In this document: in pieces, positions 1-59,402 of the stretch
Numbering within the stretch: the first letter of the stretch is position 1
How the letters are laid out: every line of letters starts with the position of its first letter
Source of the DNA: Acidimicrobiia bacterium
GTDB lineage: Bacteria > Actinomycetota > Acidimicrobiia > Spongiisociales > UBA5794
NCBI GenBank assembly: GCA_030066755.1
Contig: JASJAX010000043.1
Coordinates: forward strand, 1 to 59,402
Reading direction: 5' to 3'
Length of the DNA: 59,402 nt
The notes under the pieces: model-generated
What the model saw: only the letters and a program-made list of their open reading frames with translations
Databases searched by the model: none
Told to the model about the DNA's origin: nothing
Program-made: the position numbers and the translations under genes

Positions 1-1
1 C

Positions 2-952
2 CCTCCGACCGACGCCCGGATCCTGCGAATGCTCTCCGGGACGAACCGGGCACCCGACGAGGTGATCGGCGACGTGCCGCCCAACCTGGCTCCGATCACC
101 GTCGAAAAGGTCGCCGTCAACGCCGTGCTGGCCGGATGCACGCCGGAGTACATGCCCGTGGTTCTCACTGCCCTCGAAGCGGCGCTCGATCCGATGTTCA
201 CGATGCACGGTCTGTTGTGCACGACCTGCTTCTCGTCCCCGATCGTCATCGTGAACGGGCCGGTTGCGCAGGAGATTGGGATGAACTCGGGCATGAATGC
301 GCTCGGACAGGGCAACCGTGCCAACGCCACGATCGGGCGAGCCCTGCAACTCATCGTCCGCAACGTCGGGGGAGGAATCCCCGGAGACCTCGATCGCGCC
401 ACACTCGGCGGACCCGGGAAGTACACGTTCTGCTTCGCAGAGGACGAAAGCGACCCCGACTGGACGCCGCTGTCCGTTGCCCGCGGGTTGGAGCCGGGCA
501 CGAGTGCAGTGACGCTGTTCCAGGGTGACGGCATCCAAGGTGTCATCGATCAACGTTCTCGATCCGCAGAGGAGCTCACCCGCTCACTTGCGATGGCGCT
601 CTTGGCCGTGGGCCACCCGAAGCTGGCGGAGTTCACCAATGCGATGCTCGTGCTCTCGCCCGAGCACTACCGGGTGTTTGCCTCGGAAGGCTGGGATCGG
701 GCGCGGATCGAACAAGCACTCCACGCCGAGCTCCTCCGACCCGGACGAGATCTCGTTCAGGGCGCCCATGGGGTTGGGGAGGGCATCGACCCGTCACGTG
801 TCGATGAGACCGTGCCGAAGTTCTGGCCTGATGGGTTGCTGATCGTCCGAGCCGGCGGTTCGGCCGGGATGTACTCGGCGATCTGTGCAGGTTGGACCGG
901 AGGGCGATTCCGTCATGAATCGCAGCCAGTGACCAAGGAGGTCACCGTATGA
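2..952 (+). CDS. Conserved protein of the family found next to UGSC (seleno)proteins; 5' end lies outside the window
   Basis: Frame is open from base 2 (PPTDARILRML...). Motifs TVEKVAVNAVLAGC, GNRANATIGRAL and GKYTFCFAE. Stop overlaps the next ATG (ATGA at 949-952). Confidence 0.75.
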   Translation, partial: PPTDARILRMLSGTNRAPDEVIGDVPPNLAPITVEKVAVNAVLAGCTPEYMPVVLTALEAALDPMFTMHGLLCTTCFSSPIVIVNGPVAQEIGMNSGMNALGQGNRANATIGRALQLIVRNVGGGIPGDLDRATLGGPGKYTFCFAEDESDPDWTPLSVARGLEPGTSAVTLFQGDGIQGVIDQRSRSAEELTRSLAMALLAVGHPKLAEFTNAMLVLSPEHYRVFASEGWDRARIEQALHAELLRPGRDLVQGAHGVGEGIDPSRVDETVPKFWPDGLLIVRAGGSAGMYSAICAGWTGGRFRHESQPVTKEVTV

Positions 953-1467
953 GCAACGAGCCGCTGCGGGATCCGACCGCGGAGACATCGGGTCTTCGAC
1001 GACCCCGGCAAGAACGTCTGCCATCGCTCGACGGGCGGTCGATTGCACTCCTCGATATCGGCAAGATGCGAGGCGACGAGTTTGTTGCCCGTCTCGAGCA
1101 ACTCTTCGCCGGGTCCGGGTTCGCGACCCGGACCTATCGGAAGCCCACCAACGCCCGTGTCGCACCCGTCGAGTTGCTCCAGCAGATTGCCCGGGAGAAT
1201 CACGCCGTCGTACTGGCACTCTCGGATTGAGGATCGTGCACGTCGTGCAGTTCGCACGACCTTCGCCAACTTGATGATCGCGGGCTCGTCGGCGTGAACG
1301 TCATCACCACGGAGTTCGTGGTTGCGTTCGAGTCGCAATGCGACGCACTCGGCTACGACGGCGCAGCCGTCGTTGTGCCGCATCCCATCCAGAATCGGCA
1401 GACGGCGGAGATCGCAGCTCTCGCCGACGAGGCGTTTCCCGCGATCATCGCTGCGCTCGCCGATTGA
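949..1467 (+). CDS. UGSC-family selenoprotein, 172 aa with Sec at TGA 1228-1230
   Basis: The ORF track stops at ...VLALSD, but the frame continues GSCTSCSSHDLRQLDDRGLVGVNVITTEF...VPHPIQNR...AALAD to TGA 1465-1467, giving D-U-G-S-C. A SECIS-like hairpin follows the UGA. Confidence 0.9.
1242..1260 (+). promoter_or_regulatory. Bacterial SECIS element
   Basis: Perfect 7-bp stem GTCGTGC/GCACGAC with loop AGTTC (G at loop position 2), starting 11 nt after the in-frame TGA. Confidence 0.8.
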
Positions 1468-1477
1468 GTTCCGAGAG

Positions 1478-2428
1478 ATGGGAGCGTCGTATTCTGGTTT
1501 GGTGCCGTTCAGCGAAGAACCTCTGACCAACGAGAACCTCGATGAGGTGATCGCGTTCTTTCGGGCCTCCAACCCGTTTGCCCAGCGAACCTGGGGTTGG
1601 GACACGGGACGCTTCATGGATTGGCGGTGGGGATCGAACATCCACTCGGAGCGGGAAACACCGGGTTGGTTCTCGACCCAGTGCCGGGTGCTCCGCAACG
1701 GCAGGGAGATCGTCGCAGTGGCGCTCGCCGAGACGGGGCGAGGAGATGTGTGCGTCATCACGCCGGCGGAGGCTCCCAGCCTCGTGCGCGAAGTGATCGA
1801 ATGGCTGCCCGCCTCGCCGTTGGCAGCCCCCGGCAATCCGATCCGGCTCGAGAGCAGCAAGTCCGCTGAGTGGCTCCGCAGCGTGCTCACCGGTGCCGGC
1901 GCGGTCGAGGAACCGAATACCGGAGTCGAGTGGGAGTACGACCTCGAGGCCGTGTCGACCGACGTTTCGGTCCCCGACGGGTTCCGTATCGAGTCACTGG
2001 CCGCTGGCGATGCCGTAGGTCGCAGCGCGATCAGTGATTGCATCCGGGCGGCCTTCGGGACGGACCACGACGTCTCGCCAACGCTCGAGAGCATCGAATC
2101 GAACCCGATGTATCGGCCGGAACTGAGCGTGTATGCCAAGGCGCCAGACGGCACCGTTGCCGCGTATTGCCGGGGCACCGCAGATTCGGAGAACGGCGTG
2201 TGCGGCATCGATCCGGTGTGTACGCACCCGGACTACGGGCGGTTGGGGCTTGCCAAAGCGGTGGTGCGCACCTGCTTCGCGACACAACGTCGCCTCGGCG
2301 GCCGCTTCTCCTTCATCGGATCGGCACCGGAGCCGGAGCCGTCCACCTTCCTGTATCGCTCGCTCGGTCCGAGTCGGGCGCAACCGGGTTCTACCTGGAC
2401 GCTCCCGGCTACCCTCACGGCTCCATGA
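1478..2428 (+). CDS. GNAT-family N-acetyltransferase
   Basis: C-terminal acetyl-CoA motif IDPVCTHPDYGRLGLAKAVV and LYRSLG. Start is ATG 1478 or GTG 1502. Confidence 0.75.
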   Translation: MGASYSGLVPFSEEPLTNENLDEVIAFFRASNPFAQRTWGWDTGRFMDWRWGSNIHSERETPGWFSTQCRVLRNGREIVAVALAETGRGDVCVITPAEAPSLVREVIEWLPASPLAAPGNPIRLESSKSAEWLRSVLTGAGAVEEPNTGVEWEYDLEAVSTDVSVPDGFRIESLAAGDAVGRSAISDCIRAAFGTDHDVSPTLESIESNPMYRPELSVYAKAPDGTVAAYCRGTADSENGVCGIDPVCTHPDYGRLGLAKAVVRTCFATQRRLGGRFSFIGSAPEPEPSTFLYRSLGPSRAQPGSTWTLPATLTAP

Positions 2429-3777
2429 CCCCACCTCCCAACGGCCCCACCGTCTGGCTCACGACGCTTGGGTGCTCGAAGAACCAGGTCGATTCCGACA
2501 AGGTGACCGCCATGCTCGACGGCGCCGGATACGCCGCCGCCGCAACGGCCGAGGACGCCGATGTCGTGATGGTCAACACCTGTGCGTTCATCGAGGCAGC
2601 GCGGCAGGAGAGTATCGACACGATCCTCGAGGCGGCGGAGACGAAGCGTGAGGATGCCCGCCTCGTGGTGCTCGGCTGTATGGCCCAGCGCTACGAGACG
2701 GAGTTGGTCGAAGCGTTGCCCGAAGCCGACGCTGTGATCGGCCTCGATCGTTACACCGAGCTCGTCGACCGCCTCGACACGATGACAAACTGGCAGCCGA
2801 TCCGGATCCGGCCCGCTCCGACGTCGCACATGGACATCCTCTACCAAGTGAAGCGGCCGACGCCGTCCACCCCGTTCGCCTACGTGAAGGTCGCCGAAGG
2901 GTGCGACAAGCCGTGCACGTTCTGCGCAATCCCGCTGTTTCGCGGGAAGCAGCGGTCCCGCTCACCGGTGAACATCCGGGAAGAGATCGCCTCGTTGACC
3001 GAGGCCGGAGTCGGGGAGATCGTGCTCGTTGCACAGGACCTCGCTGCCTACGGACGAGACATCGGCGCCCCATCGGATGGCACAACCCCGGGAATCGTGG
3101 ACCTGCTGCGATTCGTGACCGATGTCGACGGCCTCCGGCGGCTGCGTCTCTACTACCTCTACCCCCGTGAGATCCGCCCCGCCTTGATCGAAGAGATGGC
3201 CGGCAATCCGCGCATTGCCGACTACTTCGATCTCTCGCTCCAACACGCCTCGGCGCCACTGCTGCGCGCGATGAAGCGGCCGGGGTCCGGCTCGAAGCAT
3301 CTCGAGCTGATCGAGCGGATCCGTGACGCCGCCCCGCAGGCGACGCTCCGTTCGAGCTTCATCGTCGGCTTCCCAGGTGAGACCGACGCCGATGTCGAGC
3401 AGCTCGCCGAGTTCCTCGACGCGGCCCAACTCGACTGGGCGGGGTTCTTCCCGTTCTCGCCCGAGGAGGGCACGCCCGCAGCCGAATTCGAGGCCCAGGT
3501 GCCGGAGCCGGAGAAGCAGGAACGTCTCCGCTATCTGCACAGCATCCAGGAAGACATCACCACCTCGCGGAACCTGGCGCAACGCGGCCGGATCCTCGAC
3601 GTGCTCGTCGACCAGGTCGAATCCGACCAGCCGGTCGGGCGAAGCTACCGGGAGGCGCCTGAGATCGACGGTGTGATTCTGCTCGACCGCGGAGCGCCCG
3701 GGCAGTGGGTGCGGGCGGAAATCACCGGCGGCTACGGCACCGACCTCGTCGGGGAAGTCGTCGGAGGCGCAGCGTGA
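2425..3777 (+). CDS. rimO: Ribosomal protein S12 methylthiotransferase
   Basis: TLGCSKNQVDS, VNTCAFIEAARQES, radical-SAM motif EGCDKPCTFC, C-terminal TRAM region with APEIDG. ATGA overlap with the upstream gene. Confidence 0.95.
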   Translation: MTPPPNGPTVWLTTLGCSKNQVDSDKVTAMLDGAGYAAAATAEDADVVMVNTCAFIEAARQESIDTILEAAETKREDARLVVLGCMAQRYETELVEALPEADAVIGLDRYTELVDRLDTMTNWQPIRIRPAPTSHMDILYQVKRPTPSTPFAYVKVAEGCDKPCTFCAIPLFRGKQRSRSPVNIREEIASLTEAGVGEIVLVAQDLAAYGRDIGAPSDGTTPGIVDLLRFVTDVDGLRRLRLYYLYPREIRPALIEEMAGNPRIADYFDLSLQHASAPLLRAMKRPGSGSKHLELIERIRDAAPQATLRSSFIVGFPGETDADVEQLAEFLDAAQLDWAGFFPFSPEEGTPAAEFEAQVPEPEKQERLRYLHSIQEDITTSRNLAQRGRILDVLVDQVESDQPVGRSYREAPEIDGVILLDRGAPGQWVRAEITGGYGTDLVGEVVGGAA

Positions 3778-5075
3778 TCGTCGAAACGCTTGCGGTCGGC
3801 ACCGAGCTGTTACTCGGCCAGATCGTCAACACCAACGCGACGGAGATCGCCGTTCGGCTGGCCGATGCCGGGCTCGACCACCATCACCAATCGGTGGTCG
3901 GCGACAACGTCGATCGCCTGGCCGAGGCCATCCAGACGGCGCTCGGGCGTGCCGATGCGGTGATCATCACCGGCGGCATTGGACCGACGCAGGACGACCT
4001 GACCCGTGATGCCATCTGTGCGGCTGCCGGGGTGTCGATGGCGTACGACGACGAATATGCCGACCATCTCCGCGCCTGGTGGTCGCGCCGCGGACGGGAG
4101 ATGCCCTCGTCGAACCTCAAGCAGGCCGAATACCCGGACGGTGCCGAGCGGATACCGAACCGGAAGGGGACGGCTCCGGGTCTGGCGCTCTCGACCGACT
4201 CGGGGTGGATCTTCGCGGTGCCCGGGGTACCGGCCGAGATGCTGCCGATGATCGACGGCCACATCATTCCGCTCCTGCAGCGCGAGGCCGGCGGCGACGA
4301 CGCAGTCGTCGTCAGTCGGCTGCTCCGCACCTGGGGCGAGTCGGAGTCCCGGGTCGGGGAGCTCTTCGCCGATCTGTTCGAGACGTCAACGAATCCGACC
4401 GTTGCATTCCTTGCTTCCGCCGGCGAGATCAAGATCCGGCTGACGGCCAAGGCTGCAACGGACGACGAAGCGCGCGCGCTGATCGCGCCCGTCGAAGCCG
4501 AGGTGCGACGCCGAATGGGAGCCAAGGTCTTCGGTGCCGATGACGAAACCATCGAGCACGTCGTATTGCGTCGACTGGAGGAGTTGGGCTGGACCCTCGG
4601 TACTGCGGAGTCGGCGACCGGAGGACTCATCTCGGCGAGGATCACCGCGGTCCCGGGCGCTTCGACCGTGTTTCGAGGTGGCATCGTCGCCTATGCCACC
4701 GACATCAAACACGGCGTCCTCGGTGTCGCCGACCACCTGATCGAGGAGCACGGCGTCGTCAGCGAGGAAGTGGCCTGTGTCATGGCGTCTCATGCCGCCG
4801 ACGTCCTCGGCGCCGATGTCGTCATCTCGGTCACTGGGTCGGCCGGGCCCGACCCACAGGAGCGCACGGCAGGGACGATGATCGTCGGCGTTCACACGCC
4901 CGATCAGGTGCTGGCCAAGACCTTGTTCATGCCGGGAGATCGTGAACGAGTTCGGGCCTACACCACGACAGCAGCGCTCCATCTGGCTCGACTGGCGCTC
5001 ACCGGGGTGTGGTGGGGAGGCTCGAAGGACGAGGCCTCCGGGCTCGACCGCTGGATGCGGCCGGGCGGCTCATGA
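3774..5075 (+). CDS. cinA: Competence/damage-inducible protein CinA (MoCF domain plus NMN deamidase)
   Basis: AVGTELLLGQIVNTN, GGIGPTQDDLT, PGVPAEM, TAESATGG. GTG start overlaps the rimO stop. Confidence 0.95.
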   Translation: MIVETLAVGTELLLGQIVNTNATEIAVRLADAGLDHHHQSVVGDNVDRLAEAIQTALGRADAVIITGGIGPTQDDLTRDAICAAAGVSMAYDDEYADHLRAWWSRRGREMPSSNLKQAEYPDGAERIPNRKGTAPGLALSTDSGWIFAVPGVPAEMLPMIDGHIIPLLQREAGGDDAVVVSRLLRTWGESESRVGELFADLFETSTNPTVAFLASAGEIKIRLTAKAATDDEARALIAPVEAEVRRRMGAKVFGADDETIEHVVLRRLEELGWTLGTAESATGGLISARITAVPGASTVFRGGIVAYATDIKHGVLGVADHLIEEHGVVSEEVACVMASHAADVLGADVVISVTGSAGPDPQERTAGTMIVGVHTPDQVLAKTLFMPGDRERVRAYTTTAALHLARLALTGVWWGGSKDEASGLDRWMRPGGS

Positions 5076-5632
5076 CGGCCGGCGACCGTCGGCGACTGTT
5101 CCTGGCGGTTGGACTCGATGCGTCGACACGGTCGGTGCTCGCAGCCCACCTCGAAGCTCAGGGTGCCGCTGCGTGGCCGGATCGACTGGTGGTTCCCGAC
5201 AACTGGCACGTGACCCTGAGGTTTCTCGGATGGACCGATGGTGTCCAGCGAGACCGCGTCATGCACTCGCTCGCCGATGCGGACCTCCCGGCGGCGTTCC
5301 GTATTCGGTTTGGGTCCTTGGGAGCGTTCCCCAAACCCCGCCGGGCGACGGTGACGTGGGTCGGCGTCGAATCGGGCACAGCCGAACTCTCCCGGCTCGC
5401 CGACGCCGCAGAGCACGCTGCGCAGACGGTCGGTTTCGCCCCGGAGGAGCGACCGTTTCACCCTCATCTCACGGTCGGTCGCGTCCGTCCACCGGTTGAC
5501 GTGACCCAGCGGCTCGACCGCTTCGAACCGTGCAACGTCGTCATGGTCGTCGACCGGATCACGCTCTTCGAGAGCCATCTCGAGCGCGGCGGAGCGCGGT
5601 ACGAACGCCTCGATGAGATCGTGCTGAGCTGA
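5072..5632 (+). CDS. thpR: RNA 2',3'-cyclic phosphodiesterase (2H phosphoesterase)
   Basis: RLFLAV and two HxT motifs (WHVTLRFLG, FHPHLTVGR); usual position after cinA. Confidence 0.92.
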   Translation: MTAGDRRRLFLAVGLDASTRSVLAAHLEAQGAAAWPDRLVVPDNWHVTLRFLGWTDGVQRDRVMHSLADADLPAAFRIRFGSLGAFPKPRRATVTWVGVESGTAELSRLADAAEHAAQTVGFAPEERPFHPHLTVGRVRPPVDVTQRLDRFEPCNVVMVVDRITLFESHLERGGARYERLDEIVLS

Positions 5633-5635
5633 CGA

Positions 5636-6058
5636 TCAGATCAGCGTCGTCCAGCCGTCGTCCCAATCCTCGTGCTCCGGGGCATGCTTGCGGATCGCGC
5701 GGCTGCAATCGATACAGATCCGCGTGTCCGGGAGCGCCCGCAGCCGCACCAGCGGGATTGCGTCTCCGCACGTGGCGCACTCTCCGTACGTGCCGTCCGC
5801 AATCCGTTCCAGCGCTGCGGTCGTCGAGGCCAAGGCTCGGCGTGCCTGCGCCAGAAGGAGCCGGTCGGTGCCGAGGTCGGCGTCGTCGACGGACGACTCG
5901 TCGAGCAAATCGCTGCAATCGCGGTGTTCGGCTGCATCGGTGAGCTCGAGTTGTAAGGACTCGAGGCATCGACAGATGGCATCCCGTCGGGCCATCAGTT
6001 GAGCGGACAGGCGGTCGAGGGTCCTCTCAGAGAACCGTGTATGCAGTGTCCCAACCAT
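5636..6058 (-). CDS. TraR/DksA C4 zinc-finger protein
   Basis: ALERIADGTYGECATCGDAIPLVRLRALPDTRICIDC. GGGGGT lies before ATG 6058. Confidence 0.85.
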   Translation of the reverse strand: MVGTLHTRFSERTLDRLSAQLMARRDAICRCLESLQLELTDAAEHRDCSDLLDESSVDDADLGTDRLLLAQARRALASTTAALERIADGTYGECATCGDAIPLVRLRALPDTRICIDCSRAIRKHAPEHEDWDDGWTTLI

Positions 6059-6205
6059 CGCTACCCCCGTTCGACGTGGACATGGTCTCGACGAGGGGTT
6101 GTTCCCGCAGCCCAAGCGGGTCATCCCGTGTGTGGAATTTGTGCCACATCCTGGGCGAACCCGCTAGGGGCAGGGGACCCGATGATTTGGGACGTCGCTG
6201 TCGCG

Positions 6206-7168
6206 TCAGGCGTCGTTGCGCGTTGCCGGAATCCGTCCGAGACGGCCGGCCTCGAAGTCGTCGAACGCAGCCACGATCTCGGCACGGGTGTTCATGACGA
6301 ACGGGCCGTACCAAGCCACCGGCTCTCGGATCGGCTGTCCACCGAGGATGAGGACGTCCATCTCCGGGCTGCGCGACTCCTGTGACTCGTTGGCGGTGAC
6401 CGTGATGGCATCGCCCGGGCCGAAGACTCCGAGCTGGCCGAACTGGATCGGTGTCGCCTCCGAGCCGAGCGTCCCGTGTCCATTGAGGACGTAGACGAGC
6501 GCGTTATAGGACGGATCCCACGGGAGATCGAGCCGAGCACCGGGGCTGAGCGTTGCGTGCACCATCGTCATCGGCGTGTGGGTGCTGCCGGGGCCATCGT
6601 GACCCGCAACGCGGCCTGCGATGACTCGCAGCAGCGTGCCGCCGTCCGGCGTCGTGAGCAGTGTCACGTCGGCACCCTCGAGGTCCTGGTAGCGGGGGTC
6701 GATGAACTTGTCCTTCGCCGGGAGATTGACCCACAGCTGAAACCCGTGGAACAGGCCGCCGGACATCACCAGGTGCTCCGGTGGAGTCTCGATGTGCAGG
6801 AGGCCCGACCCTGCGGTCATCCACTGGGTGTCGCCGTTGCTGATGACGCCACCGCCACCCTCGGAGTCCTGGTGCTCCATGATCCCGTCGATCATGTACG
6901 TGACCGTCTCGAATCCGCGGTGGGGGTGCCACGGCGTGCCTTTGGGCTCGCCGGGGGCGTACTCCACCTCGCCCATTTGATCGAGGTGGATGAACGGGTC
7001 CAGGTCGGCGAGGTCGACGCCAGCAAAGGCGCGCCGCACCGGGAATCCCTCACCCTCGTATCCCTGGGGAGCCGTTGTGATCTGCTTCACGCGACGCGGG
7101 GCCGCAGTGAGGTCGGTCGCAGGGATGCGGGGGAGCGTCAACGGATCGTCGACGGAGATGGCGGGCAT
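6206..7168 (-). CDS. Pirin family protein
   Basis: LDPFIHLDQMG, WHPHRGFETVTY, QWMTAGSGLLHIE, YGPFVMNT. GAAGGA RBS before ATG 7168. Confidence 0.93.
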   Translation of the reverse strand: MPAISVDDPLTLPRIPATDLTAAPRRVKQITTAPQGYEGEGFPVRRAFAGVDLADLDPFIHLDQMGEVEYAPGEPKGTPWHPHRGFETVTYMIDGIMEHQDSEGGGGVISNGDTQWMTAGSGLLHIETPPEHLVMSGGLFHGFQLWVNLPAKDKFIDPRYQDLEGADVTLLTTPDGGTLLRVIAGRVAGHDGPGSTHTPMTMVHATLSPGARLDLPWDPSYNALVYVLNGHGTLGSEATPIQFGQLGVFGPGDAITVTANESQESRSPEMDVLILGGQPIREPVAWYGPFVMNTRAEIVAAFDDFEAGRLGRIPATRNDA

Positions 7169-7202
7169 AGGTGACCGTCCTTCGTAGGTGAGCTCTGTAG
7201 TA

Positions 7203-7216
7203 GTTACAAGTGTAAC
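7203..7216. promoter_or_regulatory. Palindromic operator, probable MarR site
   Basis: GTTACAagTGTAAC upstream of the first pirin; a similar site lies at 8989-9002. Confidence 0.55.
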
Positions 7217-7318
7217 GACATTGCGAGTATTCCCGGATGACACAAACCTCTGGGAATTCGCGGGTCGGTCTGGGTACGCTGGAGAAGTCGAGAGGGGCGG
7301 ACAGGAGGACATGGGGGA

Positions 7319-7912
7319 ATGGGCAATCTCGCCAAGCCGCTTGGGGTGATCGTTGGGGCGATCCTCGTATTCCGCGGTTCGTACTTGACCTGGGTTTCGG
7401 TGGACGTCGGTTTCGCCACGTTCTCCACAACCGGGACCGAGACGACCGACGGCGAGCTGACGCTCGCCGCAGCCAGGGTCATGTTTGTCGCCGGACTCGC
7501 GCTGCTCCTCCGCGGACGGGCGCAACTCGCAGTGGCTTTCGTCGGCTTGGTCGTGGCCGGGCATGCCGCCGTCGTGCTCGTGACCGACTATTCCGATATG
7601 CCGGGCTTGCAGGTGTGGTCGACGGCCGTGTTGGTTGCGGCTGTGATTGTTGGCGGTCTCGTATTGCTCGCCCGCAACCGAGGCGAACTCACCGCAGCGC
7701 TCGTGGGCTTTGTAGCTGCGGGATACGCCGCCATCGTGTTGGTGAATGACTACATGGATGTGCGGCAGCGAATCGCAGAATCGGGCGATCAGGCGTCGGC
7801 AACTGTTGGCCTCGGCGTGTGGCTCACTGGAATCGGGTCCCTGATCGCTCTGGGCATGCTCATCTGGGCGATCTGGAGCGCGATGCGCACAGATCAGGAA
7901 GCGCTCGTCTAG
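7319..7912 (+). CDS. Multi-pass membrane protein with an internal duplication
   Basis: About six hydrophobic segments. The unit LLLRGRAQLAVAFVGLVVAGHAAVVLVTDYSDM recurs as LLARNRGELTAALVGFVAAGYAAIVLVNDYMDV. Confidence 0.7.
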   Translation: MGNLAKPLGVIVGAILVFRGSYLTWVSVDVGFATFSTTGTETTDGELTLAAARVMFVAGLALLLRGRAQLAVAFVGLVVAGHAAVVLVTDYSDMPGLQVWSTAVLVAAVIVGGLVLLARNRGELTAALVGFVAAGYAAIVLVNDYMDVRQRIAESGDQASATVGLGVWLTGIGSLIALGMLIWAIWSAMRTDQEALV

Positions 7913-7923
7913 GTCGTCGACGC

Positions 7924-8946
7924 TCAGCGAACCGATTGCATCTCGCGGTGTTCGATGGTGCCGTCGGCGTGTAGTGCGAACCGCCCGTCGGTCCGATCGT
8001 GCACCGGGCTCGGTGTCGACCACGGCCATCCGCCGAACTGCGTCCGCCGATAGTCGTCGTACGCCTGTTGCAGTTCCTCCGGCGTGTTCATCACGAAGGG
8101 GCCCATCTGGAACACCGGGGCACCGATCGGCCTGCCTTGGAGGATGAGCGCCTCGACGGGCAACGATGTGCGGTTCTCGACGGGTACGGGCGAGCCGACC
8201 TCGAGCTGGGCACCGACGTTGGTGCCGACCGAGGTTCCGGCGACGGTGAGCTCGGGGCCGTCGAAGACGTGGAGCATTCGATTGACCTCCGGCGACGCGG
8301 CCGGGAGCTGCCAGCTCGCACCGGGATCGAGCCGAAGGAGCCAGATTCCCAACTCCGACTCGGAGCGTGCGCCCCATGAATTGGGTGGGGGAGGCGGCGC
8401 CGTCGCTCCGTCGATGGTACCGGCCATCACGTCGACCGAGACGCCGGACGCAGGCTGCAGCGTGGGGATGTCCTCGCTCCAGAGGATCGAGAAGTGGGCG
8501 TCGACCATCTTCGAGTCGGGCGGCAGGTTGAGCCAGATCTGGAAGAGCTCGAGGGGATTGTCGCGATCGTCGTGGATCAGCGGGAACATCTCGGCGTGCA
8601 TGATGCCGCTGCCGGTGGTGAGCCATTGGACATCGCCTCCGCCGTAGCGAGCGGTTGCGCCCAGCGAGTCGCTGTGGTCGACGTAGCCACGACGCACGAC
8701 GGTGACGGTCTCGAACCCGCGATGGGGATGCTGCGGAAACCCGGGAACAGTGTCGCCGTGGTACATCGACCACCCGTCCTTGTAGGAGAAGTCCGATCCG
8801 ATGCGGCGGCCCGCCAGGGATGCGGCCGGACCCTGCTGGGCATTCCCGGCCGGGTAGTGGTCGACGTGATGCACCGTGAAGATGAACGGGTCGATTCCGG
8901 TCCACGGGAATCCGAGTTGCACGAGTTCTCTGATGGGGTGCGCCAC
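7924..8946 (-). CDS. Pirin family protein, second subtype
   Basis: DPFIFTVHH, GFPQHPHRGFETVT, QWLTTGSGIMHAEMFP, GPFVMNT. AAGGAG RBS before GTG 8946. Confidence 0.92.
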   Translation of the reverse strand: MAHPIRELVQLGFPWTGIDPFIFTVHHVDHYPAGNAQQGPAASLAGRRIGSDFSYKDGWSMYHGDTVPGFPQHPHRGFETVTVVRRGYVDHSDSLGATARYGGGDVQWLTTGSGIMHAEMFPLIHDDRDNPLELFQIWLNLPPDSKMVDAHFSILWSEDIPTLQPASGVSVDVMAGTIDGATAPPPPPNSWGARSESELGIWLLRLDPGASWQLPAASPEVNRMLHVFDGPELTVAGTSVGTNVGAQLEVGSPVPVENRTSLPVEALILQGRPIGAPVFQMGPFVMNTPEELQQAYDDYRRTQFGGWPWSTPSPVHDRTDGRFALHADGTIEHREMQSVR

Positions 8947-8988
8947 GGGTGTACTCCTTGCTGCGTGCCGCCAGGCTACCGACATCTG

Positions 8989-9017
8989 ATTGCAACTGTA
9001 ACGATCGTGATACCATT
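8989..9017 (+). promoter_or_regulatory. Operator overlapping a probable promoter for a (near-)leaderless marR
   Basis: ATTGCAACTGTAAC resembles the 7203 palindrome. TTGCAA (8990) and TACCAT (9012) precede ATG 9023. Confidence 0.5.
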
Positions 9018-9022
9018 CCCCG

Positions 9023-9469
9023 ATGAAGGTTCCGGTGATCGTCCGCCAGGCCATGGACGCATGGCGGCTCCTCCTCGAGGTGCACCACGAGCTCACGCAC
9101 GAAATGGATCGTGAGCTTCGTGAAGCCCACGGGCTGCGCCTCGATTGGTACGACGTGCTGGTGCAACTCAACGCAGCGGGCGGGCGTCTGCGGATGCACG
9201 AACTCGCCGACGCCACGCTCTTCTCCCGCACGGACTGCACCCGCATCGTCGATCGAATGGAACGTGCGGGGCTCGTGGTTCGTGAGCGCGCCACCGAGGA
9301 CGGACGCGGGGTCTACGCGGCGCTGACCTCCGCGGGCAGCAGGATGCTTCGCGAAGCCGCGGTCACTCACGTCCGGAGCATCGAACAGCGATTCACCGGC
9401 CTCCTCAGCGAAGCCGAGGCAGCCACGATGGCCGCAGCGTTCCGGCGAGTACTGACGACCGACGACTGA
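9023..9469 (+). CDS. MarR-family transcriptional regulator
   Basis: WYDVLVQL, LRMHELADATLFSR, VDRMERAGLVVR, DGRGVYAALT. Divergent from the second pirin. Confidence 0.92.
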   Translation: MKVPVIVRQAMDAWRLLLEVHHELTHEMDRELREAHGLRLDWYDVLVQLNAAGGRLRMHELADATLFSRTDCTRIVDRMERAGLVVRERATEDGRGVYAALTSAGSRMLREAAVTHVRSIEQRFTGLLSEAEAATMAAAFRRVLTTDD

Positions 9470-9511
9470 CGACTGGCGACTGACGACTGGCGACTGGCGA
9501 CTGGCGACTGA
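9451..9511. repeat. Heptamer tandem repeat CGACTG(A/G), about 8 copies
   Basis: actga cgaccga cgactga cgactgg cgactga cgactgg cgactgg cgactgg cgactga, spanning the marR stop. Confidence 0.9.
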
Positions 9512-9571
9512 GGCGGGCTCGTCGATCCCGCCGGACCTGTCCCTCTCGGCCGCCTCCGGCGCCCCCTATCC

Positions 9572-9599
9572 TTGCCACCGAACATACGTTCGCTATGCT
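9572..9599 (+). promoter_or_regulatory. recA distal promoter with LexA (SOS) box
   Basis: TTGCCA (9572), then CGAACATACGTTCG (9579-9592), then TATGCT (9594). The box matches the Gram-positive CGAAC-N4-GTTCG consensus. Confidence 0.85.
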
Positions 9600-9626
9600 G
9601 TGGCACCAGATCACACCGCTGTAACT

Positions 9627-9648
9627 TGTCACACCGACTCGATACGGT
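9627..9648 (+). promoter_or_regulatory. RecA-NDp/PafBC-type DNA-damage promoter of recA
   Basis: TGTCAC-N10-TACGGT; the same layout recurs at 17327-17348. Confidence 0.7.
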
Positions 9649-9713
9649 GACACCACAGCATCAGGCAGATACGGCACACCCGGCATCGAGCCAGGAACGA
9701 AGGGAGCCTCCGA

Positions 9714-10760
9714 GTGGAGAAGGACAAGAGCCTCGACATGGCGCTGTCCCAGATCGAGCGACAGTTCGGCAAGGGCGCCATCATGAAGCTGAACGACAGC
9801 AACGTTCAGCAGATCAAGTCCATCCCCACTGGCGCTCTTGCGCTGGACCTGGCGTTGGGTATCGGCGGTGTGCCGCGTGGTCGGATCGTCGAGATCTACG
9901 GACCGGAGAGCAGCGGCAAGACGACGCTCGCGCTGCATGTCGTTGCCGAAGCGCAGCGCAACGGTGGCGTTGCGGCGTTCATCGATGCCGAGCACGCCCT
10001 CGACCCGGTCTACGCCCGGGCGCTCGGTGTCGATATCGACGAGCTCTACATTTCGCAGCCGGACACCGGTGAGCAGGCGCTCGAAATCGCCGACATGCTG
10101 ATTCGATCGGGTGCACTCGATGTGGTCGTTGTCGACTCCGTCGCCGCTCTCGTCCCGCGTGCGGAACTCGAGGGGGACATGGGCGACACGCACGTCGGAT
10201 TGCAGGCCCGGTTGATGTCGCAGGCGCTGCGGAAGCTGGCCGGAACCATCAATCGGTCGGAGACCACGGCCATCTTCATCAACCAGCTGCGGGAGAAGAT
10301 CGGTGTCATGTTCGGCTCGCCGGAGACCACGCCAGGCGGCCGAGCCCTCAAGTTCTACTCGAGCGTCCGGATCGACGTGCGTCGCATCGAGGCGATCAAG
10401 CAGGGGACCGACAACGTCGGGAACCGCGTTCGCGCCAAGATCGTGAAGAACAAGGTGGCCCCGCCGTTCCGTCTCGCTGAGTTCGACATCATGTTCGGTG
10501 AGGGAATCTCGCGTGAAGGCAGCCTCCTCGATGTCGCCGTTGAACACGGCATCGTGCGCAAATCCGGGGCCTGGTACACCTTCGACGGCGACCAACTGGG
10601 TCAAGGTCGAGAGAAGGCCAAGCTCTTCATTCGAGAGAATCCTGAGATCGCAGTTCAGCTGCAGGATCGGGTGCTCCGTGCCGTCGGAGTGATCCAGGAT
10701 GACGAGGACGCCGACTCGGCACCAGAGAACATCGAGGCGGCCGCAGACGGCGACGACTGA
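9714..10760 (+). CDS. recA: Recombinase A
   Basis: [55 protein letters not shown]. Confidence 0.99.
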
Positions 10761-10781
10761 CGGACGCTGCGACGATCATCG

Positions 10782-10813
10782 GCCGAAGACCCGCCATGTG
10801 GCGGGTCTTCGGC
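10782..10813 (+). terminator. Hairpin after recA
   Basis: GCCGAAGACCCGCC-atgt-GGCGGGTCTTCGGC perfect stem; weak U tract. Confidence 0.7.
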
Positions 10814-10894
10814 GTTCGTGGCGAAACGAGGTCGCGAAAGCCAAAAAGGGTCGAGAATCGGTGTCGTTCTGGACCAACGTGGGGTACCATCGGG

Positions 10895-11058
10895 TGACGA
10901 CACACACACGAAATTGAAACACCAACGGAAGAAACTCGACCAATGCACCTCGCACATCACGATCGAGAAAGGGGCAGGATCCTCGGCTGATACGCCGTCT
11001 TGATCAACGTGTGCTCCGTGTGTGTGCCGGACCCGTCAGGGTTCGGCACGTTTGCGTT
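10895..11058 (+). ncRNA. Candidate structured RNA or rny leader
   Basis: TACCAT -10 at 10885. CACACACACG (10901-10910) is complementary to CGTGTGTGTG (11017-11026). Internal hairpins, and a terminator-like stem at 11024-11049. Confidence 0.45.
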
Positions 11059-11084
11059 GAGTGGCTCCGAGAACGGGGGCCGGA

Positions 11085-12617
11085 ATGGAACAGTGGGCGA
11101 TCTCCACGATCATCGCCGCGCTGGTAGGGACCGTCGGGTTCTTTGCAGGCAGGGAAATGCACCGGCGGAGGACTCGAGAAGCGTCCGCATCGGCTGAGGA
11201 GGTCCTTGCCTCGGCGCGTCTCGACGCCCAACGAACCCTCGCCAGGGCCGAAGAGGACGCCCGCAGCCTCGCTGAGGCGTATCGCGAACGTGAGGACGCG
11301 TCGCTCGAACACCGTCGCCTCGAGGTCACGCACCTCGAAGAGCGTATGGTCCAGCGTGAGGCGACGCTCGAGCAACGAGCCAGCAACCTCGCGCAGCGTG
11401 AGGACATGCTCCTCGACAAAGAACGGACCATCGGCGACCGCAGCACTGAGCTCGAGTCTATGCGCGAGGAAGCGCGGGCGACGCTCGAGCGTGTCGCAGG
11501 GTTCGATGCGAAAGCGGCGAAGGAGGAACTCCTCCGCAAGGTCGAAGACGAAGCGCGGCGCGATGCCATGGTGCTCGTGCGTGACCTCGAGATGCGGGCA
11601 CGCGAGGAAGCCGAACGTCGATCACGGCGAATCCTGGCAACGACCGTGCAACGCCTCGCCGCCGAGGTCGTCTCGACGACGACCGTATCGGTCGTCCCGT
11701 TGCCCTCCGACGACATGAAGGGGCGGATCATCGGCCGAGATGGCCGCAATATCCGTGCCTTCGAAGCGGTCACCGGTGTGAACCTGATCGTCGACGACAC
11801 GCCGGAAGCCGTCTCCGTCTCGACGTTCGACCCGGTGCGGCGCGAAGTCGCGCGGATCACGTTGGAACGCCTCGTCGAAGACGGGCGCATCCACCCGGCA
11901 TCGATCGAGGAAGCCCACGAGAAGGCCAAGGATGAGGTCGAGCAATCCATTCGTGACGCCGGGGAGTGGGCGATGCTCGAAATCGGTCTCACCCGTATGC
12001 ACCCTGAGCTGATCAGCCTGACGGGCCGGCTCAAATACCGCACCTCCTACGGGCAGAACGTGCTCGAGCACCTCGTCGAATCTGGCCACATCGCCGGAAT
12101 GCTCGCCAGCGAGCTGGGGATCGACGCAGCAGAGGCGAAACGAGCTGCCTTCCTCCACGACATCGGCAAGGCGGTGAGCCACGAAGTAGGGGGCTCACAC
12201 GCCTTGATCGGGGCGGAGATCGCCCGGAGATTCGGTGAGGATCCGGCCATCGTGCACGCCATCGAGGCGCACCACAACGAGGTCGAGCCGCGAACCCTCA
12301 CGGCCATCCTCGTCCAGGCGGCGGACGCCGTTTCCGCAGCGCGGCCCGGAGCACGCCGGGAGGCCCTCGAGTCCTACGTGCGGAGGCTCGAGCGGCTCGA
12401 GGAGATGGCAGGAGCCTTTCCCGGCGTCGAGCGGGTCTTCGCCATGCAGGCAGGCCGCGAGGTACGTGTCGTGGTGGATCCGGGAGAGATCGATGATCTC
12501 GGGTCGACCGAACTCGCACGCAACATCGCCAAGCGCCTCGAGGAGGACCTGCAATACCCCGGCCAGATCGAGGTGACCGTGATCCGCGAATACCGGGCAA
12601 CGGACTACGCCCGGTAG
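11085..12617 (+). CDS. rny: Ribonuclease Y
   Basis: N-terminal TM, coiled coil, KH domain (DDMKGRIIGRDGRNIRAFE), HD domain (RTSYGQNVLEH, LHDIGKA), AARPGARRE. Confidence 0.98.
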   Translation: MEQWAISTIIAALVGTVGFFAGREMHRRRTREASASAEEVLASARLDAQRTLARAEEDARSLAEAYREREDASLEHRRLEVTHLEERMVQREATLEQRASNLAQREDMLLDKERTIGDRSTELESMREEARATLERVAGFDAKAAKEELLRKVEDEARRDAMVLVRDLEMRAREEAERRSRRILATTVQRLAAEVVSTTTVSVVPLPSDDMKGRIIGRDGRNIRAFEAVTGVNLIVDDTPEAVSVSTFDPVRREVARITLERLVEDGRIHPASIEEAHEKAKDEVEQSIRDAGEWAMLEIGLTRMHPELISLTGRLKYRTSYGQNVLEHLVESGHIAGMLASELGIDAAEAKRAAFLHDIGKAVSHEVGGSHALIGAEIARRFGEDPAIVHAIEAHHNEVEPRTLTAILVQAADAVSAARPGARREALESYVRRLERLEEMAGAFPGVERVFAMQAGREVRVVVDPGEIDDLGSTELARNIAKRLEEDLQYPGQIEVTVIREYRATDYAR

Positions 12618-12720
12618 TCACCGGGCTGGCGAGGTCGGCCCGCCGCTCGGGGTTCGATAGAATCTCAGCACCGCAAGCCCGGGGTGAACCCGTGCGGCGC
12701 GCCGCAACCACCGAAGGACC

Positions 12721-14106
12721 ATGACTGAGACGATCCTGCTCGGGATGCCGAAGCGCAAGCCGGAGCGTGCGCCGAGTCGCACGGGCCGGAGCTTCTTCGT
12801 GCGTACGTATGGCTGTCAGATGAACGACCACGACTCCGAACGCATCGCTGGACTCCTGGCCTCGGACGGCATGGTCGCCGCCGAGCGGCCCGAGGACGCC
12901 GATGTCGTCGTCCTCAACACGTGCACGATCCGGGAGAATGCCGACCAGCGTCTGTACGGCTACCTCGGTGCACTGAAACGAGCCAAACAGCAGCGACCCG
13001 ACATGCAGATCATGGTCGGGGGATGTATGGCACAGAAGGACCGGGGCACGATCCAAGAACGGGCGGAATGGGTCGACGTGGTGTTCGGCACGCACAACAC
13101 CCACCGCGTGCTCGAGCTTCTCGATCATGCCGAAGAATGGGGTCCGGTCACCGAGATCTGGGAAGAGACGACGTCCATCGAAGACATCCCGTCGACGTTG
13201 CCGAGCCATCGAGAATCGGAACACTCGGCATGGGTGACCATCACGATCGGCTGCAACAACTCCTGTACCTTCTGCATCGTCCCCATCGTCCGCGGCGCCG
13301 AGATCAGCCGTCGGCCCGGAGACGTGATCGACGAGGTTCGGCGTCTCGTAGCCGACGGCGTGGCCGAGGTGACTCTTCTCGGCCAGAACGTGAACTCCTA
13401 CGGCCGCGACCTCGACTTGAACGGGCGCAAGCCACTCTTCGCCGACCTGTTGCGCAGAGTCGGCGAGGTCGAAGGGATCCGCCGCATTCGCTATACGAGC
13501 CCACACCCCAAGGACCTCCGCGAGGACGTGGCGATTGCGATGGCTGAGACACCGGCGGTCTGCGAACAGCTTCACCTTCCGCTCCAGTCCGGCAGCGCCC
13601 GGATCCTCTCGGCGATGCATCGGGGCTACAACGGGGAGCGCTTCCTCGAGAAGCTCGCCATGGCACGATCCATCATTCCGGATCTCGCGGTCTCCACCGA
13701 CGTCATCGTCGGCTTTCCGGGAGAAACCGAACAGGACTTCCAGGCGACGCTCGACGTCGTCGAGGAGTCCCGGTTCGACAGCGCATTCATGTTCCAGTTC
13801 TCGCCGCGGCCGGGTACCCCCGCAGCGGAGATGGGGGACCGGGTCCCGGCGGAGGTGATCCAGGAGCGATTCGATCGCCTGGTCGAGCTCCAGAACCGCA
13901 TCACTCTCGAACGCAACCAGGAGATGGTCGGGCAGCGCTACGAGATCATGGTGGAGGGCCCATCAAAACGTGATCCGTCGCTGATCACCGGTCGTACTCG
14001 CGGGAACAAGCTCGTCCACGTTCCCGGGTCCTGGGAGCCGGGAACCTTCTTCGACGCGGAGATCGTGCGGGCGGCACCTCACCATTTGATCGGGAGCCTT
14101 GTCTGA
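12721..14106 (+). CDS. miaB: tRNA-i6A37 methylthiotransferase
   Basis: TYGCQMNDHDSE, LNTCTIRENA, GCNNSCTFCIVP, YTSPHP, TRAM domain. Confidence 0.97.
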   Translation: MTETILLGMPKRKPERAPSRTGRSFFVRTYGCQMNDHDSERIAGLLASDGMVAAERPEDADVVVLNTCTIRENADQRLYGYLGALKRAKQQRPDMQIMVGGCMAQKDRGTIQERAEWVDVVFGTHNTHRVLELLDHAEEWGPVTEIWEETTSIEDIPSTLPSHRESEHSAWVTITIGCNNSCTFCIVPIVRGAEISRRPGDVIDEVRRLVADGVAEVTLLGQNVNSYGRDLDLNGRKPLFADLLRRVGEVEGIRRIRYTSPHPKDLREDVAIAMAETPAVCEQLHLPLQSGSARILSAMHRGYNGERFLEKLAMARSIIPDLAVSTDVIVGFPGETEQDFQATLDVVEESRFDSAFMFQFSPRPGTPAAEMGDRVPAEVIQERFDRLVELQNRITLERNQEMVGQRYEIMVEGPSKRDPSLITGRTRGNKLVHVPGSWEPGTFFDAEIVRAAPHHLIGSLV

Positions 14107-15020
14107 CCTGCATTGCCGTGCTCGGGCCGACCGCGGCCGGCAAGACCGATGTGGCCGTCGCCCTGGCCGATCGATACGGCGGGGAGATCCTCAGCGTTGA
14201 TTCGATGCAGATCTACCGCGGCATGGACCTCGGTACGGCCAAGGTCGATGCCGAGACCGCGGCCCGGATCCCGCATCACTTGATCGACGTCGCTGACCCC
14301 GATGAGGCCTACAGCGTTGCCGAGTTCCAAGCCGCCGGACGCGCCGTGATCGGAGAACTCGAGGCGCGCGGCGTTCCGCCGGTCATTGTCGGCGGGTCCG
14401 GTCTTCACTTTCGGGCGCTCGTCGACCCCCTCGACTTTCCCCCGACGGACGTTGCCCTGCGGGCGGAGCTCGAGGCCACGGACGACGCCCTGTTGATCGG
14501 CGAGCTGCTCCTCGCCGATCCCGAAGCAGGTCAGTACGTCGACCTCGCCAACCCGCGTCGAGTGCTGCGAGCCGTCGAGATCCTGCGGCTCACGGGCATG
14601 ACCCCTTCGCAACGAGCCGAGCACGACGACGCTCGCGCAATCCGGAGCTACGAACCGCTGATCCCATTCCGTGCGATCGGCCTTGATCCGGGCGACCGAC
14701 TCGGGGCACGGGTCACGGCTCGTTTCGATGCCATGTTGGCCGGCGGGCTCGTGAACGAAGTCACCGAGCTCGCCCCGATTCTCGGGTCGACCGCACGTCA
14801 GGCAGTCGGCTACAAGGAGCTCCTCGGCGTCGTCTCGGGCGAATACGACGTGGCCGAAGGCCGGCGTCGAGCGATCCAGGCGACACTCGCATTGGCGAAA
14901 CGCCAGCGCACATTCTTCCGCCGGGATCCGCGAATACGCTGGCTGCCGTGGCACGATGATGTCCACCAGCGGGTGCGCACCGCCTTTGCCGCGATCGAGG
15001 ATGACGCATGGACTTCGTGA
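14103..15020 (+). CDS. miaA: tRNA dimethylallyltransferase; start CTG 14103 or GTG 14118
   Basis: GPTAAGKT, SVDSMQIYRGMDLGTAK, PHHLID, NPRRVLRAVE, AKRQRTFFR. Confidence 0.95.
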   Translation: MTCIAVLGPTAAGKTDVAVALADRYGGEILSVDSMQIYRGMDLGTAKVDAETAARIPHHLIDVADPDEAYSVAEFQAAGRAVIGELEARGVPPVIVGGSGLHFRALVDPLDFPPTDVALRAELEATDDALLIGELLLADPEAGQYVDLANPRRVLRAVEILRLTGMTPSQRAEHDDARAIRSYEPLIPFRAIGLDPGDRLGARVTARFDAMLAGGLVNEVTELAPILGSTARQAVGYKELLGVVSGEYDVAEGRRRAIQATLALAKRQRTFFRRDPRIRWLPWHDDVHQRVRTAFAAIEDDAWTS

Positions 15021-15760
15021 AGATGGAAGGCCTCGGCAACGACTTCATCGTCGTGGCCGGCCCGGTCGACCTCGACGTTGCATCGATCCAGCAGTTGTGT
15101 GACCGTCGGTTCGGGATCGGAGGCGACGGCGTCCTCGAGGTATCTCGGGTCGATCGATCACGGATCCGCATGCGCTACTGGAACGCCGACGGTGGCGAAG
15201 CCGAGATGTGTGGGAACGGATTGCGGTGTCTGGCTCGGCTTGCGGTGCTGCGTGGCTGGGTCGAGGGTTCGTCGCTGATCGTCGACACTGCGGTCGGTCC
15301 GATGCCGGCGACCGTGCTCGACGACGGTTCCGTCCGTGCGCTGGTTGGTGAGCCCGAGGTCACGGCTGGACCGACCGAGATCGCCGGTCACGTGGTGCAC
15401 CCGATCAGCGTCGGCAATCCACATGGCGTGGTGTTCGTCGATGATCCGGAGACCGTCGACCTCGCTGTCATCGGGCCGCAAATCGAGCATGACGAGTTCT
15501 TCCCGGACAGAGCGAACGTCGAGTTCGCCACGGTCGAGGGCTTGGCGAGCATCCGAGCACGCATCTGGGAACGCGGCGTCGGGGAAACCATGGCGTCGGG
15601 GACGGGGGCGACTGCGGCGGCATACGCAGCGATTCAATACCGCGAGGTCGAGGCCCCGTGCACCGTCAGAGTGCCCGGCGGGTCACTCACGATCGAGTTG
15701 GAAGGTGCCCAGGCCTGGATGGTCGGACCGGCGAATGTGGTGTACGAAGGTCGGGTGTGA
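15008..15760 (+). CDS. dapF: Diaminopimelate epimerase with the second catalytic Cys replaced by Ser
   Basis: KMEGLGNDF, NADGGEAEMCGNG, VGNPH, WERGVGETMASGTG; follows miaA as usual. Confidence 0.88.
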   Translation: MDFVKMEGLGNDFIVVAGPVDLDVASIQQLCDRRFGIGGDGVLEVSRVDRSRIRMRYWNADGGEAEMCGNGLRCLARLAVLRGWVEGSSLIVDTAVGPMPATVLDDGSVRALVGEPEVTAGPTEIAGHVVHPISVGNPHGVVFVDDPETVDLAVIGPQIEHDEFFPDRANVEFATVEGLASIRARIWERGVGETMASGTGATAAAYAAIQYREVEAPCTVRVPGGSLTIELEGAQAWMVGPANVVYEGRV

Positions 15761-15767
15761 CGCCGGC

Positions 15768-16445
15768 TCAGGCGTACCGGCGTTCGCGAGCGAACTTCTT
15801 CCAGTCGGAGCTTTTGGTCGACCACAGAACGTCGGTGGCTACTTGGCCGATGCCGACGACGAGGAGCACGGCCCAGGCCCAGCCCGGGGCCTCCATGCCC
15901 CAGGCGGCTCCGAGCAGCACGAACGGGATCGCCTTGGTGACGAGCGCACCAGAGGCGTGCATCCACGCCCTGGCCATCGCCGGCGTCCGCAAGTAGGTGG
16001 CGTAGTCGATCTTGACCCCCGGTTGCGGCCGGCGCATCGTGCCGACGAACCAGTGGGTGAATCGCATCCCGGACCGGGCCCCGGCGACGAGGTGCCCGAG
16101 GCCGTGCGTGGGGACCAGCACGATTCCCAACCCTGCGAGCAGGAGCAGTCCGTTCCACGGGTCGTCGACGTAGTAGGCGGCCGCGATGACGACCAGGCCG
16201 ACGACGGTGCCGGCGACAGCGAGTGTCGTGCCCAGACCAAATGGAATCGTGAACAACGCCCACCGTTCGAAGAGCGCCCGATCGAGCCGGCCCACGCGGT
16301 CGGCGAAGGCTTCGACGTGATCACTGTCACGCTTGATCGCACCCACCGCCCGCCAGAAGCCCGTGGATCGAAGATCAACGGGTCCCTCTGCATCGAGCGC
16401 ACGTTCGGTTGCGTCGAGGGCTGACTGGACTTCGTCGTGGGTCAT
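15768..16445 (-). CDS. Membrane protein of unknown function
   Basis: Four or five hydrophobic segments; PTHGLGH resembles a degenerate HExGH motif. Confidence 0.7.
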   Translation of the reverse strand: MTHDEVQSALDATERALDAEGPVDLRSTGFWRAVGAIKRDSDHVEAFADRVGRLDRALFERWALFTIPFGLGTTLAVAGTVVGLVVIAAAYYVDDPWNGLLLLAGLGIVLVPTHGLGHLVAGARSGMRFTHWFVGTMRRPQPGVKIDYATYLRTPAMARAWMHASGALVTKAIPFVLLGAAWGMEAPGWAWAVLLVVGIGQVATDVLWSTKSSDWKKFARERRYA

Positions 16446-16504
16446 GGAATCCCTTTCGGCCGAAACCCGAGCATAGGCACGGATTCGCCGGGGATTCCGG
16501 TCCG

Positions 16505-17155
16505 CTAGTCGACTCGGCGAAGCACGGCGACGACCACACCGAGGATCTCGACGCCCTCGCTGAACACCATGGGCGGGTAGTCGGGGTTCTCCGCCTTGAG
16601 GATGACCCGGTTGTCCATCCGCTGGATACGCTTCACGGTGGCTTCCTCGCCATCGACGAGGGCGGCCACCATCTGGCCATCACGAGCGTCCGGCTGCCGT
16701 TTCACGACCACGTAGTCGCTGTCGAAGATGCCGGCGTCGACCATCGAGTCGCCCCGAACTCGCAGCATGAAGACCGGTTCGTTGCCGACGAGTTCGGTGG
16801 GGAGGGGGTAGATCTCCTCGATGTCTTGATCGGCGAGGATCGGCGACCCGGCGGCGATCCGACCGACGAGCGGTACGTCGCGGACCGGAGCTCGGACGAG
16901 AGAGCGTTCGTCGTGTCCGTCATCGAGGACTTCGATGGCTCGAGGCTTGCTCGGATCCCGTCGTAGGTAGCCCGCCTTGGTGAGTGCGGAGAGGTGGGAG
17001 TGCACGGTCGATGGCGAGTTCAACCCAACGGCCTCGCCGATTTCACGAACTGAGGGCGGATAGCCCCGATCGTGAACCGTGCGGAGGATGTAGTCGAGAA
17101 TCTGGCGTTGACGTCCGGTCAGTTCGGCCCGTTCGGCGCCCGAGCGCTCGTTCAT
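16505..17155 (-). CDS. lexA: SOS repressor LexA
   Basis: LTGRQRQIL, GYPPSVREIG, cleavage site in GRIAAG, catalytic Ser (GDSM) and Lys (ATVK). Confidence 0.98.
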   Translation of the reverse strand: MNERSGAERAELTGRQRQILDYILRTVHDRGYPPSVREIGEAVGLNSPSTVHSHLSALTKAGYLRRDPSKPRAIEVLDDGHDERSLVRAPVRDVPLVGRIAAGSPILADQDIEEIYPLPTELVGNEPVFMLRVRGDSMVDAGIFDSDYVVVKRQPDARDGQMVAALVDGEEATVKRIQRMDNRVILKAENPDYPPMVFSEGVEILGVVVAVLRRVD

Positions 17156-17208
17156 GGGTGCCCCTTCGTGCTTGCTGCGCACAGGGTAGCCCGAATTTCG
17201 CGAGAAAC

Positions 17209-17277
17209 CAAACATATGTTCGACTTGACAATCGAACATCTGTTCCCTTACAGTGGCGCGACACGAACACCTGTTCG
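17209..17277. promoter_or_regulatory. Three LexA boxes overlapping a sigmaA-type promoter
   Basis: CAAACATATGTTCG (17209), CGAACATCTGTTCC (17233), CGAACACCTGTTCG (17264). TTGACA 17225 and TACAGT 17249 on the + strand. Confidence 0.88.
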
Positions 17278-17326
17278 AGTGGCATCTCCCACCCGAGCGA
17301 CAGACCACTCCAACAGCATCGGTTTC

Positions 17327-17348
17327 TGTCACAGCCCCTCGATACGGT
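17327..17348 (+). promoter_or_regulatory. RecA-NDp/PafBC-type promoter of the LysM gene
   Basis: TGTCAC-agcccctcga-TACGGT, near-identical to the recA site. Confidence 0.7.
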
Positions 17349-17441
17349 GTTCGTGTCATCGGGAAACGCCCCCGATGCACAGTGGATCCGGCACCGCCGG
17401 GTCATCTACACGGTAGGTAGGAAGCAGGAGGAGCGGCCAGG

Positions 17442-17720
17442 ATGTCTCGACAGACCACTGCCCAGACACGAGTGTTGGTCATCATCTCCACGATCGTCGT
17501 CGTCGTGGCCCTCCTCCTGCTCTCCACCGGGTCGGCGAGCGGTGCAGAACCGGCCGTGCTCTACACGGTCCAATCGGGTGACACACTCTGGGACATCGCA
17601 GAAGCGGTGAGCAGCGAGGGTGAAGACGTACGGGCAACCGTGGTCGAGATCAAGCAGCTCAACGATCTCCCATCGAGTTTGATCGTGCCCGGTCAAGTCT
17701 TGGTCGTCCCGGGCACCTGA
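17442..17720 (+). CDS. TM plus LysM protein, probable SOS cell-division inhibitor (YneA/ChiZ/DivS-like)
   Basis: One TM, then YTVQSGDTLWDIA...IKQLN...IVPGQVLVVP. Divergent from lexA and upstream of nrdR. Confidence 0.85.
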   Translation: MSRQTTAQTRVLVIISTIVVVVALLLLSTGSASGAEPAVLYTVQSGDTLWDIAEAVSSEGEDVRATVVEIKQLNDLPSSLIVPGQVLVVPGT

Positions 17721-17843
17721 TCGGCACGCCAAACCGGGATGCCGAACGGCGCTGCTGATCGAGTGCACGAGGCGGGCCACGCTGTCGCCGACGTCGAACC
17801 AGGCAGAGCCGACAGGTCCGAGCATGCGGTACCCTCCAAGGCG

Positions 17844-18293
17844 ATGCGCTGTCCGTTGTGCTCCACCGAAGACACCCGGGTCGTTGACAGCCGCCCGTCG
17901 GACGCCGGTGCGACGATCCGGCGACGCCGCGAGTGTGCGGCGTGCGGCCACCGTTTCACGACCTACGAGCGGTACGCCGTGACGATCACCGTGCGCAAGC
18001 GGGATGGATCGATCGAGGACTTCGACCCCGCGAAGATCCGTCGGGGAGTCGAGAGTGCGTTGGCGGACCGCCCCGTGCCGCCGGACACGATTGCCAAGAT
18101 CCTGTCTCGCGTCGATGCGATGGCCGCCGAAGACGGGCCGCAGGTCGAGGCCGATGCCATTGGCCGTGAGGTGCTCGCCGGGCTCCGAGACGCCGACGAG
18201 GTGGCCTACCTCCGCTTCGCATCCGTCTACAAGGAGTTCCAGGGCGCTCAGGACTTCGAGCGGGAGATGGCCGCACTCGAGCAAGACACCTGA
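17844..18293 (+). CDS. nrdR: Transcriptional repressor NrdR
   Basis: MRCPLC...RVVDSR...IRRRRECAACGHRFTTYE, ATP-cone, DEVAYLRFASVY. Confidence 0.98.
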   Translation: MRCPLCSTEDTRVVDSRPSDAGATIRRRRECAACGHRFTTYERYAVTITVRKRDGSIEDFDPAKIRRGVESALADRPVPPDTIAKILSRVDAMAAEDGPQVEADAIGREVLAGLRDADEVAYLRFASVYKEFQGAQDFEREMAALEQDT

Positions 18294-18295
18294 GG

Positions 18296-19390
18296 TCAGT
18301 TCGGGAGTTCCTCGATCGCGTCGACGAGCTCTCGGTCAAGTGTCAGGATCCGTTCGTCGATCTGGCTTCGCAAGGCTGCCAACGCAGGCACGAGTGCGGT
18401 GTCGAGCGAGGTGAGAAGGTCCTCGTGTTGGGCAATCAGTTGCAGGGCGACGGCGTCGTCTTGTGCACGGAGCGCGGCGATGTAGTTGGTCTCCCACGCG
18501 GTGTAGATCTCAACGGCGTCCGTCAGCGCTGCCCGGTGTTCCGCGAAGACGTCGTTGCCCGGCAATTGGGCGAGGGTACCGGTGGCATCGGCGAGGGCCG
18601 TCGCCAGCCGTTCCTGGATCGACGAGATGTCGAGCGTTTCGGCGGCCGCGGGGAGCTCGCCCACATCGAGGAACGCCGCCACGAGTGACCGATAGCTGAT
18701 TCCGTCGCCGAGTTGGTCGGCGATTGCGGACGCATCTGCTCCGAGCCGCGCCATCGTGTCGCGTGACGGCTGGAGGTCGTCCAGAGCACCCGATGGGATG
18801 AACGGGAGCGGCTCGGGAAGGGGCCGGGTGGCGGCTGCGATCACCGCATCCGATGCCGCCTGGAGGCGGCTGAGGTCCGGAACGAGGTTCGAGAGTTCTC
18901 CGACCGGCGTATCTGGCTCGGTCAACGCTCGAAGCACCTGTTGGGTCGCCGGAAGGTTGCTGCGCAGATCGGCGAGCGCAGCGGAGTAGTCGGAGGCCTC
19001 CGAAGCCGCCTGCCGTTCGACGAGCTGTGGCGACAACAGGGCCGCAGCCGTGACCGCCCCGATGACGAGGAACGCCATGATCCACACCGTCCAGCGGAAG
19101 TTGCGTTTCCGGCTGACATGCCGATCGAGGTCTGCGGGTTCCCAGTTCTCCAGCGGGTCCTGCGTGCCGGTGGCTCGCCACATCTGTCCGACGAGCTCGC
19201 TCGTCGAATCAGCTGGAACCGAGGCGGCCTCCTCGGTGGCGACGTCGTCGGCAACGTCAGATCCTGCGGACTCCTCGGTCGCCGGCTCGAGGATCGTGGC
19301 GGGTGGAGGAGCTTCAACGGCCTTGCCGACGGCCTCGAGGAACCACTGGCCGCTCTTGCCGCCGTGGTCTTCCGTCGTGCTGGGGTCCAT
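18296..19390 (-). CDS. Single-TM protein with a helical extracellular domain, function unknown
   Basis: Long ORF with an acidic N-terminus, RKRNFRW followed by a TM, then Ala/Leu-rich helices. Confidence 0.65.
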
Positions 19391-19442
19391 TCCTGGCCGC
19401 TTCCTTTGCCCTCGTCGCTCTGGTGCGACACAATCCGACTGC

Positions 19443-19871
19443 ATGAAGATACCCGTTGTCAAACTCGATCCGGATCTCCCGACACCCCGGCGCGCCCATC
19501 CGGGAGACGCTGGTGTCGATCTCTATGCGCGTGAAGCCACAACGCTCGATCCGGGGGAGTGGGCCATGATCCCAACAGGGATCGCCGTCGCGATCCCGGA
19601 GGGCTACGTCGGTTTGGTGGCACCGCGATCTGGGCTTGCCGCAAGGAACGGCATTTCGGTGGTCAACGGTCCCGGAGTGGTCGACGCCGGCTTCCGCGGC
19701 GAGATCCACGCCATCCTCATCAACCACGGCGGCGCGGCGGTGCACCTCGATCGGAGTGATCGCATCGCGCAGCTCGTCGTAGTTCCGATCCCCGAGATCG
19801 AACTGCTCCCGGTCGACGATCTTCCGGAGACGTCTCGAGGTTCCGGTGGCTTCGGATCGAGTGGTGACTGA
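19443..19871 (+). CDS. dut: dUTP diphosphatase
   Basis: [41 protein letters not shown]. Confidence 0.97.
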
Positions 19872-19931
19872 GCGGCCGGTCGGCCATGGGCCTCTGGGTC
19901 TGCGTCGAGCCGTGGTAGACTCTCGAGTCCT

Positions 19932-20004
19932 GCGGACGTAGCTCAGCTGGTAGAGCGCAACCTTGCCAAGGTTGAGGTCGCCGGTTCGATCCCGGTCGTC
20001 CGCT
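19932..20004 (+). tRNA. tRNA-Gly(GCC)
   Basis: GCGGACG/CGTCCGC acceptor stem, anticodon loop TTGCCAA, GGTTCGATCCC T arm. Confidence 0.97.
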
Positions 20005-20054
20005 CCGATGGGCGGCCCCGGCCGCCCACGTTTTTTGGTGGCAATGGCCGTCAC

Positions 20055-20125
20055 GGCGACGTGGCCGAGTGGTTAGGCAAGGGTCTGCAAAACCCTCTAC
20101 CCGGGTTCGATTCCCGGCGTCGCCT
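20055..20125 (+). tRNA. tRNA-Cys(GCA)
   Basis: GGCGACG/CGTCGCC acceptor stem, AGGGT-CTGCAAA-ACCCT anticodon arm, U discriminator. Confidence 0.97.
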
Positions 20126-20149
20126 CCGAGGTACAATCCTCGACATACC

Positions 20150-20221
20150 GGGCGCTTAGCTCAGTGGGAGAGCGCTTCCTTGACGCGGAAGAGGTCGGCA
20201 GTTCAATCCTGCCAGCGCCCA
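20150..20221 (+). tRNA. tRNA-Val(GAC)
   Basis: GGGCGCT/AGCGCCC acceptor stem, CTTCC-TTGACGC-GGAAG anticodon arm. Confidence 0.96.
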
Positions 20222-20225
20222 CTCT

Positions 20226-20252
20226 CGAACCCTCGCCGATGGCGGGGGTTCG
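20226..20252. terminator. Hairpin between the tRNA cluster and the convergent kinase gene
   Basis: CGAACCCTCGCC-gat-GGCGGGGGTTCG. Confidence 0.65.
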
Positions 20253-20257
20253 GTGCG

Positions 20258-22264
20258 TCAGGGGTGTGCAGACTCGGATGCCGGCGTCTCGGCCACGGTT
20301 TCGTGCTCGCGCCGGGGCATCGTCGAGGCTGATGGGGTAGGGGTTGGGTCGGTCCCCGTCCACGCCGGGAGCTGCATCTCGAAGATGGTCCAACCGTCGA
20401 AACGTCGATAGCTGAGGTCACCGGCCATCAGGCGGGCCAACGAGCGGGAGATGGTGAGCCCTAGGCCAAGTGATCCGGGCTGCGTCCCGGGGTCGTGGGC
20501 GCTTTCGTACGCCGCAAAGACCCGCTCCTGGTCGCTCTCCGGAATGCCGTCGCCGTTGTCGGCGACACGGAGGCAGGCTCCGGCTTCGTCGGAGAAGGTC
20601 GCAACGTGAATCTTGTGTCCGCCGTATCGGATCGCATTGCTCAGCAGGTTCCGAACGATCTGGCGTACCCGCGCCTCATCGGCTTGAGCAACGACCACGG
20701 GGCCGGTGACGGTGATCTGGAGGCCACCGGACGAGTGCTCCTCGGCCACCAACGACGCCAGGGCACGGAGATCGACGGGACGGGGAGCTACGGTTATCGA
20801 TCCGGTCTGTGCTCGCGCCGCCGTGAGGAGGTCCTCGACCAGGTTCGTCAGCCCCAGGGCATCGTTGGCGATCGCGTCGACCATCGACTGGATCTCCCGA
20901 TCGGTGTATCCCGTTTGGTCGTCTCGGAGCATCTCGGCGAATCCCAGTACCCCCGTCAGGGGAGTTCGTAGTTCGTGGCTCACCGCTGCGATCAACTGGT
21001 CCTTGGATTGAATGACTTCCTGCTTGGCTACGACTTCGTCTTGCAGCCGTTCGATCGCAAAGGCACGGTCGAGGGCAACGCTCGTCTGGGCGGCAAGCGC
21101 GTCCAGGAGTACGAGGTCGGTGGGCGCAAACTCTCGTTCCGGACCGGTCCTTCCGGTCACGATCAGCGCACCAATCGGATCGGTTCCGACGACGATCGGG
21201 GCGAGCAGGCCGCAGGCAGCTCCGCCGAGTGTCCGCCGGAGGAGGTGGTCGTGAGACCGAGGACCAAAGCGACGCTCAGCGGCCGATCGCTCTGCGATCG
21301 TGAGGAGCGTCGACGTCTGTCCGGGGTCCGCAGCCCTCGCTGTGGGCGGCCCGTGGACGTCGACGCCGAAATGGACGTTCTCGCCATCCGGGCGGACGAG
21401 CACGATCACAGCCCATTCGGCCTGCATCGTGGTCAGGACACGTTGGAGTGCAGCAACGGCGATCTCGTGGCTCGCAAGGGTGGGGTCAACGCCGGTAGTG
21501 AATCCGTAGAGGGCCTGGAGCTCGTCATATCGCTTGCTCAGCCGCGAGTAGACCCGGATCACCAGGAAGAACAGCACCGCGACTGCGCCGAGGAGACCGA
21601 CCGTCCTCGGGTCGTGCCAGAGGAGGAACACCGCAACTACGCCGAGCAGCGCCGCCGCGATGCTGGTCAGCGCGCCGGAGGCAAACGATCGGGCAACGTC
21701 GGAGAATCGACGGTGCGACTGCATGATGGCGATCGCGGCGTCCACCATTGCAGCCGAAGCGGTGGCCGCCAGGACGAGCGCGATGCAGGCAGCAACCCAG
21801 CCGAGCGGCTCCACGGGAGATGACGCACCGAGGATTGCTCGATACACGCTGATCGCAACCGAGGCTTCCAGCGCGAAGAGGGCGAGATTGAAGAACAGCT
21901 TGATGGGTGGGTTGCGACGTCGGAGCCAGAGAACGACCCAGCCTCCGAGCAGGCGTCCAAGGATCACCGCCCAGGGGCTGGCGAATGCCAGGCCGACCAT
22001 CAGCGGGATCTCGCTGAGCGAGATGGTGTGTACCTCGCGGCGCACCGGGAGGTGGATCACCGTGACTTCGGCGACGAGGAAGGCCATTGCGAAGACCCAC
22101 CAATCGAGGTGGATCGGGCTCGCAGCGGGCGCCGTCCGGGGTACGGCGAATGTGAGAACCACGCCTGCAATGACGGTCATGCCACCGGTGAGCGACCACA
22201 CCCACATCTCCGAGCGGGAGAGGCGCCGGCGGGCGGCGTTCGGCGTCTGGGGCGTGGGGCGCAA
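20258..22264 (-). CDS. Orphan sensor histidine kinase: multi-TM domain, GAF-like domain, HisKA, HATPase
   Basis: About seven TMs; H box VSHELRTPLT, N box RQIVRNLLSNAIRYG, DNGDGI, GLGLTISR. Start taken as TTG 22264 after GAGGA (uncertain). Confidence 0.9.
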   Translation of the reverse strand: MRPTPQTPNAARRRLSRSEMWVWSLTGGMTVIAGVVLTFAVPRTAPAASPIHLDWWVFAMAFLVAEVTVIHLPVRREVHTISLSEIPLMVGLAFASPWAVILGRLLGGWVVLWLRRRNPPIKLFFNLALFALEASVAISVYRAILGASSPVEPLGWVAACIALVLAATASAAMVDAAIAIMQSHRRFSDVARSFASGALTSIAAALLGVVAVFLLWHDPRTVGLLGAVAVLFFLVIRVYSRLSKRYDELQALYGFTTGVDPTLASHEIAVAALQRVLTTMQAEWAVIVLVRPDGENVHFGVDVHGPPTARAADPGQTSTLLTIAERSAAERRFGPRSHDHLLRRTLGGAACGLLAPIVVGTDPIGALIVTGRTGPEREFAPTDLVLLDALAAQTSVALDRAFAIERLQDEVVAKQEVIQSKDQLIAAVSHELRTPLTGVLGFAEMLRDDQTGYTDREIQSMVDAIANDALGLTNLVEDLLTAARAQTGSITVAPRPVDLRALASLVAEEHSSGGLQITVTGPVVVAQADEARVRQIVRNLLSNAIRYGGHKIHVATFSDEAGACLRVADNGDGIPESDQERVFAAYESAHDPGTQPGSLGLGLTISRSLARLMAGDLSYRRFDGWTIFEMQLPAWTGTDPTPTPSASTMPRREHETVAETPASESAHP

Positions 22265-22515
22265 CGGCTCGATCCTCTGTGTCGGCGCCTGATTCGGTCT
22301 GGTCCTCCATGAACGTCGGCCGAACTGCGAGCGATGTTGATGACTAAAACCTCTCGGTACCGAGAACGCCGAATGCGACGTATTGCCGACGTGATCGCTG
22401 ACTAGCGCGCCCGATGCCGGGTAAATGATCCTCAAGAATCGAGCCCTGCGATTCCGACGCGGTTCGAGAAGCGAGTACGAACTCGTACCACCTCACCCCC
22501 TCGGAGGATGCACGG

Positions 22516-22770
22516 ATGCAAAGTCACACCGCCGCATTTCATTGGATGCGGACACACCGGCGTACGGTGGCCATCATCGCGGCCGTCGCCCTGGCCTTCA
22601 CGATCATTGCGGCGCTCATCACCGCCGGCACCGAATTGCCGAGCGCCGGTGATGTTGCCGGCACCGACGATGGCATGCAGGTCGCGGGTCTCTCGTGGTC
22701 GCGCAGCATGGTGTACCCACCGGGCGGTGATCTCCCGCCCGTTGACACGCTCGGGGCTTCCTGGAGTTAG
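22516..22770 (+). CDS. 84-aa exported or anchored peptide with two GxSWS motifs
   Basis: GGAGG lies 8 nt before the ATG. Basic n-region plus hydrophobic h-region, then ...VAGLSWS...TLGASWS-stop. Strong hairpin downstream. Confidence 0.7.
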   Translation: MQSHTAAFHWMRTHRRTVAIIAAVALAFTIIAALITAGTELPSAGDVAGTDDGMQVAGLSWSRSMVYPPGGDLPPVDTLGASWS

Positions 22771-22792
22771 ACCAGGGAATCAATTGAACGAC

Positions 22793-22821
22793 CCAACGGA
22801 CCGGGCTTCCCGGTCCGTTGG
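22793..22821 (+). terminator. Hairpin after the peptide gene
   Basis: CCAACGGACCGGG-ctt-CCCGGTCCGTTGG, perfect 13-bp stem. Confidence 0.7.
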
Positions 22822-22947
22822 TGTGCGTGACGCCGCAATTGGCCGACCGCGAGGTGTGTAGCCCGCGTAGCGTGGCGAGAAATGGTCTCATGCGGCGACC
22901 ACGGTGAGTAGTATCGTGTGCATTGAGCGTAGGAAGGTGTGAGGGGC

Positions 22948-23241
22948 ATGAGTGACAAAGTGTTCACTGCGATGCAGTTCGTGGAACCCGCGCTCGAACC
23001 GGGCCAGCGGTATACGGGTCCTCAGGAAACCCTGCTGGGGACGTTCGACAATGAGGTCGACGCCGTGACGGTCGGTCGAGCGGCTTGGGACGAGTTCAAG
23101 CAACGGGATACCGCCGATGTGGCGTGGTGGATCGTGCGAGCGAACGACGAGGAGCTCGCCCGCTGGATCGCCGATTCGCGGAGCCCGTTCGAGCGGGTCC
23201 TCGACTTGACGACGAACCAACTCGTCGAAGTCAAGTCCTGA
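22948..23241 (+). CDS. Hypothetical protein, 97 aa
   Basis: Purine-rich RBS, typical codon usage, globular-looking sequence. Confidence 0.65.
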   Translation: MSDKVFTAMQFVEPALEPGQRYTGPQETLLGTFDNEVDAVTVGRAAWDEFKQRDTADVAWWIVRANDEELARWIADSRSPFERVLDLTTNQLVEVKS

Positions 23242-23672
23242 GTCAGAACACACCCCCCGATTGGTGTGCGGCCGTCGTCGGCCTGCACGAGTTCTTCACG
23301 CGCTGGTTTGCCGGAGAGCTGGCGGACGACGAGCACGAGTTCCGTGCGCTCAGCGATGCGCTCGCCGATGACTTCACCGCCGTGTCGCCGAATGGGGAGG
23401 AGCTGAGCCGAGAAGCCACGCTGGCGATGCTGCGTGCGGCGCACGGATCCGGCGGCGGCCGACGCATATCGATCGACCGTTGCCGTGTACTTCACGAGCA
23501 ACCGCCATTCGTCCTGGTTCGATACGTCGAGATCCAGGACTTCGACGATGGCCGGCACACCGAGCGCATATCGACGGCGCTCTTGGAAGCGGTGGAGTCT
23601 GCGCCCGACGGGGTGCGGTGGCGCTCGTTGCAGGAGACTTGGTCGCCGGCGCCGACTGACGACGACGTCTAG
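23238..23672 (+). CDS. NTF2/SnoaL-like (DUF4440-type) protein
   Basis: LHEFFTRWFAG, LADDFTAVSPNG, RISTALL, WRSLQETW. Start uncertain (CTG overlapping the upstream stop). Confidence 0.65.
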   Translation: MSQNTPPDWCAAVVGLHEFFTRWFAGELADDEHEFRALSDALADDFTAVSPNGEELSREATLAMLRAAHGSGGGRRISIDRCRVLHEQPPFVLVRYVEIQDFDDGRHTERISTALLEAVESAPDGVRWRSLQETWSPAPTDDDV

Positions 23673-23693
23673 GCACCCTGCGTGTGACCGGAG

Positions 23694-25190
23694 TCAGCGC
23701 CGGTGGCGTTCGTTCAGCGCCTCGAGCTCGGCACCGATCGGTCCCAGATCCGTTCCCGGGGGTATCCGCCACTGCCAGTTGCCGCCGGCAACACCGGGCA
23801 CGTTCATGCGCGCCGCCTCACCGAGCCGCAGGAAATCTTGGAGCGGCGCAATCGCATACATTGCCGGAGACTCCCAGATGGCCTCGATGAAGCGACCGGC
23901 GGGGTCGGTGCCGTCCCAGCTGAGATACCGGCGGGCGAAGTCGCGGTCGGCGTCCGGCGCCTGGTCGTACCAGCCGTTGACCGTGTTGTTGTCGTGGGTG
24001 CCGGTGTAGGCGACACAAAGGTCGGGGTAGCCGTGAGGGAGGTAGGTGCTCTGCTCCTTTGCGTCGAAGGCGAACTGGAGGATCTTCATCCCCGGCAGTT
24101 CGAGACGCTCCCGCAATTCGGGCACCGCCGGGGAGAGGTCGCCGAGGTCCTCGGCGATGATCGGCAGGACGCCCAGTCGGCGCCGCAGCGCCTCGAAGAA
24201 GACGTCGCCGGGGCCGTCGACCCAACGTCCGTCGATCGCAGTGTCCGAATCGGCTGGGATCTCCCAGTAGTCGGCGAACGCTCGGAAGTGGTCGATTCGG
24301 ACGACGTCGACTTGAGCGAGCGTGGCCGCCACCCGCGATGCCCACCACTCGTAGTCCTGGTCGGCGTGCGCCTCCCAGTCGTAGAGGGGATTGCCCCACA
24401 GCTGCCCGGTCTCGGAGAAATAGTCCGGGGGTACGCCGGCAACTGCAGCCGGGAGGCCCTCGGCATTGAGCCGGAACAGGGCCTGGTTTGCCCACACGTC
24501 GGCCGAGTCGGCTGCGACGTAGACGGGTAGGTCCCCAACCAGCATCACGCCGAGCTCGGCGGCGAGGGCGCGTACCCGAGACCATTGGCGGAAGAAGAGG
24601 AACTGGCGGAAGGCGTGGCGCTCGGTTTCTACGGCGAGCCGGCGCTGCGCCGCCCGGATCGGTCGCACGTGGCGCAATCGAAGCGGACGATCCCACTCGG
24701 TCCAGGGTTGCCCGTCGTGTTCATCCTTGAGCGACATGAAGAGACCGAAGTCGTCGATCCAGGCTTCGTGTTCCGCACGGAAAGCGGCGAACTCGGACTC
24801 GAGGTCGGTATCGCCGTTGCGGAAGTTGTCGAATGCCCTGTCGAGCAGAGCGAGCTTGGCGATGATGACGGGTCCGTAGTCGACGTACTCGGCTGGGAAC
24901 TCGGGGTAGCTCGCCAGATCCTCTTCGGTGAGGACGCCGGATGCCAGCAGATCGTCGGGGCTGATCAGGTACGGGTTGCCTGCAAAGCTCGAGAAACACT
25001 GATACGGCGAATCGCCAAACCCGGTCGGGCCAAGCGGGAGGATCTGCCAGATGCCGGTGTCCGTCGAGGCGACGAAGCGCACCCAGTCTCGAGCAGCCGG
25101 ACCGATGTCACCGATGCCGTACGGAGAGGTGAGCGAGGTGGGGTGGAGCAGGATGCCTCCGGTGCGGCGGAATGGATCATGCGAAGTCAT
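23694..25190 (-). CDS. malQ: 4-alpha-glucanotransferase (amylomaltase, GH77)
   Basis: GILLHPTSL, WQILPLGPTG, AGVPPDYFSETGQLWGNPLY, RIDHFR, IIAEDLG, YTGTHDN. Confidence 0.97.
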   Translation of the reverse strand: MTSHDPFRRTGGILLHPTSLTSPYGIGDIGPAARDWVRFVASTDTGIWQILPLGPTGFGDSPYQCFSSFAGNPYLISPDDLLASGVLTEEDLASYPEFPAEYVDYGPVIIAKLALLDRAFDNFRNGDTDLESEFAAFRAEHEAWIDDFGLFMSLKDEHDGQPWTEWDRPLRLRHVRPIRAAQRRLAVETERHAFRQFLFFRQWSRVRALAAELGVMLVGDLPVYVAADSADVWANQALFRLNAEGLPAAVAGVPPDYFSETGQLWGNPLYDWEAHADQDYEWWASRVAATLAQVDVVRIDHFRAFADYWEIPADSDTAIDGRWVDGPGDVFFEALRRRLGVLPIIAEDLGDLSPAVPELRERLELPGMKILQFAFDAKEQSTYLPHGYPDLCVAYTGTHDNNTVNGWYDQAPDADRDFARRYLSWDGTDPAGRFIEAIWESPAMYAIAPLQDFLRLGEAARMNVPGVAGGNWQWRIPPGTDLGPIGAELEALNERHRR

Positions 25191-25292
25191 GGCTGAGTCA
25201 TTCTGGCGAAAGTCGGAAGGGACCACCAGCCCGGATGGTGGGGCGCGCAACCGACTACGATTTGTGGTAGCTGTCGCGAGGAGGAACCCCAG

Positions 25293-27065
25293 GTGAGCGC
25301 TGCAACCATCCCGGCCAAGGTGCTGGACAACGGCCGCAAGATGCCGGACCATCCGGCGTACTTCGTGAAGCGTGGCGGTGCCTGGCACCCGACGACATGG
25401 CGTCAATACGCTGCCGAAGTCCAGGCGACCGGCAAGGCATTGATGGCCTTGGGGGTGAACCCGGCAGACCGGGTCACGATCCTCGGGTTCAATCGGCCGG
25501 AGTGGGTCCTCATGGACGTTGGTGCGATGAGCATCGGTGCAGTTCCGGCGGGGATCTACACGACCAACTCGCCCGCAGAGTGCGAGTACATCATCAACCA
25601 CTCGGAGTCGCCGGTGATCCTGTTGGAGGATCACGGTCAGTGGGAGAAGATCAACGAGGTGCGGCAGCAGCTCTCGTCGCTCCGCCACGTAGTCATGATG
25701 AAGGACGCCGATCCGATCGACGACGAGCTGGTGATGTCGTGGGACGAGTTCATCGCCAAGGGCGAGGCCGTGTCCGACGATGACTTCCAGGCCCGGGTCG
25801 ACGGTATCGAGCTCGACGACATGGCGACGCTGATCTACACCTCAGGCACCACCGGCCCGCCGAAGGCCGTGATGCTCAGCCACGACAATCTTGCGTGGAC
25901 GGCGAGCACCGGTGTTCCCGCGTTCGGCCTGAACGCATCGGACCGCGGTCTCTCGTATCTGCCCCTCTCGCACATCGCCGAGCAGATGTTCACGATCCAC
26001 ATCCCGGCGACGATCGGCGGATCGGTCTACTACGCCGAATCGATCGACGCGCTCGCCGACAACATCAAGGAAGTGCGGCCGACGTACTTCGCGGGTGTAC
26101 CCCGGGTCTGGGAGCGGTTCTATGCCGGAGTGACCGAACAGCTTGGACACGCCACCGGCGTCAAGGCCAAGATTGCCGACTGGGCGATGGGTGTCGGCCG
26201 CAAGGCGAACGCACTGCGGATGCGGGGCGAAGCGCCGGCGGGCATGCTGGCGGCCCAGGAGAAGGTCGCCGACACACTGGTGCTCTCGAAGGTGCGTGAA
26301 GCGCTGGGACTCAATGAGTGTCGCACGTACATCACCGCCGCTGCACCGATCTCGCAGGAGATCCAGGAGTTCTTCTCTGCGTTCTTCGTCCTCAACGAGA
26401 TCTACGGCCAGTCCGAGGACTGCGGACCGACTGCAATGACGCAGCCGGGCAAGACCAAGTTCGGCACGGTCGGCCCGGCATTCCCCGAAGTCGACGTTCG
26501 CATCGCCGACGACGGCGAGATCCTGGTCAAGGGTCGTAACGTGTTCATGGGCTACTTCAAGGACGAGGCGGCAACCAAGGAAACGCTGGCCGACGGCTGG
26601 CTGTACTCGGGCGACCTCGGCGAGTTCGATGACGATGGCTACCTGACGATCACCGGTCGGAAGAAGGACATCATCATCACGGCGGGCGGCAAGAACGTTG
26701 CGCCGAAGAACCTGGAGGGCGGGCTCAAGAACCACCCGCTGATCTCCGAGGCGGTGGTGATCGGAGACCGGCGGAAGTACCTCACGTGCGTCGTTACGCT
26801 CGATGAGGACGCGGCCGCCGCCTACCTCGAGAAGCACGGGCTCGAAGGCCCGGCACACGAGTCGTCGCACGTCCAGGCCGAGGTCCAAGCGGCGGTCGAT
26901 CTCCTCAACGCTGAGTACGCGCGGGTCGAGCAACTGAAGAAGTTCGCGATCTTGCCTCGCCAGCTCTCGATCGAGGGCGGCGAGTTGACTCCGACGCTGA
27001 AGGTCAAGCGCAACAAGGTCGCCGAGCACTTCTCGTCAGAGATCGAGGCGATGTACGCGGACTGA
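25293..27065 (+). CDS. Long-chain fatty acid-CoA ligase (AMP-binding)
   Basis: IYTSGTTGPPKAV, YLPLSHIAEQ, YGQSED, SGDLG, ITGRKKDIIITAGGKNVAP, ELTPTLKVKR. Confidence 0.93.
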   Translation: MSAATIPAKVLDNGRKMPDHPAYFVKRGGAWHPTTWRQYAAEVQATGKALMALGVNPADRVTILGFNRPEWVLMDVGAMSIGAVPAGIYTTNSPAECEYIINHSESPVILLEDHGQWEKINEVRQQLSSLRHVVMMKDADPIDDELVMSWDEFIAKGEAVSDDDFQARVDGIELDDMATLIYTSGTTGPPKAVMLSHDNLAWTASTGVPAFGLNASDRGLSYLPLSHIAEQMFTIHIPATIGGSVYYAESIDALADNIKEVRPTYFAGVPRVWERFYAGVTEQLGHATGVKAKIADWAMGVGRKANALRMRGEAPAGMLAAQEKVADTLVLSKVREALGLNECRTYITAAAPISQEIQEFFSAFFVLNEIYGQSEDCGPTAMTQPGKTKFGTVGPAFPEVDVRIADDGEILVKGRNVFMGYFKDEAATKETLADGWLYSGDLGEFDDDGYLTITGRKKDIIITAGGKNVAPKNLEGGLKNHPLISEAVVIGDRRKYLTCVVTLDEDAAAAYLEKHGLEGPAHESSHVQAEVQAAVDLLNAEYARVEQLKKFAILPRQLSIEGGELTPTLKVKRNKVAEHFSSEIEAMYAD

Positions 27066-27116
27066 AGCCTTCGCCTTCAGTCAGTACTGAGTACGGAGTA
27101 CTGAGTACAGAGACAA
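27061..27116. repeat. Small hairpin followed by a GAGTACN heptamer array
   Basis: ACTGAAG-ccttcgc-CTTCAGT, then cagtact gagtacg gagtact gagtaca gagacaa. Confidence 0.8.
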
Positions 27117-27173
27117 AGCAACCGGAGCAGTCGGTCCGATAGGGCCGGCTGCTCCGTTAGCATTCCGGACCAC

Positions 27174-27791
27174 ATGACCACCACCACTGAGAACATCATT
27201 TCGATCAGCGACGCGGCCTTGGAGCAGATCCTCGCGCTGCGTGAGCAGGAGAATGTCCCAGATCTTCACCTGGGGCTGCGCATCGCCGGCGTGGGCGTCA
27301 ACGGGTTCCAATACGAGACGGCGTTCCTGCGTGCTGAGGATGTCGATCCGGACCACCACCTCGAGGACCACGGTGGGCTTCCCGTCACGATCCCGACGGA
27401 CTCGATCGACAACCTCCGGGGAGCCGAACTCGATCTCTCCTCGGACCCGGCGGCACCGGGTCTGGTGTTGCGCAATCCCAACCCGGCAACCCCACAGCTC
27501 GAGGGCGACGCGCCGATCGAGCTCGAAGGGACCGTCGAGGAGCGGATCACCCAGCTCTTGGACCGCCACATCAATCCAGCGATTGCGAGCCACGGCGGGT
27601 ATGCGGCCCTGGCCGGTGTCGACGGCGAAACGGCGCATCTCGAGCTCGGTGGTGGCTGCCAGGGGTGTGGCTTGGCCGCAATGACGCTTCGACAGGGCAT
27701 CGAGACGGCGATTCTCCACAACATCCCAGAGATCACCGAAGTCGTCGACGTCACCGACCACGCAGCAGGAACCAACCCGTTTTACGTGTGA
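27174..27791 (+). CDS. nfuA: Fe/S biogenesis protein NfuA
   Basis: Degenerate A-type carrier N-domain plus NifU-C domain INPAIASHGG...GGGCQGCG. Confidence 0.9.
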   Translation: MTTTTENIISISDAALEQILALREQENVPDLHLGLRIAGVGVNGFQYETAFLRAEDVDPDHHLEDHGGLPVTIPTDSIDNLRGAELDLSSDPAAPGLVLRNPNPATPQLEGDAPIELEGTVEERITQLLDRHINPAIASHGGYAALAGVDGETAHLELGGGCQGCGLAAMTLRQGIETAILHNIPEITEVVDVTDHAAGTNPFYV

Positions 27792-27941
27792 GGCTTCGCC
27801 TCACACGAGTACTGAGTACAAGGTACTGAGTACAGAGATTCCTCCGTACGGTTCGAGTCTGCGGTGCTCGTATCACGACCCTCTGTTCTGATCTCTGTAC
27901 TCCGTACTCGGTACTCAGTACTCCGGGGGCTTCGCCCCCGG
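27786..27941. repeat. MITE-like unit: heptamer-built 33-bp inverted repeats flanked by GCTTCGC hairpins
   Basis: 27807-27839 and 27891-27923 are inverted copies with 4 mismatches. Flanking hairpins are GTGTGAGGC-ttc-GCCTCACAC and CCGGGGGC-ttc-GCCCCCGG. Confidence 0.75.
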
Positions 27942-27946
27942 AACAA

Positions 27947-27982
27947 GACAACGGCCCCCTCCATGGGTAGGGGGCCGTTGTC
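27947..27982. terminator. Hairpin between convergent nfuA and divIVA
   Basis: GACAACGGCCCCCT ... AGGGGGCCGTTGTC, 14-bp stem. Confidence 0.75.
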
Positions 27983-28058
27983 GTTTACGACGGGGCGGGG
28001 CGGTCGTGCAGCCGTGCGCGTGCGGGCCGTTGTTGAGGGCACCCGCCACCGTCGATCC

Positions 28059-29171
28059 TCAGGCGCTTTGCATCGCCACGTCTTTCTCCGGATCCCCTTC
28101 GGTGACCACGATCTCGATGCCGTGGTCGTCCCGGCGTTGTGCGGCACGCATGGCGCTGACGGCAGCGAGCGCACCACTTGCTGCATCGGCTCCGATCCGG
28201 GGCAGCTTGGCCGAACGGCGTGAGTAGAAGGAGCCTCGACCGGATTCTTCCGTCGTGGTCTCCGACTCCTGGGGGGCCGGCCGCTCGATGGCTGCCTCGG
28301 GTTCGGGTACGAGATCCGTAGTGGTCGACTCGGGGGATTCGTCGAGGGGAGGGGCCTCGGGTGGAGTCGTCCGCTGCGGTGTCGGCGCCGTTTCCTGAGG
28401 AGAATTGACTGTTGGTGAGGTGAGATCAGTACTGATCGAAGTGAGCTCGCCGAGGGCACCGGAGGCCACCGACTGCAGACGCTGTTCGAGGTCACCGGCG
28501 AGCGACTGGAGGTTCTGGACCCGCTCGATGGTCTCGGCATGGTTCGCCTCGAACTCGACGCGCATCCGTTCGAGCTCTCGCTCACGCTCGGCGACCATCC
28601 GCTCGGACTCTTCTTTGATCTCGGTGATCATCCGGAGCGATTCGCTCTGTGCGGACGCTACCCGCGCTTCGGCATCGGCGGCAGCTTCGGCGCGGATCTG
28701 CTCGGCTTCGGCCTGGGCGGCGGCCCGGATCTCGTCTGCAGATGCGTTTGCATCGTTGAGTGCGGCAGTCTGCTCGTGCGCGCGATCGGCGTCGGAACGA
28801 GCCTGGTCGATGATCTGCTCGGCGTCCTTGTTGGCTTCGGTGACCAGGCGGAAGGCCTCGAACTTCGCTTCCGACAGGATCTTCTCGGCCTGTTCGCGCG
28901 CATTGCCGGTTGCGTCGCTGAGGTCGCGTTGTGCGGCCTCCATCAGCTCTTCCTTGGTCCTCGTGGCGGTGACGAGCGTGAGGTGAACGGCTTCCTCACG
29001 TCGTTTGGCTTCCTCGAGTTCGGCCTCGAGGCGTGCGATGCGGGCGGTGGCCTCTTGGAGTTTGGCTTCCCAGATGGTGCCGTAGTTGGTCAGGAAGCGG
29101 TCGACCTCGTTCATGTCGTACCCGCGACGAACCACCGGGAAGTCCGGAGATGCGGCGTGTTCGGCGCTCAT
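28059..29171 (-). CDS. DivIVA-domain coiled-coil protein
   Basis: FPVVRRGYDMNEVDRFL N-terminal motif followed by a long E/A/R-rich coiled coil. Confidence 0.85.
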   Translation of the reverse strand: MSAEHAASPDFPVVRRGYDMNEVDRFLTNYGTIWEAKLQEATARIARLEAELEEAKRREEAVHLTLVTATRTKEELMEAAQRDLSDATGNAREQAEKILSEAKFEAFRLVTEANKDAEQIIDQARSDADRAHEQTAALNDANASADEIRAAAQAEAEQIRAEAAADAEARVASAQSESLRMITEIKEESERMVAERERELERMRVEFEANHAETIERVQNLQSLAGDLEQRLQSVASGALGELTSISTDLTSPTVNSPQETAPTPQRTTPPEAPPLDESPESTTTDLVPEPEAAIERPAPQESETTTEESGRGSFYSRRSAKLPRIGADAASGALAAVSAMRAAQRRDDHGIEIVVTEGDPEKDVAMQSA

Positions 29172-29344
29172 GCGGGTACTCCACCCTGTCGTTCCTCAGG
29201 GTGCCTGCCCGCCTGTACCGCTGTGCCCACCCAGAGTGTATACCGAGCCACGTTTCGTGGTCAACTAGTTATTTCGTGCACTCGGGAAATAGTCACTCCA
29301 TAGTCCTAAATGGGCCGAGGGGCCCACGTTGGAATGGAGGTGGG

Positions 29345-31723
29345 TCAGTCCAGGACGCCGATGTCCCTGGCGGCGTCGATCGTCTCGAGCACCTCGATTC
29401 GATGGATGAGGTCGCGCAACGTGCGAGCGAACTCGAGCCGGTGCTCGACGATGTGAGGATGGGCCTCGAGGAGCGAACGGTTGGCGGCGAGCTTGATCGC
29501 TGCGTCGAACAACGCTGACGAGACGGACTCGGGGCTGCGGATCTTGCCCTGAAGTTCGTATTGCTTGCCGAGAGCCATTGCCTCCTTGGCGAGTTCGCCG
29601 GCATCGATGGTCGACTCGTAGGCATGGCGCTCGATCAGATCGCCAACCACCTGATAGGCCTCGAAGAACGGTCGCAAGATGGCCGGTGCGCGGAACGGTC
29701 GACTCTCGGTGAGCAGGTCTCGCGCACCACCGGCGGCGAGGCGGTCACGGAAGTCGGCATCCTTGCGCCGCAGGATGGTGCGCACGTCCTCCGCAAAGAT
29801 CTCGCTCGGGGAGAAGAAGAAGTCGAACTTGAGCAAGTCCCGGGTGGCCAGGGCGTCATCGACGACAGCATGGGCGGGATCCTCCGGGGTGGATTCGGCG
29901 ACCTCGAGAAGCGCCAATTCGGTGATCGCCTCCTCGAGGAAGAAGTGAATGATGGTGTTCCGGTAGTAGGCCGCCGCGAGATGCTGCTGGGGCTGGACGC
30001 GGTAGACCGTGTCCGTTGCCCCCTCGAAGGTGGAGACCACGCCGTGCACGGAGAGGCTCTCCAACGCCTGTCGAACCCGAGCGGCGTCGCCGGCGTCGAT
30101 CGGCTCGGTTGTCGGCAGCTTGCGCTTCGTCACCGTTTCGGCGAAAGGTCGGAGTGCCTCCATGACCTCATCGAGGGTCAAGGCTCGATCTCCAGCGCTG
30201 AGCAACGCCATCGTGACCAGCGTGATCGGCGTGATCGGGGTGGCCTCGTTGATCCGCATCGCCACCTCGAACGCAAGCTTCGGGATCGCCGGGTTGTGGG
30301 CGTCGTCCGCATCGACCTCTGGCAGTTCGCCGGCGAAGAAGGTCTTGAGCGAAATCGGGGCCCCAAAGCGCAGGTGCGCAGATCCGTATCGCAGTCGGAG
30401 GCTGCGGATCGTTCGAACCATCCAGCTGAGGCTCTCACTCTCCTTGGCGCCGCCGGCCTGTTCGGCCGCATACGAACCGACGTCCGAGATCTGGTCGTAT
30501 GCAATGGAGACGGGGATGAGCACGACGTCGTCGCTTGATCCTCGCTGGTATGACTCGATCACATACGCCAGCATCCCGAGCCGGGGTGGGCGGAGTTTGC
30601 CGGTACGCGAACGCCCACCTTCGATGAACCACTCGATCGGGAAGCGTTTCTCCAGCAGATAGTCGACATACCGTCGCAGTACGTACTTGTACGGTTCGTT
30701 GTCCTTGAACTGGCGGCGGATGAAGAAGACTCCTGATCGGCGCAAGAACGGTCCCATCGGGAAGAAGTTCATGTTGATGCCGCCGGCCGTGTGATTCGGC
30801 GGGAGTCCGTTTCGATACAGCACGTGCAGCAGCACCAGATGGTCGAAGTTCGACTTGTGTGACGGCAGGAAGATCAGGGGGTGCTGCTGGCTGATCGCAT
30901 ACAGCGCAGCGAGTTCGTCCTTGTCGTAGAGGATCTCCACGTAGGCCTTCGAGATCAGCCAGCGGAAGCCGCCCGCAACGAGGTCGATGACGTACGGACT
31001 GTGAGTTGCGGCGATCTCGCGGACGTAGCGCTGGGTGCGCGTGGCCATCTGCTGATAGCTGGCGCCCTCGTCGCGAGCGAGATTGGCAACGCCCTGGGCG
31101 AAGCGGCGATTCTCAACGAGGCTCTCCCGCACGAACTTGGGCACCTTGTAGCGACTGCCGCGGATCTCACGTTCGGCTCGTTCGAGCCGCAGCCAGGAAT
31201 GCAGCGCTGCGAACTCGGCGAGGCTGTACCCCTCTTCTTGGCCGCGGCCGCCCGGCTCGATCCATGCCTTGCGAATCCACGAGGCTCGACTGCGTTCACC
31301 GGCGATGAGCCGGACTCGATCCGGGCGGGTGTAGGCGATGACGAACTGCCGAACTGGATCGGGATCCCGCGGGTCTCCGGGGATGAGGATGTCGATGAGT
31401 CGAACGGTACGTTCTCCACCCCGTTCGCTCGGGAACCACGCAACGCGCAGCGGGACGAGGAGCGGATCGTCGCCGGTCGCGAGGAACGCCTCGAGCCGCG
31501 GATCGAGGCGGCGTCGCCGCCGTCGGCGTCGGGTCTGTGGCAGCACGGCGATCTGGACTTCGCCCTCGGTGACCGACTCGGGTCGGTTCCGCCGGATCCA
31601 CGACTCGAGCATCATTCTCTCGGCCGGACCGGAATCCTCTAGGACGAACAGGTACGGACCGGGCTCCTCAGGCCACACCGGCTCGGCCGGGAACATCTTG
31701 TCGAGAAACGAGAACGGCTCCAC
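29345..31723 (-). CDS. plsB: Glycerol-3-phosphate 1-O-acyltransferase (PlsB type)
   Basis: Acyltransferase blocks PSHKSNFD, GVFFIRR, FIEGGRSRTGK, IPVSIAYDQ; YYRNTIIHFF. Confidence 0.88.
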   Translation of the reverse strand: MEPFSFLDKMFPAEPVWPEEPGPYLFVLEDSGPAERMMLESWIRRNRPESVTEGEVQIAVLPQTRRRRRRRRLDPRLEAFLATGDDPLLVPLRVAWFPSERGGERTVRLIDILIPGDPRDPDPVRQFVIAYTRPDRVRLIAGERSRASWIRKAWIEPGGRGQEEGYSLAEFAALHSWLRLERAEREIRGSRYKVPKFVRESLVENRRFAQGVANLARDEGASYQQMATRTQRYVREIAATHSPYVIDLVAGGFRWLISKAYVEILYDKDELAALYAISQQHPLIFLPSHKSNFDHLVLLHVLYRNGLPPNHTAGGINMNFFPMGPFLRRSGVFFIRRQFKDNEPYKYVLRRYVDYLLEKRFPIEWFIEGGRSRTGKLRPPRLGMLAYVIESYQRGSSDDVVLIPVSIAYDQISDVGSYAAEQAGGAKESESLSWMVRTIRSLRLRYGSAHLRFGAPISLKTFFAGELPEVDADDAHNPAIPKLAFEVAMRINEATPITPITLVTMALLSAGDRALTLDEVMEALRPFAETVTKRKLPTTEPIDAGDAARVRQALESLSVHGVVSTFEGATDTVYRVQPQQHLAAAYYRNTIIHFFLEEAITELALLEVAESTPEDPAHAVVDDALATRDLLKFDFFFSPSEIFAEDVRTILRRKDADFRDRLAAGGARDLLTESRPFRAPAILRPFFEAYQVVGDLIERHAYESTIDAGELAKEAMALGKQYELQGKIRSPESVSSALFDAAIKLAANRSLLEAHPHIVEHRLEFARTLRDLIHRIEVLETIDAARDIGVLD

Positions 31724-31853
31724 CTCGCGCAGTGTAGGAAGCCGCAACCCCGGATGCTGTGGAGAATCACCGCGCGAGCGACCGGGGCATTGCACCCCGG
31801 TCGTCGTCTCGCTGCTGAGTAGCCGCTCTGGCTAACGGCTACTTGCTACTTGC

Positions 31854-32093
31854 CTAGCCGTCGCCGCCCATGAAGCCGCCGAGCATGTCCTTCGCCTGGT
31901 CCAAGAGGCCGCCGCCCTCGTCTCCGCCGCCGTCACCGTCGCCGCCCTCGTCACCGAGGAGCTTCTTGACCTGATCGGCGATCGGGCCGGGCAGCTTGTC
32001 GCCGAGGAAATCCATGACGCCGCTGACGACCGACTTGATCTGGTCGACGCCGAGTCCGGTCTTCTCCTGCAGCTGCTTGATGAGCTCGTCCAC
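31854..32093 (-). CDS. Small conserved-type protein with Gly/Asp-rich tail
   Basis: GAAGGGG RBS; MDELIKQLQEKTGL...FLGDKLPGPIA...LGGFMG. Confidence 0.75.
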   Translation of the reverse strand: MDELIKQLQEKTGLGVDQIKSVVSGVMDFLGDKLPGPIADQVKKLLGDEGGDGDGGGDEGGGLLDQAKDMLGGFMGGDG

Positions 32094-32237
32094 GTGTGTC
32101 CCCTTCTGTCTGGGCTGTTGGTCCGATCCTAGGACCCGAAGGGCGGCGAGAAGTTCCAGCGCGAGGGAGCGAGCTCGGACGGCCGAGCGCAGAGTGAGAC
32201 CGCAGGGGGAGGCCTGAACGGAGGAGCCGGCGTTTGC

Positions 32238-32435
32238 CTAGCCGGCCGCAGGCAGGTCGAGATGACGTCGCGGCGGGCGGATCGGGAGTGGGCTCAGCAG
32301 TGGCGACACCGCAGGATATGGCCCATCCGAACCGAGCAGCTCCTCGAGCGTCACCGCATGCGCCAGGTCGTGATTGCATTGACGATCACACCGGCGATAC
32401 GGATCTCGATAAGCGTCGATGGGTACGGTCACCAT
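32238..32435 (-). CDS. Possible 65-aa protein with CxxxCxH
   Basis: MVTVPIDAYRDPYRRCDRQCNHDLAH... fills an otherwise empty gap on the same strand as its neighbours. Confidence 0.35.
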   Translation of the reverse strand: MVTVPIDAYRDPYRRCDRQCNHDLAHAVTLEELLGSDGPYPAVSPLLSPLPIRPPRRHLDLPAAG

Positions 32436-32582
32436 GCAGTACCTATCGGCTGATTTGCGGCTGGAGTAAGGAGCCGCACTAGTCATCGGTAGAAAGGGGC
32501 CGGGCGACCTAGCCCAGATTCGTGCCCACTTGGGCGGCGTTGAGGGGGGTTCCCACGACGCAAGCGCAGCGATGCGGGCCGC

Positions 32583-32936
32583 TCAGTCCCAGCCGAGCTC
32601 GTGCAGCCGTGCGTCGTCGATGCCGAGATGGTGCGCTAGTTCGTGAAGGACCGTGGTGCGGATCTCCGTTCGCAAGTCGCCCCGGGAGAGCCCGAGCTCC
32701 AGGTGCGGTCCCCGGAAGACCCAGATCACATCGGGGGCGACCCCGAAGTAGTCGTTGCCCCGATCGAGCAGCGAGACGCCCTCATAGAGTCCCAAGAGCC
32801 CGGTGTTCTCCGCATCCTGCGACCGTGTTGGCCACTCAGCGACTCGTACTGTCAGGTTGTCGATTTGCTCGGTCACCCAATCCGGCAGGGAGGTCAGGAC
32901 GTCATCGACCACGCGCTCGAAGTCGCGGCGGCTCAT
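32583..32936 (-). CDS. Zincin-like metallopeptidase family protein
   Basis: LLGLYEGV, PDVIWVFRGP, TVLHELAHHLGIDDARLHELGW. Confidence 0.9.
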   Translation of the reverse strand: MSRRDFERVVDDVLTSLPDWVTEQIDNLTVRVAEWPTRSQDAENTGLLGLYEGVSLLDRGNDYFGVAPDVIWVFRGPHLELGLSRGDLRTEIRTTVLHELAHHLGIDDARLHELGWD

Positions 32937-33076
32937 GGCGCCGCGCTGGCTCGGTGGCGGGAGCTGTCCGGTCATGAGGCGCAGCGTAGGGCTCTGCGCT
33001 TCGAAACGTTTTGGTCCCCACCGCCTCCCGACGGGCGGGTAGGTTTGACCCCGATGTGAGGGATAGAGGGGGAGCA

Positions 33077-36000
33077 ATGCTTCGAATGCTGCGAGGTCTG
33101 GTGGCGCTCGTCGTGGTGGCAGCCATCGTTGTCGGAGTGCAGATCGGCGGTTCACCGGCACAAGCCGTGACGGTGCACACCGTGACCACGACGGTCGACG
33201 TCGTCGCCGCGGACGCCGACCTGTCATTGCGGGAAGCGTTCGCCGCTGCGAACGCCGACGGCGACGTATCGGTGATCGAGTTGGGGGTTGGACTCGCCTA
33301 CACGCTCGATCTCTGCCCGGTGGTGCCAGCGCACACCGTCAACGACGCCGGTTCCCTGGTCCACACGGCAACCGACGACCTCACGATCAACGGCAACGGC
33401 TCGACTGTGACCCAAACCTGCCTCGAAGAGCGAGTGATGCGCAATTCAGACGACCTCGCCGAGATCACGCTCAACGACATCACGTTGACCGGAGGCCAGG
33501 TGACGGAGATCGCCGAGGGCGACGACTTCGAACCGATTGGCGGGGGCGGTGGTCTGCTCTCCTTCGGGCCGGCGACGCTCACGAACGTGACGCTCACCGG
33601 GAACACGTCCGTCCAATCCGGCGGCGCGCTGCGCGCCCTCATCGAGACGAACATCACGGGGGGAGCGATCTTTGGCAACACCACCGCCGCGACCGGTGGC
33701 GCCGGCGGGGCCGACATCGGCTCGGGATTCAGCTCGGCGGTGCCTTTCCTCACGATGACGGGTACTTCCGTGACCGGGAACGATCCGCACGGGCTGGTGC
33801 TGCGATTCGGAACGAACGTGATCACGAACGCCGACATCAGCAGCAACGTCGGACGAGGGGTGTTCGCAGACCACGGCAACCACGATTTCGTCGGGACATC
33901 GGTGAACGGCAACGGCGGCGGTGGACTCGTCGCGATCGACGGCGACTTCGACCTCTCGAACACCACCGTCACCAACAACGGCGACGTCGGCATCACGACG
34001 ACCGGATCCGGGGACTTCAACGTCAACGGTGGATCGATCAGCAACAACGGCTCGCACGCCATCGACTTCATCGGCTGCAACGCCACCGAGGGTCAGGACA
34101 ACATCGTGCTCTCCAACACGACGGTGTCCGGCAACGCCGGTTGGGGGATCAACCACGGGGGATGTGGGAACACAATCGTCTCGACCACGACGATCTCGAA
34201 CAACGCCGGCGGAATCCGGTGTTCCCAATGCGAGAACGTGACCGTCGAGTTCTCGAGCATCACCGGCAACATGCCGGACGGTGGAATCGACTTCCGGCCT
34301 GGTTGGGAGAGCGCCGGAGGCGCTCTGCTCGTTCGGGCGAGCCAGCTGACGGACAACACATCGAATACCGACGGGGGAGCGATTCGAGCTCGTGAGGGTT
34401 TCGACGTCGCGACCACCGTGACCGTGTCGGAGTCGAGCAGCATCACGGCCAACACCACCAGCGGTCGCGGGGGTGGGATCTTTGCTGAAGGCACGACGGT
34501 GGTCTTCGGAAGTGTGGTGTCCGGCAACGCGACGGCTGGGACTTTCGAGGACCCCGGTGGCGAGGGCGGTGGAATCTACGTCTCGGGCGGCGACCTGAGC
34601 GTGACCGGCGGAGCCGTCCAGAACAACAGTGCGGACGCCTCAGGTGGCGGTATCAGCCATCGTGGCGCCGGTGGCTTCTCGCTCGGTGTATCCGGAACAC
34701 CGATCACCGGGAACCAGTCGGCCGGTGAGGGCGGCGGGATCTTCACCTGGTCGTCGGACTCGCTCAGCGTGGTGGGTGCGGACGTGTCGGAAAACAGCTC
34801 GGTAGCCCAAGGTGGTGGCATCGCGGCGCGTGACACTGCAGGCCTCATCGCCGTGACGACGATCGACGGGAATGAAGCGTCGGCGGTCGGAGGCGGGATC
34901 TACTACCGGGACAGCGTGTTGCCTGGCGATCCGCTGGTCGTGTTCGAGTCCACCATCAGCAACAACACCGCACCGGCCGGCGGTGGGATCTTCGCCGACG
35001 TCCGGTCTCCGGCAGGCGTCGAGATCGCCAACTCGACGATCAGTGGCAACACCACGAACGGTGTCCAGACGTCGCTGACGACGCCGATCACGCTCGACTC
35101 GGCCACCATTGTCGACAACGGTCCTTCGAACATCGTCACTGAGGTGGGCGCGCTGCTCACGACGGTTCAGTCCGTCGTTGCGCTCGCCGATGGCGGCAGC
35201 GACTGCCTCGTGACGCTGGCGACGAGCAACGGGTACAACTTCGCCGGCGACGGCACCTGTGGACTCGGACTCGGCGCCGGCGATGTGTCATTCGGAGGCG
35301 ATCCGATGCTCGGTCCGCTTCAGGACAACGGGGGACCGACGGAGACGCACCAACCGCTCGGCGGAAGTCCGCTCCTCTCGATGGTCCCGTCAGGGAGCTG
35401 CTCGCAGCCCGAGGATCAGCGGGGGGAGACCCGCCCGGGTGGGACCGGGTGTGAGCCCGGGTCGGTGGAAGTCGGTATCGCATTGGCCCTGCCCGACGAG
35501 CTGATCACGCTGCCGGGATTCCCGGACGTGATCGACGTCATCGGCACGCTGCCGCCGGGGATCTTCGACCCGGCGTCGCTGCGAATCGTGACTCCACCGG
35601 CAGACGGGCGCGCTCGAGCCGACACCCGTCAGGGTGTGTTTCGCTACGAGGCCCCACTCGACTTCGAAGGAGCTGATCGGTTCGTCTACGAAATCTGCCG
35701 TACCGCCGACCCGGACACTTGTGAGCGGTCCGCGGTGACCGTCGAGGTGACCCTTGGTGTGGCGCCGGCGTGCACGATCGTCGGGACGAACCGTGGCGAG
35801 GTCATCTTCGGGACCAAACACGACGATGTGATCTGCGCGCTCGGCGGAGCCGATCTCGTGATCGGCCGGGGTGGCGACGACCTGATCATCGGCGGTCCAG
35901 GCCGGGATCTGCTGATCGGGAGCAGCGGCGATGATCGAATCGTCGGTGGCACCGGCAAGGACGTGTTGAAGGGCAAGCGCGGCTTCGATGCCCTCGTTGG

Positions 36001-36085
36001 AGGGGCTGGCTTCGATGCGTGCTGGGTTGGTAGTGGGGGAGGGACGACCACAAGTTGCGAGCGGCCGCGGCACCGGCCGCGCTGA
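33077..36085 (+). CDS. Large secreted beta-helix protein with choice-of-anchor-Q-like region, Ig-like domain and RTX Ca-binding repeats
   Basis: Signal peptide, SLREA motif, many GGGI/GGAI repeats, DPMLGPLQDNGGPTETH, FEGADRFVYEIC, C-terminal GGxGxD nonapeptides. Confidence 0.85.
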   Translation: MLRMLRGLVALVVVAAIVVGVQIGGSPAQAVTVHTVTTTVDVVAADADLSLREAFAAANADGDVSVIELGVGLAYTLDLCPVVPAHTVNDAGSLVHTATDDLTINGNGSTVTQTCLEERVMRNSDDLAEITLNDITLTGGQVTEIAEGDDFEPIGGGGGLLSFGPATLTNVTLTGNTSVQSGGALRALIETNITGGAIFGNTTAATGGAGGADIGSGFSSAVPFLTMTGTSVTGNDPHGLVLRFGTNVITNADISSNVGRGVFADHGNHDFVGTSVNGNGGGGLVAIDGDFDLSNTTVTNNGDVGITTTGSGDFNVNGGSISNNGSHAIDFIGCNATEGQDNIVLSNTTVSGNAGWGINHGGCGNTIVSTTTISNNAGGIRCSQCENVTVEFSSITGNMPDGGIDFRPGWESAGGALLVRASQLTDNTSNTDGGAIRAREGFDVATTVTVSESSSITANTTSGRGGGIFAEGTTVVFGSVVSGNATAGTFEDPGGEGGGIYVSGGDLSVTGGAVQNNSADASGGGISHRGAGGFSLGVSGTPITGNQSAGEGGGIFTWSSDSLSVVGADVSENSSVAQGGGIAARDTAGLIAVTTIDGNEASAVGGGIYYRDSVLPGDPLVVFESTISNNTAPAGGGIFADVRSPAGVEIANSTISGNTTNGVQTSLTTPITLDSATIVDNGPSNIVTEVGALLTTVQSVVALADGGSDCLVTLATSNGYNFAGDGTCGLGLGAGDVSFGGDPMLGPLQDNGGPTETHQPLGGSPLLSMVPSGSCSQPEDQRGETRPGGTGCEPGSVEVGIALALPDELITLPGFPDVIDVIGTLPPGIFDPASLRIVTPPADGRARADTRQGVFRYEAPLDFEGADRFVYEICRTADPDTCERSAVTVEVTLGVAPACTIVGTNRGEVIFGTKHDDVICALGGADLVIGRGGDDLIIGGPGRDLLIGSSGDDRIVGGTGKDVLKGKRGFDALVGGAGFDACWVGSGGGTTTSCERPRHRPR

Positions 36086-36137
36086 GCGACGACTCCGAGT
36101 AGAGCGCCCGGGAAGCGTTGCTACACTGCCCGCTCCC

Positions 36138-36212
36138 GGGCGCTTAGCTCAGCGGGAGAGCGCTGCCTTCACACGGCAGAGGTCACTGGTTCGATCCCAG
36201 TAGCGCCCACCA
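36138..36212 (+). tRNA. tRNA-Val(CAC)
   Basis: GGGCGCT/AGCGCCC acceptor stem, CTGCC-TTCACAC-GGCAG anticodon arm, encoded CCA. Confidence 0.97.
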
Positions 36213-36487
36213 CACGACACCCCTGCTCAGGCGGGGGTTTCGTGTTGTTAGAGCTGGTGCTGTCACCCCTCAAAAGGGCGAACAGTCCGCGGAAAGTCCG
36301 CGGCTGCCGCACGGAATGTCGCGTCGAGAGCTTCCGCTGCCGCTTTGTCCAGTACCCGTGCCCCGTTGGCCCCCCGGTACCTCGGCCCGTCCCATCTCTT
36401 CGTTGCTTGTTCGGTCGCGCCGGCGGTGGGGGTTGTGGCGGTACCGTCGGCTTGCGGTCGGCAGTCGCAACAGATCTGCGGTGCGAT

Positions 36488-36934
36488 CTACGGCAGGTCA
36501 GGGCGGTGGACGTACTCGGGTCGTTTCGGGTCGTAGTGGATGGTGACCGTGTCGCCGACCTCGACAACCTGGCGGCCGTAGTACTCGAACTCCTGTTGCC
36601 GCACGTCCCCGGTTGCGGTCGTCCAGGTCACGACGATCCGTGTCCAGGTTTGCGGGTCGAGGAACCCCTTGCTCCCTTCAACCCATTCCGTGTCGCTGTC
36701 AACGGACAGCACCGTCGCGTCGGCAGTTGCGAACTCGGGCACTGGTGGTGTCGCGGTGTCTCTGGTCCTGACGTACCCCATGACGACAGCGACAACGGCG
36801 ATGATTAGCAGGAGCGCACCTCCGTTGATGAGCGCGATGCGTCGCGCCTCTTTCTCCGCCACTCCGCCCCACCACCCGGCACGTCCAGTCACGCTCTTGG
36901 AGTTGTGGGCGGTGGTTCCGCTCGGGTGTTCCAT
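36488..36934 (-). CDS. Single-TM protein, DUF3592-like
   Basis: AAGAGG RBS; TM then a beta-rich domain ending VGDTVTIHYDPKRPE. Confidence 0.65.
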   Translation of the reverse strand: MEHPSGTTAHNSKSVTGRAGWWGGVAEKEARRIALINGGALLLIIAVVAVVMGYVRTRDTATPPVPEFATADATVLSVDSDTEWVEGSKGFLDPQTWTRIVVTWTTATGDVRQQEFEYYGRQVVEVGDTVTIHYDPKRPEYVHRPDLP

Positions 36935-37102
36935 GATCCACCTCTTGTCCCATCATCACGCGGACTGCTTCCGGTGGATATGGGGGATCGGCCTCATGTG
37001 AGCGTGGTGCAGCCGGTCGGCTGCGCCAGAGTTGCTTTCGTTGCGCGCGGACCTAGCCGAACGCCTCGACGCGGTACAAGATGGGTAGAGGAGGCGTAGC
37101 GA

Positions 37103-37267
37103 ATGGCACGTCACAAAGGCAGCACACCTCCTCCGAAATCGACCTGGATCGATTGGTTGGTCGTGGTGGTGCTGGTCGTGTTCTTGCTCGTGTTCTTCCT
37201 CGATAGCTTGGGGCTGAGGCTGCCGTGGAGCTTCTGCGGAGGCCCCGAAGCATGTGTTGGCTTCTAG
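37103..37267 (+). CDS. 54-aa single-TM micro-protein, absent from the ORF track
   Basis: GAGGAGG RBS; MARHKGSTPPPKSTWIDWLVVVVLVVFLLVFFLDSLGLRLPWSFCGGPEACVGF. Confidence 0.65.
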   Translation: MARHKGSTPPPKSTWIDWLVVVVLVVFLLVFFLDSLGLRLPWSFCGGPEACVGF

Positions 37268-37301
37268 GAAGTACGGTCAAATGGGTTGGCACAGGGACGA
37301 C

Positions 37302-37436
37302 ATGACTCCTCCTCGTGACGACTCGAACGTCATCTTCGGGGTCGTGGTGGTTGGACTGATCGTGCTCCTCATCCTGGTTGTCTCTTGGCTGAGTGGGCCG
37401 TCGGACTTCTGTATCGGTGCTTGTCCCGGCAACTAG
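37302..37436 (+). CDS. 44-aa single-TM micro-protein
   Basis: AGGGA RBS; MTPPRDDSNVIFGVVVVGLIVLLILVVSWLSGPSDFCIGACPGN. Confidence 0.6.
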   Translation: MTPPRDDSNVIFGVVVVGLIVLLILVVSWLSGPSDFCIGACPGN

Positions 37437-37533
37437 GAGAGGGTTCGAGCACCGCATCTACCAGCCAGCCTGAGGCCCCTAGCCGCTGACTCCCGGCTGC
37501 GTGATGATGGGAGGAAGCCGGCGAGGGACCTGT

Positions 37534-37926
37534 GTGCCTTACAACGAGTGGTGGCTCAACTGGTTGGTGATCGTGGTCCTGACCGGGCTGGCGATCTGGA
37601 TTGCGGTGCGCCGACGCCACATGCCTTTCATGGCCGTCGCAGTCACACCGGCGGCCGTTGCGGTGGCGATCGCATACGTTGCACTCAAGTGCTGGCTTCC
37701 TGAGCTCGATCTCTTCCCGGCCGACCTCAAGCCTCCGTTCCCAAAGAAGTCTCAGTGTCCTGCCAATGCGACCACGTTGGGTTGGAGTGCGGTGGTTGCG
37801 GGCTACGTTGTGGTGGTTGCCGTTGCGGTCGCATCGTGGCTCCTTGAGCCACCGAGACGAGGCGCGGAGGTTGAAGAGCAGCGCGCAGCGAGTCGCAAGG
37901 CGACGGTCGATCAGAGCGATGAGTGA
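37534..37926 (+). CDS. Small three-TM membrane protein
   Basis: Three hydrophobic segments, with a Cys-bounded loop between TM2 and TM3. Confidence 0.55.
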   Translation: MPYNEWWLNWLVIVVLTGLAIWIAVRRRHMPFMAVAVTPAAVAVAIAYVALKCWLPELDLFPADLKPPFPKKSQCPANATTLGWSAVVAGYVVVVAVAVASWLLEPPRRGAEVEEQRAASRKATVDQSDE

Positions 37927-38172
37927 GACGCTCCCGGCAATGGACGCCTGGTGACCTTCTGGGCCAACAGTGAGCAACTCGCCTACGACCACCCGCTAGC
38001 GGTCACGCTGTCTGACGGCTCCAGCTAGTCGTGCGCACGTGCGATCGTTCACACCTGAGCTTCCAGTTGTGAACCATGACGCCGCTGACCGGACTCGCAC
38101 CGTCGACCCGCACTGCGCCACGAATGGCAGAACGGCTACTCAGCGAGCCGGACGAGACACACGGTCGGGCCG

Positions 38173-40329
38173 CTAGCGAATCAGCGCTACACCGCCGTTC
38201 ACCTCGATCGGCTGCCGCACTCCCCAAGTGTCATGGACGATGCTGACGGTCTCCGAATTCAGCCAATCTTCTTGCTCCACCACGATGAACCGGCCATCGA
38301 AGTCGACGACCGATGCCCGAGCGGGGGCCATCACCTGAAACACCTCATCGCCCGTGGCGAGGTCGAGCACGACAACTCTGGCAAGGATCTCCTGGGTTTC
38401 CTCCCACCAGTCGTCGCGTTCCTCACATGTCAGGCGTCCGTGGTAATCGGAGGGGGAGTCGGCGCGATGACTGTAGGCCAGGAGATGGCCGTCCGGGGAC
38501 AGCGCTGCGCTCAGCTCACAGGGACCGCACGGCTCGGGGATCGGGTTGTGCGGGTGGTCAACGCGGGTCCCGTCGCTGTCCCAGAACGAGAGGACCGTAT
38601 CTGAGTAGCCGCACCCAACTGCAACACCGTCGACTCCGACGAACAGCCCTTCCCCGTGGGATCGTGGATAGCTCCAGCCGTCCCCGCCGAAGCCGATGTT
38701 GGGCACTCTCGCCTGAGAACCCGAGCGGATGTCAACCAGCAACATGTCGAGTTCCTCATCCGATGCGGAGCCGAACGTCACCGCAGTCGGTTCGTCATCG
38801 ATGGCCGCGACGAACTGGGGGTGGTAGCCCAGCGCCTCTCGCGACTTGTCAGCCCTCAGCCAGTACGTCGTCTCCGGGTCAAGCTGCCAGTGGAGCCGGT
38901 ACATGACCCCACCCATCAGGTCATCCGCGGCCCACACGACGGGCTGGACCTCGAGTTGCGTCTCGGTTCCCGCTGCGACGCGGTACAGCCCGTCGTCGCC
39001 GTAGCGGTAGTGGCTCGGTCCAGCGACGGATGCGTTCGCCACATACCTGGGGTAGCAATCGATGTCGAGCGCTTCGCAACGAGCGAGGGCGGCATCCTGG
39101 GTCGAGAAGTGGCCCGTGAACACCGCCCAGAAACCGGGATTCAGAGAGGAGTAGCCGTCCGACCACAGCACACCGGTCTCGGCGCCATGCTCAGCAGCGA
39201 GTTCGCCGGCCGCTCGTTGTGCTGCGTCGTAATCCATGGTGGTGTTGTCGAGCGAGGCGAGGAGCACGGTCCAGAATGGCGCAGGTGTGCTCTGCGCGGG
39301 CGGGGCACTGAACGTCTCCCCGCTCTCGATCGCGAACAGGTGGCGGCCCGTGGTAGTGGTCACGGTCACCATCCGGCCGTCGAACTCGGTCAGCGCAACG
39401 TCGGCACCAAGCTCGGTTCGGAACACCTCTGCGCCGGTCGCGACATCCATGACCACGATCGCCGTCGGGATGTGTTGCGCCTGTTCGTACCAATCCCGAA
39501 AGGCTCGGTCGTAGTCACCGTCGGGTGGTTCGGGCTGATTGGCGAAGGCGGTTGGCCAGAGCGAATACGCCAAGAGTGCGCCATCCGGAGACAGCTGTGC
39601 GTGCGCCCGGCACGGATGACACGACTCGGCAAACGGGTTGTGCTCGAGACCGACTTCCTCGCCGTTGAGGTCATAGAACTGCACGCCGCTGGTACCCGAT
39701 CCAACCATCCACCACGACTTCACCACCGAGAACAGGCCGCCTCCGAATGAGGTGAACCGGTCCTCGTTGTCCGGTCCGAGTGCGTGGCACATGAAGAACC
39801 GTTCGTCGCCGCTGGCCAGGTCGCGGATGGAGAGCTCCTCGGTCAAGTACCCATCCTCTTCGCAGCGGGTCATGTCGTCGAAGGTCCGCGACACCAGCAC
39901 GGTGGGTCTGCCGTCGATGAGGAAGACGGTCCCGCCGCCTGCGGCGATGTCCTTCGGATGATTGGCGCCGGCGGCGAGCCAGGCCCAGCCCGGCTCCGCA
40001 GCAACGGACTCGAACACGATGCCCCCCGCACCGTCCTCGGTTGCCCACAGCACCGGTTCGGAGACGACCTGCTCCGACATCTCGCCCTGAACCCGAGTCA
40101 CCCCTTCCCAGCCGTAGACCAAGTAGGCCGGAACTGGGGTTGAGTTTCCCGAGGCTGCCGGAGGTGGGTCGTTTGCAGCTTGGGTCTCGCTCGTGTTGGG
40201 AGCACCCGTACCGATGGAGGTCTCGGGTCCTCGCGGCGAGATCAACGTGGTCGAATCTCCGCCGGAGCTACAAGCGGCACCAATCACCGCCGCGACGACG
40301 AGCCAGACGAGCAACCGGAGCGTTCGCAT
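38173..40329 (-). CDS. Lipoprotein with a duplicated beta-rich CxxC domain around a SPOR-like domain
   Basis: Lipobox IGAA-C; two homologous modules of about 270 aa; central WTVLLAS...SSLNPGFWAVFTGHF. Confidence 0.8.
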   Translation of the reverse strand: MRTLRLLVWLVVAAVIGAACSSGGDSTTLISPRGPETSIGTGAPNTSETQAANDPPPAASGNSTPVPAYLVYGWEGVTRVQGEMSEQVVSEPVLWATEDGAGGIVFESVAAEPGWAWLAAGANHPKDIAAGGGTVFLIDGRPTVLVSRTFDDMTRCEEDGYLTEELSIRDLASGDERFFMCHALGPDNEDRFTSFGGGLFSVVKSWWMVGSGTSGVQFYDLNGEEVGLEHNPFAESCHPCRAHAQLSPDGALLAYSLWPTAFANQPEPPDGDYDRAFRDWYEQAQHIPTAIVVMDVATGAEVFRTELGADVALTEFDGRMVTVTTTTGRHLFAIESGETFSAPPAQSTPAPFWTVLLASLDNTTMDYDAAQRAAGELAAEHGAETGVLWSDGYSSLNPGFWAVFTGHFSTQDAALARCEALDIDCYPRYVANASVAGPSHYRYGDDGLYRVAAGTETQLEVQPVVWAADDLMGGVMYRLHWQLDPETTYWLRADKSREALGYHPQFVAAIDDEPTAVTFGSASDEELDMLLVDIRSGSQARVPNIGFGGDGWSYPRSHGEGLFVGVDGVAVGCGYSDTVLSFWDSDGTRVDHPHNPIPEPCGPCELSAALSPDGHLLAYSHRADSPSDYHGRLTCEERDDWWEETQEILARVVVLDLATGDEVFQVMAPARASVVDFDGRFIVVEQEDWLNSETVSIVHDTWGVRQPIEVNGGVALIR

Positions 40330-40770
40330 GCTCATCTCCTTGTCAACGGATCTCCGGTACCCGCTGGTTCCGCCGATTGGGCCTCACAAACCCTGCGAGC
40401 TCGCACTCGTCGCGCTGGTCGTCCGCACACCCGACGACTCACACGCTCGAAGTGCTGGCCGGTTCGGTGCATGTTCCGCCTCTGCTCCGCAGCATCCTTC
40501 TCGGTTCCATCATCACTCGGGCTTCGAGCGTTGCATATGGGAGATCAGCCTCATGTGGTCCCACTGCTTGTCCGCTTGAAGCGCTGGCGTTGATCGAGAG
40601 CTCCGGTGTCCGGGGGAGCACGCTGACCGATCGTTGACTACTCATTGTGTTTGTCACATGCGTAGGGTCGCAGCACGGGCGCGCACGATCTCTGCATCGC
40701 CTGGGGGAGCTGTTCCGGTGTTCCATGTTGTCACCGGACCAGGAATGGGAGAGACAGGGGAGGCGGAGAC

Positions 40771-42102
40771 GTGACTGGGGAGACGACACAGGCCGGGGAG
40801 AAGCTCGGCCCGTTGCGGCTGACGCTGGGCACAACGAAGCGGCACATCCTCGTCTACTACTTCGCTTCGGTCACGTCGTTGATCCTCTTCACGTTCGCAC
40901 CGCAAGCCCAGCCCTTTGTGCTCACCGAGCTCCTCGGTATCGCTGAGTCAGAGCAAGGTGTCCTCAGCGGCAACGTTGCGTTGTTCGCCGAGATCGTCAT
41001 CCTCGCCTCGATCGGCGTCTGGGGCGTGCTCTCCGATCGGCTGGGTCGACGGGTCGTCTTCGGAGCGGGATTCCTGTTGATGGGGCTCGGTCTCTACCTC
41101 ACCGCAACCGTCGACTCCGTCCTCACGCTCTACCTCTATCGGGGAGTCTTCGCCGTGGGTGCGGCGGCGGTCACCACGATGCTGGCCACAGTGATCGCTG
41201 ACTACGTCGTCGACGAGGATCGCGGCAAAGGAACGGGCATCGGTGGTGTCGGCAACGGCCTTGGCGCACTGATCACCGTGTTCGTCTTGCTCCGCCTTCC
41301 CGACATCTTCGAGGGCGGTGGCAGCTCCGCCATCGAGGCAGCTCGACGAACGTATCTGATCGCCGCTGCGGTCGGGCTCGTCACGGCGATCGTGCTCTGG
41401 GCCGGCCTCAAGGGCCGGACTCAGCTACAGAAGGAACAGAAGAAGCCCTGGCAGGTCCGGGTCCGCGAGGGGGTTTTCGCGGCGAGAGATCCGGGAGTGG
41501 CGTTGGCGTACGCCGCCGCATTCGTGTCCCGAGGCGACTTCGCCGTCGTCGGGACGTTCTTCACCCTGTGGGTGACGACGTACGGCACGACCGAAGCGGG
41601 ATTGTCGACGGCAGAGGCTCTCGCCGCCGGCGGTGCCGTCATCGGCATCTCGCAAGGCATCGTGCTGCTCTCAGCGCCGCTCTTCGGCGTGATGGCCGAC
41701 CGCCTCAATCGTGTCACCAACGTGCTGATTGCTCTAGCGATATCTGGGGTCGGCTACGGGTCGACCATCCTCGTGGATGACCCGCTCGGCGGGATGATCT
41801 ACCTGAGCGCCACCTTGATCGGTCTCGGCGAGATCAGTGGCCTCATCGCCAGCGGCGTGTTGATCGCACAGCAGGCACCCCGGGACATTCGCGGCAGCGT
41901 GATCGGGGTCTTCAGCTTCTGCGGAGCGGTCGGGGTGATGACGGCAACCGGTGTCGGCGGGCAGCTCTTCGACAACTGGCGTCCCCAAGGCCCCTTCGTC
42001 CTCTTCAGCCTCTTCTCGTTCGTTGTCCTCTTGTGGGGCTTGTCGATTCGGAGCAAGGTGGTGCCCCGCAACGAGGAGATCGACTTCCCGAGCGGGCACT
42101 GA
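40771..42102 (+). CDS. MFS transporter
   Basis: About 12 TMs; motif A GVLSDRLGRR and its repeat GVMADRLNR. Confidence 0.92.
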   Translation: MTGETTQAGEKLGPLRLTLGTTKRHILVYYFASVTSLILFTFAPQAQPFVLTELLGIAESEQGVLSGNVALFAEIVILASIGVWGVLSDRLGRRVVFGAGFLLMGLGLYLTATVDSVLTLYLYRGVFAVGAAAVTTMLATVIADYVVDEDRGKGTGIGGVGNGLGALITVFVLLRLPDIFEGGGSSAIEAARRTYLIAAAVGLVTAIVLWAGLKGRTQLQKEQKKPWQVRVREGVFAARDPGVALAYAAAFVSRGDFAVVGTFFTLWVTTYGTTEAGLSTAEALAAGGAVIGISQGIVLLSAPLFGVMADRLNRVTNVLIALAISGVGYGSTILVDDPLGGMIYLSATLIGLGEISGLIASGVLIAQQAPRDIRGSVIGVFSFCGAVGVMTATGVGGQLFDNWRPQGPFVLFSLFSFVVLLWGLSIRSKVVPRNEEIDFPSGH

Positions 42103-42203
42103 ATCCAAGGGCATCCGGCCTCAGTTGCGGTCCAACTGTGGCCGACTCGCGAGAAGGGAGCGTCTCATGGGGTCCGACGTAGTCGAGAAGACGGCGTCGG
42201 CAA

Positions 42204-44489
42204 TCAGCAAGTACCCATGTCCAGCGGATCGTCCTTCTCAGCCGCGGATCGTTCTTGCCAGACAGCAACGAGGCGACCGAGCGTCTCGTGGTCGGGAGCG
42301 CCGCCACCGAACGCAGCGATGGTCGCCATCGGCATGGTCCCCGCGACGCGCACGAGGTCGGGGTCCTGGAGCGTCTCAGGTGGCGCATCAGCCGCTTCGA
42401 TGAGGAGCTCCCGACCGATTGGGTCCGCGATCCACTCGGCGAGCGTCGAGTCTGCGGTGAGTGGCAGCCGCAGCGACGGGGCGGTGACGAAGACGGTGGT
42501 GGCGAGCGGTAGGTCCCGTGAGTGGTGGCCGACCTCGATGACGAACTCGCCCTCCTCGACTACCCACTGGTTGTGGACTTCCGACCAGAAGGAGAAGGCC
42601 CGCTGGTCGAGATCGATCTGGATCCTGCGGCTCTCGCCCGGCTGCAACTCGACCCGCGTGAACCCCTTGAGCTCACGAACCGGCCGGTGCACGCTCGACT
42701 CCGGATCCCGCACGTACACCTGCACGACGTGGGCACCCGCAACCCCGCCGGTGTTGGCGACGGATACGGACACCGCCGCAGCGAGGCTCCCATCGCCGAC
42801 GCGGCCCGTGAGTTCGATGACGAGATCGTCGACTTCGAAGGTGGTGTAAGACAGTCCAAACCCGAAGGGGAAGGTGACATCCTGGTTGCACTTGTCGTAG
42901 CCGCGGTAGCCGACGTAAAGGCCCTCGCCGTAACGAACGACGTGTGAGTCGCCGGGGAAGTTCAGATACGACGAGTTGTCTTCGAGGCGGTGAGGGAAGG
43001 TCTCGGCCAACCGACCCGACGGATTGACCTGACCGGTGAGCACGTCGGCGATCCCGCCGGCGGCCGCTTGCCCGCCGAGCCAGGCCTCGACCAGTGCAGC
43101 GGAGTGCTCCAGGACCGGATCCAATTCGACAGTGGCGCCATTCACCAGCACGACGACGAGGTTGGGATTCACGTCGGCAATAGCCGCAAGGGCGGCGAGT
43201 TGGTTGGCCGGCAGACGCATGTGAGACCGGTCGAGACCCTCGGTCTCATACGACCCGGGCAGGCCGATCACCATCACCACCGTGTCGGCTGCCTGTGCCG
43301 TCGCGACGGCCTCGTTCAACAAGGCGTCGTCGTCCGATTCCTCGTCGATGTCGAATCCGGCTGCGAACTGCACGTCGCCGTGCAGCGCTGTGAGCTCGTC
43401 GATCAGGTTCTCGATCCGGATCGGGTTGACCTCAGAGGACCCGGCGCCCTGGTACCGGGGCGTCCGGGCGAACTCACCGATCAGAGCTACCGAAGTCTCG
43501 GGCCGCAGGGGGAGGAGTCGGTTGGTGTTCTGCAGCAACACCACGGACTCTGCGGCTGCACGGCGCGCCAGTGCATGGTGCCCTGCCACGTCGAAGTCTT
43601 CGTCGATGTCGAGTGTCGGCGTACCTTTGCGGACGAGTTCGAGGACGTTACGAACCCGCTGATCGAGCAGCCCTTTGGGTACCTGACCGGCTCGCACCGC
43701 CGCCGCGACCTCTCGAGGAGACCGCCCCAGCTTCGGCGGCATCTCCAGATCGAGACCGGCTTCGAGAGCCGGCACCCGGTGGTACACCGCACCCCAGTCC
43801 GACACGACGAGCCCGTCGAAACCCCACTCGTCACGCAGCACGGAGGTCAAGAGCCATGGGTTCTCCGACGCCGACAGCCCGTTGACCTTGTTGTAGGCGC
43901 ACATGACCGTCCACGGCGCCGCGGTGGTGACCACACGCTCGAACGCAGCCAGGTAGATCTCTCGAAGCGTGCGCTCGTCCACCTGGGCGTCAACGCGGAG
44001 TCGATCGTGCTCCTGGTTGTTGGCCGCAAAGTGCTTGATGGACGTTCCGACACCGCGGGACTGAATGCCGTCGACCATGGCGACCGCGAGTTCGCCGGTC
44101 AGATAGGGATCCTCGGAGAAGTACTCGAAGTTCCGTCCACAGAGCGGCGAACGTTTCAGGTTGATCCCGGGTCCGAGGATCACCGACAGGCGGCTCGCCC
44201 GTGCCTCCTGCGCCAGCGCTTCGCCGATAGAACGGATGAGCGCGGGGTTCCACGTACTGGCGATCGCCGAAGCAGTTGGGAAGCATGTTGCCGGCAGGCT
44301 GCCGCCGATGCCGGCGTGGTCGCCCCTCCCGGGTTGGACTCGCAGTCCGTGGGGCCCATCGGCGACCATGATTGCGGGCACACCAAGTCGTTCCACGGGG
44401 TACGTCCACCAGAAGTCGGAACCGCTCGTGAGCGCCGCCTTCTCGTCGAGAGTCAACTCGGCGTGTACCTGATCGACATCGAACGACAC
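42204..44489 (-). CDS. GH3 beta-glucosidase with Fn3-like C-terminal domain
   Basis: DGPHGLR, GRNFEYFSEDP, IKHFAANNQE, nucleophile motif VVSDWG, FPFGFGLSYT. AAGGAG RBS before GTG. Confidence 0.95.
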   Translation of the reverse strand: MSFDVDQVHAELTLDEKAALTSGSDFWWTYPVERLGVPAIMVADGPHGLRVQPGRGDHAGIGGSLPATCFPTASAIASTWNPALIRSIGEALAQEARASRLSVILGPGINLKRSPLCGRNFEYFSEDPYLTGELAVAMVDGIQSRGVGTSIKHFAANNQEHDRLRVDAQVDERTLREIYLAAFERVVTTAAPWTVMCAYNKVNGLSASENPWLLTSVLRDEWGFDGLVVSDWGAVYHRVPALEAGLDLEMPPKLGRSPREVAAAVRAGQVPKGLLDQRVRNVLELVRKGTPTLDIDEDFDVAGHHALARRAAAESVVLLQNTNRLLPLRPETSVALIGEFARTPRYQGAGSSEVNPIRIENLIDELTALHGDVQFAAGFDIDEESDDDALLNEAVATAQAADTVVMVIGLPGSYETEGLDRSHMRLPANQLAALAAIADVNPNLVVVLVNGATVELDPVLEHSAALVEAWLGGQAAAGGIADVLTGQVNPSGRLAETFPHRLEDNSSYLNFPGDSHVVRYGEGLYVGYRGYDKCNQDVTFPFGFGLSYTTFEVDDLVIELTGRVGDGSLAAAVSVSVANTGGVAGAHVVQVYVRDPESSVHRPVRELKGFTRVELQPGESRRIQIDLDQRAFSFWSEVHNQWVVEEGEFVIEVGHHSRDLPLATTVFVTAPSLRLPLTADSTLAEWIADPIGRELLIEAADAPPETLQDPDLVRVAGTMPMATIAAFGGGAPDHETLGRLVAVWQERSAAEKDDPLDMGTC

Positions 44490-44647
44490 GGCTGCTCCTT
44501 CTCCATCGCACGTCGCCCCCCGCCAACTCGAAGGGACCGAGACCGGTCCTACTCGTGTCGAACGAGGGCGTCGGCCCATGCTACGACGGCTGCTCGCCCC
44601 CGCCGGGCGGACGTCGGCTGGAGAGATGAGTCCCGGCCCGGCGACGG

Positions 44648-45181
44648 CTACTCAGCCTGGTGGCGTACTTGGATGCGCGTCCGCATCTCATACATGTGGG
44701 TTGCGACGGGACCTTCGACTCGAACGGTCACGACGGCTCGGTCGCAGCGGCCGCGTTCCATCCGGTTGTAGGCCATGACTCGATACGGCAGCGGCTCGTC
44801 CTCCAGGAACTCGACGAAGACTTCTCTGAATCCGGTCCGGAGGGTCGTGCACGACACCGCCACTGTGCCGTTGACCCGGATGTCGAGGAAGTCGTTGTGG
44901 AGCAGGTCGACAACGAGCCGAATGCGACGCGGATCGTCGACCATGCTGCTCGTGAGTTCCGTGACGGCGACGGCGGACTCCTGGAGCGGATAGCCGTTGC
45001 TCGGCGTCACGGACGAAACGGCACCGTCGTCCGGGCCCGACTCCACGTTGACGCCTCCCCAGGTCTTGGCGACGGCGATGGTGTCCCACTTCGTCATGAG
45101 GGCCGAACTCGGTGCCACGAGTCCCATCACCAAGCAGACGACCACCCCGAGGAACACCAGGTGGCGTGTCGATCTACGCAT
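44648..45181 (-). CDS. Secreted hypothetical protein
   Basis: GGAGG RBS; Sec signal ending APSSA; two Cys in the mature part. Confidence 0.65.
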   Translation of the reverse strand: MRRSTRHLVFLGVVVCLVMGLVAPSSALMTKWDTIAVAKTWGGVNVESGPDDGAVSSVTPSNGYPLQESAVAVTELTSSMVDDPRRIRLVVDLLHNDFLDIRVNGTVAVSCTTLRTGFREVFVEFLEDEPLPYRVMAYNRMERGRCDRAVVTVRVEGPVATHMYEMRTRIQVRHQAE

Positions 45182-45334
45182 ACGGACCTCCCGCTCGCTC
45201 CACACTCCAACGTATGACGGTCGGTCGAGCAGGTCCAGAGGACTGACGGCACCGTGTGTCAACATCCGTTCGTGCCGGACCCTGGGAGCCGCAGGTGTGG
45301 AGCGATACGCTGGAGGAGCATGGTGGAGGGTGCG

Positions 45335-46021
45335 ATGCGTCGACTGATCCTGCTCCTGCTGGTTCTGCTTGTCACCGCCTGCGGGGCGACGGGGACCGAA
45401 TCGTCGACGGTGAGAGCCGTGCAGTCACGCCCCGAGATCAACCTCCCGGCACCGGATGAGATTGGAAGCCGAAGTCTCGAAGAGGTCATCGGCGCACGTC
45501 GGTCGATCCGTGAGTACGCAGACCGTCCCCTCGATCCAACCGCGCTGTCGCAGCTGTTGTGGGCGACCCAAGGTGAGACCTCGGCTTCGGGGAAGCGTGC
45601 GGCGCCATCGGCCGGGGCGCTCTACCCCCTCGAGGTGTATGTCGTCGATCGGACCGGTGTGTACCACTACGTCCCAGAGGGGCACCGGCTCAAACGTATG
45701 GTCGAAGGTGACCTGCGGTCGGAACTCTCAGCTGCGGCGTTGGATCAGGTGGCCGTCGCCGAGGCCGCCGCGGTGTTCGTGATCACGGCCGTCGAGGCAC
45801 GTACCGCCGCCAAGTACGGAGATCGTGCGGGACGCTACATGACGCTGGAAGCCGGCCACGCCGCCCAGAACCTCCTCCTCCAGGCCGTCGCCCTCGATCT
45901 CGGTGCAGTCCCCGTCGGCGCGTTCGACGATGCCGACGTGCAGCGTGTTCTGTCGCTGCCGGCCGATCACGAGCCGTTGTATCTCATACCCGTTGGGCAC
46001 CCGCAGCGAGAGGACGGATGA
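45335..46021 (+). CDS. SagB/ThcOx-family (nitroreductase-fold) protein with a lipoprotein signal
   Basis: RRSIREY, LSQLLWATQG, RAAPSAGALYPLEVY, EAGHAAQN; N-terminus MRRLILLLLVLLVTAC. Confidence 0.9.
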   Translation: MRRLILLLLVLLVTACGATGTESSTVRAVQSRPEINLPAPDEIGSRSLEEVIGARRSIREYADRPLDPTALSQLLWATQGETSASGKRAAPSAGALYPLEVYVVDRTGVYHYVPEGHRLKRMVEGDLRSELSAAALDQVAVAEAAAVFVITAVEARTAAKYGDRAGRYMTLEAGHAAQNLLLQAVALDLGAVPVGAFDDADVQRVLSLPADHEPLYLIPVGHPQREDG

Positions 46022-46096
46022 CGAACGACGCGAGGCGACGCCCGATGCTCGGGGAGCCTGGTCGAGGCCGTCAGGTTGGAGCTCGGCGGGTGACTG

Positions 46097-46792
46097 CTAC
46101 GCCGCTCGTTCGTCGAATGGGTGAGCGACGACCTCACCTTCGTCGATCGAATGCCAGTCGTGTGTGAGGGCGGTCACGAGGCCGGCTGCGAACGCGACTT
46201 CACCGACACTCTGGAGCAACAGGATCGGCCCGGGAACCGCAGCCGTGACGAACATGATCGATGCGCCGGCGGCCAGCCACGGCCAGTCGTGGTCGCGCCA
46301 GAGCCGGATGCCGATGACCAGAACCACCACGATCGTCACGACCGATGCGATCGGGGGCCCCGAGACTGGCTCGAACGAGTTGACGTACCGGGTGATTCCC
46401 TGTTCGGTCGCCGGTTCGAGGTCGAGGCCAACGACGTCGATCCACGCTCCGAGCGCCGCCATTGCAGCCGTCAGCGATGTGATCACGCCGCGCCAGGCCC
46501 GGGATGTCCCGGTAGGGTGACCAGCCATTGCGAGTGCCGCGAACGCAGCCCACATTGTCGTGGGCGTGAGGAGGCCGTGCACCCAATACCGGGGAGCGTT
46601 CAACGCCTCGAGGAGCGGGCCCGCATCGACGACGGCACCAAGGGCCAGCACGACATTGTCGTAGGCGAGGCCGAACACCACGGCGACGACAAGCACGATG
46701 GCGAGACCCGGCTTGCGTCTGGCTCGCACGGTGCCGTACACACCGAGCGAGAGCTGAACGATCGCAATGATGGCGTGAGCGATGCCGGTCAT
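46097..46792 (-). CDS. Multi-pass membrane protein
   Basis: AAGGAGG RBS; about seven TMs; GLAYDN, RYWVHGLLTP. Confidence 0.75.
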   Translation of the reverse strand: MTGIAHAIIAIVQLSLGVYGTVRARRKPGLAIVLVVAVVFGLAYDNVVLALGAVVDAGPLLEALNAPRYWVHGLLTPTTMWAAFAALAMAGHPTGTSRAWRGVITSLTAAMAALGAWIDVVGLDLEPATEQGITRYVNSFEPVSGPPIASVVTIVVVLVIGIRLWRDHDWPWLAAGASIMFVTAAVPGPILLLQSVGEVAFAAGLVTALTHDWHSIDEGEVVAHPFDERAA

Positions 46793-46865
46793 GGCCGTTG
46801 CCTCCTTCGTCGGAAGCGTACCGCTCCTCCGAACCTCAGCTACGGCGCACGGGCGCGCCCGGGTG

Positions 46866-47435
46866 TCACCTCGCAGCCGCCAACTCGATGCTGGTGGCGA
46901 ACTGCTCAACGAGCCACGTGAAGGAGGCTTCGACGTCGACATCGAGGCCGAATCCGCCGAGATTCTCGAGTGAAACAAATCCGTGGAGGGCGGATCGCAG
47001 CCCCCGCGCCGCATGGATCGCCGCTTCGCCTTCGAGGTCGTAGCTGCGGAGAATGGCGAGAACCGGCTCAACAGGCCGCATCGACGCTGCTGCATACTCG
47101 GCGTCGTCCGGTCGGGCCCGCGCCGAGAGCTCATACAGGCCGGGGTGCGCGTTTGCGTACGTGCGGAACTCGGCGGCGATCGCATGCAGGGCCTCTCGGC
47201 CCGCCCGACCCATGGCGGCCTCCCCGAGTCTGTGGCCGAGATCGGCAATCGCTCTGAGAGCGACTTCCCGGCGGAGGGCATCGAGGCCGTCCACGTGGTT
47301 GTACAGCGATGGAGGCTTGATCCTGAGTGCCCGAGCGACCCGGCTGAGCGTCAGCTCTCCGACCCCCTCCGCATCGACGACTGCGACGGCCGCGTCGACA
47401 ACCGCGTCCTTCGTGAGGCGCCTGCGGGTGATCAC
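46866..47435 (-). CDS. TetR-family regulator (WHG-type C-domain)
   Basis: HTH VARALRIKPPSLYNHV; SALHGFVSLE. GTGA overlap with the hydrolase gene. Confidence 0.92.
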   Translation of the reverse strand: MITRRRLTKDAVVDAAVAVVDAEGVGELTLSRVARALRIKPPSLYNHVDGLDALRREVALRAIADLGHRLGEAAMGRAGREALHAIAAEFRTYANAHPGLYELSARARPDDAEYAAASMRPVEPVLAILRSYDLEGEAAIHAARGLRSALHGFVSLENLGGFGLDVDVEASFTWLVEQFATSIELAAAR

Positions 47436-48232
47436 AGCGCGGTTTCGCTGAGGAAGCCGGAAATGGCTGCACCGACTTGATCGGGAAACTCGACGTGGGG
47501 GTAGTGGCCGGCTCCGGGAACGATGACCACGTGGCCGCCGGTCCTCGCTCCGATCGACGAGCCCTCCGCAGCCGGATCCTTGAAGTGGGAATCGGCCCCG
47601 CCCATGACAACGAGCGTTGGGAGGTCGACGCGAACAATCCGTTCCGCCAAACCGTCGCGATCGGCCGTGAGCGTCTCTCGAACAGCTCGCCTGCGAGCGG
47701 GGTTTGCCATCATTGCTGCCAGCGTGGCGGCGTGGTCGTCGAGATCGGACGGCGGTGACGAGGGATGCCACTTGCGGAACTGGCCGGCCCACAGCTTGCC
47801 GGCGAGTGGTCCGCGCAGCATCAGCCCGAGGGGGAGGCGCTGCCAGGCTGGAGCGGCCTCGAGGTGGGCACTGATGAGGACGACACTGCCGAACAGATCC
47901 CGCCGGTCGGCCGCCGCCCAGAGTGATGCGGCCGGTGCAAACGAGGTCGCAACGATCGTCGCCGGTCCGGAGTCCAGGTGATCCAGCAACGCAATGAGAT
48001 CTGCCGCCGTCTCGGCCATCCCGTAGCTCTGCCAGTCCGGAGAGGAGTCTCCGTGTCCTCGCAGGTCGGTGGTCACAACTCGGGTACCGGCCGCGACGAG
48101 CTCGTCAGCCAGGAATCGATACTCGCTTCGGATGTCACCGGCGCCCGGGAGCATCACCACGAGGCGGCCCGAGCCCCCGGTGTCGTCGAATGCGATCGTG
48201 CCGCCCGCCACATCGAGATGGTGTGTCTCCAT
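47432..48232 (-). CDS. Alpha/beta hydrolase
   Basis: DLRGHGDS, nucleophile elbow ATSFA, GAGHYPHVE. Confidence 0.9.
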   Translation of the reverse strand: METHHLDVAGGTIAFDDTGGSGRLVVMLPGAGDIRSEYRFLADELVAAGTRVVTTDLRGHGDSSPDWQSYGMAETAADLIALLDHLDSGPATIVATSFAPAASLWAAADRRDLFGSVVLISAHLEAAPAWQRLPLGLMLRGPLAGKLWAGQFRKWHPSSPPSDLDDHAATLAAMMANPARRRAVRETLTADRDGLAERIVRVDLPTLVVMGGADSHFKDPAAEGSSIGARTGGHVVIVPGAGHYPHVEFPDQVGAAISGFLSETAL

Positions 48233-48244
48233 GGTGTGTCCTAA

Positions 48245-48278
48245 CTAATGCCAGTAGCTTACGAGCTAATGATCGTAG
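48245..48278. promoter_or_regulatory. Tandem operator, probably for the TetR at 46866
   Basis: CTAATGccaGTAG (48245) and CTAATGatcGTAG (48266), 21 bp apart, just upstream of the operon. Confidence 0.55.
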
Positions 48279-48457
48279 TCCCTAGACAACGTCGCCGCCA
48301 TTGGCGACAGCGCGCAGGGGCTGTGCGGGTCGCTTGCGCATGTTGGGATCCTTGCCACGCGTCGCCGCACGTCCGGCCAACAACCGAGTGACGACGCAGT
48401 GCGCGCATCGAACCGGTCGGATGAGGTGACGGGCGGTCACCTCCGGGTGGAGAGCGG

Positions 48458-49333
48458 TCAGCGTCGAGGCGGGCGCGGGATCAACACCGGGGTGTTCGCG
48501 GTGTAGTCCTGGAAGGCTGGCTCGTCCCCCCAGCGTTCCTGGGCGCGCCGCTCCAGCATCGGCAGTCCGCTCACCCGAGTGAGCAGCACCGTGACGAACA
48601 CGGGGGAGATCAGCGTGACCCATCGCCAGCCGGACAGCACCGGCAGCGCCATGATCGCAATACCCGTCCACAGGACGATCTCGCCGAAGTAGTTGGGGTG
48701 GCGAGACCACGCCCACAGGCCGGTCGTGATGAAGCGCCCGGCGTTCGCGGAGTCCGTCTTGAACTCGGACTTCTGCCGGTCGGCCACGACCTCGATCGCA
48801 AATCCCGCAACCCACACCAGGATGCCGAGCACGCCGACGACGCCGAGCGACTGTCGCTCGGTGCCGGTGATGATCGCCAGTGCGGCGGCCATGGTCAGCA
48901 GCACCCACAACCCCTGCAGCGACCATGCCATGAAGAAGCGCAACGCGTCCGTCTTGATCTGATCGAAGCGGCCGTCCTTGCCGTCCTTGCGGATGCGTCG
49001 GAACAGGAACGAGCCGAGGCGAAGCGCCCACACCACCACCATTGCGCCGACGATGATCGCCCGTGCATCGAGGTCGGAACTCAGTAAGAGCGCGACCACC
49101 GTGACCGTGATGTACGTGGTGCTGCCGGTGAGGTCGTAGTACATCTCCGTCTTGGCGGCGTTCGACGGAATGAACACGATCCAGTTGATCAGGTAGGCGA
49201 GTGCACCGCAGATCGCAAAGACGGCGATCGAGCCTGCCTGCGTGCTCCCGTCGCTGCCTGCGAGGATGACGAGAGCTCCAATTGCGATGCTGGCTGTGAT
49301 GCCGATGATGGACCGGCGCTTCTGATCACTCAT
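48458..49333 (-). CDS. DUF1295 / steroid 5-alpha-reductase-like membrane protein
   Basis: YYDLTGS, WALRLGSFLF, DGRFD, GLWAWSRHPNYFGE. Confidence 0.9.
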   Translation of the reverse strand: MSDQKRRSIIGITASIAIGALVILAGSDGSTQAGSIAVFAICGALAYLINWIVFIPSNAAKTEMYYDLTGSTTYITVTVVALLLSSDLDARAIIVGAMVVVWALRLGSFLFRRIRKDGKDGRFDQIKTDALRFFMAWSLQGLWVLLTMAAALAIITGTERQSLGVVGVLGILVWVAGFAIEVVADRQKSEFKTDSANAGRFITTGLWAWSRHPNYFGEIVLWTGIAIMALPVLSGWRWVTLISPVFVTVLLTRVSGLPMLERRAQERWGDEPAFQDYTANTPVLIPRPPRR

Positions 49334-49377
49334 GGACTCGACGCTAGGTGAATCCATGCTGATCGCGCAACGGTGAG

Positions 49378-50067
49378 TCAGGAGACGGTGCTCTCGACAC
49401 GATCGCGAATGGTCCGCAGCATCTTTTGTTCCATGACGAACGTGCCCGGTTCGGACAGCATCGTGAGGACGAACGTTGCCGGTGTCATATCGAACTTCGG
49501 CCGCCAGCGGCTGATCAGGCGGGTCGCTCCCGTACCGGTCGGGTAGAGGCCGAGGCACCAGCTGGTCGATCCGTCCTCGAGCACGCTGACGATGGCGTGG
49601 GGCTCGTCGACTGCCTCCACCACGAACCCCATCGCCGGCATCATCAGGATCTTGTCACCGGGAGCCAGGGTTTGGTGTTCAGGCAGGATTCGGTCGGCGC
49701 TGGCCTTGAAGTCGTTGTCGATCCAGTCGTAGCTGTACCAACCGGCTTTGCCATAGCCGAGCTGCACGAGCCACGGCCACACTCGGTCCGGGTCGGCGTC
49801 GATCGTGATCGCCCTCGTGGCCTGTCCTGCACCGGGGATCAGACCGTCACCCGGCATCGCCCGGGTCGCCTCCTCGTCGGTGGCACCCCATTGCATGTGC
49901 CATGGCTTGAGTACCAGGACGTATGCCGTTACGACCGCGAGGGCAATGCTGAGTCCGACCGCAATGCCGCCGAGCCAATCGAGCCAGACGATCAACGCGA
50001 TCAGTACACCGAGACAACCGGCGGCGATCAAGACGACGATCAGCATGATCATCAATTGGGTGCGCAT
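49378..50067 (-). CDS. SRPBCC-family protein with N-terminal TMs
   Basis: WGATDEE, TRAITIDA, VWPWLVQLGYGKAGWYSYDW, MEQKMLRTIRDR. Confidence 0.85.
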   Translation of the reverse strand: MRTQLMIMLIVVLIAAGCLGVLIALIVWLDWLGGIAVGLSIALAVVTAYVLVLKPWHMQWGATDEEATRAMPGDGLIPGAGQATRAITIDADPDRVWPWLVQLGYGKAGWYSYDWIDNDFKASADRILPEHQTLAPGDKILMMPAMGFVVEAVDEPHAIVSVLEDGSTSWCLGLYPTGTGATRLISRWRPKFDMTPATFVLTMLSEPGTFVMEQKMLRTIRDRVESTVS

Positions 50068-50090
50068 GCGCGGTCCTCTCCCGGCGTCCG

Positions 50091-50534
50091 CTAGCCGAGC
50101 AGCCGGACGAAGCAGTACGCACCGGCTACGACGCCAAACGCCGGCCACATCCCCCAGATCACCACCCAGTAGTTGAAGGTGTTCTCGCGGAATCCCATGT
50201 CGCGGTCCCAGATGAGGATCGGGATCGAGGTGTACCAGAACGGAACCGACGCGATCAGGGCGAGCAGGAACCCCCATCGTTCACCGAGCAGCATGCCGAT
50301 ACTCCCGGCAATCTGAAGCGGCGCCCAGAAGATCGGGTCGGCCCAGGCGTACCCCTGGTTGAACGCGAAGTACGCCGTTGGGTCGGTCCCTTCGGGGCTC
50401 CCGCCGTAGACGTTCTCGATCGTCCACTCGCTGCGGGGGCGAACGAGGGCCACGAATTGGAGACCGCCAAGAAGCAGGATCAGACCCAATCCTCCGAGGG
50501 CAACCAACCATGTGAGCAGCGTGACTTCCATCAT
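50091..50534 (-). CDS. Membrane protein
   Basis: Four TMs; translationally coupled to the upstream gene. Confidence 0.7.
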   Translation of the reverse strand: MMEVTLLTWLVALGGLGLILLLGGLQFVALVRPRSEWTIENVYGGSPEGTDPTAYFAFNQGYAWADPIFWAPLQIAGSIGMLLGERWGFLLALIASVPFWYTSIPILIWDRDMGFRENTFNYWVVIWGMWPAFGVVAGAYCFVRLLG

Positions 50535-50959
50535 CACAACGCAATCACAGCGGCGAACACCGTGATGAGGCCCGCGATGCCCCAGATCGACAGCATCGCA
50601 TAGGCGGTCGTCACGCCGCTCGGGGTACCGATCCTGAGCCCGCGACGTTCCATGGCTCGGCGGGTCAGCACGCCACGGCCGGCGAAGTACACATAGACGG
50701 CCCCGCCGATCAGCCCGAAGTACGGCCAAGCCGTGCTGTCGGCGATGAGCAGGACGCCGGCGACGAGGAGGACCCAGAGGGTGAGCGCGTCCCACAAGGC
50801 TTCACCCCGGACGTCGGCATAGAACGCAGGTTCAACGGTGTTCTCGGCCTCAGTCAGCGCCAGTCGTTCGGCGGTGTTCGGGGCAAACCAGGCGATCGTC
50901 TGGCCACCCCAGCACAGCAAGGACAAGGCGATCAGTACCAGCCCCCACGCGAGAGCCAT
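50534..50959 (-). CDS. Membrane protein
   Basis: AAGGAGG RBS; four TMs; layout resembles the downstream gene (GEALWD versus GYAWAD). Confidence 0.7.
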   Translation of the reverse strand: MALAWGLVLIALSLLCWGGQTIAWFAPNTAERLALTEAENTVEPAFYADVRGEALWDALTLWVLLVAGVLLIADSTAWPYFGLIGGAVYVYFAGRGVLTRRAMERRGLRIGTPSGVTTAYAMLSIWGIAGLITVFAAVIAL

Positions 50960-50960
50960 G

Positions 50961-51644
50961 TCAACCTCCTTGGTGTTCGATGGAGATATCGAGTGTTGGG
51001 TACGACGATCTGGCGGATTCCAACTCGTCATCGGTACTGGTCGGTTGAGCGTCGGCGACGAGGAGTCGGTGCAATCGCAGCGCGTTGTCGACGATGCGTG
51101 CTGCGATGTCCTCGCCGGGGACGAGCCGGTCGTTGATGAGGTTCAGCGTCTCGCCGTCGACGTACGCCAGGACGACGTCGGCGATTGCAGCAGCCTGGTC
51201 CGGCCGGATTGCGGATTCCGCACCGGACAGAATCACTCGGCCGAGCCACGTCTTCATGCGGCCGACGGTCTCGAGGATGTCGTCTGGAACGTCGTCGGTT
51301 GGCATTGGGTCGGACGCAATGAACCGGTAGAGACCGGGGTTCGTCTGCGGGAATGTGGCGAGGTTGGTGATCGCTACACGGAGATACTCGGGCGGCGTGA
51401 GGGACTCGTCGAGGCCCTCGGTGAGCCAGTCGGCGTAGCGGGCGAGGGCTCGGTGAAACGCCTCCCAGAGCAGCGCTGGATAGTCCGGGAAGTAGTTGTA
51501 GAGGTTGGTGTGGGCGCATCCGATGCGGCGGGCGATCTCACGGAGGTTGACGTCGATGGAACCGCCGGTTTCGGCAATGAGGTCGAGCGCAGTCTCCACA
51601 AACTGATCGGCGGTGGTCCCGGACCTGAGCGCCTTGCTCATCAT
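50961..51644 (-). CDS. TetR-family regulator
   Basis: HTH LREIARRIGCAHTNLYNYF. Confidence 0.9.
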   Translation of the reverse strand: MMSKALRSGTTADQFVETALDLIAETGGSIDVNLREIARRIGCAHTNLYNYFPDYPALLWEAFHRALARYADWLTEGLDESLTPPEYLRVAITNLATFPQTNPGLYRFIASDPMPTDDVPDDILETVGRMKTWLGRVILSGAESAIRPDQAAAIADVVLAYVDGETLNLINDRLVPGEDIAARIVDNALRLHRLLVADAQPTSTDDELESARSSYPTLDISIEHQGG

Positions 51645-51647
51645 TCG

Positions 51648-51677
51648 AGATTACCAGCGGTAATTACCAGTGGTCAA
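51648..51677 (-). promoter_or_regulatory. Promoter with tandem palindromic operators for a leaderless TetR
   Basis: TTACCAGCGGTAA followed by TTACCAGTGGTCAA. On the minus strand TTGACC and TAATCT lie just before the start codon. Confidence 0.65.
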
Positions 51678-51815
51678 GGCCCAGGTACGGCGGTGGCGTT
51701 CGCTACGGTCTTGGCTCGAAGCAGTGGATCGAACCTCGGTGGCAACCGGGTTCCCCGAACGCAACTGGGCCCCCGCACCAGCAGGGGCCCAGTTGTCGAG
51801 AGAAGTGATCCAGCG

Positions 51816-53375
51816 TTAGTTGGGCGTCCACGACCGCAGCGCGGCGAGCCCTGCCGGCTCGGACTTCCAGTACCGGTTGTCCGCCTCGTTCGGCTTGTCC
51901 TTGTTGAAGTACCAGAACGCCACCGCACCGTTGTTGTATGCGTCTTGCACGTTGCGGAGGATCCACTGCGTGCGCTGGTTGCCCGTGAGCGCCGTGCCGG
52001 TCTCGGCGATACCCCACGCCCAACCTCGGTTCTTGAGCGACTTCACCACGTCCTTGGTGTAGTCGTCGAACAGATCGACGGTTCCCTGCCCCTTCGTCGA
52101 GGGCCAGTCGTACGGATCGATCATGACGATGCCGTCGCTGCGGGAGATGTCGTCGATCGCATTGAGGTACTCGATGTTGCTCGTGTTGCCGCCGAGGCCC
52201 CAACCCATCAGGGTGAAGACCGGCACGATGTCGACCGACCGGCTCTTGTTGGCCTTGTTCACGGCGGCGACCAGGTTCCTCTGCACCTTGCCCCAATTGG
52301 CCGCTGAGAACGAGTCGTTCTCGGGTTCGTGCCAGAAGGTCAGCCAGAGCTCACCGCCGCCGTCGGGCACGTTCGAGAGCAGCGTCGCAAGGCGAGACCG
52401 ATCGTTGTCGTTCATCGGGACGGCAGACTTGTAGGAGAGGTGGACGACGGTCCCGCGATTCAGCCACGACACGACCTTGTTGGGCAGCGTCGTCCCGAAG
52501 TCGCCGGGCACGTACCAGCGGATGCCGTCCCACGCTCCGCCGGCTTCCTGTTCGGACTTCGCCGGGTCATCAGCGAACACGCCGACCAGCATTCCACCGG
52601 GTCGCGACGCCGGCGGCTGCTTCTTGGGCGCCTGTGTGGTGGTCGTGGTCGTTGTCGTGGTCTTCGGCGGCTTGGTGGTAGTCGTGGTCGCTTTCGGCGC
52701 CTTGGTCGTCGTCGGTGCCTTCTCCTCGGCAAGCGTCGGCGCCGAGCTCTCGATCACGACAAAGGATCCCTTGCCGCTGCTGGCCCACACCACGAGCCGG
52801 TAATCCGTGCCCTTGGCCAGCTTGGCGGAGATCTCCTTCGGATGATCCTTCTTCTTGTTCGCGGCGACCTGCTTACGAGTCTTGGCCTCGTACAGCGCGA
52901 TCTTCAGATTGCCGTCGCCGGCCCAGTCGAGGGTGAACTCGTGCCGACCGGACTTGTCGGGAACGATCTTGGCGGTGCTCCACCGTGGAGCCGGATCACT
53001 CTGGCGCCGGGCGAGCTGACCTTCGAGAACGACCGACGCGCTGGCATCCTTCAGCAGCGTCTTGGGATCGACACCCCAGTCGCTCGTGGTTGCGGCATAC
53101 GAGAATTCGTTCTGCGGCGCAGCCGCTTCGGTCGGTGTCGCGCTCGACGTTTCCTTGGCCGCCTTGGTGTCGGCGGGGGCCGCAGCGAGCGGCTTGTCGT
53201 TGTCGGTCGATTCGCCGGCGAACGCCGGACGGTCGACCGCCTCTACCTTCGCAGGGAACTGATCGACATCAGCGGCGTTTCCGAATGCGTCGACTTGCTC
53301 GAACACAAACGGAAGCGCGATGAGGGCCGCGATGCCTAGCGCTGACATCCGGACCACTAGTCGTGAGAGTTTCAC
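51816..53375 (-). CDS. Secreted GH26-like glycoside hydrolase with a PPC-like domain and Thr/Lys linker
   Basis: Signal peptide; clan GH-A motifs LTFWHEPE, IDPY and WGIAETG. Confidence 0.7.
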   Translation of the reverse strand: MKLSRLVVRMSALGIAALIALPFVFEQVDAFGNAADVDQFPAKVEAVDRPAFAGESTDNDKPLAAAPADTKAAKETSSATPTEAAAPQNEFSYAATTSDWGVDPKTLLKDASASVVLEGQLARRQSDPAPRWSTAKIVPDKSGRHEFTLDWAGDGNLKIALYEAKTRKQVAANKKKDHPKEISAKLAKGTDYRLVVWASSGKGSFVVIESSAPTLAEEKAPTTTKAPKATTTTTKPPKTTTTTTTTTQAPKKQPPASRPGGMLVGVFADDPAKSEQEAGGAWDGIRWYVPGDFGTTLPNKVVSWLNRGTVVHLSYKSAVPMNDNDRSRLATLLSNVPDGGGELWLTFWHEPENDSFSAANWGKVQRNLVAAVNKANKSRSVDIVPVFTLMGWGLGGNTSNIEYLNAIDDISRSDGIVMIDPYDWPSTKGQGTVDLFDDYTKDVVKSLKNRGWAWGIAETGTALTGNQRTQWILRNVQDAYNNGAVAFWYFNKDKPNEADNRYWKSEPAGLAALRSWTPN

Positions 53376-53426
53376 AGTCTGGCCAACCCCTTCATATCTC
53401 GGCCACTTGGTGAACGCCCCAGGCGA

Positions 53427-53454
53427 TTATCGGGTACCTTCTTGGCTGCGTTGA
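53427..53454 (-). promoter_or_regulatory. sigma28 (WhiG/FliA)-type promoter
   Basis: Minus strand TCAA-N16-CCCGATAA, about 50 nt upstream of the GH26-like start. Confidence 0.55.
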
Positions 53455-53578
53455 GCGTTTTTCTCACTACTTGTAGTGGTCTTAACGATTTCTTCTCGGC
53501 CTGACCCCATACGGGTCAGAAGTCGCGAAATCCGATAGGGTTGAGCATGGAAAACCCCGGCAGATAGGCGCGAAAACC

Positions 53579-54343
53579 ATGTCCGAGCCCCGCGATTTTG
53601 GCCTCTATTGGGCCTTTGCGGACGCCGTCACCCACAAGTTCATGGTCGAGGAAGGCGCGGAGACGATGGATCTCCCGGGTGGACGGATCATCACTCATCG
53701 GCGCGACCTCGAACATCCATGGCCTCGCTCCTTTCGGTATCGAACCGAGGTCTTCGTTGGGCCGGAGGATCCCGACGCTGCCCTTGGAGCAGCTCGCAGG
53801 CAATTCGGCGATCGGACTGAACACGTCGTCAACCTGTTTGGCGTCTCCGAGTCGAATCGTGACCAGCTCGCTGATCAGCTCGACTACACCGTGGCGTGGC
53901 GGAACGTGGTGATGGAGCGGTCACTCGGCATCGACGAAGCCGGCGAACGAGCCACCGACGTACGACCGGTCGAGACCGAGCGCGACGTCGTGGCGGTCAA
54001 CCTGATGGGGCCAGACAACCCGGCCGCCCCTGCCGCGATCTCGGATCCGAATCTCGCAGACTTCTGCATCGACGATGGCGGCCGAGCCGTCGCCAAGGGT
54101 CAAGTCGTCGTCGGCCTCGGTCGCATTGCCTATGTGTCCGACATGTACACCGCCGAGTCGCACCGTCGTCGGGGCCTTGGAACCGCCATGATGCGGGAAC
54201 TCGAAGCCGAGGCCGCAGCCAGAGGTGCCGAGCAGATCATCCTCGTACCGTCGCTCGAGACTCGGCGCAACGGTTTCTACGAACGCCTCGGCTATCGCCC
54301 CGCACTGTCGATGGATGTGCTCATTCCGGCGATCGCGGACTGA
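53579..54343 (+). CDS. GNAT-family N-acetyltransferase
   Basis: YVSDMYTAESHRRRGLGTAMM, FYERLGY. Confidence 0.85.
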   Translation: MSEPRDFGLYWAFADAVTHKFMVEEGAETMDLPGGRIITHRRDLEHPWPRSFRYRTEVFVGPEDPDAALGAARRQFGDRTEHVVNLFGVSESNRDQLADQLDYTVAWRNVVMERSLGIDEAGERATDVRPVETERDVVAVNLMGPDNPAAPAAISDPNLADFCIDDGGRAVAKGQVVVGLGRIAYVSDMYTAESHRRRGLGTAMMRELEAEAAARGAEQIILVPSLETRRNGFYERLGYRPALSMDVLIPAIAD

Positions 54344-54359
54344 GCGACGTGTTGCGCAG

Positions 54360-55577
54360 CTAGAGATCAGGGTCGCCATGCTCACCGGCGGGGCCGACCG
54401 TGAGCGCCTCGAACAGCAACGGCGGGCTACCGTCGCCGTTGCCGCACCACAGCAGGATGGACGACTCCGTCGCAAGTGGTTCGCACGTCGTCGAGACCGT
54501 GTGCGACGGAAGGTCCGGCGTCGCAATGTCGATCCAGGTCCTCGAATCGAGATCGAGCCAGGCGGCATTGCGACAGTGCCATACGAAGGTCGACCCGGCG
54601 AACGCGATCGAACGTGGGTAGCACCCAATGGCGTCGAACGGCAACGGCGCCAAGGGTTGCCAGCCCGAGGCCGGCGTCCAGGCGGCCGTTTCGAGGGCAG
54701 TGTCGATGGCGATCAAGGTGTCGCCGGTCCACGTCGCAGTGAGGCCCGCTGTGCTCGTCAGGGGCGGCGATTCGAGCAAGGTCCAGGAGTCACTCGAGGG
54801 TCGATAACTGGCGAAGGTCGGGGGTTCGCCCTGTCTGGCCGTGTGTCCGCCGATGAAGACCACGTCGTCGCCGATGTGGTGCATCGATCCGTGATCTGCT
54901 GCGAACGGCGGCGTTGCGAGGCTCCGGCAGCAGGTGGGCGCCGGCGGTGCGTCGAGACCGTAGAGGGGCCCCGGTTCGTTGGTAGCGCGGGCTTCAGGGA
55001 GCACCAACAGCTGGTCGCCGGTCCAGGACGCAGCGACAGGGACGACGGTGTCGAGCCTGTGGTCGTTGACCGCCGTCCAGCGGTCTGACGATGCCTCGTA
55101 CCACGCCGCGCCCGACGCCGTGACGAACATTGCGGTCCCAGTCCAGGCAGTCGCCCCGGCAGGACCTCCGATTGGCGCAGGTGCAAGAAACGTCCACGAT
55201 GGTGCGTCGCCTGCGTCGGGCCGATACGAACCGCCGCCGCGGTACTCGTGCAGCATTGATCGACCGCCCCACACCAACATCGCCTCACCCGTCCACGCAA
55301 CGGTGTGGCCCATTCGTGAAACGAGCGGACCGGGATCGAGTTCGACCCAGCCGGGGGGTTTGGTCGGGAAGCCGACGACACGCAACGGCGAAACGCGTGA
55401 GGGCGGATCCGTCGTCGTGACGTCCGACGCTGCAAGGGGAGGTGCGGTGATCTCGGTCGTGGGTGTCGGCGACGGGCTCGTGTTGCCGAACACGACGACG
55501 AGGCTGAAGCCGAGTGCAGCGGCAACGAGCACGGCCGGCCAACTCGGCGGTCCCATTCGATAGGGGCGTGGTTCCAC
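54360..55577 (-). CDS. Membrane-anchored Kelch-repeat protein
   Basis: TM, Pro/Thr linker, repeats HTVAWTGEAMLVWGG, AWTGTAM, SWTGDQL, TWTGDTL. Confidence 0.75.
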   Translation of the reverse strand: MEPRPYRMGPPSWPAVLVAAALGFSLVVVFGNTSPSPTPTTEITAPPLAASDVTTTDPPSRVSPLRVVGFPTKPPGWVELDPGPLVSRMGHTVAWTGEAMLVWGGRSMLHEYRGGGSYRPDAGDAPSWTFLAPAPIGGPAGATAWTGTAMFVTASGAAWYEASSDRWTAVNDHRLDTVVPVAASWTGDQLLVLPEARATNEPGPLYGLDAPPAPTCCRSLATPPFAADHGSMHHIGDDVVFIGGHTARQGEPPTFASYRPSSDSWTLLESPPLTSTAGLTATWTGDTLIAIDTALETAAWTPASGWQPLAPLPFDAIGCYPRSIAFAGSTFVWHCRNAAWLDLDSRTWIDIATPDLPSHTVSTTCEPLATESSILLWCGNGDGSPPLLFEALTVGPAGEHGDPDL

Positions 55578-55631
55578 CCTTCCATGATGCGCAACCGGCT
55601 GCCGAGACGCCACAGCCGGAGGCCCGATTGG

Positions 55632-56327
55632 TCAGGCGAAGGGAGCTCGGTCCGCTGCGATCTGCTCGGCCATACGGCCGAGCACCGGCCCGCGGAATCG
55701 ATCAACGGACCCGCGATAGGCACCCAACTCCAACGAGCCGAGCGTCTCGGCTTCCTCGACGGCGACGTCGAGCACCTCGTCGGGGGCCACCACCTGGTCC
55801 AGGAAGCCGACCGAGACCGCATCGCGTGGACCGGTCAGGCGAGCGTTGAACACCGAGCGCTGGTAGGCCGGTCGCGGAAGCCGCTCGGCCGCAATGGTGA
55901 CGGCCCAATCGGGGAGGACCATACCGATGGAGACCTCGTTGAGACCCAGTCGATAGGGACCGTCGGCGCCCACCCGGACATCGCATCCGAGCAGGAGAAG
56001 CGCTCCGGCGGCAACCGCGTGGCCGGTACACGCAGCAACGATGGGTATCGGAGCCCCAAACAGGTGCCGTACGAGGTCCCCGCCATCCGCCACGAGGTTG
56101 ACCACGGCGGCAGCATCACCAGACCGCATCACGCCGAGGTCGAATCCACCGGAGAACACACCCGGTCGGCCTGCGATGACGACGGCAGTCGATCCGTCGG
56201 ACACTGCGGTGTCGATCGTGCCGGTCAAGCCGGTGATCAGGGCGCCGGAGAGCGCGTTGGCCTTGCCGTCGTCGATCGTGACGATCGTGGTGGAGCCGCG
56301 TTGGGTGGTGGTCAGGTGCTCGCTCAT
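55632..56327 (-). CDS. Crotonase/enoyl-CoA hydratase family protein
   Basis: DDGKANALS, FSGGFDL, ACTGHAVAAGA, GLNEVSIG. Confidence 0.92.
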   Translation of the reverse strand: MSEHLTTTQRGSTTIVTIDDGKANALSGALITGLTGTIDTAVSDGSTAVVIAGRPGVFSGGFDLGVMRSGDAAAVVNLVADGGDLVRHLFGAPIPIVAACTGHAVAAGALLLLGCDVRVGADGPYRLGLNEVSIGMVLPDWAVTIAAERLPRPAYQRSVFNARLTGPRDAVSVGFLDQVVAPDEVLDVAVEEAETLGSLELGAYRGSVDRFRGPVLGRMAEQIAADRAPFA

Positions 56328-56360
56328 ATGCCGATCGTAGTGAGGCGCGGGGATGCCGCC

Positions 56361-57032
56361 TCATCCGCGGTCGACCTCCACGATCGCCTGTACGACGGCC
56401 ATCAGATCGGACCCGACGATGTCCGGTGTCTCGCTTGCACCCGAGATGAGCATTCCGGGGCGGGCAACGGAGGCGGCGACTGCGCCGCTTCGGATCGCAC
56501 CGGTCACATCCCAGTCGTGCGCCGCCACGAGGCGCATCCGGCCAATCGGGATACCGAGCCGGTCGGCGCAGCTGAGATAGGTCGCCGGATGCGGCTTGAA
56601 ACGCCGGACCGGATCGACGGACAGGGCGTCCGAGAAGAGATCGTCGATACCTGCGTTGTGGAGCTGGTCGGTCAGGACTCGGGGAGGGGAGTTGGTCAGG
56701 GTTGCGACGCGGAATCCGTGTTCGATGAGCAGCTCGATGCCGGGGCGGACGTCGGGATGTGGTGGCAGATGCCGCATGCCATCCACCACGCTCGATGCGG
56801 TTGTGCGGGTGACACGATGCCCCGCCTTGGCGGCAACCAACTCCAAGGCATCGACGGCGAGTATGTCGAATGGTTGGTACGTGTCGGTGACGGTTGCGAC
56901 CAGCGAGTGTCGGAGCAGCCGACTGAACCAGGCACCGAGGAGCTCGCTCGAGCCGAAGGCTTCCTCGAACCGCGGACCCATCGACCTGAGGTCGAGCAGC
57001 GTCTCGTTGACGTCGAAGACGATGGTGCGCAA
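56361..57032 (-). CDS. Haloacid dehalogenase, type II
   Basis: VFDVNETLLD, LTNS, FKPHP, VAAHDWDVTGA. Confidence 0.92.
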   Translation of the reverse strand: MRTIVFDVNETLLDLRSMGPRFEEAFGSSELLGAWFSRLLRHSLVATVTDTYQPFDILAVDALELVAAKAGHRVTRTTASSVVDGMRHLPPHPDVRPGIELLIEHGFRVATLTNSPPRVLTDQLHNAGIDDLFSDALSVDPVRRFKPHPATYLSCADRLGIPIGRMRLVAAHDWDVTGAIRSGAVAASVARPGMLISGASETPDIVGSDLMAVVQAIVEVDRG

Positions 57033-57035
57033 CGG

Positions 57036-59402
57036 TCAATCTCCCGGTGTGCTGGAGTCGCTGAGAGGGTCATCGGTGGCGATACCGCGATGGGACGCCA
57101 CCTCGGCGAGGTAGGACGCGCGCTGGCCCGGATCGCCGATACGTGAAGCACGCTCGGCAACGAGAGACGCGGTTTGGTTCCGAAGGTGCTCAGCTGCGTC
57201 AGGGTCAACGGACTCGAGCACCTCGATGCAGCGCAGCAGGGTCGCGGTCGTCTCGACCGCCCCAGCGAAGAGATCGCCCGCCTCGTCAGCCAGCGCAGCT
57301 TCGACGATGTCTGCTGCGTTGCGACGTTCCCCACGCCGCAAGCGCGCAACTGCGGCGGCGACGACGGACTCGTTCGCCAGATGCTGCTCTCCCAGATCGG
57401 ATCGGATCGCTGCTGCCGCATCGAGGTGATCCACCGCCCGATCGTGTTCACCGAGTTCGAGATAGCAGAGACCGAGCCCGTGCAGATCGTACGCTTCGCC
57501 TCGCCTGCGACCGATCCTGCGGTCGATGATGAGCGCCGCTTCGCCGAACTCGATCGCACGAGCCAGATCACCCTTCGCCCGATACGTTGATCCGAGGTTG
57601 CCCTTGCTGATCGCGATTCCCCATGCATCGTCGGTCAACTCCCGGATCTCGAGCGCGGCGGAATACTGCTCGACTGCGAGATCGAAGTCCCCAACGGCCC
57701 AAGCGGTTCCGCCGACGTTGTCGAGGTGATCGCCTTCGCCCATCCGGTACCCGATGGTGCGGCTTTGCTCCGCGCCCACCTCGTGGATGTGGCGGGCCGC
57801 CGAATAGTCGCCGTAGCCGAACAGCGCCGAGCCGAGGTTGTTGAGCGCGCGGATCTCGCCGATCACATGACCGGCGCGACGGAACGCATCGGCTGCACGA
57901 CGATGACGCCGTTCGGCCTCGGCGAAGTCGCCCAGTTCCCACGCAATGCCGCCGAGGAAGTCATCAACCGTTGCTACCCCAACCGGGTCATCGGCGGCTT
58001 CGAACACCGCTGCGGCCTCTGCCGCCCGATCGGCCGCCTCGGCGGGGCGTCCCTGATAGCGCGAGGCCTGTGCCAGCAGGAAGAGGAGTGCACCGCGCAC
58101 GTGAGCGCTGGCCGCGGCATCTGATGACTCGAGCGCTGTGATGCCCAACTGCTGCGCGCCCGCATAGTCACCGATCGCCGACATCAATTCGGCTCGAAGC
58201 CTGGCTACTTCGAGGGCACGATCGGATCGCGCCTCGGTGATCTGGTCCAGTGCCTCCAGCACTGTGCTCTGGCCGTCGCGATCGCCGAGGACGCTATGGA
58301 CACCGTGGAGTGCCATGAGCGCATCGAAGCGGGTATCGAGATCCGAAGGGTCGGCGACCTCGAGGAGGCGCCGCAGAGCCCCCACCGCTTCCGCATTGGC
58401 GTACCGTTCGGCCGCCTCGCGCCCGGCTGCGAGGTAGTGGGGTACTGCAGCCGCCGGGTCTCCCGCAGCATCGAGGTGGTACGCGAGTTCGCCGGCGAAG
58501 GCCGCACCGGCGCCGAAGACCTTCTCGATCGCCGTTGCCGCAGAAGCATGGAGTCCGGCCAGCTCCGTGTGGAGTTGCATGGCATAGGCAGCTTCACGCA
58601 ACAAGGACTGACGGAACCCAACCGTGTGTTCGTCGTCGACTTCCCATATGCGAGCGTCGATCGCCGCATCGATGTGGTGATTCACGGTGGTTGGATCCCC
58701 GACGATGGAGGCGAGGACCCTGCGGTCGAACTCCCGTCCCAGCACCGAGGCAGTTTGCACGGTGCGGCGAACCGGAACCTCGAGTTCGTCGAGGCGGGCG
58801 ACGAGGAGACGCTGCATGTCCTCGGGGAGCTGGTGCTCGACCAGTTCGGCTGTGACACCGTCAGTACCAGTCTCGAGGCGAGCTTCGCTGCCGAGATAGT
58901 CGAGGAGCTGCTCAACGAAGAACGGGTTGCCGCCGGACCGATCGACGAGCAGGTCGACGAGTTCCTGCGAAGGCGCAGCGTCGAGTGCAGCGGTTGCGAG
59001 CCGGGCGATGGCGCTGCGATCCAAGGGGGAGAGGGCGATCTCATGATCCGGCACGAGTGGCGACTCGTCGGGACGCGACTCGAGGAGAATCGCAACCGGC
59101 GTTTCGGCGAGATCCACTCGTAGTCGTTCGAGCACCTCAGCAGTGCTCGGATCGAGCCACTGTGCATCGGCGATCGACACGATGACCGGTTGGCCGGCCT
59201 CGAGCGCCCCGACGAGTCCTTCGACGGCCAGCACCATGTTCTCGAACCGGGTTCGGGGATCGAGGCCGTCGTCTGAACTCGTTGTCCCGTCGAGGAGGTC
59301 CTGGAACGTCTGCCGACTCCGGGCCAGCTCGGCCTGGAAAGCCGGAGCGGCGTCTTGGAGTCGTGAGAGGTACGCCGACAGACGTTCGGCTCGCGCATCG
59401 TC
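57036..59402 (-). CDS. C-terminal part of a STAND-type ATPase-TPR protein (adenylate/guanylate-cyclase-associated type); 5' end outside the window
   Basis: Frame is open to the window edge. DAQWLD, SGGNPFFVEQ, ARLDEL, ASVLGREF, LLREAAY, then multiple TPR-like repeats. Confidence 0.85.
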   Translation of the reverse strand, partial: DDARAERLSAYLSRLQDAAPAFQAELARSRQTFQDLLDGTTSSDDGLDPRTRFENMVLAVEGLVGALEAGQPVIVSIADAQWLDPSTAEVLERLRVDLAETPVAILLESRPDESPLVPDHEIALSPLDRSAIARLATAALDAAPSQELVDLLVDRSGGNPFFVEQLLDYLGSEARLETGTDGVTAELVEHQLPEDMQRLLVARLDELEVPVRRTVQTASVLGREFDRRVLASIVGDPTTVNHHIDAAIDARIWEVDDEHTVGFRQSLLREAAYAMQLHTELAGLHASAATAIEKVFGAGAAFAGELAYHLDAAGDPAAAVPHYLAAGREAAERYANAEAVGALRRLLEVADPSDLDTRFDALMALHGVHSVLGDRDGQSTVLEALDQITEARSDRALEVARLRAELMSAIGDYAGAQQLGITALESSDAAASAHVRGALLFLLAQASRYQGRPAEAADRAAEAAAVFEAADDPVGVATVDDFLGGIAWELGDFAEAERRHRRAADAFRRAGHVIGEIRALNNLGSALFGYGDYSAARHIHEVGAEQSRTIGYRMGEGDHLDNVGGTAWAVGDFDLAVEQYSAALEIRELTDDAWGIAISKGNLGSTYRAKGDLARAIEFGEAALIIDRRIGRRRGEAYDLHGLGLCYLELGEHDRAVDHLDAAAAIRSDLGEQHLANESVVAAAVARLRRGERRNAADIVEAALADEAGDLFAGAVETTATLLRCIEVLESVDPDAAEHLRNQTASLVAERASRIGDPGQRASYLAEVASHRGIATDDPLSDSSTPGD

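Follow-up and report, generated by a model that had tools for sequence, protein, structure and literature searches.

A UGSC-family selenoprotein gene and its fixed upstream partner in an Acidimicrobiia genome: a likely thioredoxin-driven two-part selenoenzyme

The start of the stretch of DNA analysed here (59,402 nucleotides, contig JASJAX010000043.1 of assembly GCA_030066755.1; hereafter the window) carries a predicted selenoprotein gene that ordinary gene calling cuts in two. Judged by comparison with its homologues, 949-1467 forms a single gene that encodes a UGSC-family selenoprotein of 172 residues, not a 93-codon gene, and the predicted protein is a new member of a known, uncharacterised family. 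The same kind of comparison shows the UGSC gene and the gene directly upstream to be a fixed, translationally coupled pair, which likely functions as a thioredoxin-driven two-part selenoenzyme; the redox chemistry proposed for the family is putative. Taken as a whole, the material is probably best explained by a UGSC selenoprotein that acts with its fixed partner as one thioredoxin-driven enzyme, whose mechanism we infer below.

The UGSC gene, its family and the Sec machinery

The following features are referred to throughout.

2..952, + strand: partner gene, 3' part, 316 codons; 5' end lost at the contig start, stop codon TGA at 950-952
935..941, + strand: strong Shine-Dalgarno sequence AAGGAGG, 7 nt before the ATG at 949 and within the 3' end of the partner gene
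949..1467, + strand: predicted UGSC-family selenoprotein gene, 172 codons, with PF24696 and NF041046 profile matches
1228..1230, + strand: putative Sec codon UGA, giving U94 of the motif D-U-G-S-C-T-S-C
1242..1260, + strand: putative SECIS hairpin GUCGUGC-AGUUC-GCACGAC, in the codons for T98-S-C-S-S-H-D104; kept in Sec forms
1478..2428, + strand: GNAT-domain gene (PF00583, 26.4 bits); context only, not part of the module
2425..3777, + strand: rimO (TIGR01125, 419.9 bits); context only
3774..5075, + strand: cinA (NF001813, 420.3 bits); context only
5072..5632, + strand: thpR, RNA 2',3'-cyclic phosphodiesterase (TIGR02258, 128.6 bits); context only

Ordinary ORF calling yields a 93-aa ORF at 949..1230 and a separate 57-aa ORF at 1294-1467. 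When TGA 1228 is read as U, the frame is open from ATG 949 to TGA 1465-1467, the true stop, and the product has 172 residues. A preliminary description had carried the 93-aa ORF in frame through this TGA to a 172-aa UGSC-family selenoprotein with a D-U-G-S-C-T-S-C motif; every coordinate was found to be correct, and the motif is present with U94, C97 and C100. The surrounding sequence is LALSD-U94-G-S-C97-T-S-C100-S-S-H-D, and the stretch across residue 94 reads LALSD-U-GSCTSCSSHDLR. The family assignment also holds, as the Pfam family PF24696 matches on both sides of the TGA, covering residues 7-170 of 172 at 111.6 bits (cut-off 25). The NCBIfam model NF041046 scores 112.7 bits with U scored as C, under its equivalog cut-off of 125 bits, which is a naming threshold and not a structural feature. 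A whole-genome profile search returned a single UGSC copy (103.9 bits, one TGA inside). The TGA and the hairpin recur without listed differences in the covering contigs of four runs from two studies, one of which may be the source sample.

Alignment of homologues and a search for the Sec machinery had been proposed as checks on the preliminary description. The alignment showed Sec or Cys at the column of residue 94 in genes that are neither split nor ended at the TGA. Among 74 loci this column holds TGA in 6 and TGC or TGT in 68, a count in which one scan pattern favoured Cys, and in related genomes all six UGSC matches (in 5 of 41 genomes) contain one in-frame TGA. The U/C-G-S-C column is invariant in 16/16 and 32/32 aligned sequences, and 517 homologues of similar length and about 60% identity were found with C at the U94 column. 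Three homologues of 58-60% identity (P0045, P0073 and P0080) bear the NCBI name 'UGSC family (seleno)protein'. In the main clade U94, C97, C100, H103 and D104 vary little or not at all; UxxC alone is universal, because C100 and D104 are lost in forms fused to the partner (UxxCAPEVSGH) and in the form of one related genome, G016 (UGTCSSRSVRD).

The predicted protein thus resembles the 'UGSC-containing protein' (PF24696/NF041046) of Zhang and Gladyshev (2008; PMC2398784) in its full-length profile match and in the motif at the same column. Shared with that family are also a length of about 170-180 aa, the alternation of Sec and Cys forms and the tie to a domain called 'Unknown_1'. Its host is an Acidimicrobiales-like actinobacterium, unlike the hosts of most named relatives found here, which are proteobacterial. 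PMC2398784 places UGSC among thiol oxidoreductases, and a 2026 review (PMC13188914) lists it among proteins whose functions are largely uncharacterised. Natural Cys forms occur in cultured, harmless strains of Methylobacterium, Bradyrhizobium, Rhodoplanes, Elioraea, Sphingosinicella and Xanthobacter, which opens UGSC and its partner to ordinary genetics and biochemistry.

The search for the Sec machinery found selA, selB, selD and tRNA-Sec in the same genome, all over their cut-offs: selD at 406.6 bits, itself with Sec in the motif GAGUACK; selA at 409.6 bits, with selB adjoining it; and tRNA-Sec at 70.4 bits, called tRNA-SeC with anticodon tca by ARAGORN. The preliminary description had regarded Sec use as patchy in Actinobacteria. 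This does not apply to the present lineage, where 38 of the order's 41 genomes carry a selA that exceeds its cut-off; UGSC, by contrast, is patchy, occurring in 5/41. The genome also encodes true members of the GrdB/PrdB families, a GrdB-family selenoprotein and a PrdB-like protein, and these two together with SelD make at least three further hidden selenoproteins. Since standard gene calling truncates the UGSC gene at 93 codons and at least three more selenoproteins are hidden, the selenoproteomes of such genomes appear to be under-called, and the full-length UGSC form amounts to an annotation fix.

The partner gene

The preliminary description had placed UGSC at the head of a gene run. The run is instead headed by the partner gene, which is cut by the contig start. 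Its missing 5' part was not found on other contigs of the genome; longer public contigs (records 1 and 9) extend past the window start. The gene at 2..952 has no Pfam or NCBIfam match and encodes a Pfam-less 'Unknown_1'/GWTDGLP-type domain of about 340 residues. Its identity is 81% with the complete partner (475 aa) in the closest relative (locus L026) and 53% with that in locus L020, and a partner-family profile scores it at 453 bits as the only copy in the genome. A Cys in the motif NAVMAGC is near-invariant. Most partners carry an N-terminal thioredoxin-fold domain with CxTC, some have no thioredoxin domain altogether, and that of the closest relative has CETS in place of CxxC; because the N-terminus of the window's partner is missing, its own thioredoxin domain is assumed from relatives. 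Genes resembling thioredoxin reductase lie nearby in 9 of 76 loci.

The preliminary description had proposed this Cys-containing upstream gene as the redox partner of UGSC; that it is a partner now has strong support. In 73 of 74 UGSC loci, spread over Pseudomonadota, Bacteroidota, Acidobacteriota and Actinomycetota, it stands immediately before UGSC on the same strand. In the window ATG 949 overlaps the partner's TGA stop as ATGA (949-952), and a 4-nt stop/start overlap of this kind is found in 30 of 64 parsed partner-UGSC pairs. The two are fused as UGSC-partner in loci L021 and L023 and in GOS reads (supplement file 3 of PMC2398784), that paper itself describing 'Unknown_1' fused to UGSC, and as partner-UGSC in P0272. 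Of the 41 genomes searched, the partner was found in G000, G004 (with two copies), G016 and G033, each of which has UGSC at matching copy number, so that the two agree in occurrence and copy number in four of the five UGSC-bearing genomes. For the UGSC variant of the fifth, G023, no partner was detected; there the UGSC gene stands at a contig start in a genome of 56% completeness. The pairing gives an uncharacterised family a testable working context.

It may be asked whether UGSC acts instead as a free-standing selenol/thiol oxidoreductase, either an antioxidant or a thioredoxin-like carrier, with the upstream gene merely co-regulated or one client among others. A UxxC pair where a helix begins is a classic layout of redox proteins, the thiol oxidoreductase grouping in PMC2398784 points the same way, the G023 variant stands without a detected partner, and the partner family is large, with 5783 clusters at 50% identity. 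Such a free-standing role is nevertheless unlikely, given the partner's upstream position in all but one of the 74 loci, the fusions in both orders, the one-to-one copy numbers in related genomes that hold both genes and the overlapping stop and start codons. The N-terminal tail of UGSC argues in the same direction, its residues D8-P9-T10 being conserved (P9 in 32/32 sequences) and modelled at low confidence (pLDDT 63-67), as expected of a docking segment.

Fold, distant relatives and proposed chemistry

The structure model of UGSC (pLDDT 92.8) predicts a flavodoxin-like (beta-alpha)5 fold, with U94 between strand 86-92 and helix 95-110, whereas PMC2398784 suggested a thioredoxin-like one. A fold search singled out no specific relative, its matches being an undifferentiated set of generic flavodoxin, TIR and CheY-like folds, and the sequence profile found no match among PDB chains at E up to 10. 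Like the thioredoxin-fold UxxC/CxxU selenoproteins (Trx-like, Prx-like, DsbA-like and SelW-like), UGSC would place its redox pair at a helix N-terminus, and it shares with them abundant Cys homologues and an aquatic-microbe habitat (PMC2398784). It would differ from them in its predicted (beta-alpha)5 fold, in having the thioredoxin fold on the partner and in its one fixed partner. When the partner model was searched, matches to its thioredoxin domain (residues 1-95) took up the VIA lists, and an ESM Atlas look-up of the partner domain gave only unnamed clusters of the same kind. Class I fumarate hydratase, the best match of the large domain, was considered as its relative and set aside, the Foldseek rows being weak (7xky_A, E 2.4e-3, TM 0.24/0.35), so that no convincing structural relative emerged for this domain.

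Profile comparison suggests a remote kinship between UGSC and the Sec-bearing segment of GrdB/PrdB. Among 32 UGSC members, weak matches were obtained to GrdF in 26, GrdB in 25 and TIGR01918 in 18 (best E 9.2e-6), every one of them falling at about positions 316-401 of the profile. In an hhalign comparison U94 falls opposite the Sec of the genome's own GrdB-family selenoprotein (75 columns, E 3.3e-4, probability 38%). As in selenoprotein B (GrdB/GrdF/GrdH; TIGR01917, TIGR01918) and PrdB (TIGR04483), the Sec of UGSC lies in U-x-x-C at a strand end and helix start; about 75-80 residues can be aligned with Sec in register, and a (V/I)PHP motif is shared. UGSC is unlike GrdB in that the N-terminal part of about 330 residues is missing and the scores are far under the family cut-offs: selenoprotein B profiles give 14-17 bits (14.4-16.7) against cut-offs of 600-800 (602-800), and Pfam GRDB has no match at E up to 0.1 in any of the 32 members.

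In the Grd/Prd systems, protein B works with a second, substrate-binding polypeptide and is reduced by a dithiol or the thioredoxin system, and the Sec of GrdB/PrdB acts as a nucleophile. The UGSC partner differs in having no detectable similarity to GrdE/GrdG/PrdA: hhalign gave a probability of 0.06% against the genome's GrdE/GrdG-like protein, a single-sequence template of limited sensitivity, and under 1% against the N-terminal part of its GrdB-family protein. Unlike in Grd/Prd, no sign of a pyruvoyl group was seen in UGSC or its partner. Most of the UGSC hosts in this analysis are aerobic bacteria of water and soil.

The proposed mechanism is as follows. The UGSC and partner proteins would form one enzyme, in which the large partner domain binds the substrate, with the NAVMAGC Cys and Arg, Asn, Glu and His residues as candidate active-site residues. 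UGSC would supply the reactive selenol from U94 at the helix start of its modelled (beta-alpha)5 domain. After each turnover U94-C97 would close to a selenenylsulfide, possibly relayed to C100, and the fused thioredoxin domain would re-reduce the U94-C97 bond, with thioredoxin reductase and NADPH as the ultimate source.

A different chemistry for the same motif would have U-x-x-C-x-x-C-x-x-H-D bind a metal or iron-sulfur cluster with no selenenylsulfide cycle, making UGSC an electron-transfer or metal-delivery subunit of its partner. The spacing resembles that of cluster-binding motifs, the five residues U94, C97, C100, H103 and D104 are (nearly) invariant in the main clade, the predicted fold is flavodoxin-like, and the weak fold matches of the partner are to an iron-sulfur enzyme, class I fumarate hydratase. 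Metal binding appears somewhat less probable still than a free-standing UGSC, as C100 and D104 are absent in the fused and G016 forms, the thioredoxin fusion points to dithiol/selenol chemistry, and the Sec of the related GrdB/PrdB proteins is a nucleophile.

For the thioredoxin-driven enzyme, the idea of a two-subunit reductase draws on three features: the fixed pairing with an uncatalogued domain, the fused thioredoxin domain and a Sec segment of GrdB type. We offer tentatively, as a possibility that goes well beyond the pairing itself, that UGSC and its partner are a widespread thioredoxin-driven selenoenzyme in which a Sec module from GrdB/PrdB was joined to a new substrate-binding domain, and that its substrate, which recurrent neighbours may import or sense, is perhaps a small organic or amino acid derivative. 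Genes that recur near UGSC in 76 loci encode a GntR/FCD regulator (28 loci), a TctC receptor (14), an SDF symporter (6), a BKACE enzyme (5) and a 3-hydroxyacyl-CoA dehydrogenase-like protein (5). If the proposal is true, the pair would represent reductive C-X bond cleavage in mostly aerobic aquatic and soil bacteria.

The hairpin after the UGA and the downstream genes

The preliminary description had reported a perfect 7-bp hairpin starting 11 nt after the UGA with a G near the loop start, and had likened it to bacterial SECIS elements. The hairpin was confirmed at 1242-1260: seven perfect pairs begin 11 nt past the UGA and enclose the loop AGUUC, in which G is the second base. Taken singly, the sequence does not stand out: the 66-nt fold around the hairpin has z = +0.84, with 161 of 200 shuffles folding as well or better, and the single-sequence z-score was dropped as SECIS evidence. 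A scan of 1100-1400 against Rfam at E up to 10 found no SECIS family and two chance snoRNA rows. Since the single-sequence fold is no better than chance, the significance of the hairpin comes from the comparison of homologues.

In that comparison the likeness to SECIS geometry stands. Pairing in the helix reaches 93.8% across ten Sec forms, which show one compensatory pair and five changes from G-C to G-U. GU at the loop start combined with six or more of the 8 pairs is found in 10/10 Sec forms and in 1/64 Cys forms (Fisher 1.5e-11, a value that overstates independence because the Sec and Cys forms are phylogenetically related groups). The mean local hairpin energy is -10.97 kcal/mol in Sec forms versus -3.85 kcal/mol in Cys forms. 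The codon of S101 is AGU in all ten Sec forms vs one of the 64 Cys forms, and residue 102 is T in every Cys form (64/64) and S, L or V in Sec forms; residues 101-102 offer, through the codon comparison, a clean natural case of an RNA signal that constrains a protein. In the fused forms L021 and L023 the hairpin at this distance from the UGA differs in sequence and carries GUC in its loop. In where it lies and how it is built, the window's hairpin matches a bacterial SECIS, and it is a putative SelB site. Like SECIS elements of the E. coli fdhF type, it is contained in the coding region, begins 11 nt past the UGA and shows G/U where the apical loop opens, 18 nt after the UGA; it is unlike that type in its short stem of 7-8 pairs and its lack of a bulged U.

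From the Sec/Cys column of the family, the SECIS-form hairpin and the presence of selA, selB, selD and tRNA-Sec, we infer that SelB and Sec-tRNA read UGA 1228 as selenocysteine. The reverse reading, that TGA 1228 is an ordinary stop separating 93-aa and 57-aa ORFs (the latter at 1294-1467) or lying in a decayed gene, with the hairpin a by-product of GC-rich codons, could appeal to the shuffled folds, to the empty Rfam scan and to standard ORF calling, which gives precisely these two ORFs. It is nonetheless very improbable: a single Pfam domain covers both ORFs; frame, motif and TGA are kept in 6/6 matches of relatives and in 6 loci of other phyla; the TGA is kept in independent contigs; the codon choice of Sec forms, not that of Cys forms, maintains the hairpin and its GU loop; and the genome has the full Sec machinery, with selD itself Sec-encoded.

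Downstream, the preliminary description had seen the genes run on almost without gaps into GNAT, rimO, cinA and thpR. The packing is as described: the GNAT start follows the UGSC stop by 10 nt, and the later junctions are overlaps (GNAT/rimO ATGA 2425-2428, rimO/cinA GTGA 3774-3777, cinA/thpR ATGA 5072-5075). A scan of 1-6200 gave no promoter-like site and no terminator-like site on the + strand, and two terminator-like sites at chance level, both on the minus strand. These four genes are probably co-transcribed with UGSC in this organism. Co-transcription implies no shared function here, because at the other 75 of the 76 loci examined none of the four is a neighbour of UGSC, and a functional link of UGSC to rimO, cinA or thpR was rejected on that ground. 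That the six genes form one unit with UGSC and its partner in the service of RimO, CinA or ThpR, perhaps donating sulfur, selenium or electrons to the methylthiotransferase, is accordingly hard to credit despite the single strand, the 4-nt overlaps or 10-nt gap at every junction and the terminator-free + strand, as rimO-cinA-thpR are housekeeping genes, and downstream of UGSC the closest relative, L026, has different genes and L020 an acetate kinase-like gene.

The UGSC gene and its reading frame

The gene at 949-1467 adds a member to a known family of selenoproteins, UGSC, and has a well-supported partner gene directly upstream. It lies on contig C147 of a 3.79-Mb genome assembly (211 contigs, 91.7% complete), which contains a single UGSC copy. 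As the preliminary description had it, the 93-aa ORF was found to stay open in frame past TGA 1228 to yield 172 residues, and a 7-bp hairpin begins 11 nt past the UGA.

Features of the UGSC gene
935-941, plus strand: Shine-Dalgarno-like AAGGAGG, preceding ATG 949
949..1230, plus strand: short ORF, 93 aa
949-1467, plus strand: read-through frame of 172 residues, from ATG 949 through TGA 1228-1230 (as U) to the stop TGA 1465-1467
1242-1260, plus strand: hairpin GUCGUGC/AGUUC/GCACGAC, starting 11 nt after the UGA

The start codon overlaps the stop of the upstream gene (ATGA), and the product reads AVVLALSD-U-GSC-TSC-SSHD across the Sec codon. Pfam UGSC (PF24696) matches residues 7-170 with 111.6 bits, indicating that one domain covers both sides of the TGA; the NCBIfam model NF041046, 'UGSC family (seleno)protein', scores 112.7 bits, short of the 125 bits required for naming. 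Among 5.8 billion proteins searched, 517 homologues of comparable length turned up; the best are 62-69% identical, and three carry that NCBI name. The aligned homologues have C at the Sec column within an invariant D-C-G-S-C-x-S-C-S-x-H-D. In a scan that took a single genome for each species, which gave 74 loci and in which one of the two search patterns favoured Cys forms, this column was TGA in six (Burkholderiales, two; Acidimicrobiales, Actinomycetota, Rhodospirillales and an alphaproteobacterial locus, one each) and TGC or TGT in 68. The predicted structure is a (beta-alpha)5 sandwich (pLDDT 92.8, pTM 0.86) with generic fold matches, a conserved N-terminal tail modelled at low confidence, and U94 placed between strand 86-92 and helix 95-110. 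The earlier view of UGSC as a named but functionally uncharacterised family agrees with the bioinformatic listings that were all that was found in full-text literature outside subscription journals, and with a passage of a 2026 review (PMC13188914) placing it among selenoproteins whose functions 'remain largely uncharacterized'.

The recoding signal and selenocysteine machinery

Taken by itself the hairpin is unremarkable: z is +0.84 for the 66-nt fold, with at least equal stability in 161 of 200 shuffles. The peptide T-S-C-S-x-H-D is kept in both Sec and Cys forms, and synonymous sites therefore reveal what the RNA needs. Ten Sec forms (the window, the six scan loci and three relatives) were compared with 64 Cys forms, leaving out two fused forms, because of an insertion, and four unparsed Cys loci. 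At least six of eight pairs in register together with GU at the loop start were observed in 10/10 Sec forms but 1/64 Cys forms, and the codon AGU for S101 in the same proportions (10/10 and 1/64); the Fisher value of 1.5e-11 is overstated because the forms are related to one another. The Sec forms span several phyla. Residue 102 is T in all 64 Cys forms, and S, L or V (xUG or UCG) in Sec forms. Local hairpin energy averages -10.97 kcal/mol in Sec versus -3.85 kcal/mol in Cys forms, and mean energy over 57 nt is -19.9 (11 Sec forms, GC 0.64) versus -13.4 (66 Cys forms, GC 0.61). Helix pairing among Sec forms is 93.8%; one change, U-A to C-G, is compensatory, and five others turn G-C into G-U. 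The fused forms have a hairpin of unrelated sequence at equal distance, also with GU in the loop. To the extent that sequence allows, a SECIS at 1242-1260 is established. No difference is listed at 1228-1260 in the contigs that span it; these come from four runs in two studies, of which one may represent the source sample. In run X1, a contig from a different organism of the same sample matches the window solely from TGA 1228 onward, its upstream part ending ...GALAD; it has the appearance of a further UGSC selenoprotein gene with a common TGA and SECIS stretch.

A search of the window's genome for selA, selB, selD and tRNA-Sec found all four. selA scores 409.6 bits and adjoins selB; the tRNA scores 70.4 bits and is called tRNA-SeC (anticodon tca) by ARAGORN; selD scores 406.6 bits and has one in-frame TGA.

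Sec-encoded selD
L001 (G000:C136:7480-11406), about 1501-2440, minus strand: in-frame TGA in the catalytic GAGUACK

Sec use had been described as patchy, which does not hold here: of 41 genomes from the order, 38 have selA above cut-off, making Sec use the rule in this lineage. UGSC was found in only five of the 41, with one in-frame TGA in each of the six matches. These tallies, and that of the partner below, include the unpublished genomes G027 and G038, which have selA and lack UGSC and partner.

Downstream, GNAT, rimO, cinA and thpR follow after a 10-nt gap and with three 4-nt overlaps, the near-gapless run described earlier, and this spacing makes co-transcription with UGSC likely in this organism. 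At the other loci none of the four is again a neighbour of UGSC, and the genes that follow it differ in the closest relatives. Elsewhere in the window, ARAGORN calls a 95-nt tRNA-Ala (tgc) at 13368-13462 (minus strand), about 20 nt above the usual length, which may reflect an insertion or an over-extended call.

The upstream partner gene

The partner, truncated by the contig start (2..952), has no Pfam or NCBIfam match, and a fold search with its model gave no convincing relative for the large domain. Fuller copies are found in relatives. In L020 a 480-aa protein directly upstream of UGSC has an N-terminal thioredoxin-like part with CETC, and its C-terminal part shares 53% identity with the window fragment. 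The nearest named relative, L026, comes from an Acidimicrobiales MAG and has a UGSC 70% identical; its partner has 475 aa, is 81% identical to the fragment and overlaps the UGSC start with its stop. This L026 partner (2565-3992, plus strand) has the thioredoxin motif C-E-T-S, a single-Cys module, in contrast to the CxTC of 57 of 64 parsed partners.

The upstream gene had been proposed as a redox partner. The pairing stands: 73 of 74 loci (all but L094) have a partner match immediately before UGSC in the same orientation, and fusions occur in both orders, whereas the redox role is one that we infer. Among the 64 pairs parsed out of 76, stop and start overlap by 4 nt in 30, most others being 2-20 nt apart. 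The domains are fused with UGSC first in the related genome G004, and with the partner domain first in P0272; the called P0272 protein ends ...AIGD at the Sec codon position, so gene callers evidently truncate such fusions too. GOS reads (supplement file 3, PMC2398784) have UGSC fused to ...NGWTDGLPIVPPT...NGVMAGCRPEYMP..., which identifies the partner as the 'Unknown_1' domain mentioned in that 2008 paper. In the 41 genomes the partner profile matches G000 (the window's genome), G004 (twice), G016 and G033, all UGSC holders with equal copy numbers of both; the exception is G023 (56% complete), with UGSC at a contig start and the partner undetected. That UGSC (L019, G023:C75, 52-585, plus strand) is a variant, G-D-U-A-A-C-T-A-C-S-L-H-D, which scores 144.7 bits with Pfam UGSC, above the window protein, and is followed by an FAD-dependent oxidoreductase-like ORF.

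At 50% identity the partner family comprises 5783 clusters (E up to 1e-3) or 1430 (1e-30), and many members are about 350 aa without the thioredoxin part. Conserved features are GWTDGLPxxPPT, NAVMAGC, NGP, GxGxRANxTxGRA, a Glu, a His and AGGxxG. Literature outside subscription journals yielded no report of this almost constant adjacency, of the fused thioredoxin domain or of a GrdB link.

Likeness to GrdB and a proposed mechanism

When 32 UGSC members were compared with profiles, GrdF matched 26, GrdB 25, GrdH 23 and TIGR01918 18, weakly (best E 9.2e-6) and always near profile positions 316-401; Pfam GRDB matched none. The genome has its own relatives of these enzymes.

GrdB- and PrdB-related genes
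L098 (G000:C154:48361-52401), about 1237-2544, minus strand: GrdB-family selenoprotein
L098, about 2547-3830, minus strand: GrdE/GrdG-like gene
L099 (G000:C186:25698-28946), about 1252-2193, minus strand: PrdB-like gene, 234-codon ORF up to the TGA

The GrdB-family protein (436 aa, in-frame TGA, ...VTST-U-GTGTRC..., TIGR01918 468 bits) and the GrdE/GrdG-like gene directly upstream (NF040793, 316 bits) both fall under the specific sarcosine, betaine and glycine cut-offs. The PrdB-like frame continues past its TGA (...LLLVPV-U-PVCHVSVGH...GIPTVSV...THPMGRP) and is probably a further missed selenoprotein. By hhalign, the UGSC profile aligns with the GrdB-family protein over 75 columns (E 3.3e-4, probability 38%), with the Sec residues in register and a common (V/I)PHP motif. 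The partner shows no resemblance to GrdE-like or GrdB N-terminal parts. From this weak, Sec-centred likeness and the unlike partner, UGSC resembles protein B's Sec module, here joined to another kind of large subunit.

UGSC and its partner would form one enzyme, for which the chemistry of Grd and Prd enzymes offers a model by analogy. The large domain of the partner would bind the substrate, U94 would act as nucleophile or reductant, U94-C97 would close to a selenenylsulfide, and the fused thioredoxin domain, fed by TrxR, would re-reduce it. In the flanks of the pair (L024-L097, out of 76 loci), TrxR-like genes occur in nine loci and GntR/FCD regulators, divergently upstream, in 28; TctC is present in 14 and AraC in seven. 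An SDF symporter lies directly upstream in six, BKACE 3 nt upstream in five (Bacteroidota), and 3HCDH_N (3-hydroxyacyl-CoA dehydrogenase-like) and a TonB receptor occur in five each. These recurrent neighbours are possible pointers to the substrate.
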